Part shown: positions 1 to 46,886 of the stretch, piece by piece
Numbering within the stretch: position 1 is the first letter of the stretch
Layout of the letters: each line of letters starts with the position of its first letter
From: Chiloscyllium plagiosum
Taxonomy: Eukaryota
DNA length: 46,886 nucleotides
Direction: 5' to 3'
NCBI RefSeq assembly: GCF_004010195.1
Contig: NW_025214588.1
Location: forward strand, 1-46,886
The notes under the pieces: model-generated
The model's database searches: none
What the model was told of the DNA's origin: nothing
Seen by the model: the letters and a program-made list of their open reading frames with translations, nothing else
Program-made: the position numbers and the translations under genes

Positions 1-95
1 GGGTACCATTCTGGAGAATCCCTGTTGTATTATATCCAAACATAAGATGTCCAGTCAAAAGTGGAATACCCAGGACTGAACACTGTACACCTATG

Positions 96-467
96 TAGGA
101 GATTGAGGGGTGACCTTGTAGAGGTTTATAAAATCATGGTGGGTGCAGATGAGATGAATAGCAGATGTCTTTTTCCTCGGGTGGGGGATTTCATGACTAG
201 AGGGCATATTTTTAAAGTGAGAGGAGAGAGATATTAAAAAAAACATGAGGGGCATTTCTGTTCCCACAGAGCTTGGTTAGTGTGTGGAAGTAGTGAATGT
301 GGGTGCAGTTATAATGTTCAAAACACTTTTGGATAAGTACATGAATAAGAAATATTTGGATGGATACAGGCCAAGCACAGGCAGGTGAGACTAGTTTAGT
401 TTGGAATTATGTTCAGCGTGGACTGGTTGAACTAAAGAGTCTGTTTCTGTGCTGTATGACTCTACGA
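96..467 (+). mobile_element. CR1-type LINE 3' end fragment
   Basis: Decayed ORF2 C-terminus (RRLRGDLVEVYKIM...; TRGHIFKVRG...) followed by a 3'UTR ending in ctgtatgactcta; homologous to 16599-17175 and 42425-43850. Confidence 0.85.
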
Positions 468-609
468 GGTCTGATCAAGACTTTGTATAGTGTAGCAGAA
501 CTCTGTTTCTGTACCATTCTGAACTTTGTTGTTGGACTTGTCTGTGTTCATAGCCTTCTCAGTATCTAATGGTCTCCACTGTTCCCAATTTCCAACCATT
601 TAAGAAGTA

Positions 610-870
610 TAAGGACCAATGCTTCTTTTCAGTCCTAAATAGATTACTTCACACTTACCTGCACTGAAATCCATCTGCCACTGTTTCATCTACACTATTA
701 ATCTATCAAAGTGCCTTAGTAATTTTGTGCTGCTTTCCACATACTTACTACACTACCAATCTTTGTGCCATCAGCAAACGTGGATATATGGCTTTCTATT
801 GCACTATATAAATCATTAATAACTACTCTATAGTGAATAGATTCTTGTGGGACCCCACTAGTCACTTCTA
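610..870 (-). mobile_element. Old CR1-type LINE reverse-transcriptase fragment
   Basis: Minus strand reads TFADGTKIGSVV (FADDTK motif) and downstream WQMDFS-like sequence. Confidence 0.7.
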
Positions 871-2002
871 ATGAGGAATAACCAAGCACTTCCTAAGCCA
901 TGGCATTTACTTGACAAAGAAAATGTAACTGTATAAATCTTGGCTCCAGTTACATCAGACAGCCAAACTGGGGAGCAAAGACACGTAGAACCATATATTT
1001 GTCAAACGGTCACAAATGGAATGCAAATAGCTAGCCAGAGCCACTGGCAATAAGTACCATTGTTAAACAGAACTCTAAATCAATTAGAGCAAGTGTTTTA
1101 TGAGAGGAAAGGAATAGGTAGCAGTGTGCGACGCAATCAAAGGGAACATGAGCAGAATACGCTCTGCAAAAGGTCTGGAAGAATTTGGAATAAGAACATG
1201 AAGAATGTGGTGCTTTGTCGGTATTTTAATAGAATCGCACGCATCACCATTTCCAATAGGACAACCAGTTTAATTGAAAACAACTGTCCTTTGAAGATTT
1301 GATGAGTGCGCATTTTATATCCGTGACTTTAAAGTAAAACAAAATTGAAATACACACATATTCCATTGCCATTTCCCAGCATTCTGTCCTCCACTCAGAA
1401 ACTCAAGACAATTATTTATCCTAAACATATTGTTTACATGGCATTTTATTAACATTGCATGTGATTGCTTTAATTGACCACAGCAATAGCGTGGAGCTTC
1501 CCGTTTGATTTCCATCACTCTTTGCTCCCAGAGTAGCCTACATCAATGATTCCTGAAGAAGACAAACATTTGGTAATTATACTAGCGTCAGCTCCTCATG
1601 TTTACTAGGAGACAGCCAATGGCAAACATTTTCTATGAATTTATGAGACAGAATTCCAATATGTTTTCTTCATGTTTCGAGACCTGCTCCATGCAATTAA
1701 ATCATTTTGCAGTTAAATCAATGAAATTAAAATTCTTTTCTCGTAAGCATGTCTCAGCGAGTGGAAGAACTTTCGTTTAATTTTGAACTGGCCTTAATGC
1801 AGTTTTTAAAATCATTCTAAATTTCAGTTACTCAGATTAGAAGCAGATTCTAAATTTTGATAAGGACCATTCAAAATAAAACTGCGTACGTCAAACCCAT
1901 TGCTTTAAGATTAACCATTCAATGGATGTAGAATATTGGGGGAAATAAGGTGTAAGATCCAGCCAATTCCACTGAAAGGGAACAAATCATATATATGTTT
2001 AA

Positions 2003-2322
2003 GGGGAGGCAATGGCCTAGTGGTATTATTGCTGGGCTGTTAATCCAGAGATCCCAGGAAATGTCCTGGGGCCCTGGGTTTGAATGCGGCCACGGCAAAT
2101 GGTGGGATTTGCATTCAACAAAAATGTGGAATGAAGAGTCTAATGATGACAATGAATCCATTGTCTGATTGTGGGAAAAACTCATCTGGTTCACTAATGG
2201 CCTTCAGGGAAGGAAACTGCCATCCTTACCTGGTCTGGCCTACATGTGACTCCAGACCCACAGCAATATGGTTGCCCTCTGGGCGATTAGGGATGGACAC
2301 CCTCATCCCGTGAATGAACAAA
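2003..2322 (+). mobile_element. tRNA-derived SINE, second family (not HE1)
   Basis: A-box-like tggcctagtgg, B-box-like gggtttgaatgc, central ctggttcactaatg...gggaaggaaa...cctggtctggcctacatgtgactcc and tail attagggatgg...catcccgtgaatgaa; related copies at 4800-5135 (-) and 20960-21510 (+). Confidence 0.75.
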
Positions 2323-2729
2323 GTTGTAAGTCCGATGCATGACCCTAATTAACATTAAAGCAGCAAAGCTTGAAAACATCATCAGCTCTGTAGATTGAGT
2401 AATGGTGGAAAGTCTGAACTGCCTGCTGCTCCACAGTATACCTCACGCAAAGGTACTGGCCAGTCATTGTGAGTGCTAAAGATCCTATTGGCTTCATGTG
2501 AGAGGCAGCAGTGCTCCCCCAACGTCTCACAAAAACCATACAGTCTTCCCTTATACCAATGACAACACTATTATCCCATTAATACCCCCAGCCTGCAGCC
2601 CAGATCACAGTTCCATCCACTGACTGCCTCATTGTCCTCTGGCGGCACCATTCCGACTCTCACTTTCACTACTCTCCACAGGCCAAGTGGTCAATTCTCC
2701 AGCTGTAGGGCTCGTGCCTGCACAGTATT

Positions 2730-2940
2730 TGCCATTTCAGGGGATGTGGACATCACTGGCCAGTATTTATTGTCTATCCATGATTTGGGAAGATTGTGAT
2801 TTGTGTCCATTGTAGTCATTGGTGGATAGATAGATTCACAGTGCTGTTCAGAAGGTGGTTCTACACCCAGTGACTGGGAAGGAATAATGATGCAGTTTCA
2901 AGTCAGGATGGTCTGTGGCTTGGAGGGAAACTTGATAACA
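2730..2940 (-). mobile_element. LINE 3'-end fragment (CR1/L2-type family sharing its tail with the second SINE family)
   Basis: Matches 4045-4555 and 34230-34510 (aagtcaggatggt...tggagggaaactt). Confidence 0.55.
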
Positions 2941-2957
2941 TTACCATTTACACTCTT

Positions 2958-3872
2958 AGAGTCGTAGAATAATGCAGCATGGAAACAGGCCCTTCAGCCC
3001 AAACTGGTCCATGCTGACTGTGGTGCCCACTCAGCTAGTTCCAATTGCCCACATTTGGTCCATATTCCTCCATACCCTTCCTATCCATGTATCTATCCAA
3101 ATGTTTTTTAAATGTTACTATTGTCTGCCTCAACCATTTTCTCTGGCAGCCCACTCTCTGCATGAAGAAATTGCCCCTCAGGTCCTTCCTAAATCTTTCC
3201 CCTCTCACCTTAAACCTATGCCCTCTAGTTTTCAATTCCCCATCTCTGGGAAAAAGACTATATGCATTCATCCTATCTATGCCCCCCATGATCTTATACA
3301 CCTCAATAAGGTCACCCCTCATTCTTCTACGTTCCAAGGAATAAAGTCCTATCCTGGTCAACCTCTCCCTATAACTCAGGCCTACTAGACCTGGAAACAT
3401 CCTCGTAAATCTTCTTTACACTCTTTCCAGTTTAACTATGTCTTTCCTATAACAGGGCGACCAAAACTGTACACAATACTCCAAGTGCAGTCTCACCAAT
3501 GACTTAAACAACTAGAACGGAACATCCCAACTCCTATAGTCAATGCCTTGACTAATGAAGGCCAGCATGCTAACTGCTTTCTTCACCACCCTGTCTACCT
3601 GTGACACCACTTTCAACGAACTATGTAGTTTGTACTCCTAGGTCCTTCTGTTCCACAACACTATTCAGGACCTTATCATTTACTTGGTTTGACTTTCCAA
3701 AGTGCAACACCTCATACTTATTTGTATTGAATTGCATTTACCCACCCTCAGCCCACTTCCCCATCTGAACAGGATCCCCCTGTAAGTTTTGATCACCTTC
3801 AGGCTTTCAATGAGACCTCCTGATTTTGTATCATTCACCAACTTACTAATCATACCTTGTACATTCACATCC
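2958..3872 (-). mobile_element. 5'-truncated CR1-type LINE (RT C-terminal part plus 3'UTR)
   Basis: ORFs 3680-3868 (ISKLVNDTK, decayed FADDTK) and 3035-3400 (GLSYRERL...RRMRGDLIEVYKIM...TRGHRFKV). Confidence 0.9.
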
Positions 3873-4044
3873 TGATCTGTAAGTGTTGGATGCCCATGGG
3901 CTTTTAGGTGATAGGGGTCGAGGGGTTGTAAAATGCTGTCATAGAAGCCTCGGTGGGTTGGATATTTAGACAGTACTCAGTGCTACGATGTGTGTTAATG
4001 TGGAGAGAATGAATGTTAAGGTACTGGATGATGTGCCAATTTAG

Positions 4045-4555
4045 TATTTTTATGAATTCACTCAAGAATGTGGTCATCGCTGACAGTGTTCTTAGTTGCC
4101 CTTGAGAAGTTGCCTACTTGAACCACTGCAATCAGTTTAGAAATGGAGGTAGACCCATAATGCCAATAAGAAGGGAATTCCAGGACCATATCCAAGTGAT
4201 AATGAAGGAACGGTGATATGTTTCCACGTCAGGATGGTGAGTGGGTTGGAGGGGAACTTGCAGATGGTGGTGTTCCCATGTATCTGCTGCCCTTGGCTTT
4301 CTTGAGAGATTGTATTGGTGTGGTCTGAGGATCATTAGCAAAGTTATGCAGTTTACCTTGTTGGCATTGAGCGTCGATGGTGGAGGGAGTGGATGCTTGT
4401 GGATGTGGTGCCAATCAAGTGGGCTACTTTGTCCCGGGTGGTATCAAGCTTCTTGAGTGTTGGAGCTGCCCCCATCCAGACGAGTGGGGAGTATTCCGTC
4501 AGGATGACCTGTGCCTTGTAGATGGTGGAGAGGCTTCAGGAGTCAGCAGGTGAGG
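4045..4555 (-). mobile_element. LINE 3' region fragment (CR1/L2-type, second family)
   Basis: Recurrent sequence (TWEHHHLQVP-like frame; gtggttcaag...cttctcaagggcaact) also seen at 22800-23160 (+) and 34230-34510 (-). Confidence 0.65.
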
Positions 4556-4799
4556 AACGACAGATTCAGGGATGGTGATGGTGATGTCTGGGCCATTGCC
4601 ATTTTCACTGAATTGTACCTTATAGATAACATCAGACTGTTTCTTGCCGAGCCTGTGAGACAACTCTCCCTATTTTGGCAATAGCCCCCAGAGGTTAATA
4701 AGGGGGACTTTGCAGGGTCATCAGGGCTGTTTCTGCTGTTGTTTCCAGTGCTTTATTTGATGTCAGTGGTCCATGTGTCTTTATTCCTGTTTGCTTTTC

Positions 4800-5135
4800 A
4801 AACAGTTGATAAAACTGAGTCGCTTGCTCGGTCATTCCAGAGGGCAGTTAAGAGTCAACGACATTGCTATGGATCAGGAATCACATGTGGGCCAGACCAG
4901 GTCACAGGACAGCAGTTTCCTTGCCTGAAGGACTATTAGTGAACCAAATGGGTTTTCCCTGACAATTGACAATGGTTTTGTGATCGTCATTAGTCGTTTA
5001 CCTCCAGAAGTATTTTCATTGAATTCAAATTCCACAATCTGCCACGGCAGGATTTAAATCTAGGTCCACAGAACATTACCTGGGTCTCAGGATTGATAAT
5101 CCAATGACAATAACACTAAGCCATCAACTTCCCAA
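4800..5135 (-). mobile_element. tRNA-derived SINE, second family
   Basis: Reverse complement of the 2003-2322 element (attagtgaacca...; ccagaccagg...; cactaagccatcaacttccc). Confidence 0.75.
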
Positions 5136-5369
5136 GTGGGGACATGTGCCTTGGATTGTGTCAGGATTCCTGAGAGTCTCGGCTGCACTCATCCAGGAAA
5201 GTACAGAGTATTCCATCGTGCTCCTGATTTGTGCTTTGTTGATCGGGAGAGGTTAAGGGGTAGTCAGGAGCTCATTCACCTATTGCAGAATTTTCAGCCT
5301 GAAGCTATAAGCATTAAAAAACATTGGCCTAGTCTAATTCCAGGAGTGTAATAACTCCAGATTATAGAC

Positions 5370-5677
5370 AGCATTGATAATGCTTGAACTAGTGTGATGT
5401 GAATGTTACTTAATACTTAATCATCCAGGTCACAATCCCACCGCTGATCACTATCTCGTAATGGTCATCACTGTGGTGGAATTCAATCCTAGGTCCCCAG
5501 ATCATTTCCTGGGTCCTTTGATTAGCATTGATAATGCTTGAACTAGTGTGATGTGAATGTTACTTAACACTAAATCATCCCGGTCACAATCCCACCGCTG
5601 ATCACTATCTCGTAATGGTCATCACTGTGGTGGAATTCAATCCTAGGTCCCCAGATCATTTCCTGGGTCCTTTGATT
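5370..5677. repeat. 154-bp tandem duplication (5370-5523 and 5524-5677)
   Basis: Two adjacent copies starting agcattgataatgcttgaactag and ending cctgggtcctttgatt, about 3 substitutions apart; each ends in a minus-strand SINE 5' fragment. Confidence 0.95.
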
Positions 5678-5681
5678 AACA

Positions 5682-8600
5682 CTCCCGTGTTAATATCACT
5701 CAACTGTCACCTCCTCCCGTGTTAATATCACTCAACTGTCACCTCCTCCCATGTTAATATCACTCAACTGTCACCTCCTCCCATGTTAATATCACTCAGC
5801 CGTCACCTCCTCCCGTGTTAATATCACTCAGCCGTCACCTCCTCCCGTGTTAATATCACTCAGCCGTCACCTCCTCCCGTGTTAATATCACTCAGCCGTC
5901 ACCTCCTCCCGTGTTAATATCACTCAGCCGTCACCTCCTCCCGTGTTAATATCACTCAGCCGTCACCTCCTCCCGTGTTAATATCACTCAGCCGTCACCT
6001 CCTCCCGTGTTAATATCACTCAGCCGTCACCTCCTCCCGTGTTAATATCACTCAGCCGTCACCTCCTCCCGTGTTAATATCACTCAGCCGTCACCTCCTC
6101 CCGTGTTAATATCACTCAGCCGTCACCTCCTCCCGTGTTAATATCACTCAGCCGTCACCTCCTCCCGTGTTAATATCACTCAGCCGTCACCTCCTCCCGT
6201 GTTAATATCACTCAGCCGTCACCTCCTCCCGTGTTAATATCACTCAGCCGTCACCTCCTCCCGTGTTAATATCACTCAGCCGTCACCTCCTCCCGTGTTA
6301 ATATCACTCAGCCGTCACCTCCTCCCGTGTTAATATCACTCAGCCGTCACCTCCTCCCGTGTTAATATCACTCAGCCGTCACCTCCTCCCGTGTTAATAT
6401 CACTCAGCCGTCACCTCCTCCCGTGTTAATATCACTCAGCCGTCACCTCCTCCCGTGTTAATATCACTCAGCCGTCACCTCCTCCCGTGTTAATATCACT
6501 CAGCCGTCACCTCCTCCCGTGTTAATATCACTCAGCCGTCACCTCCTCCCGTGTTAATATCACTCAGCCGTCACCTCCTCCCGTGTTAATATCACTCAGC
6601 CGTCACCTCCTCCCGTGTTAATATCACTCAGCCGTCACCTCCTCCCGTGTTAATATCACTCAGCCGTCACCTCCTCCCGTGTTAATATCACTCAGCCGTC
6701 ACCTCCTCCCGTGTTAATATCACTCAGCCGTCACCTCCTCCCGTGTTAATATCACTCAGCCGTCACCTCCTCCCGTGTTAATATCACTCAGCCGTCACCT
6801 CCTCCCGTGTTAATATCACTCAGCCGTCACCTCCTCCCGTGTTAATATCACTCAGCCGTCACCTCCTCCCGTGTTAATATCACTCAGCCGTCACCTCCTC
6901 CCGTGTTAATATCACTCAGCCGTCACCTCCTCCCGTGTTAATATCACTCAGCCGTCACCTCCTCCCGTGTTAATATCACTCAGCCGTCACCTCCTCCCGT
7001 GTTAATATCACTCAGCCGTCACCTCCTCCCGTGTTAATATCACTCAGCCGTCACCTCCTCCCGTGTTAATATCACTCAGCCGTCACCTCCTCCCGTGTTA
7101 ATATCACTCAGCCGTCACCTCCTCCCGTGTTAATATCACTCAGCCGTCACCTCCTCCCGTGTTAATATCACTCAGCCGTCACCTCCTCCCGTGTTAATAT
7201 CACTCAGCCGTCACCTCCTCCCGTGTTAATATCACTCAGCCGTCACCTCCTCCCGTGTTAATATCACTCAGCCGTCACCTCCTCCCGTGTTAATATCACT
7301 CAGCCGTCACCTCCTCCCGTGTTAATATCACTCAGCCGTCACCTCCTCCCGTGTTAATATCACTCAGCCGTCACCTCCTCCCGTGTTAATATCACTCAGC
7401 CGTCACCTCCTCCCGTGTTAATATCACTCAGCCGTCACCTCCTCCCGTGTTAATATCACTCAGCCGTCACCTCCTCCCGTGTTAATATCACTCAGCCGTC
7501 ACCTCCTCCCGTGTTAATATCACTCAGCCGTCACCTCCTCCCGTGTTAATATCACTCAGCCGTCACCTCCTCCCGTGTTAATATCACTCAGCCGTCACCT
7601 CCTCCCGTGTTAATATCACTCAGCCGTCACCTCCTCCCGTGTTAATATCACTCAGCCGTCACCTCCTCCCGTGTTAATATCACTCAGCCGTCACCTCCTC
7701 CCGTGTTAATATCACTCAGCCGTCACCTCCTCCCGTGTTAATATCACTCAGCCGTCACCTCCTCCCGTGTTAATATCACTCAGCCGTCACCTCCTCCCGT
7801 GTTAATATCACTCAGCCGTCACCTCCTCCCGTGTTAATATCACTCAGCCGTCACCTCCTCCCGTGTTAATATCACTCAGCCGTCACCTCCTCCCGTGTTA
7901 ATATCACTCAGCCGTCACCTCCTCCCGTGTTAATATCACTCAGCCGTCACCTCCTCCCGTGTTAATATCACTCAGCCGTCACCTCCTCCCGTGTTAATAT
8001 CACTCAGCCGTCACCTCCTCCCGTGTTAATATCACTCAGCCGTCACCTCCTCCCGTGTTAATATCACTCAGCCGTCACCTCCTCCCGTGTTAATATCACT
8101 CAGCCGTCACCTCCTCCCGTGTTAATATCACTCAGCCGTCACCTCCTCCCGTGTTAATATCACTCAGCCGTCACCTCCTCCCGTGTTAATATCACTCAGC
8201 CGTCACCTCCTCCCGTGTTAATATCACTCAGCCGTCACCTCCTCCCGTGTTAATATCACTCAGCCGTCACCTCCTCCCGTGTTAATATCACTCAGCCGTC
8301 ACCTCCTCCCGTGTTAATATCACTCAGCCGTCACCTCCTCCCGTGTTAATATCACTCAGCCGTCACCTCCTCCCGTGTTAATATCACTCAGCCGTCACCT
8401 CCTCCCGTGTTAATATCACTCAGCCGTCACCTCCTCCCGTGTTAATATCACTCAGCCGTCACCTCCTCCCGTGTTAATATCACTCAGCCGTCACCTCCTC
8501 CCGTGTTAATATCACTCAGCCGTCACCTCCTCCCGTGTTAATATCACTCAGCCGTCACCTCCTCCCGTGTTAATATCACTCAGCCGTCACCTCCTCCCGT

Positions 8601-11600
8601 GTTAATATCACTCAGCCGTCACCTCCTCCCGTGTTAATATCACTCAGCCGTCACCTCCTCCCGTGTTAATATCACTCAGCCGTCACCTCCTCCCGTGTTA
8701 ATATCACTCAGCCGTCACCTCCTCCCGTGTTAATATCACTCAGCCGTCACCTCCTCCCGTGTTAATATCACTCAGCCGTCACCTCCTCCCGTGTTAATAT
8801 CACTCAGCCGTCACCTCCTCCCGTGTTAATATCACTCAGCCGTCACCTCCTCCCGTGTTAATATCACTCAGCCGTCACCTCCTCCCGTGTTAATATCACT
8901 CAGCCGTCACCTCCTCCCGTGTTAATATCACTCAGCCGTCACCTCCTCCCGTGTTAATATCACTCAGCCGTCACCTCCTCCCGTGTTAATATCACTCAGC
9001 CGTCACCTCCTCCCGTGTTAATATCACTCAGCCGTCACCTCCTCCCGTGTTAATATCACTCAGCCGTCACCTCCTCCCGTGTTAATATCACTCAGCCGTC
9101 ACCTCCTCCCGTGTTAATATCACTCAGCCGTCACCTCCTCCCGTGTTAATATCACTCAGCCGTCACCTCCTCCCGTGTTAATATCACTCAGCCGTCACCT
9201 CCTCCCGTGTTAATATCACTCAGCCGTCACCTCCTCCCGTGTTAATATCACTCAGCCGTCACCTCCTCCCGTGTTAATATCACTCAGCCGTCACCTCCTC
9301 CCGTGTTAATATCACTCAGCCGTCACCTCCTCCCGTGTTAATATCACTCAGCCGTCACCTCCTCCCGTGTTAATATCACTCAGCCGTCACCTCCTCCCGT
9401 GTTAATATCACTCAGCCGTCACCTCCTCCCGTGTTAATATCACTCAGCCGTCACCTCCTCCCGTGTTAATATCACTCAGCCGTCACCTCCTCCCGTGTTA
9501 ATATCACTCAGCCGTCACCTCCTCCCGTGTTAATATCACTCAGCCGTCACCTCCTCCCGTGTTAATATCACTCAGCCGTCACCTCCTCCCGTGTTAATAT
9601 CACTCAGCCGTCACCTCCTCCCGTGTTAATATCACTCAGCCGTCACCTCCTCCCGTGTTAATATCACTCAGCCGTCACCTCCTCCCGTGTTAATATCACT
9701 CAGCCGTCACCTCCTCCCGTGTTAATATCACTCAGCCGTCACCTCCTCCCGTGTTAATATCACTCAGCCGTCACCTCCTCCCGTGTTAATATCACTCAGC
9801 CGTCACCTCCTCCCGTGTTAATATCACTCAGCCGTCACCTCCTCCCGTGTTAATATCACTCAGCCGTCACCTCCTCCCGTGTTAATATCACTCAGCCGTC
9901 ACCTCCTCCCGTGTTAATATCACTCAGCCGTCACCTCCTCCCGTGTTAATATCACTCAGCCGTCACCTCCTCCCGTGTTAATATCACTCAGCCGTCACCT
10001 CCTCCCGTGTTAATATCACTCAGCCGTCACCTCCTCCCGTGTTAATATCACTCAGCCGTCACCTCCTCCCGTGTTAATATCACTCAGCCGTCACCTCCTC
10101 CCGTGTTAATATCACTCAGCCGTCACCTCCTCCCGTGTTAATATCACTCAGCCGTCACCTCCTCCCGTGTTAATATCACTCAGCCGTCACCTCCTCCCGT
10201 GTTAATATCACTCAGCCGTCACCTCCTCCCGTGTTAATATCACTCAGCCGTCACCTCCTCCCGTGTTAATATCACTCAGCCGTCACCTCCTCCCGTGTTA
10301 ATATCACTCAGCCGTCACCTCCTCCCGTGTTAATATCACTCAGCCGTCACCTCCTCCCGTGTTAATATCACTCAGCCGTCACCTCCTCCCGTGTTAATAT
10401 CACTCAGCCGTCACCTCCTCCCGTGTTAATATCACTCAGCCGTCACCTCCTCCCGTGTTAATATCACTCAGCCGTCACCTCCTCCCGTGTTAATATCACT
10501 CAGCCGTCACCTCCTCCCGTGTTAATATCACTCAGCCGTCACCTCCTCCCGTGTTAATATCACTCAGCCGTCACCTCCTCCCGTGTTAATATCACTCAGC
10601 CGTCACCTCCTCCCGTGTTAATATCACTCAGCCGTCACCTCCTCCCGTGTTAATATCACTCAGCCGTCACCTCCTCCCGTGTTAATATCACTCAGCCGTC
10701 ACCTCCTCCCGTGTTAATATCACTCAGCCGTCACCTCCTCCCGTGTTAATATCACTCAGCCGTCACCTCCTCCCGTGTTAATATCACTCAGCCGTCACCT
10801 CCTCCCGTGTTAATATCACTCAGCCGTCACCTCCTCCCGTGTTAATATCACTCAGCCGTCACCTCCTCCCGTGTTAATATCACTCAGCCGTCACCTCCTC
10901 CCGTGTTAATATCACTCAGCCGTCACCTCCTCCCGTGTTAATATCACTCAGCCGTCACCTCCTCCCGTGTTAATATCACTCAGCCGTCACCTCCTCCCGT
11001 GTTAATATCACTCAGCCGTCACCTCCTCCCGTGTTAATATCACTCAGCCGTCACCTCCTCCCGTGTTAATATCACTCAGCCGTCACCTCCTCCCGTGTTA
11101 ATATCACTCAGCCGTCACCTCCTCCCGTGTTAATATCACTCAGCCGTCACCTCCTCCCGTGTTAATATCACTCAGCCGTCACCTCCTCCCGTGTTAATAT
11201 CACTCAGCCGTCACCTCCTCCCGTGTTAATATCACTCAGCCGTCACCTCCTCCCGTGTTAATATCACTCAGCCGTCACCTCCTCCCGTGTTAATATCACT
11301 CAGCCGTCACCTCCTCCCGTGTTAATATCACTCAGCCGTCACCTCCTCCCGTGTTAATATCACTCAGCCGTCACCTCCTCCCGTGTTAATATCACTCAGC
11401 CGTCACCTCCTCCCGTGTTAATATCACTCAGCCGTCACCTCCTCCCGTGTTAATATCACTCAGCCGTCACCTCCTCCCGTGTTAATATCACTCAGCCGTC
11501 ACCTCCTCCCGTGTTAATATCACTCAGCCGTCACCTCCTCCCGTGTTAATATCACTCAGCCGTCACCTCCTCCCGTGTTAATATCACTCAGCCGTCACCT

Positions 11601-14154
11601 CCTCCCGTGTTAATATCACTCAGCCGTCACCTCCTCCCGTGTTAATATCACTCAGCCGTCACCTCCTCCCGTGTTAATATCACTCAGCCGTCACCTCCTC
11701 CCGTGTTAATATCACTCAGCCGTCACCTCCTCCCGTGTTAATATCACTCAGCCGTCACCTCCTCCCGTGTTAATATCACTCAGCCGTCACCTCCTCCCGT
11801 GTTAATATCACTCAGCCGTCACCTCCTCCCGTGTTAATATCACTCAGCCGTCACCTCCTCCCGTGTTAATATCACTCAGCCGTCACCTCCTCCCGTGTTA
11901 ATATCACTCAGCCGTCACCTCCTCCCGTGTTAATATCACTCAGCCGTCACCTCCTCCCGTGTTAATATCACTCAGCCGTCACCTCCTCCCGTGTTAATAT
12001 CACTCAGCCGTCACCTCCTCCCGTGTTAATATCACTCAGCCGTCACCTCCTCCCGTGTTAATATCACTCAGCCGTCACCTCCTCCCGTGTTAATATCACT
12101 CAGCCGTCACCTCCTCCCGTGTTAATATCACTCAGCCGTCACCTCCTCCCGTGTTAATATCACTCAGCCGTCACCTCCTCCCGTGTTAATATCACTCAGC
12201 CGTCACCTCCTCCCGTGTTAATATCACTCAGCCGTCACCTCCTCCCGTGTTAATATCACTCAGCCGTCACCTCCTCCCGTGTTAATATCACTCAGCCGTC
12301 ACCTCCTCCCGTGTTAATATCACTCAGCCGTCACCTCCTCCCGTGTTAATATCACTCAGCCGTCACCTCCTCCCGTGTTAATATCACTCAGCCGTCACCT
12401 CCTCCCGTGTTAATATCACTCAGCCGTCACCTCCTCCCGTGTTAATATCACTCAGCCGTCACCTCCTCCCGTGTTAATATCACTCAGCCGTCACCTCCTC
12501 CCGTGTTAATATCACTCAGCCGTCACCTCCTCCCGTGTTAATATCACTCAGCCGTCACCTCCTCCCGTGTTAATATCACTCAGCCGTCACCTCCTCCCGT
12601 GTTAATATCACTCAGCCGTCACCTCCTCCCGTGTTAATATCACTCAGCCGTCACCTCCTCCCGTGTTAATATCACTCAGCCGTCACCTCCTCCCGTGTTA
12701 ATATCACTCAGCCGTCACCTCCTCCCGTGTTAATATCACTCAGCCGTCACCTCCTCCCGTGTTAATATCACTCAGCCGTCACCTCCTCCCGTGTTAATAT
12801 CACTCAGCCGTCACCTCCTCCCGTGTTAATATCACTCAGCCGTCACCTCCTCCCGTGTTAATATCACTCAGCCGTCACCTCCTCCCGTGTTAATATCACT
12901 CAGCCGTCACCTCCTCCCGTGTTAATATCACTCAGCCGTCACCTCCTCCCGTGTTAATATCACTCAGCCGTCACCTCCTCCCGTGTTAATATCACTCAGC
13001 CGTCACCTCCTCCCGTGTTAATATCACTCAGCCGTCACCTCCTCCCGTGTTAATATCACTCAGCCGTCACCTCCTCCCGTGTTAATATCACTCAGCCGTC
13101 ACCTCCTCCCGTGTTAATATCACTCAGCCGTCACCTCCTCCCGTGTTAATATCACTCAGCCGTCACCTCCTCCCGTGTTAATATCACTCAGCCGTCACCT
13201 CCTCCCGTGTTAATATCACTCAGCCGTCACCTCCTCCCGTGTTAATATCACTCAGCCGTCACCTCCTCCCGTGTTAATATCACTCAGCCGTCACCTCCTC
13301 CCGTGTTAATATCACTCAGCCGTCACCTCCTCCCGTTAATGTCACTCAGCCGTCACCTCCTCCCGTGTTAATATCACTTGGCCGTCACCTCCTCCCGTGT
13401 TAATATCACTCGGCCATCACCTCCTCCCGTGTTAATATCACTCGGCCATCACCTCCTCCCGTGTTAATCTCACTCAGCCGTCACCTCCTCCCATGTTAAT
13501 ATCACTCAGCTGTCACCTCCTCCCGTGTTAATGTCACTCAGCTGTCACCTCCTCCCGTGTTAATATCACTCAACTGTCACCTCCTCCCGTGTTATTATCA
13601 CTTGGCCGTCACCTCCTTCCCTGTTAATATCACTCAGCTGTCACCTCCTCCCGTGTTAATATCACTCAGCCGTCACCTCCTCCCGTGTTAATTTCACTCA
13701 TGCGTCACCTCCTCCCGTGTTAATATCACTCAGCTGTCACCTCCTCCCGTGTTAATATCACTCAGCTGTCACCTCCTCCCGTGTTAATATCACTCAGCCG
13801 ACACCTCCTCCCGTGTTAATATCACTCAGCCGTCACCTCCTCCCGTGTGAATATCACTCGGCCGTCACCTCCTCCCGTGTGAATATCACTCGGCCGTCAC
13901 CTCCTCCCGTGTTAATGTCACTCAACTGTCACCTCCTCCCGTGTTAATGTCACTCAACTGTCAACTCCTCCCACGTTAATATCACTCAGCCGTCACCTCC
14001 TCCCGTGTTAATATCACTCAACTGTCACCTCCTCCCGTGTTAATATCACTCAGCCGACACCTCCTCCCGTGTTAATATCACTCAGCCGTCACCTCCTCCC
14101 GTGTTAATATCACTGAGCCGACACCTCCTCCCGTGTTAATATCACTCAGCCATC
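5682..14154. repeat. 32-bp tandem repeat array (GTGTTAATATCACTCAGCCGTCACCTCCTCCC), about 265 units
   Basis: Directly visible; apparently invariant core from ~5784 to ~13334, with variant units at both edges. Confidence 0.99.
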
Positions 14155-15018
14155 TGACCCCACTGGCATCTTGAGGTAGACTCCTTCAAGCCTCAATGAA
14201 GGCTACACGACATTTTCAGATCGCATGAAGCTTAATTTGGTCTCCAATATTAATACTTTCTGAACTGTTTTAATCCCAACTGATTTTACTCCTGACAATT
14301 TGGCATCAGACTTCATCGTTTTGTTTAAACATAGCACCTGTTACCCCTGTCTTTCACTGAAACATAAGCAGGCTTTGACTTTTATGTTCATTGTATGAGT
14401 GTACCCAAGCCTCTCTATTAATTAATCTTAACAAGTTTCACGCATTTTAGATAAATATATTCTGCTTTACAGTTACTGTGGGAGGAATGGGAGTGTTGAG
14501 AAACTGCAGAGGGAGCAGGAGGGACAATTTGCTGTCTATTTGGGACTGCTACAGCCCAAAAAGTCTACAGCAATAATTTGCCAGCAGAGAAAATTTAGTA
14601 TTGTTTAAACCAGGGAGGAGCATTTGTCCTTATATCCCATAGATTGTTTGCTTAGTGCTGTTGGGACCCTTTCTGAATGAACCATTGCTCTGTGCCAACC
14701 AATTTGTTCACTCTGTGATTACTGGGAAGTAACCAACAATTACAGGCAGTTGTCAGGGACACTGCTGGACAGGTGCAGATGAATGGCTCTGAATTCAATA
14801 AATATTAGCACATTCTGCAGGAACAACCTACAAGCAGCTGATCAATGCTTCTGGCATCATCTGACTGCCATTCATATTCCCTTCACTTAAACAAGATCAG
14901 CAGACAACCCTCGGCAAGTACTGGGAAGCATGCGAAGAATCATCTTTCGAATATTTACTCAAAGATTCTAAGCATCTTTGCAAGGCCCTGTGTTTACTGT
15001 CCACCTCAAATTACTCTT

Positions 15019-15802
15019 TGTTTTCTTTCAGGAGGTCTGACCCTCCATTCTTCTTTCTTTTTTTGTTTTTTCTTTCTTTCTCTTTTTTTTTAAACCCCCA
15101 CACTACCGCCTAACTGCGGTATTGCTTATTTTTTCCCCAGCACCCATGTTGTGTGTGTGCAGGTGTGAGACACAGTGAAAGACACAAAGTGCAAAAATCT
15201 TTATTCAAATTCCACCACCAGGAAGATAGGAAAACACCCGGGTGGCCAGTGACAAACACTGCCCTTCTCATCAAAGGGCAGTGCTGTGTGATCAAAACAG
15301 AGAAGGGGAGGGCAGGGACTAAATCAAAATAGAGTTGAGGGAGAAATGATGCACTCCACTCCCTGCGGCGCCCACCTCTCCCTGAACAACTCCAGGGTGT
15401 TGGTGGACACCGCGTGCTCCTTCTCCAAGGACACCCGGGCTCTAACGTAACCGCGGAAGAGGGGCAGGCAGCCGGCCCTAACGACCCCCTCCACGCCCCG
15501 CTGCCTGGATCTGTTGATGGCCAGTTTGGCCAGGCCCAGGAGCAGAACCACGAGGAGATCTTCAGACCTGCCAAAAGCAGAGGAGGAGGTTTTTAAGAAA
15601 ATCAAAAAGGGAGTGCAAACTCCCACACCCAATATACAGGTGGTCCACAGACTCTACAGCAACACAGAACAAGCAGTTGGGCTGGGAGTCCGTGAACCAT
15701 TGCAATCTGCAGTTGGAGGGGACTGCTGCGTGCAGCATCCTCCACCCCAGATCCCCGAGAGAAAGGGGGAGGACTCCCACGTAGAGAGCCCTTCACTGGG
15801 GA
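15019..15802 (-). mobile_element. 5'-truncated Tx1/L1-type LINE (C-terminal CCHC zinc-knuckle region and 3'UTR) with 14-bp TSD
   Basis: ORF 15562-15780 (LGWRMLH...CLFC...ESVDHLYIGC) and ORF 15324-15632 (LLLGLAKLAINRSR...FRERW); A-rich tail on the minus strand; direct repeat ctcaaattactctt at 15005-15018 and 15803-15816. Confidence 0.85.
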
Positions 15803-15840
15803 CTCAAATTACTCTTGATAAATCACCTTCTTCAGCAATT

Positions 15841-16152
15841 GGGTGGCACATTGGTTCTGTGGTTAGCACTGCTGCCTCACAGCACTAGGGACCTGGGTTT
15901 GATTCCACCCTCAGGAGTTTGCATGTTCTTTCTGTGTCTGCATGGGTTTCCTCCCACAGTCCAAAGATGTGCAGGTTAGGGTGGACTGGCCATGCTAATT
16001 TGCCTATAGTGTCAAGGGATGTGCAGGCTAGGTAGATTAGCCACGGTTACAGAGATAGGGTAAGGGGTGTGTGTCTGGGTGAGATGTTGTTCTGAGGATC
16101 AGTGTGGACTCGATGGGCCGAATGGCCTGCTTCCACACTGTAAGAATTCTAT
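15841..16152 (+). mobile_element. HE1-type tRNA-derived SINE
   Basis: gtggttagcactgctgcctcacagc...gggtttgattcc...ggtttcctcccacagtccaaagatgtgcagg...gggccgaatggcctg tail. Confidence 0.85.
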
Positions 16153-16420
16153 GAAAAGCTTCCCCTGGTACAGGGGCCAAGTGATATTGTACACAGAGAT
16201 TCCCATGCCAGCCCTGTTAAGTTCCATCAATGGAACAGGATTTCATTCCCTCATATCTTGTTTTGTCACCCTGGACATTGTATCATGGGGGAGTGTGCTC
16301 TTTATCAAATGCAGATCAACCTTTCATACTATGGTCACTCTCAACGCTACCTGTATCTTTCAACAAAAGGCTGATTACAAGACACCAAGAACTCTCCCAT
16401 CGGAAATGACACCAGAAATT

Positions 16421-16542
16421 ACACACACACACACATGCGCACACACACACACACGCACACACACACAGACACACACGCACACACAGACACACACACACAC
16501 ACACACATACACACACACACACACACACGCACACACACACAC
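16421..16542. repeat. (CA)n microsatellite abutting an assembly gap
   Basis: Directly visible. Confidence 0.95.
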
Positions 16543-16598
16543 NNNNNNNNNNNNNNNNNNNNNNNNNNNNNNNNNNNNNNNNNNNNNNNNNNNNNNNN
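16543..16598. other. Assembly gap (N run)
   Basis: Run of N. Confidence 0.99.
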
Positions 16599-17175
16599 GG
16601 ACATTGGTTAGGCCACTGTTGGAATATTGCGTGCAATTCTGGTCTACTTCCTATCGGAAAGATGTTGTGAAACTTGAAAGGGTTCAGAAAAGATTTACAA
16701 GGATGTTGCCACGGTTGGAGGATCTGAGCTACAGGGAGAGGCTGAACATGCTGGGGCTGTTTTCCCTGGAGCGTTGGATGCTAAGGTTTACAAAATTATA
16801 GAGGTTTACAAAATTATGAGGGGCATAGATAGGATAAATAGACAAAGTCTTTTCCCTGTGATCGGGGAGTTCAGAACTAGAGGGCATAGGTTTAGGGTGA
16901 GAGGGAAAGATATAAAAGAGACCTAGGGGGCAACGTTTTCACGCAGAGGCTGGTACGTGTATGGAATGAGCTGCCAGAGGAAGTGGTGGATGCTGGTACA
17001 ATTGCAACATTTAAGAGGCATTTGGATGGGTATATGAATAGGAAGGGTTTGGATGGATCTGGGCCAGGTGCTGGCAGGTGGGACTAGATTGGGTTGGGAT
17101 ATCTGGTTGGCATGGATGGGTTGGACCGAAGGGTCTGTTTCCATGCTGTACATCTCTATGACTCTATGACTCTAA
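16599..17175 (+). mobile_element. Young CR1-type LINE 3' end (HER1-like)
   Basis: [15 protein letters not shown]...KLERVQKRFTRMLP...SYRERL; 3' tail ctctatgactctatgactcta. Confidence 0.92.
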
Positions 17176-17272
17176 ACTCAGATAATGCTTCAGCATCATG
17201 AACCATTGAAATGTAGCCCTATACTACAGTACGGAGTGGCTACATGTCAAGATTTCTGATCGAATGCCACAT

Positions 17273-17598
17273 GGGCGGCATGGTGGCACAGTGGTTAGCA
17301 CTGTTGCCTCACAGCGCCAGGGACCCAGGTTCAATTCTTGCCTCAGGACAGCTGTCTGTGTGGAGTTTGCACGTTCTCCCTGTGTCTGTGTGGGTTTCCT
17401 CAGGGTGCTCCGGTTTCCTCCCACAATCCAAAGATGTGCAGGTTAGGTGAATTGACAATGCTAAATTGCCCGTAGTGTTAAGTAAGGGGTAAATGTAAGG
17501 GAATGGGTCTGGGTGGGTTGCTCTTCGGAGGGTCGATGTGGAAATGTTGGGCTGAAGGGCCTGTTTCCACACTGTAGGGAATCTAAGAATCTAAGAAT
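17273..17598 (+). mobile_element. Full-length HE1-type SINE
   Basis: A box tggcacagtgg, B box ggttcaattc, central domain, CR1-like tail and (aatctaag) repeats. Confidence 0.92.
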
Positions 17599-18108
17599 GA
17601 TACATAACCGTGTCACGGTGAAGAAATAGCCCTCCCGTTCAAGAGCCAGTGGAAGAGAATGAAAATGAGGATTAGAAGCAGAAAGAGGTGAGTGAATAAT
17701 GTCTGCAGCTACTTTGAGACCAGGAACGATGAGAATGAAGGCCTGGAATGTTAACCATTAATTGGATGAGCACGGAGGCCAGATAACTAAGGGAACTCCC
17801 ATCACAGTCTGTTTTGTCAGCACATCTCAACCCCAGGTGTTCTCCTGGAGTCACCTACCCAGCAGCAGCGGTAAGGGACTACTTGTGGTCTATTGTCAGA
17901 AGCAGGAGTTGTCCAGCTGCATCCACTTGGTAGACCCTGTGAGATGGGGGAAGACAAGCTTAATGTTCCTACTTGCCTGGCTTCAGTTGTAACCAAAGGC
18001 TGCTCTCCGGAAGCATTGCTCCCTCCACATTGGTGTCCCAACTGCTTAACAGGATTTGATGTTAAGAATGTTCCAAAGTCAGAGGGAGGCTCCTCCGTAT
18101 TGAACTGC

Positions 18109-18112
<4 letters not shown>

Positions 18113-18140
<28 letters not shown>
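18113..18140. repeat. (TC)n microsatellite
   Basis: Directly visible. Confidence 0.9.
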
Positions 18141-18143
<3 letters not shown>

Positions 18144-18774
18144 CTCAAACAACTATCTGTTCATTTTCAGTGCTGAAGAACTCTTATTGGCCATCTTACT
18201 TTGTGAGTCTGCTCTCTAGTTAGGAAGAAGACAATTTGAGGAAGTCACTATGTCCATAGCTGGGACCCCCTCCATTAACCCAATGTGTGGGGATCTCAAT
18301 CCAAAGTCCAAATTCTTGCCCCACTTTCTAAGGGTGTCATGCTGATCTCATTCACATATCATAAATCAACTCAATTGCCAGGCTCCTAAGGTTTTCAATA
18401 TCGATTGTCCTCACCCCAGCCTCTTTCTCCTAACAGCTTTTTGTGCCTCACTTGACTAGATTGGGCCAAAATAGGAGGTTAGGTTAGGTCATGATGCCAA
18501 TGCATACAAGTAGGCCTCTCACTCACAAGATTCCCCTTTCACCACTCACCAGTTGGTTGCAGAATCTGACATTTTGCTCTCAGCGTTGAGAATTTCGTCG
18601 CTGGTAATCGCACCTGATCTCCCCAACTTTCTGGTCAATGCATAAGATATTCAGGGACTTGGAAGATTCTGCACATATTGCATTGTTAAACTGCACAATT
18701 AAAGAATGTTCACTTGAAATTCATAGAATGCTGTTTTGAATAGAACTGCCGTTGGAGCGTGCATTTAAATTTAT

Positions 18775-19115
18775 GTGAGTTTTAATGTGAGTGTATGTTT
18801 GTGAGTGTCTATTTATCAGCATGTATATGTTTGCACACATATGTTCACGTGTATTAATGTGTGAGTATGAGTGAATATGTATTCAAGTGAGGGGGCATAT
18901 GTGCCTGTATGGGTGAGTGTGTGTATGTGCGCATGTGAGTGCTTTTTAGCATGTGAGTGAATGAGTGTGTGTTTGTGTGTGATTGTCTGTGCACATGATT
19001 CTGTGTTTGAGGGTGTGAGTGAGTGTGTCTGTGTATGTATGCATGAGGGAGAGAGAGAGAGTGTGTGTGTGTATGAGGGAGAGTGTATGCGTGTGTATAT
19101 GTGTTTGTGTGCATG
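18775..19115. repeat. Degenerate (GT/GA)-rich low-complexity repeat
   Basis: Directly visible; source of the His/Thr-rich spurious ORFs. Confidence 0.85.
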
Positions 19116-19537
19116 CCACTGTGGATGGCAGAAATAGTGCCAACTTTGTAAAATGACCCAAGAATTCTAGCATAGTCACTCTGCCCTTATAAACCTCGAT
19201 TAACAAAAGAAATGATCATATATCCCTTCCTGATCAATCCATCCCGCTGTCCTGCCACACTCAGTGATCTATGGACAAGCTGTGCAACGTTCCCTCTGTT
19301 CCTCTCCACTTCTATCACTACAATTTATCCCTTGCCCTTGTTGCATTCCCAAAATGCACTTCCTCAGACTTCTCTGCATTCTATTCCATTTGTCATTTTT
19401 CTAGATCTCTTCCTGCAGGTTTTGCTTTTGTCATTATCAACCATTGTAGGATATGCAACAAAAGAAGGAAGAACTTTCATTCTGATAGCAACCGTATGCA
19501 TCCTCTTTATATACTGAAGTCTGTCACATCCAATGAA

Positions 19538-19664
19538 TCGGAGATGCCGGTGTTGGACTGGGGTGTACAAAGTTAAAAATCACACAACACCAGGTTATAG
19601 TCCAACAGGTTTAATTGGAAGCACACTAGCTTTCGGAGCGACGTTGTGTGATTTTTAATTTTGT
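19538..19664. mobile_element. Short Penelope-like terminal fragment with internal inversion and 12-bp TSD
   Basis: TSD acatccaatgaa at 19526-19537 and 19665-19676; 25-bp inverted repeat 19564-19588 / 19643-19667; half hammerhead (cgtcgctcc-GAAA-gcta) on the minus strand. Confidence 0.7.
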
Positions 19665-20849
19665 ACATCCAATGAAATTCTTTTGAAATTTAATCATCGT
19701 TGATGCAGGGAAATCTGGTGGCCAAACCTCACTCACCAGAGTCCACAAACAGCAATGAGCCAAATCACTCAAGTTGAAAAAAAAATCGCACTTCCTAAAA
19801 GTCAGTAACACTTGGATACCATGATCGAACTCATTAGACCCTTTTAACAAACAGTTTATAGTGTGATGCACATCTGCAGGACTTTTTTTTTCTGAATGAT
19901 TCTGATGAAGTGGATTAAATTACCTACCTCCATCGCTATTAACCTAATGAGCTTCCAAATTATGGTACACGAAACCGTGTGAAAATGCTCCTCACGTAGG
20001 GAAAATTTAAAAGTGTCACCTCTGTTGAGACAACAGAGAAACAAAGTGCCAATGGGGAATGTATGCGCAGCAATAAATTGCCAATTTCATCAGACAGGAG
20101 AAAGTTTGTCTAAAATGCTTTTACTGATTTAATCCAACGTTATTTTTCTGACATTGTGCATTTAAAAGATATTGAAATGAAATGCCCAGGGCTGTCAGCT
20201 ATGATCATGACAGGGAGTATGATAGTATATATCCTGGTGGCTTTCACATATTGAAATACACGGGCTCAGAATTGAACACCCAGTAGTGAAATGCTTCCAA
20301 CATGAGGTTGAAAATTTAGGGATCGAATGTCTGTTTTAACAGCAAAATTCTACTCTCAAAGGTCTGTGATATTTGAATATATAAATTATACTTGTTCATG
20401 AAATTGACCGTGCCTTCAGGCTGTGCAAGGATCTATCTGTACAACCAAGATGTGAATGAATTTGTATTTGTCTCTCTAACGATTGGAAGTTTACAGACAT
20501 TGGAACAGAAAGAGTAGAGGAAAATGCTTGGTACTTTGCCACTTTTTGTCATTCGCAACTTGCTGAGGAATTATTCAATCTAAGATCACACGGATTTTCT
20601 TGGCTGACTTATTCAGACTGCTCATTGGAAAGATAAGAGAAGCTCGAAGCCCCAGAATGCACATTCTGTTTCATGTATGAACTCCAGAATATCTTCACTG
20701 TCTTGGAAGAGTACCGCAAGTAGTTTTGTCAGCCACAGCAGCTCAAGTTCTGCAGGTGCAAGTTACTGTAGATGTTAGAATCTGTACAGAAAACAAAAAC
20801 AAATTCTGGAAATCACAGTGGGTCAAGCAGCATCTGTGGAGAGAGAGAG

Positions 20850-20895
20850 AGCAAGCTAATGTTTCGAATCTAGATGATCCTTCATCAGAGCTTTG
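20850..20895 (-). ncRNA. Minimal type I hammerhead ribozyme motif within a Penelope-like fragment (~20785-20895)
   Basis: Minus strand: aagct-CTGATGA-a-ggatc(atcta)gattc-GAAA-c-ATT-agctt; 5-bp stem I, 5-bp stem II, NUH triplet. Confidence 0.65.
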
Positions 20896-20959
20896 GGTTT
20901 TGGGGCTTGAGCAGTACATCTATGGGTGGTTAACACATTTATTAACTAAGCCAAGAGAT

Positions 20960-21510
20960 GTAGTGGCATTGTGGTACTGTTGCAGAATGCTTTCTCCTTT
21001 GGTGCATGGGTTCAAATCCAGCTATAGCAGATAGTGAAATTAAAAAAAATATGCAATTATACATGAGTCTGGTGTTCACAGTTGAGTTGTTGTTGATTGT
21101 TGTAAAGGTCTATCTGGTTCACTAGTATGAACATTAAGGGGAGAAAATCTGCTATGACTAACATAGAAATTGCTGAAAAAGCTCAGCAGATCTGGTATTA
21201 TCTGTGAAAGGAAAGGCAAAGTTAATGTTTCGGGTCCAAATTTGAAGAAGGGTCACTGGGCCTGAGACTTTAAATGTGCTTTCTTTCCATAGACCCTCTG
21301 AACTTCTCCACCAATTTCTGCTTTTGTTTCTGGTTCCCAGCATTCCCAGTTCTTTGGGGTTTTTTTTGGAAATCTGCTGGTCTGCCCTGCATGTGACTGT
21401 ATAGCTACATTAATGTGGTTGACACTTAACCCTCTAAAACGGTCGAGCAATTAGGGATGGCCAAAACATACTGGCCATGTTGGCAGGATACACATCCATG
21501 AAAAAAGGTT
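20960..21510 (+). mobile_element. Decayed second-family SINE interrupted by a Penelope-like insertion
   Basis: gtggcattgtgg, gggttcaaatcc, atctggttcacta and attagggatgg motifs flank the insertion. Confidence 0.65.
21154..21369. mobile_element. Penelope-like inverted terminal fragments nested in a SINE
   Basis: Left arm (agaaattgctgaaaaagctcagcag...gtttcgggtcc) is roughly the reverse complement of the right arm (tgaagaagggtcactgggcctgagac...ccaatttctg); flanking direct repeat aaatctgct at 21145-21153 and 21370-21378. Confidence 0.6.
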
Positions 21511-21634
21511 TTTCACATGCAATCATGTTTTAGCTTTAAGATGATGCAGATAGAAAGGGAATGAGAAGGGTAGCTTGGAGCAAAAGGGATAGCAAATGCT
21601 GATGACAGTAGAGAGGAGATATAGATGAAGAATG

Positions 21635-21952
21635 AGCATCACAGTGGCTCAGTAGTTAGCACTGCTGCCTCCCAGCAATCCACGCCTCAGGCGACTTGGC
21701 TGTGTGGAGTTTGCACATTTTCCGTGTGGGTTTCCTCCAGGTACTCCGGTTTCCTACTACAATCCAAAGATGTGCAGATTAGGTGAATTGGCCAGGCTAA
21801 TTTGCCCATAGTGACAGGTGCATTAGTCAGAGGTAAATATAGGGGGTAGGGGAATGGGTCTGGGTGGGTTACTCTTCGGAGGATTGGTGTGGACTTATTG
21901 GGCTGAAGGGCTTGTTTCCATACTGGCAAGAATCTAATCTTATCTAATCTAA
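21635..21952 (+). mobile_element. HE1-type SINE
   Basis: Homologous to 17273-17598; (aatct)n tail. Confidence 0.88.
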
Positions 21953-22439
21953 TTGAGTTACCGCCAGACAGGCAGTGTAGGACTCCACTGAGTACATTCC
22001 AGGTTCCAGGTGACTTTATGCTCTGAATGCTGATGAAAGTGATGCTTCATTTGGAGAGTACAACTAGAGTCAAGTCCGTGACACCACAAACAGCTCAGCT
22101 GTACAAACGGTCATAAGGAAGAGCATTAATGAGAGGAGATTCAGCACTTAGGGAACAGTTAGGTATCCCTACAGTTGAATCATAAATCCAAGATGGCATA
22201 GTGCCAGGGCCATCGATATCTTTGTAAGGCTGCAGAGCACCCTGAGGCGATTGGCTGAACAGGCAGCAGTTATGGTCTGCGTTGACACCAACAACATAGA
22301 TAGACATATGGATGTGGTCCTGCAGTCAGAATTTCGGGATCTAGGTAGGAAATTAGCAAGTTGGATTTAAAAGACCTCTGTATTTAAATAATCTCTGCGT
22401 TATTCCAACACTATGCCTAAGCTGACAGTCTTCAAACAA

Positions 22440-23160
22440 TTTGATTCATTCCATGATGTCAAGAAATGGCTGGAATACGGAAGTCCACAAAGGCTATGCA
22501 TCTGATGACAATCCAGCAACAGTACCGAAGGCTTATGCTCCAGAACGTGCTGTGCTTCCAGCCATGTTGTTCCAGTATGGCTGCAACACTGTGCATCTAG
22601 CTGACAGTGTGGAAAATTGCCCAGGAGTGTCCTGTGCTCAAAATGCAGGCCAAATCCAACCCAGCGAATTACCGCCCCCATCAGTCCACTTTCAGTCGTC
22701 AGGGTACATTGGGGGTAAGGGCAATGGACATTTGGATGGAACTACAGGGGCCCCATGGAGAGCAAGGCTTAAAATCTCTACCTCTATGTGGAGAAACCCG
22801 ACACTTCCTGGTCCGCACATTGACCACCTTAAACATACCTCCCTCCAGCACCAGTGCAGCAGCATGTGCCATGAGTAACATGCACTGCAGCAACTCGCCA
22901 ATCCTCCTTTGGCAGCACCTTCCAAACCCATGATCCCTACCCTCAAGAAGGATAAGGATACCACCAGCTTCCCCGCAAGTCATATGCCACCCTAGCTTGG
23001 AAATATATTGCCATTCAATCACCGTCGCTGTTGAAATCCTGGCTCTCCTTTGGTATCAGTGGGCCAGATAGGAAGCAGCCATTTTAGAAGGCGACCTCAA
23101 AGACAATTCAGGATGGGCAACACTCCTTGGTCTTGCCAATAATGTTCATCTCTCAAGAAA
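22440..23160 (+). mobile_element. Rearranged, decayed LINE (CR1/L2-type, second family): RT-proximal fragment and 3' end
   Basis: WKIAQECPVLK...KSNPANYRP motif (ORF 22607-22933), followed by the 3'UTR seen at 4045-4555. Confidence 0.75.
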
Positions 23161-23329
23161 GGCTGGTAGAGTGGAAAGTGAGGAAAGAACAAACTGAGAA
23201 ATGATTGAAGTAAAAGGGTAGAGGCAGTTTGTGAGTAAAGATATGGAGCATAACATAATCGTGAACTCAAAATAGTTTATGAACACTAAGAGTGAAGGAA
23301 GGTTCGGGACAGTTGGGGAAATGGAATTT

Positions 23330-25100
23330 TTTTGTGGAGGTACTGAACGTAACTGACTGGTTTCCATTTGTCTTCCCAAATGATACTCCTCAGCCTTTTC
23401 TTGTCAACCATGTTAAATCTGTGTACTCTGCTTTACAATTCTTCCACCAATGGGAACAGTTTCTCCCTATATACTCTGGCCAGATTCAGGAGGATTTTGA
23501 ACATTTGATTAAATCTCCTCTCAATCTTTCCTTTTGCAAGGACAATCCAAGCTTCTCCCATTGATTCCCACAACTAAAGTCCTTATAAAATCTTTTATAA
23601 GCCCACTCAAAAGCCTCCATATCCTTTCTAACTGAGGGTTCACTGAGATAAACATAGAATCACAATTGAGACCAGATAGGTGTTTTATACAGATTTATCA
23701 AAGCTCTTGTACTCCAAATCTCGACTTAAACATTTCATGACCGTGCATGCCTTTTTAATCATCTTCTCAACCTACCCAGCCAATAATTTGTGCTCATATA
23801 TTCCTAGGTTTTCCTGCACCAGCCTTCCCATCGCATTTGTCTCCTTTATTTTGGATAGTCTGTCCACGTTCTTCCTTACCAAATCTATCACTTTGCACTT
23901 TCCTGCCTGCCATTTCATCTGACATGTCTACCCATGTGTGACTCTCGCAGTCTATTTCCATCTTCCTGTTCACAATGTTGAAATTGAGCCCTGTCCACCC
24001 AAGTGCAAATCATTAACATAATACAAGAAAAGCAGTGATCCTATCACAAAGCCCTGTAAAACATAATTATATCCCTCCCTTCCATCTGTAAAACAGCACT
24101 TCACAATTGCATTCTACCTCCTATCACTTAGCCAACTTTGGATCCATGCGTTGTGTTTTTTTTATTCTATGGGTTTCAAATTTATTGACAAGCTTCTCAT
24201 GTAATGATGCTTTTTGGAAGTCCATATAAGGCATGTCAACTCCTGAGCTATTCTCATCAACCCTCTCAGTTACCTCAACAGAAGGAATCGAGCAAGTTAC
24301 ATGAAAATGGTTTGTCTTTAGCATATCCATGATCACTTTCCTTACTTAAGTGACTGTTAATTTTGTTCCAGATTATAATTCCTATGAGCTTTTCCACAAC
24401 TGACCACCCTATAGTTGCTGGATTTATCCTAAAGCACTTTGTTGAACAAGAGTGGAACACTTGTAATTTTCCAGACCTCTCATAACACACCCGTATCTAA
24501 GGAAGCTTGAAAGGTTATGGTTGGTTCCTTCAGAATTACCATGCTTAATTCCCTCACCATTCTCAGATACATCCAATTCAGGCCTAGTAACTTAACAACT
24601 TTGATTAGCAGCCAAACTTTCTAATACGTTCACATTATTCATTTTTATTCTACCTGTAGTGGGGGTACAGATCCAGGTGGACCTCATAGAGTATGAGTGC
24701 CCTGATTGGGGCTGTTAGCCTGGTTCAAACAGGAAGCCCTGGCTGACAGATACAAACAGGAGTGTCAGGGGTTCTGGTCACTCTGAGAGCTGGCTTTGAG
24801 GGAGCTGGGTCAGTGTCAAGGACTCTCTGTGTGTAAATAAAGGATACCAGACTTTGTGGAGTTATTTCACTGTCCAATGTCTCAACTATCTCCTTGTTTA
24901 TTGTGAATTTGTTGCCAAAGACAAAGGACTCATTTAAAATCTCAGCCATAGCCTCATGCTCATTTTTCGATCCAAATCAGCCTGACCCCTCCACTGACTA
25001 GAGGCTCTTACTATTTATATACATATAACAGTCTTTCAGCTTGCCTTTTATGTTATCTGCCAATCTTTCCGCAAATTTTCCCTTTATTTCCTTTCATTTG
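23330..25100 (-). mobile_element. Old, heavily decayed CR1-type LINE
   Basis: Minus-strand remnants such as VDMPYMDFQKA (ORF 24124-24336) and MAEILNESFV (ORF 24725-24949); interrupted by a probable solo LTR. Confidence 0.7.
24655..24869 (+). mobile_element. Probable solo LTR
   Basis: 215-bp GC-richer insert beginning TGT and ending CA, with a TATA-like gatacaaa and AATAAA at 24836-24841; TSD only degenerate. Confidence 0.55.
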
Positions 25101-25261
25101 GACACAAATGTACAGCTAACCAATGTGTGGTTGCCATGGTAAACCCATAAGCAGTGCAGATAAGGAAATCATTCCAACTGCTGGAGAATGAAAAAAACCA
25201 GAGCACAAGGATTTAAAGTGATTTGCAAAAGAGCCAAAGCTAGTGGGAGTAAATTGTGTTG

Positions 25262-25676
25262 GAGGGTTTGAGCAAAAGCGAGAGGCTCCATAGGCTGGGG
25301 CTGTTTTCCCTTTAGCGTCGGAGGCTGAGCAGTGACCTTATAGAGGTTTATAAAATCACCAGGGGTATGTATACTCAAGGTCAGGGCAGGGGAGGGGAGT
25401 CCAAAACTAGAGGGCATATGTTTACTGTGAGAGAGGAAAGGTTTAAAAGGGACCTAAGGGGCAGCCTTTTTTACACAGAGGGTGGTACATGTATGGAATG
25501 AGCTGCCAGAGGAGGTGGAGGAGGCTGGTACAATTGCAGCATTTAAAAGGCATCTGGATGGATATGGGCCAAATGCTGGCAAATAACTCGAGATTAATTT
25601 AGAATATCTGGTCAGCATGGACAAGTTGGACCGAATGCATTGTTTCCATGCTGTACGTCTCTATGACTCTATGACA
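25262..25676 (+). mobile_element. CR1-type LINE 3' end
   Basis: gaggctgagcagtgaccttatagaggtttataaaatc...tggaatgagctgccagagga...ctctatgactctatgac. Confidence 0.88.
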
Positions 25677-27269
25677 ATGAGTCATTCGGATTTTGATGGC
25701 ACTGTCTGATAGAATGCGGCTAGCTCCTGATTCAGTTTCAAAGGGGAACTTGATAAGGAGGAAACATCTTAGGTATATGGAGAAGGAAAGAGGAGCAGGC
25801 CAAACCGGATTGCTTTCTGAAAAAGTTGGTAGATAGAGAAAGGGCTGAATGGCCTCCTTCCAATTACGTTTCTGTTTCCAAGTGACTCAATCTGATGCCA
25901 TCCTTACCCTGGCAAACAGAAACTGAGTTCAGTAATCTCAAAATATTGGGGATTAGTTGATCTAAGGATTAGTTTTACCTCCTCAAACCTATTTGTTCAC
26001 CGTGTTAGTGTTTTGGGAGGAGAGCAGCTGCCTGTTTCATTCGGAAGATAAATATGAATGTGGCCGTGTACTTGTGTGTAAAATGTCCTTTTTAGGGTCT
26101 GTGGACGCTATTGAATGACTGGCATATCCACATTCTTTCAAAAATCAAGGCACCACATGCTATTAAACCTGAAGCACAAAATGTAACATTAAAATCCAAG
26201 CACATAATCTTGCAGCCAATGAGTACACACAAGACTCCATTAAAATTCAAAGGCTGAAGGGTACCATTGACTTTGACACACTCAAGGTTATGTGCTGCAG
26301 TGGCTAGAATAGATCCTGGTCTGAATTCATCAAGATTTCTGGCTTTATTGACAAGCAGGGAAAGCTGGATTCTCACCTGATGGCCTCTTAAAACCTCCAC
26401 ACACTGGCCCCTGAATCCCCTGCCTCCAACACGAAGTGTGAAAGACTTAAGGGACGCCTTTGTCGTCCGATAATGTGATCATGAGAAATGGGAGCAGGAG
26501 TAGGTTAGCCAATCCCTCAAGACTGCTCTGTCATTCAGCTGATTCAGTTGTGGCATCAAGTCCATTTCCTAGTCGGTCCTCCACAACTCCTCCATCAATC
26601 ACAAACCTATCTGACCCAACCTGAATATGTTAAACGGACCCCTGCTCTCTGGAGAAGATCTTTACGTTTAGATTTGGACTTTACTGTCATGTGTACTCAA
26701 GTACAATAATACAGGAGTACTGTGTAAAGTTTTCAATTTCGCCACACACGGTGCCATCTTAGGTTCAAATACCTGGGTACGAAAATGTAAGAATAAAGTA
26801 GCAAGAAATAAGGAGCAAAGTGGAAAGTTACACATTGCTGTAACTCTTAGTACAGCATTAAAAATAAAGTTAGAAGTGTAGCATATTAGTCCTTTCTAGT
26901 ATTAAGTTGAAAAATAAGGAGATAAAGCTACAAGTTCAAACATTGTGGTCTTTCTTAAGTTCTAAGCTAAGCAGGGACTGCAGTTCCTGTAAGGGCGCAA
27001 TCTCCTCCACTTTAAAAGAGAATTTTAAAGACTAACCATCCTCCAAATGAAGACATCTCTGCTTTAAATAGGAGAGTTCTTATTTCTAAATGTGCTCCCC
27101 AGTGCACCACAAGGGGAAAAATCTTCTCAACATCTACCTTGTCAACCCTGACCAGAATAGCGTACGTCTCATCTTCAATGATCCATTTCAGCTTCTTTCC
27201 CAGGTTGCCAGAATGATGGATGGAAGCACTAGAGACTGCAAAGTCTGAGACCTGACAACATTGCAGTAA

Positions 27270-28275
27270 TATAGCACTGAAGATATGTGCTTCAGAACTA
27301 GCTAAGCCCTAAGTTAAGCTGCTCCAAAAGAGCTACAATAATACCAACTACCCAGCAATGTGGGAAATGGTCCAGGTATGTCCTGTCTACAAAAAACAGG
27401 ACCAATTCAATTAGCACCCCATCAGTCTACTCGTAATCCTCCCAAAGTATTAGAAACAGTTGCAGCAAAGAAACACTGATTCAGCAATGATCTATCAATG
27501 TCACTCAGATTGGGCTCTGCCAGAGTCACTCAGCTCCTGACTTCATTACAGCTTTGGTTCAGACATAGACAAAAAAGCTAAATTTCAGAGGCAAGATGAC
27601 AGAGACTGTCCTTGACATCAAGGTCGCATTGAAGTGAGTGTGGCATTAGCGGGCAAAGCTGAATTAAATGGGAATCGGAGGAGAAGCTCACCACTGCTTG
27701 GAGTCAAAGTTAGCACAGAGGGAGATGGAAGCCAAACAGCTCTGTCCTCGGATATTAGATTAGATTAGATTACTTACAGTGTGGAAACAGGCCCTTCGGC
27801 CCAACAAGTCCACACCGACCCGCCGAAGCGCAACCCACCCATACCCCTACATTTACCCCTTTAACCTAACACTACGGGCAATTTAGCATGGCCAATTCAC
27901 CTGACCTGCACATCTTTGGACTGTGGGAGGAAACCGGAGCACCCGGAGGAAACCCACGCAGACACGGGGAGAACATGCAAACTCCACACAGTCAGTCGCC
28001 TGAGTCGGGAATTGAACCCGGGTCTCTGGCGCTGTGAGGCAGCAGTGCTAACCACTGTGCCACCGTGCCGCCCACTAACTGCAGGATATAACTGCAGGAG
28101 TTCCTCGGGGTAGTGTCCTAAGCCCAACCATCTTCAGCGACTAGATGAATGAAATTCCCTCCATTATGAGATCAGAAGTAGAGATATTCATTGATGATTG
28201 AACAATTCTGATTTCTGAATTAGGGATAGGCAATACCTGCTGGCTGAGTCACATCCCACACCCCATGAAAGAATT
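27270..28275 (+). mobile_element. Decayed LINE RT region (second family) interrupted by an HE1 SINE
   Basis: LKICASELAKP...WEMVQVCPVYKKQD, LDIKVA and gttcctcggggtagtgtcctaagccca ([12 protein letters not shown]) motifs. Confidence 0.7.
27755..28073 (-). mobile_element. Young full-length HE1-type SINE
   Basis: Reverse complement of HE1 with intact CpGs, A and B boxes and a (tctaa)n tail. Confidence 0.93.
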
Positions 28276-28279
28276 GTTA

Positions 28280-28785
28280 AAATCAATCTTTTAAACTCCT
28301 TTGAGTATAGGCTGAACCTGCTCAACCTTTCTTCATCAGACAGTGGCCTCATCCCAAGAATCAGTCAAATGAACTTTCTCTAAACTGCTCCAATATCCTT
28401 CCTTGAGTAAAGAAACCAAAGCTTCTCACAGGTTCTGTCTCACCAATGTCCGTACAGCTGTAGCAAGACATTTCTACATTTCTACACCACTGAATCACAA
28501 TAAAGGCCAACATCTCATTTGCCTTCCTAATTACTTGTTACATCTGTGTACCTTTTGTGATTTCCATACCAGGACATCCAGATCCTTCTGCACTGCGGCA
28601 TTCGGCAGTCTTTCTCCATTTAAGTCGTATTCTGCTTCTCTACTCTTCCCAATCCATTGTATTCCCTCTGAGGCCAACATATTCTTTCTGAGGTGTTGTG
28701 TGTAGATCTGCTCACAGAAGTCCAAGTGGGATCTAACCAGGGTTTTGTATGGATACAACATAGCTAGTGTCTTTATTGTCCTGTC
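28280..28785 (-). mobile_element. Old CR1-type fragments
   Basis: YKTLVRSHLDFCEQI and EYDLNGERL...VQKDLDVLV remnants (ORF 28531-28905). Confidence 0.6.
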
Positions 28786-28787
28786 CT

Positions 28788-29635
28788 CTAGAGTCATAGA
28801 GTCATAGAGATGTACAGCATGGAAACAGACCCTTCGGTCCAACCCACCCATGCCGACCAAATATCCCCAACCCAATCTAGTCCCATCTGCCAGCACCCAG
28901 CCCATAATCCCTCCAAACCCTTCCTATTCATTTACCCATCCAAATGCCTCTTAAATGTTGCAATTGTACCAGCCTCNNNNNNNNNNNNNNNNNNNNNNNN
29001 NNNNNNNNNNNNNNNNNNNNNNNNNNNNNNNNNNNNNNNNNNNNNNNNNNNNNNNNNNNNNNNNNNNNNNNNNNNNNNNNNNNNNNNNNNNNNNNNNNNN
29101 NNNNNNNNNNNNNNNNNNNNNNNNNNNNNNNNNNNNNNNNNNNNNNNNNNNNNNNNNNNNNNNNNNNNNNNNNNNNNNNNNNNNNNNNNNNNNNNNNNNN
29201 NNNNNNNNNNNNNNNNNNNNNNNNNNNNNNNNNNNNNNNNNNNNNNNNNNNNNNNNNNNNNNNNNNNNNNNNNNNNNNNNNNNNNNNNNNNNNNNNNNNN
29301 NNNNNNNNNNNNNNNNNNNNNNNNNNNNNNNNNNNNNNNNNNNNNNNNNNNNNNNNNNNNNATTAAACTCCATCTGCCACTTCTAAGCCCATTGGGCCAT
29401 CTGGTCCAGATCCTGTTGTAATCTGAGGTAATCCTCTTCGCTGTCCACTACACCTCCAATTTTGGTATCATCTGCAAACTTACTAACTGTCCCTCTTATA
29501 CTCGCATCCAAATCATTTATGTAAATGACAAAAAGTAGAGGGCCCAGCACTGATCCTTGTGGCACTCCACTGGTTACAGGCCTCCAGTCTGAAAAACAGC
29601 CCTACACCACTGCCCTCTGTCTTCTACCTTTGAGC
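28788..29635 (-). mobile_element. Young CR1-type LINE spanning the second assembly gap
   Basis: [19 protein letters not shown]...[11 protein letters not shown] right of the gap; 3'UTR and (ctctatga) tail left of the gap. Confidence 0.88.
28977..29361. other. Assembly gap (N run)
   Basis: Run of N. Confidence 0.99.
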
Positions 29636-29905
29636 TGAAATAAAGGCCAGCATTCCATTAGCATTTTTGATTATTTCCTGCACTTATTCATGGCATTTTA
29701 AATATTTATGCATCTGAACCTCCAAGTGTCTTTCGACATCCATTCTGTTTAACTTCATGCCATAAGAGAGTATCCTTTTTCAGTTCAAAATGGATAACTT
29801 CACTCTTGCTTACATTGAATTCCATCTCCCTCAGATTTGCCCATTCAATTGGTCTAGCAACAGCCTCTTGTAATTTTATCCTATTATCTACAATGCTGTT
29901 TACCC
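29636..29905 (-). mobile_element. Old CR1-type RT fragment
   Basis: EWANLREMEFNVSKSEVIHF (ORF 29706-29924). Confidence 0.65.
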
Positions 29906-30841
29906 ACACCACAAGACCCTCCAATTGCTCTTAACTAGGTTCTTACTAGGTCCTCTCTCATTCTCGGTGACTAGATTCACATGTCTAAAGTTTCACCAGT
30001 CAAGCCATTTGACAAAAAGATGTTTGAATCTAAATAATAAACATTGGCCAGAATGAAGGATAATAGATAGAATCAAGGGCTAGATTTTCTGGAGAGTTGT
30101 GACGTTAAAATTAACAGCAGATGCCATCACCGTTTGCTGAAAGGTTTACCAAAGGTTCCTATGACCTTTGCACTGCTCTATAACAGTTAACCACTCGTTA
30201 TCATAGCCCTTCCTCCAATAAGATCAAATTTACTGAATTAAAGCAAAATAGTCCACCACAGAATAATATTGATAGAATTGACACGCAGGAATCTGCAAGA
30301 AAACTTTGATAAGAAACAATTTAATACCCATGATTCCCAACCACAGTCTCATGATACAACATGAATTTTTTTTTTTAAATTGTTGCATGTTTTAGGAATT
30401 ATTCTAGCTTTGTCCCTCTTTCCTGCTTTTGGTAATTTGCTAAGGAATTTACATATTGGTAATTACCGTAATAGAATTAGGCACCACAGTATTATCATAA
30501 TCCTTCACAATTAATTAACGTTTTGGTCCATTTTTACAGTCAGCAATGTGACATTTTTCTTTAGATTATAACCAATGTTCTTTTGAAAACAAGCAATGAA
30601 ACAGCATTTGAGATTACAAGAAGATTTAATATGATTTACATTTCACTCCCATGTTTTATTTCCTCCCCGTGATCGTTTCATCATGTAACACAATGTTGAA
30701 ATTTGTTTAGAAATCAAAAACTGAAATGAAATCTAATGATTGCTGTCTATAGTGTGGTCCAGTTACAACAGGCAACAAATTGAACAGTGATAATGAGAGT
30801 GGGACAGTGGGTCATGGTAAGGTCCAGGGTCAACATTGGAT

Positions 30842-31020
30842 AGTAGAGGAAGCTTGTACAATGACAACATTTAAAAGACATCTGGATGGGTATTTGAATA
30901 GGAAGGGTTTAGAGGGAAATGGGCCAAGTGCTAGCAAATGGCAATTGAGGATATCTGGTCAGCATGGATGAGTTGGACCAAAGGGTCTGTTTCTACGCTG
31001 TACATCGCTATGACTCTATA
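30842..31020 (+). mobile_element. Short CR1-type 3' end
   Basis: TFKRHLDGYLNRKGLEG plus 3'UTR and ctatgactctata tail. Confidence 0.85.
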
Positions 31021-31163
31021 ACATTGCATGGATTTTTCTGGAAAATAGTAAAAGTTGCATCTGATATTAATTGGAGTTGACTGATACTGTACAGACAAGC
31101 AAAATGCTTCCTTGCCAAAACTTATGCAGTTAAGTTCAAATGCCGAGGAGTGTAAAATATTAA

Positions 31164-31517
<354 letters not shown>

Positions 31518-32380
31518 AGCAGCTTTTATTGACTTCCAAGCAACCTCCATGCCTGGGAGGTGTTCACTGTAAACACTTTAATTCATGTGTACACTGAATA
31601 AGCAGCAAGATTAGACTGAACTATCCCTTTTGTCAGTGTACATCACCCGTGTCAATATTTAAACTATTTGATCATTGGGAAACCATGAGACAATGTCAGT
31701 GTGGATAATGCTTAGACCTGTTAATTTTTTTTTTAACATTTTTATTAGGGACATGTTATTCTAATGCAAAATTATTCACACTGTTAATGTAAATGCCAAA
31801 ATCCATCGTTCCTGTAGGTTTAATGCACACCATCTTTTTTTTGACTGTTTATTCAGAAGTAACCATCCAGCCTTCTAAATTCTCTTTATTGATTTGCTGA
31901 CCGATTTGGAAGCACAGAATTTGGTTTTATATTCAGAATGATCAATGATACCAATGTACCTTCTATTTTTTTGTGCAAAATAATTATTCTAGTTGTGAAC
32001 CAACTTTTGTACTTGATTCATCTTTTAGTCAAATTCCTGAAGAATATTTTTCCCAGATTGCACTGCAACCCTGAGATTGCTGTTTTATATCATTCGCCTT
32101 CAGGCAGAATGGCCACACATGATTCCTGTGGAAAGTAACAAGAGTCCATAAATCTAGGAAGGCAAAAACCAAAAAACACCAAGCTCTCAAAAGAAATAGT
32201 CAGGAATCATGCTGGAGAAAAAGGCACCTACTGGTAAAATCCATCAATACCTTAATTATTTCAGCAAATAATTAATCTAACTAGCTTCATCAGTGAAAAG
32301 AGACCAACAGATGTCACTCTATTGCAAACAAAATGGCAGAAAAGTGGATTTGGTCAGTGTCACAAAATGGCTGACATGGA
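31518..32380 (+). other. Putative proximal 3'UTR of GSG1L (end not determined)
   Basis: Repeat-free U-rich sequence after the stop codon; the poly(A) site cannot be fixed from sequence alone (candidate hexamers near 32920, 33135 and 33531). Confidence 0.5.
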
Positions 32381-32385
32381 TCAGT

Positions 32386-32691
32386 CATAGAATCACCCAA
32401 TGTGGAAGCAGGCCAACCCTGTCCATTGAGTCCACACTAATCCTCCAAACAGCATCCCATGCAGACCTACCCCATCTTTGTAGCCCTCCAATCCCTATGT
32501 CAAATCCACACAACCTGCACACATTTGGACTGTGGGGGGGAGGGGGGCGGGGACACTGGAGCACCCAGATGAAACCCACACAGACACGGGGACAATGTGC
32601 AAACTCCGCACAGTCGCCTGAGGCTGGAATTGAACCTGGGTCCCTGATGCTATGAGGTAGCAGTGCTAACCACTGAGCCATCATGCCATCC
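32386..32691 (-). mobile_element. HE1-type SINE
   Basis: Reverse-complement HE1 head (MAQWLALLPHS frame) and tail. Confidence 0.85.
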
Positions 32692-33189
32692 TTTTACAGC
32701 TGGAATAATTCATTTTGACTTTGCTGTCATCTTCAAGGTTTATTATCATGCACAGGTTCATTTCCCATAAAGGTACTTTGAGGGCTGTGCACTGTGGATA
32801 GTTAATGACACAGCCAGTTAGACTACGTTTTAAAATCATAGCTTGATTTATTGGGACATGAAATGAAAACCTAATTTCCTTGGGCCCGAATCCACTGGAT
32901 ACAAATATTCATCATTCTTATTAAATAACAGCCCATCAGAAAAGACACACCAGAGTCTAGTATTGGGAAAGGTAAAGCCACAGCAGTAAGTAGCAGCCTC
33001 CCTGGGACTGGGGGAGATTACAAGAATTCAAGTTTGATTTTCGCCCACCATTTTGACCTCAAAAAGTACGACATCAAATCAGAGTGTGCACTCAACAAAA
33101 ATGCTATTTTGTTTTATGTTTATTACAATCAGAAATTAAAATATATCAAATATTATAAGTTTCATCAATTAAAATATACATTTGCAACT

Positions 33190-33290
33190 CTGTTCTGAAG
33201 AAGAGTCACCGGACTTGAAATATTGACTCTGTTTTCTGTCCACTGATGCTCCCAGACCTGCTGAGTTTCTCCAGCAATTTCTGCATTTGT
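33190..33290 (+). ncRNA. Penelope-like fragment with degenerate minimal hammerhead motif
   Basis: CTGAAGA(33195-33201)-a-gagtc(accg)gactt-GAAA(33217-33220)-tatt-gac, then gatgctcccagacctgctgagtttctccagcaatttctg. Confidence 0.55.
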
Positions 33291-34229
33291 AACTCTATAG
33301 CTTTCACAAATGAATTTGAATGAGAGATAATATGGTGGAGCTATGATAAAATAGCTGAATCTGTTGAGGATCTGCTGACATCCACGATTAGTCCCCACAC
33401 AAACTGCAGCGCACAGAATTCCCTGTGGGGAAGGTGAGTCTGGTATTTAAAAATGTAAACAGCTCATTAGTCGCTTCTTAGATGAGGAGTCTCAATGTAA
33501 CATATGTGCATGTAAGAAAACAGGACACTCAATAAATTAGTATTTTCCAGTATATTTAGTGCGAGACTCTTCCAAAATTAGCTGCTGTAGCAGTGACATT
33601 CTCTCTCTCTGCAAAGGCACACACCATTGCAAACAGTCAGTGATATACAAAAGGCACTTAGCTATGCAAGCATTTAGAAAGGACCAAATAATGATCTTGA
33701 GTTGGAATTGGATAGAGAGATCATCCTTGCATCTTTAATTTGATAGAAGGATTCAAACAGGTGAGGGATACAAGAATAAACTACCAGCCACCAGAAACAG
33801 ATGCACTGAGGAGCTCGGGACAAAACCCATGGCTTCCCATCACCTCAGAAGGAAAGTTATAATGAAAATGAAGAAGACTGCAGTCAGCAAATGATAAAAA
33901 TCTGTTACCCCCCCCCCCCTCCTCAATCCGCATGGATCAGATATGTCCATTTTAATTCTCCCGAATCATTAAACTGTTCACAACCCACACAGTCTGCACA
34001 CTTTCACTCTCAAATTCACTAATGCCCCATATCGAAACTCTTGCTCCCTAATAAAAGTACATGCAGTTGACTGTCTTTCTGAAGGGTCTGTTACTACTGA
34101 TTCCTAAACCGTTTATGGCCTTCATGAGCTTCCAAAAACTGTCCACGAGAAAGAAGGCAAAGAGATACTAGCCATTGAGAGAGAAAATTCTGAGGTTGGA
34201 TAGTTTTTATTTTGTCCAAGTGAGTGGTT

Positions 34230-34510
34230 GATCTTCAATGGCATGTAAACAATGCTTACATACTCGGAATTTACTGTCCGTCTATAATTGCCCTGAGAAG
34301 GTAATGTTAAGAGAATTTCAGCATTTTGACCCCAAGACATTGAAGGAATGGTGATATAATTCCAAATCAAGACGACATGTTGCTTGGAGGGGATCTTGCC
34401 AGTGGTGGTGTTCCTACGCATCTACTAGCCTTGTCCTTCTAGGTGATAGAGGTCACAGGTTTGGGGAGATGCTGTTGTCAGAGCCTTGGTGAGTTGCCGC
34501 ACTGTATCCT
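34230..34510 (-). mobile_element. LINE 3'-end fragment (second family)
   Basis: Homologous to 4045-4330. Confidence 0.6.
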
Positions 34511-34871
34511 GTATACATAATATGGCAGGGGTACCATCTTTGGGTGATGTAGGAGATGGAGATGTGATAAAACAAAAGAATGTATGGTGCCAAATTATTC
34601 AACTGAGATCTCAGAAACAAATTGTATTACAAATAAAGTTGTAACAAATCATTATTCTCACAGCAACAGAAACTTTCTGTTCTTTTCAGAGTCACTGAAC
34701 TAAATAAACAATCAGAGTCACTTCAAGAGCTGACTCCTTGCAATTGATCAGAAGTTCATAAAAAGTTCATAAACACATAACAATGTGTTCTCTCATCCAA
34801 AAATAGAGATTCTTGGATAATTTCATGACCTCAATGGAAGTCTGCTTTTCTCAATTTAATAGACCAATCAG

Positions 34872-35655
34872 ACATAAGAACGTAAGAACTTGGAGTAGGA
34901 ACAGGCAATTCAGACTCTCGAACCTGTTCCTCCATTGAATACGATCGTGGTTGATCTCATCTTGGTCTCAACGCCACTTTCCCGTTCGCACTCCAAAAGC
35001 CTTTAACCCATTACCAACTAAAGATCTGTCTGTCTCCTCTTTAAATTTAGTCAGTGTGCCACCACACTCTGGGATAGTAAATTGCACAGACTCACGATCC
35101 TTTGAGAGAAGCAATTCCTCCTCATCTCTGTTTTAAATTTGCCACCCCCTATCCTAGAGCTCTCTTGTTCTGGGTTGTCCCACATGAGAAAACATCCTCC
35201 CTACATCTACTTTGTCAATCCCCTTTTGTACCTTTTACACCTCAACTGGATCGCCTCTCATTCTTCTACACTCTCGTGGGTATAGCTATGAATTACTCAA
35301 TGTCTCCTCGTAAAACAAGCCTTTCATCTCATAGAATCAGACACAAGGCGAGTTTCCAAGCTCCACACAGTCACCTGAGGCTGGAATCAAACCCGGGTTC
35401 CTGGTGCTGTGAGGCAACTGTGCTAACCACTGAGCCACTGCGTCATCCCCTCTGGGATTAGTCTGGTGAACTCTAGATGAATTTCTCTGAATGCTTCCAA
35501 TGCAATTAAAGCCCTACTTAAGTAAGTGGGCCAAAACTTTATGCAATACTCTAGGTTCAGTCTCGCCAATGTCTTGTCCAATTGCAAAAATACATCTCTA
35601 CTGTTATACTCCAGTCCTTTATAGCAATAAAGGTCAGAACCCCATTTGCCCTCAT
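34872..35655 (-). mobile_element. Old CR1-type 3' end with a nested HE1 head fragment (~35338-35449)
   Basis: cataagaacgtaagaact tail on the + strand, CR1-like body, and an HE1 fragment ggaatcaaacccggg...gctaaccactgagccac. Confidence 0.6.
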
Positions 35656-35999
35656 TACAGGCAGTAGTTTAATTCATAGCAAAATTTTAAAGCTAACACC
35701 ATTTATTTTGAAAATGCTGTGTCCATTGGATGACACAGAAATATTCACACATACTTTTGAAAAGTAAATGACTTTGTGATTTTCATTTCATTCTTCAATT
35801 GCCTTTCCTATCACTGTAAATAAAACAAGAAAAGGGTTAATTTTCACAGCGAAAGTAGAAAACCAACATTCTGACACAATCAACAGGGTCTGAGTGATAT
35901 GGGCCATGGTGGGATTTGTTGCAGAATTTGATGAGAAATCAAGTGAGGTCTATCTCAATATTGGTAGCATCTTGCAACAGCTTTAATGCTTTTGTCGAG

Positions 36000-36289
36000 T
36001 GGCCTAACCTGCAATCTTCTTCCCGACCTCTCCGCCCCCACCCCAGTCTGACCTATCACCCTCACCTTGACCTCTTTCCACCTATCACGTTTCCGACGCC
36101 CCTCCCCCAGGTCCCTCCTCCCTACCTTTTATCTTAGCCTGCTGGACAAACATTCCTCATTCCTGAAGAAGGGCTTATGCCCGAAACGTCGATTCTCCTG
36201 TTCCCTGGATGCTGCCTGACCTGCTGCGCTTTTCCAGCAACACATTTCCAGCTCTGATCTCCAGCATCTGCAGACCTCACTTTCTCCTC
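36000..36289 (+). mobile_element. Penelope-like element terminal region
   Basis: Pyrimidine-rich segment followed by a hammerhead core and gatgctgcctgacctgctgcgcttttccagcaacac...cactttctcc; a reverse-complement piece lies at 42348-42424. Confidence 0.7.
36161..36192 (+). ncRNA. Minimal type I hammerhead ribozyme motif
   Basis: tc-CTGAAGA(36163-36169)-a-gggc(ttat)gccc-GAAA(36183-36186)-C-GTC-ga; palindromic ACGT stem III and GUC triplet. Confidence 0.7.
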
Positions 36290-36374
36290 AAAGAGGCCAA
36301 TTTCTTGCCAGGTAGCAGCTCGTTGTCCAGGAAAGACATTCGTAGCTTGTTAAATGCCTTGTAAGTGTCCCAAC

Positions 36375-36619
36375 TAGATTAGATTAGATTAGATTCCCTA
36401 TAGTGTGGAAACAGGCCCTTCGGCCCAACAAATCCACACTGACCCTCCGAAGAGCAACCCACCCAGACCCATTCCCTTACACTTACCCCTTCACTTAACA
36501 CTACGGGCAATTTAGCATGGCCAATTCACCTGACCTGCACATCTTTGGACTGTGGGAGGAAACCGGAGCACCCGGAGGAAACCCACGCAGACACGGGGAG
36601 AATGTGCAAACTCCACACA
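36375..36619 (-). mobile_element. 5'-truncated HE1-type SINE
   Basis: (tagat)n tail and HE1 central domain; the tRNA head is missing. Confidence 0.88.
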
Positions 36620-39139
36620 AACTAATTAACATTCAGTTTCCCATTTTACCAAATAGCCTAAATATTGAGAAACCATGGAAACCAAAATGGCTGCCCTGTT
36701 GACTACAGCTCATCAATGACCAGCTTGCTTTTGCCCAGCAACTGACAGTGGCCCAGGGCACGATTCATAGGCATCAGTCTCACACACACCCACATTGACA
36801 TCTGACACTTACCAATGCATCACAACCAAGATGGCACCTCTCTGGTCCACTTACCGCCCAATTAGAAAGCTGGCCTGTATTGTAAGTTGCACCAGCAACT
36901 AACATTGAAAGGCTTTGTGCTCACAGAAAGCTCACAGATTGTAGTTTTGGGCTGCTCACTTTCCTTCTTACTCGCTCGCTTGCACGCGTTAGGGGAATGC
37001 CAGGCATGCTCACTGTCAGGGGATCTGTCTGACTACAGTCTGAGCAGCGGTCAGTCCTGTAGGGCCAGTCACAGCGGTCAGGGAATTCACGTATCATCGG
37101 CCAGGGAGCTGCAACTGGGGTCTGCTCAGCCATCCTGAAGACAGTCAGTGGGCTGCAGCAAATACACGCCTGAGGGTCTACCTGTTGACTGTTAAAAAGC
37201 AGCACAGGGGCACTTTAAGGGCAGGAGTGATATCACTGCCTAAAGAGGGTGGAGGAATTTAAAGTCTGAGCTGTTTGGTTAGGTGGGCATATTTAGAAAG
37301 GTGGGCATAAGGCTGTTGATGGGGGAATCTCAAGATTTGTAGAGCTACATGTGGAACAGTATCAGAGGGCTTAGTAGGCTACTGGGGGGGGGGGGGGGGG
37401 AGTGAGTAGCTGGTATTGACCGTTACCATGGCCTCTTCAAGGGGAGTGGAGAGGTGCAGGATATCGTTAAGCTGGTTGGAGTTAATGAGGAGCTGCATTC
37501 ACCAGGGTACCCACTCTGATTTCCATGATTTCTCACATTAAGGTATAATATGGGGTCTCAGGAGGACAGTTGGCGGCAAAGTTCAATACGTTTGGTCTCC
37601 TCATGGAGGTGTTAGGCAGAAGTCAACAGTCAGGGTATTGCAAGGTCAAAGGTGACATGGAAGCTCCAAGGGAAGAGGGGGCACCTTGGTGACCAGGCAT
37701 GGCCCAGTGCTGATGGTGTCTACCATAAGCTGCGTTCCCTGCTATCATCATCTGACCTTCTCTAGATCTGAAATATAAATGGGACAATGGGTGGTGCCAG
37801 TTTAATGGACAAACGCCCAGGATCCACGTCGGCTGACTGTTAGGACATCGAAGGGGCAAATACATGAAGCATAGGTGTGCAATCTCCAGCCTCATTTCAT
37901 TGGCAATCTCTTCCTCACACACACGCAATGCACGTGGAATGGATGTGCTGATGCAATAAATGTCGGCCAAAGGCATTGGTGCTAATAGAACTAACACTGG
38001 CAACTTAATGATCAGGAAGTTAGCCTATAAACTTAAAAGGAGGTGAAGCACCCCATCATTTGTGGAATTTCCATGGGTGGTTTGGGGAACATGGTAAGTC
38101 TTGACCATGGACTCTAATGAATGCAGCAGAGCGTAGAATGGCTGATGTGGATCTAGGATGGAGTGCACCAGGCACTTATCAGTTTATTGCTCAGCCGGTG
38201 AGGCAGTGAAGTGATCGGATAGGAAGTGGGGGAATGGGAGCTGCCGTCTGAGGAGGAGGATGAGGACATTCAGGGAGAAAACCGTCCCTGTGGATGACAA
38301 AGCTCAGTTAAATCGGGCACTATAATCCGACAGGGCCTCCCCACTGGCACCCGATTCCAGGAGGCGGGAGCTGGGTACAACAGATTGTCAAGGTCAAGGT
38401 GCTAGCATTCTGTTGGCTTTGTGGGTGTAAACTGCAACTCGTATTTATTTCCTTTGTGTTCCCTTTCGCTGGTTATCAATAAGAGCTCAGCTTTGGAAGA
38501 TGTTCCCCCACTGGACAATAACAAGGTGCGGGTGACCACTGGGCACTGGGGAAAGAATAGTGGGGACTCAGAGATGGGACAAAGCTAAGGACAGGTAAAC
38601 CGCATGGCCTGATGGGTCAATGGTGAGGAAATGGGGATGCATGTGTGAAGGAGTGACAGCCATGTGGCTATGTGCTGTGGGTACTTTGGCTTTGTGGTTG
38701 CTATGCCACTCTCACTTCATTGGCAGCAAAACCGGATTGCCAACTCTGATCTGAGTGCCTGGCAGACTCTCAAAGATGGTCCAAACATGAGGGATTCCTT
38801 TATTTCGGTGGAGATCTGGTGAGTGGTGAGTTATATTGGTGGCACCGCATGATAAGATGGGGCTGGAATTGAACATAAGGGGCAGGGTAGGTATTTAGTG
38901 AGACACAGATATGGTGAAAAATCTCTCCCAAAAAACCGACACAACCTGCACTTAGCTAAAGCACAAGGTTCAGCCAAAGTTTCCACCGTTTATGAATTTT
39001 CAAACATCCATACCAAGCTTTGTTAACTCAAAATGTACATCCAGAATTCTCCCCAACTCTACATTCATGATTTTAAACTCAAACTTTGAAACATCTTTCA
39101 ACCCTAATAAAGTACATGCATGCATACAAAGGACTGACA

Positions 39140-39383
39140 ATCAAGCCACAGAGAAGGACATGAAGGATTGGGAACTTGGGGAAGCTAGTGGTTCTATCAT
39201 GGGGACAGTCCCTATCACAGTAGAGGAGATGTTGGATGTGTTAGAATGTGTGAAAGTGGATACAGCTCCTGGTCCTGACCAGATATATCCAAGCACACTG
39301 CAAGAGGCCAGAGAAGATATTTTGGTGGCCCTGGCTGATATTTTTGCATCATAATTATCGTGGAAGACTGGAGAGTAGTGAAT
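39140..39383 (+). mobile_element. CR1-type LINE, 5' part of an interrupted element
   Basis: ITVEEMLDVLECVKVDTAPGPDQIYPSTLQEARE...DIFAS...EDWRVVN; continues at 42425. Confidence 0.85.
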
Positions 39384-39385
39384 AG

Positions 39386-42340
39386 ATCATAGAACATGGA
39401 ACAGTACAGCACAGTACAGGTCCTTCAGCCCTTGATGTTGTCCCAACCTTTTATCCTACTCTAACATCAAACTAACCTACATACCCTACATTTTACTATC
39501 TTCCATTCGCCTATCCAGGAGTCTCTTAAATGTCCCTAATGTATCTTACTCTGCTACCACTGCTGGCAATGCATTCCATGCACCCACCGCACTCTGTGTA
39601 AAGAACCAACCTCTGACATCTCCCCTATATCTTCCTTCTATCACCTTAAAATTATATCCACTCATGACAGCCATTTCTGCCCCAAGGAAAAGTCTCTGGC
39701 TATCTACTCTATCTATGCCTCTGATCATTATCTAGAACTTTATCAAGTTACCTCTCATCTTTTTTCACTCCATTGAGAAAAGCCCTAGCTCCCTCAACCT
39801 TTCTTCATAAGACATCCCCTCCAGTTCAGGCAGCATCCTGGTAAATCTTCTCTGCACCCTCTCTAAAGCTTCCACATCATTCCTCTAATGAGGTGACCAG
39901 AACTGAACACAATATTCCAAGTGTGGTCTAACCAGGGCTCTATAGACCTGCAGTGTAACCTTAAACTCAATCCCCCTGTTCATGCAAGACAACACACCAT
40001 ACGCCTTCTTAACAACCCTTTCAACTTGAGTGGCAACTTTGAGGGATTTCTGTACATGGACCCCAAGTTCTCTCTGCTCCTCCACACTGCCAAGAATCCT
40101 GCCTTTAACCTTGTATTCTGCATGCAACTTCAACCTTCCAAAATGAATCACTTCACATTTATCCAGGTTGAATTCCAACTGCCACTTATCAGCCCAGTTC
40201 TGCATCCTGTCAATGTCCCATTGTAACCTGCAACAGCCCTCCACACTATCCACAACTCCACCAACCTTCGTGTCATCAGCAAACTTACTAACCCACCCTT
40301 CCACTTCCTCATCCAAGTCATTTATAAAATCACAAAGAATAGAGGTCCCAGAATAGATCCTTGCAGAACACCACTGGTCACCGAGCTCCAGGCTGAATAA
40401 CTTTCATCTACTACCACCCTCTGTCTTCTGTGGGTCAGCCAATTCTGTATCCAGACTGCCAAATTTCCTTGTATCCTGTGCCTCCTTGCTTCTAATGAGC
40501 CTACCATGAGGAAACTTATCAAATGCCTTGCTAAAATCCATATACACCACATCCGCTGCTCTACCTTCATCAATGTATTTTGTCACATACTCAAAGAATT
40601 CAGTAGGTCATGTCCCTCACAAAGCCATGCTGACTCTCTCTAATCAAGCTATGTTTTTCCAAATAATCATAAATCCTGTCTCTCAGAATCCTCTCCAATA
40701 ATTTGCCCACCACCAACATAAGACTGACAGGTTCATAATTCCCAGGATTATCCCTATTCCCTTTCTTGAACAAGAGAATAACATTTTCCATCCTCTAATC
40801 ATCTGGCACTACTCCAGTGGACAGTGAGGGCGCAAAGATCATCACAGCAATCTCTTCCCTCACTTCCCGTAGTAATCAACAGTACACCCCGTCTGGCCCA
40901 GGGGACTTATCCATCCTCATGTTTTTCAAAATTTCCAGCACATCCTCCTTCTTAACATCAACCTGTTCGTGTGTGTCAGTCTGTTTCATGCTGTCCTCAC
41001 AAATGACAAGGTCCCTCTCACTAGTGAATACTGAAACAAAGTATTCATTAAGGACCTCCCTAACTTTCTCCATCTCCAGGCACAATTTCCCTCCACTATC
41101 CCTGATCAGCCCTACCCTCAATCTGGTCATCCTCTTGTTCCTCACATAAGTGTATAATGCTTTGGGGTTTTCCTTAATCCTACTCGCTAAATCTTTTTCA
41201 TGCCCCCTTCTAGCTCTCCTACGTCCATTCTTCAGTTCCTTCCTGGCTACCATGTATCCCTCTAGAGGCCTGCCTGATCCTTGCCTCCTCAGCCTGAAGT
41301 TAGTTTCCTTTTTCCTCTTGACTAGATGTTCCACGTCCCTTGTCATCCAATGTTTCTTCACTGTACCATCCCTTCCTTGCCTCAGTGGCACAAATCTGTC
41401 CAGCACTGCCAACAAGTGCTCCCTAAACAACCTCTGCATTTCTGTTATGCATTTCCCTGAGAATATCTGCTCCTATCTTATGCTTCACAGTTCCTGCCTT
41501 ATAACATTGTGATTTCCCCTTACCCCAATAAAATATTTTCCCATATCGTCTGTTTTTATCGCTGTCCATGACTATAAAAAAAGGTCGGGGGTTGTGATCA
41601 CTATCGCTGAAATGCTCTCTCACCGAGATGTCTGACACCTGGCCTGGTTGGCTGCCAAGCACCAAATCCAATATGGCCTCCCTCTAGTCGACCTATCTAC
41701 ATATTGAGTCAGACATCCTTCCTGGACACACCCGACAAAAACTGCTCCATCCAAACTATTTGCACTAAGGAGGTTCCAATCGATGTTAGGGAAGTTGAAG
41801 GTACCCATGACAACAACCCAGTTACTTCTACACCTTTCCTAAATCTGCCTCCCAATCTACTCCTCTGTGTCTCTGTTGCTATTGGCAGGTCGATAGAAAA
41901 CTCCCAATAAAGTGACTGCTCCTTTCCTGTTTCTGACTTCCACCCACACTGACTCTGTAGACAAACCCTCCTCCACCACCTCCCTTTCTGCAGCTGTGAT
42001 ATTATCGCTGATTAGCAAGGCCACTCCCTCACCTCTTTTACCTCTCTCCCTATTCCTTTTGAAACATCTAAAACCAGGAACATCTAACAACCATCCTTGT
42101 CCTTGCGATATCCAAGTCTCTGTGGTGGCCACAACATCATAGTTCCATGCTCTCAGTTCATCACCCTTACTCCTGACACTTGTTGCAATAAAACAGACAC
42201 ACTTCAACCCATCCCGCTTTGGCCTATCAACAGTTTCTCCTTCCTCACAGCCTCTCTGCCTGCTGTATCTGCCTGCTCACCAGCCACCCTATTCTCTGAT
42301 CCATAGCTCTGGTTCCCATCCAGCTGCCAGACTAGATTAA
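39386..42340 (-). mobile_element. CR1-type LINE with near-complete but disrupted ORF2 (APE endonuclease plus RT)
   Basis: Successive minus-strand ORF pieces: YDVVATTETW...GVFYRP, GTFNFPNIDW, SDSDHN, KSPGPDG, GNYEPVSL...[43 protein letters not shown]; multiple frameshifts and stops. Confidence 0.95.
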
Positions 42341-42347
42341 ATGTTGT

Positions 42348-42424
42348 AGGAGAAAGTGAGGGATCAGAGCTGAAAATGTGTTGCTGGAAAAGCGCAGCAG
42401 GTCAGGCAGCATCAAAGGAGCAGG
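42348..42424 (-). mobile_element. Short Penelope-like terminal fragment with 7-bp TSD
   Basis: Reverse complement of ~36196-36288 with an internal deletion; atgttgt at 42341-42347 and 42425-42431. Confidence 0.7.
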
Positions 42425-43850
42425 ATGTTGTGCTATTATTCAAGAGCCACTGGAAAGAAAAACCTGGGAACTACAGACCAGTAAGTTTGGCATCGGTGGT
42501 GGGTACGTTAGGTGAGAAGATTCTGAGAGATAAGATACACATGCGTCTGGAAAGACAGGGTTTGATGAGGAATAGTCAGCATGGCTTTGTGCATCAGAGA
42601 TCATGCCTCACAAATTTGTTCCAGTTCTTTGATGAAGTGACCAGGGAAGGCAGGGCAGGGCAGTAGATGTGGTCTATCTGGATTTCAGTAAGGCCTTTGA
42701 TAAGGTTCCACATGGTAGGCTGCTCTTGGAAGTTAGATTGCATGGACTCCAGGGAGGGCTGGAAAATTGGATACAAAATTGGCTTGATGGTAAGAAGCAG
42801 AGGGTAATAGTGGAAGGATGCTTGTCGGACTGGAGGTCCTGTAACTAGTGGAGTGCCTCAGGGTCGGTGTTGGGCACATTGCTGTTTGTTCTCTGTATCA
42901 ATGATTTGGATGAGAATATACAAAGCTTGATTAGTAAGTTTGCTGATGACACTAAAGTAGGCGGTATCGTGGCCAGTGAGGAAGATTATCAGAAATTGCA
43001 GCAGGACCTTGGTCAGCTGGGGAAGTGGGCCGAGAAATGGCAAATGGAGTTTAAGTGTGAGGTCTTACATTTTGGAAAGTCAAATCAAGGTAGGAGTTTC
43101 ATGGTGAATGATAAGGCCTTAAGGAATGTATTTGAACAGTGGGACCTTGGAGTTCAGGTGCACGTTTCTCTGAAAGTAGAGTAACAGGTAGACAGGGCAG
43201 TGAAGAAGGCTTTTGACACACTGGCCTTCATCAGTCAAGGCATTGAGTATAGAAGTTGGGAAGATATGTTCCAGTTACTCAGGACGTTGGTGAGGCTGAA
43301 CTTGGAGTATTGTGTTCCGTTTTGGTCACCTTGTTATAGGAAGGATGTTATTAAACTGGAAAGAGTGCAGAAGAAATTTACAAGGATATTGTCTGGACTC
43401 AATGGTCTGAGTTATAGGATGAGGTTGGACAAGCCAGGATTTTTTTCTTTTGTAAGAGACTGAGGGAGGACCTTATACAGGAGTATAAGACCATGAGAGG
43501 CCTGGATAGGGTGAATACACTCAGTCTTTTTCCCAGGGTTGGGGAATCAAGGACTAGAGGGCATGGGTTTAAGGTTAGAGGGGAAAGAATAAAAGGGAAT
43601 CTGACAGGCAACTTCTTTTCACAGAGGGTGGTATGGATATGGAATGAGCTGTCAGTGGAAGTGGCTGAGGCGGTCGCATTAACAACATTTAAAAGGCATT
43701 TAGACAAACACATGGATTGGAAAGGTTTAGAAGGAAATGGGCCAAGTGCAGGGAAATGGAGTTAGTGAGGATGGAAAGTTTGGTTGGCATGGAGCAGTTT
43801 GGGCTGAAGGGCCTGTCTCTGTGCTGTAGGACTCTATGACGCTATGACTA
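42425..43850 (+). mobile_element. CR1-type LINE, RT and 3' end (3' part of the interrupted element)
   Basis: VVLLFK...PGNYRPVSL...SQHGF...SCLTNL, INDLD...[26 protein letters not shown]; tail actctatgacgctatgac. Confidence 0.93.
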
Positions 43851-44039
43851 AGCCATTCATCCCAATAACTACAATGGGTAAAGTATATTATTGCTGCATT
43901 CACACAAACACAGTCTTCTACTGACACAGCAGGAAGATTTCACACTGCTCACATAGACCTGAATCCTGCAGTTGCCTTTCCCAAAGCACTATATATGTAG
44001 CTACATCTAAATGACTGCAATATTTCAAATAAAATGAAG

Positions 44040-46886
44040 CTCTCCTCTACCTGCACAAGAACACCTCACCTCTACCTGCACAAGAAGACCTCACCTCTAC
44101 CAACACAAGGACACCTCACCTCTTCCTGCACAAAGATACCTCACCTCTATCTGCAAAAGGACACTTCACCTCTTCCTGCTCAAGTACACCTCACCTCTCC
44201 GTGCACAAGTACACCTCACCTCTTCCAGAACAAGAACACCTCACCTCTACCTGCTCAAGGACACCTCACCTCTACCGGCACAAGGACACAGCACATCTTC
44301 CTGCTCATGGACACCTCACCCCTTCTTGCACAAGGATACCTCACCTCTATCTGCAAAAGGGCACCTCACCTCTACCTGCTCAAGGACACTGCACCTCTTC
44401 CTGCACAAGGATACCTCACCACCTCCTGCACAAGGACACCTCACCTCTACCTGCAAAAGTACACCTCACCTCTTCCTGCAGAAGGACACCTCACCTGTAC
44501 CTACACAATGACACCTCATCTCTACCTGCACAAGAACACCTCACATCTTCCAGCAAAAGGACACCTCACCTCTTCCTGCTCAAGTATACCTCACCTCTAC
44601 CTGCGCAAGTACACCTCACCTCCACTTGCAATAGTACACCTCACCTCCACCTGCTGAAGGACACTGCACCTCTACCTGCACAAGGACACCTCAGATCTAC
44701 TGCTCAAGTACACCTCAATTCAAACTGCACATGTACATCTCACCTCCACCTGCTCAAGGACACCTCACCTCTTCCTGTACAAGGACACCTCACCTCTTCC
44801 TGCTCATGGGCACCTCACCTCTACCTGCTCAAGTACACTGCACGTCTACTGCTCAAGTACACCTCACCTCACCTCTTCCTGCACAAGAACACCTCACTTC
44901 TACCAGCTCAAGGGAAGCTCACTTCTTCTTGCACAAGGACACCTCACCTCCACTTGCAAAAGGACACCTCATCTCTTCCTGCACAAGTACACCTCAATTC
45001 TTCCTGCTCAAAGATACCTCACCTCTTCCTGCTCAAAGACACCTCACCTCCACCTGCACAAGAACACCACATCTCTACCCGCATAAGGGCACCTCACCTC
45101 TACCTGCTCAAAGACTCCTCACCTCTTCCTGCACAAGGACGTCTCACCTCTACCTGCTCAAGTACACCTCACCTCCACCAGCACCCTCACCTCCAACTGC
45201 TCAAGGACACTGCACCTCTACCTGCACAAGGACACCTCAACCCTACTGCTCAAGGACACCTCACCTCTACCTGCATATGGACACCTCACCTCTACCAGCT
45301 CAAGGGAAGCTCACTTCTTCCTGCACAAGTGCACCTCACCCCTTCCTGCTCAAAGACACCTCACCTCTACCTGCATCAGGGCACCTCACCTCTCCCTGCT
45401 CAAAGACTAATCATCTTTTCCGGCACAAGGATACCTCACCTCTACCTGCTCAAGTACACTCACCTCCACCTGCGCATGGACTCCTCACCTCTACCAGCTG
45501 AAGGGAAGCTCACTTCTCCCTGCACAAGGACACCTCATCTATACCTGCACAAAGACACCTCACTTCCACCTGCACAAGGACACCGCACCTCCAGGTGCAC
45601 AATGACACCTCACCTCTAGCTGCTCAAGTAGACCTCACCTCTTCCTGCACAAGGACACCTTACCTCTACCAGCTCAAGGGAAGCTCACTTCTTCCTGCAC
45701 AAGGACACCTCACCTCTACCTGCACAAGGACACATCACCTCTACCTGCTCAAGTACACCTCACCTCTTCCTGCTCAAAGACACCTCTCCTCTACCAGCTC
45801 AAGGGAAGCTCATTTCTTCCTGCACAAGGACACCTCACCTCTACCTGCACAACGACACCTCACTTCCACCTGCACAAGGACATCTCATCTCTTCCTGCAC
45901 AAGTACACCTCACCCCTTCCTGCTCAAAGACACCTCACCTCTACCTGCACAAGGACACCTCACCTCTTCCTGCTCAAGGACACCTCACCCCTTCGTGCAC
46001 AAGTACACCTCACCTCTACCTGCACATGGACACCTCACCTCTACCTGCACAAGGACACCTCACCTCTTCCTGCTCAAAGACACCTCACCTCCACTTGCAC
46101 ATGGACACCTCACCTCGACCAGCTCAAGGGAAGCTCACTTCTTCCTGCACAAGGGCATCTCACCTCCACGTGCACAATGACACCTCACCTCTACCTTCAC
46201 AAGAACACCTCATCTCTACCTGCATAAGGGCACCTTACCTCTACCTGCTCAAAGACTCCTCACCTCATCCTGCACAAGGACACCTCATCTCTACCTGCTC
46301 AAGTACACCTCACCTCCACGTGCACAATGTCACCTCATCTCTTCCTGCACAAGGACACCTTACATCTTCCTGCACAAGGACATCTCACCTCTACCTGCAC
46401 AAGTACACCTCACCCATTCCTGCACAAAGACAACTCACCTCCACCTGCACAAGGACACCTCACCTCCTCCTGCACAAGGACACCTCACATCTTCCTGCAC
46501 AATGACACCTCATCACTACCTGCACAAGAACACATCACTTCTTCCTACTCAAGTATACCTCACCTCTTCCTGCACGAGTACACCTCATCTCTCCCTGCAC
46601 AAGAACACCTCACCTCTCCCAGCTCAGGACACCTCACCTCTACCTGTACAAGGACACCTCACTTCTATTGCTCAAGTACACCTCACCTCTACCTGCACAA
46701 GGAAACCTCACTTCTTCCTGCACAAAGACACCTCACCTCTACCTGCTCACTTCTTCCGGCACAAGGACACCTCACCCCTACCTGCTCAAGGACACCTCAT
46801 CTCTTCCTGCACAAGTACACCACACCCCTTCCTGCTCAAAGACCTGCACAAGTACACCACACCCCTTCCTGCTCAAAGACACCTCA
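44040..46886. repeat. 25-bp minisatellite (consensus about ACACCTCACCTCTWCCTGCWCAAGG), more than 110 units, running off the window end
   Basis: Units start at 44061, 44086, 44111 and onward; diverged units with recurrent variants. Confidence 0.97.

What the first reader, a model, noticed from the sequence alone, without database searches (positions are those of the whole stretch)
5640..14154. 8.5-kb satellite apparently born in situ from the tRNA-like (A-box) 5' end of a SINE
Seen: the array starts exactly where a minus-strand SINE fragment (ccagatcatttcctgggtcctttgattaacac) should continue into its 5' terminus. That terminus, read from the copy at 2003-2060 as reverse complement, is gcaataataccactaggccattgcctccc, which aligns with the unit gtgttaatatcactcagccgtcacctcctccc; the copy at ~5105-5133 (acaataacactaagccatcaacttccc) aligns too. 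Edge variants (cactcggccatcacc, cacttggccgtc at ~13375-13455) are closer to the SINE than the core unit is. On the minus strand each unit carries cggctgagtga, a degenerate form of the SINE A box tggcctagtgg. Inference: the SINE head was tandemly amplified about 265 times inside a probable GSG1L intron, giving a CpG-containing array of A-box-like motifs upstream of a B-box-like remnant (minus strand ggattgaattcc, ~5632-5643).
Basis: partly seen in the sequence, partly recalled or inferred. Interest (0 to 1): 0.7.

Follow-up and report, generated by a model that had tools for sequence, protein, structure and literature searches.

The report
Shark minisatellite grown from SINE head
In a shark genome, the first 32 bases of an old, broken jumping-gene copy (a SINE) were copied head-to-tail a few hundred times where they lay, most likely inside an intron of GSG1L; this is a clean new example of a kind of repeat already described in reptiles and mammals, with no sign of function.

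Summary
The array is real: 32 bp x 264.8 at 5682-14151. It continues a minus-strand SINE remnant without a gap. The unit matches two other SINE heads in the window at 21/32 and 23/32, and 0 of 20,000 shuffles reach that. Public contigs confirm the right junction in this species and show the same junction with multi-copy units in a relative about 5% diverged. A third species keeps only 32 nt of array, joined to sequence 11.3 kb upstream: most likely a deletion. So the array predates all three, and no plain-SINE ancestral state was seen. Not supported: the edge-variant argument (2 of 25 variants closer to the SINE, 20 farther) and a working Pol III promoter (B box has lost its invariant C). The 235 identical central units are probably smoother than real alleles. 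New detail: a perfect 8-bp hairpin sits at the birth junction. This is a SINE-derived satellite of the kind described in squamates (PMC10702118). The scan noted the same kind before on other DNA (e1-7814136). New member of a known kind; interest 0.25.

The parts
5682..14151 (.). 32-bp tandem array, 264.8 copies; the unit equals SINE positions about 4-35 read on the minus strand; 2 CpG per core unit (CpG observed/expected 1.20 against 0.26-0.27 in the flanks); stops in all six frames within 96 nt
5815..13334 (.). 235 identical central units; probably more uniform in this assembly than in real alleles
   Evidence: (variant contigs at 35x and 27x flank depth in run X1) against (no non-core 31-mer above 6 copies in the assembly)
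5585..5716 (-). SINE remnant: head and first ~110 nt of a tRNA-headed SINE with a 23-nt insertion; the 3' two-thirds of the element are missing; its first ~35 nt are unit 1 of the array
5632..5643 (-). decayed B box (the C of the invariant TC and the last C of GWTCRAnnC are both T)
   Evidence: read against the consensus in PMC4333407
5696..5706 (-). A-box position of unit 1 (degenerate); repeated in every unit, where the core form misses the first T and last G of TRGYnnAnnnG
5675..5694 (.). perfect inverted repeat (8-bp arms, 4-nt loop) across the SINE-body/unit-1 junction; absent from the two other heads and from unit-unit junctions; candidate trigger of the first duplication
   Evidence: 1 of 5 such hairpins in 35,149 non-array bases; -5.5 against -1.7 and -2.6 kcal/mol
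14133..14162 (-). terminal partial unit and right junction; keeps the SINE-like base at unit position 20; junction present in organisms A, B and C
5370..5678 (.). 154-bp tandem duplication (3 differences) that copies the SINE-body part of the remnant; real or assembly artefact not tested
2003..2325 (+). near-complete copy of the same SINE family with an intact A box, used as reference
4853..5133 (-). second copy of the same SINE family (75% identical to the first), used as reference
2794..2823 (+). sequence to which the array remnant is directly joined in a contig of organism C: left breakpoint of an apparent 11.3-kb deletion
31221..31517 (+). last coding exon of GSG1L; the only exon of the gene found in the window

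Best explanation
A single-locus, SINE-derived minisatellite that most likely does nothing. (1) An old tRNA-headed SINE copy lies antisense, probably in the last intron of GSG1L, and has lost its 3' two-thirds [remnant shown; intron position inferred]. (2) Substitutions in this copy made a perfect 8-bp hairpin at SINE positions about 23-42, and made positions 31-35 read GGGAG, like the family's own 5' end [both features shown; that they came before the duplication is inferred]. (3) Replication slippage or unequal exchange at these short homologies duplicated the head. A 29-bp step plus a 3-bp GAG slip, or one direct 32-bp step, gives the unit [inferred; no 29-bp unit survives]. (4) Unequal crossing-over and gene conversion expanded and homogenised the array, leaving ragged ends with CpG-type changes [pattern shown; process from established satellite models]. 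(5) This began before three shark species about 5% apart split: long in A, present and probably shorter in B, removed down to 32 nt in C by a deletion with short homology at the breakpoints [junctions shown in one run each; direction inferred]. It is not a Pol III transcription unit because the only B box is broken.
For: Register and shuffle controls. A SINE head from another locus of organism C matches the unit at 30 of 34 bases with SINE body adjoining in the same register (record 17). Right junction seen in X1 (organism A; 986-nt contig, 6 differences) and X11 (organism B; 805-nt contig, 42 differences), with unit contigs at depth 66-137 against 7.5 for the flank in X11. X20 (organism C): only 3 records laid with about 94% of the run read, none a multi-copy unit contig; its orthologous contig runs from 14122 into sequence matching window 2794-2823 at 27/30, the only match in the window, 0.00 expected by chance. 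In X1, 5 of 71 laid records fit only partly, and the loose ends listed for X1 all lie outside the array. Rough depth arithmetic gives 3-16 kb of unit sequence in X1, which brackets 8.5 kb. 3 of 4 possible CpG transitions occur among the variants against 16 of the other 92 changes (p 0.02; among transitions only 3 of 4 against 6 of 28, p 0.06). Same anatomy as squamate sSats (PMC10702118); short flanking direct repeats are the standard origin model (PMC6947457); array centres homogenise better than ends (PMC5615363).
Against: No genome was available to count loci. The read test for other loci is weak: junction contigs overlapping the unit by only 30 bases seem not to be laid, the locus's own left junction did not appear, and 2 loose ends and 73 pieces were not shown. 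The left junction was not checked in reads. No species with a plain SINE head at the locus was found, so the pre-amplification state was not seen. The SINE 5' terminus is not intact at the far end and no target-site duplication can be identified. The deletion in C rests on 30 displayed letters of one contig. The tool warns that summed depth is no copy number. The hairpin was noticed after the fact, and hairpin and direct repeat could have arisen after the duplication.
Confidence: 0.85

Rival explanations
1. The unit is SINE-derived but was born at another locus, or belongs to a small dispersed family, and reached this SINE copy by gene conversion or recombination.
For: The SINE family is old and abundant in sharks if it is SacSINE1-like (PMC5499810); squamate sSats are often multi-locus families; the read test for foreign flanks has low sensitivity; X1 holds abundant variant units that the assembled array lacks, which could come from a second array.
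Against: Unit and body join in exact register and share a copy-specific hairpin; organism C shows no multi-copy unit contig in about 94% of its run; rough total in X1 of 3-16 kb leaves no room for many long arrays; no look-alike stretch in the scan's index (148 windows of this genome noted, so a weak check).
Confidence: 0.08
2. The junctions are real but the length and the perfect 7.5-kb core are partly made by the assembly (gap filling or consensus smoothing). This can hold together with the best explanation.
For: 235 consecutive identical units; variants confined to about 130 bp on the left and 830 bp on the right; the window has N gaps and a 154-bp near-identical duplication next to the array; in X1, 57 of 71 laid records are under 99% alike and two variant contigs stand at 35x and 27x flank depth, whereas no non-core 31-mer exceeds 6 copies in the assembly.
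Against: Depth in X1 fits several kb of unit sequence, so a long array exists; X1 differs from the assembly in the flank (6 differences and a 12-nt indel in 812 nt), so it is probably another individual with other alleles; uniform centres with ragged ends are expected in real arrays (PMC5615363) and sSats reach 100% identity in some loci.
Confidence: 0.4
3. The array has a function: a battery of A-box-like motifs or a CpG-rich block that drives antisense Pol III transcription or affects GSG1L expression or splicing.
For: CpG observed/expected 1.20 against 0.26-0.27 in the flanks; the array is kept in two species about 5% apart with a near-identical unit; no run of four T on the minus strand of the array.
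Against: The B box lacks the C of the essential TC pair (PMC4333407); core A boxes miss 2 defined positions, a level reached at 0.6% of ordinary positions; the B box lies about 65 nt from the nearest A box, which is the most degenerate one; organism C appears to have lost the array; CpG-type variants suggest methylation; unit RNA folds no better than shuffles (z -0.23); unit identity between A and B is within chance for 5% divergence.
Confidence: 0.04
4. The likeness of the unit to the SINE head is chance.
For: Identity to single copies is only 66-72%; a few unrelated 32-mers in the window reach 21/32 when any phase is allowed.
Against: 0 of 20,000 shuffles reach the summed score under either model; the register is fixed independently by the adjoining SINE body; a paralogous head matches 30/34.
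Confidence: 0.01

Closest known systems
SINE-derived satellites (sSat1-3) of squamate reptiles; Vassetzky, Kosushkin and Ryskov 2023, PMC10702118 (parts 1-4 of 5 of the text read)
   Same: Tandem units cut from part of a tRNA-derived SINE; a longer terminal unit on one side that continues into the SINE; hundreds of copies; high uniformity in long arrays; copy number differing between related species; single long loci known (over 1200 units in Sceloporus occidentalis); some variants cover the tRNA head (sSat3Gja2, sSat3Ppi2).
   Different: Unit is 32 nt against about 67-290 nt; it holds only the A-box part of the head; host is a shark; appears to be one locus, probably intronic, not a multi-locus subtelomeric family (chromosomal position not testable here).
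TE-derived minisatellites of mammals: Ahmed and Liang 2012, PMC3389668 (abstract and section 3.4 read); Alu- and B1-derived minisatellites and the Haber-Louis model as cited in PMC6947457 (passages; the original papers not seen)
   Same: Short units born inside a SINE copy and expanded locally; short flanking direct repeats as the starting point; at least 23% of human minisatellites and satellites are TE-derived, so the event class is common.
   Different: Most human cases have few units; this one has about 265 in the assembly and can be followed over three species.
SacSINE1 / Deu-domain SINEs of sharks; PMC5499810 (passages; supplement not available)
   Same: tRNA-related head with A and B boxes, old dispersed copies about 75% alike, size range that fits the 320-nt copy in the window.
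   Different: The remnant itself has lost the region where a Deu domain and tail would lie.
Pol III-transcribed tandem families of amphibians (OAX, PolIII/TAN, Rana/polIII), as described in PMC10702118 and PMC12054243 (passages)
   Same: Tandem arrays with tRNA-related sequence.
   Different: Their units are 200-360 nt or longer, and PolIII/TAN is transcribed in vitro; here each unit has a damaged A box and no B box.

Membership tests
SINE-derived satellite (sSat, PMC10702118) | [quoted passage not shown] | tested here: met
   264.8 copies; multi-copy unit contigs in two species
SINE-derived satellite (sSat, PMC10702118) | Unit is homologous to part of a SINE and shorter than it | tested here: met
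   21/32 and 23/32 to two heads, 0 of 20,000 shuffles; 30/34 to a paralogous head
SINE-derived satellite (sSat, PMC10702118) | A terminal unit extends into the SINE in register | tested here: met
   Left end continues into SINE positions 36 to about 110; it does not reach the SINE 3' end, which is missing
SINE-derived satellite (sSat, PMC10702118) | Parent is a dispersed SINE family with a Pol III-type head | tested here: met
   Two near-complete copies and one weak copy in the window; intact A box in the copy at 2003; a further copy at another locus of organism C. ARAGORN and Rfam found nothing in the window, so the tRNA of origin is not identified
SINE-derived satellite (sSat, PMC10702118) | Subtelomeric preference and spread to many loci (typical, not required) | not testable with these tools
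   No genome held; read depth points to one or very few loci
SacSINE1 / Deu-SINE (parent element) | Deu conserved domain and L2-derived tail, by alignment to the consensus | not tested
   No consensus available from the tools (a sequence term found no paper); assignment is recall plus PMC5499810
Type 2 Pol III transcription unit | B box GWTCRAnnC with invariant TC | tested here: not met
   5632-5643 has T at both C positions (one search read)
Type 2 Pol III transcription unit | A box TRGYnnAnnnG | tested here: not met
   Core unit misses the first T and last G; unit 1 is worse
Type 2 Pol III transcription unit | A discrete transcript or Pol III/TFIIIC occupancy | not testable with these tools
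   No suitable RNA or ChIP data could be laid
Haber-Louis type minisatellite origin | 5-10 bp direct repeats flanking the unit at unit spacing | tested here: inconclusive
   GGGAG at SINE positions 31-35 of this copy equals positions 2-6 of the copy at 2003, 29 bp apart; the unit is 32 bp, so an extra 3-bp slip is needed and no 29-bp unit survives

The most novel reading that the evidence does not exclude
Shark genomes routinely turn pieces of their old tRNA-headed SINEs into multi-kilobase single-locus arrays, and the trigger is sequence-specific: a stem-loop relic of the tRNA head, made into a perfect hairpin in one copy, stalls or slips replication and starts the duplication. This locus would then be a datable natural experiment in satellite birth, growth and death (long in species A, shorter in B, deleted in C), extending SINE-derived satellites from reptiles to cartilaginous fishes and supplying a starting mechanism for cases that current models leave unexplained.
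Probability: 0.2. Interest if true: 0.5.

Novelty: new member of a known kind. Interest (0 to 1): 0.25.

Why it matters
How satellites start is still poorly documented: the squamate study left open whether SINE-derived satellites occur outside scaled reptiles, and known mechanisms explain only 6% of human TE-derived tandem repeats. This locus adds a shark case with a very short, head-only unit, an exact junction, a candidate hairpin trigger and three different states in related species. Four paper searches (listings only, open-licence library) showed no paper on SINE-derived satellites in sharks. It changes no principle: the event class is known, this scan has noted a similar array in another genome, and in-situ minisatellites of other origin elsewhere in this genome. 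There is no evidence of function.

Tried and rejected
Whole-genome count of the unit: no genome held. Rfam (0 matches) and ARAGORN (0 genes) on the window did not identify the parent tRNA. Pfam found nothing for the exon product; the gene name comes from the homolog search. Six-frame motif scan and tblastn with 4 GSG1L proteins found no upstream exon in the window. Edge variants as relics of the ancestral SINE: rejected (2 closer, 20 farther, 3 equal of 25); the one clearly SINE-ward change, at unit position 20, is also a CpG transition. Coding role: rejected, stops in all six frames within three units. RNA structure: unit trimer z -0.23, junction z -1.44. Expression: no RNA holder listed; single-cell poly(A) run X21 laid 0 reads with about 2% of the run read, which is no test. 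Only 4 of the 24 listed runs were laid, and only on the right junction (14037-14936). A 36-nt piece of an X11 contig matching 14151-14186 at 31/36 is near chance and was not used. Searches of earlier findings by sequence or place found no look-alike. A sequence term from the SINE body found no paper; the supplement of PMC5499810, which may hold the SacSINE1 consensus, could not be read. No parent was found in the window for the second satellite at 44040-46886.
Full report
The array. Tandem Repeats Finder gives 5682-14151, period 32, 264.8 copies, 99% matches. Of 265 units 238 are identical. Units 5-239 (5815-13334) are all identical; variants occur in 4 of 4 left-edge and 23 of 26 right-edge units. 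CpG observed/expected is 1.20 in the array and 0.26-0.27 in the flanks, and all six frames hit a stop within three units. The host is a shark: the exon at 31221-31514 is the last coding exon of GSG1L, 99% and 98% identical to carpet-shark proteins so named. No other GSG1L exon lies in the window, so 'inside the last intron' is likely but inferred.

The unit is a SINE head. The window holds two near-complete copies of one SINE family (2003-2325 plus, 4853-5132 minus, 75% alike) and one weak copy. nhmmer aligns SINE positions 3-94 to 5714-5624 on the minus strand (E 6.6e-7), running from SINE body straight into unit 1; the remnant can be followed to about position 110 across a 23-nt insertion. 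In that register the core unit matches the two heads at 21/32 and 23/32, as well as they match each other (21/32). None of 20,000 mononucleotide or 20,000 dinucleotide shuffles reached the summed score of 44, even with any phase and strand allowed (maxima 39 and 40). A SINE head from another locus in organism C matches the unit at 30 of 34 bases, with SINE body adjoining in the same register (record 17).

What did not hold. The edge variants are not closer to the SINE: of 25 variant 32-bp units, 2 are closer, 20 farther and 3 equal (the 30-bp unit and the terminal partial unit were left out). The commonest change, in 12 units, is a CpG transition. Three of 4 possible CpG transitions occur, against 16 of 92 other changes (p 0.02; p 0.06 among transitions only), which hints at methylation. 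The far end does not show an intact SINE 5' terminus: the last partial unit stops near SINE position 9. The promoter reading also fails. Against the consensus boxes in PMC4333407 (passages read), the core A box misses its first T and last G, and the single B box at 5632-5643 has T at both C positions, including the C of the TC pair whose mutation sharply reduced Alu transcription in that paper. With a similar consensus from recall, 0.6% of ordinary positions fit the A box as well as the core does.

Independent sequence data. No genome is held. Of 24 runs listed, 4 were laid on the right junction, 14037-14936. In X1 (organism A) a 986-nt contig confirms the junction and 71 records were laid, most on the array. 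Five fit only partly, and the loose ends listed for X1 all lie outside the array. This test for other loci is weak: junction contigs overlapping the unit by 30 bases seem not to be laid, and the locus's own left junction did not appear. Rough arithmetic on depth, which the tool warns is no copy number, gives 3-16 kb of unit sequence: one long array, not a large family. X1 has variant contigs at 35x and 27x flank depth, whereas no non-core 31-mer exceeds 6 copies in the assembly, so the perfect 7.5-kb core is either allele-specific or smoothed by the assembly. In X11 (organism B, 42 differences in about 800 nt) the same junction is present with unit contigs at depth 66-137 against 7.5, so B has an array too, probably shorter (very rough range 0.25-1.8 kb). 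In X20 (organism C, 39 differences in about 800 nt; about 94% of the run read) only 3 records were laid and none is a multi-copy unit contig. Its orthologous contig aligns from 14122, that is 32 nt of array including one unit-unit junction, and then continues into sequence matching window 2794-2823 at 27/30, the only match in the window. The simplest reading is an 11.3-kb deletion in C with short homology at the breakpoints, which means at least two units existed in the ancestor of all three. This rests on 30 displayed letters of one contig. No plain SINE head was found at the locus in either relative.

Mechanism. Two features of this copy offer a starting point. A perfect inverted repeat with 8-bp arms and a 4-nt loop spans the body/unit-1 junction at 5675-5694; it is 1 of 5 such hairpins in 35,149 non-array bases, and the other two heads do not form it. 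SINE positions 31-35 read GGGAG here, like positions 2-6 of the copy at 2003, which recalls the short flanking repeats of the Haber-Louis model (as cited in PMC6947457). The spacing is 29 and the unit 32, so an extra 3-bp slip is needed, and no 29-bp unit survives. Both features were noticed after the fact and could postdate the duplication. Expansion by unequal exchange and conversion, with uniform centre and ragged ends, follows standard satellite models (PMC5615363, passage). I put 0.85 on a neutral array born at this locus, 0.08 on import from elsewhere, 0.04 on function; separately, 0.4 that the assembly overstates uniformity or length.

Comparison with what is known. The anatomy is that of the SINE-derived satellites of squamates (PMC10702118, parts 1-4 of 5 read): part of a tRNA-derived SINE in tandem, one end continuing into the SINE, hundreds of uniform units, variation between relatives. 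It differs by a 32-nt A-box-only unit, a shark host and apparently one locus. TE-derived minisatellites are common in humans (PMC3389668, abstract and section 3.4). Shark genomes carry much simple tandem repeat, more on short chromosomes (PMC10620051, passages). Four searches showed no paper on SINE-derived satellites in sharks (listings only). Earlier unchecked notes of this scan describe a 33-bp array inside a SINE in another genome (e1-7814136) and two minisatellites grown in place at exon-intron junctions of this genome; a second, older satellite lies at 44040-46886 of this window. Local tandem amplification of whatever sequence is at hand therefore seems routine in this genome.

Verdict. 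Observation partly confirmed; interpretation partly supported. A real SINE-head-derived minisatellite, older than the split of three related sharks, with no evidence of function. New member of a known kind; interest 0.25.

Noticed in passing
window 44040-46886: Second, older satellite: 25-bp unit, at least 108 copies, 77% matches, running off the window end about 12.5 kb downstream of the GSG1L stop codon; no parent sequence found in the window.
   Followed up: partly
window 5370-5678: 154-bp tandem duplication with 3 differences directly left of the array, copying the SINE-body remnant; about one read length, so it may be an assembly artefact or a second local slippage event.
   Followed up: partly
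window 2823 to 14122: A contig of organism C joins these two places directly: apparent 11.3-kb deletion removing several old repeats, the SINE body and nearly all of the array.
   Followed up: partly
window 14809: Runs of all three organisms have 12 extra bases here, so the assembly carries a 12-bp deletion (allele or error).
   Followed up: no
window 14216-14260: A short stretch of the right flank matches several contigs from other loci in all three organisms: probably a relic of another dispersed repeat.
   Followed up: no
window 15050-15770: GC-richer segment after a T-rich tract that by eye reads like the 3' end of a minus-strand LINE; not analysed.
   Followed up: no
window 16544-16599 and 28978-29362: Two N gaps (441 N in all), one at an (AC)n microsatellite; an assembly that left these open yet holds 7.5 kb of perfect repeat deserves caution.
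   Followed up: partly
window 1-31220: No GSG1L exon other than the last lies in the window, so the last intron is probably longer than 31 kb.
   Followed up: partly
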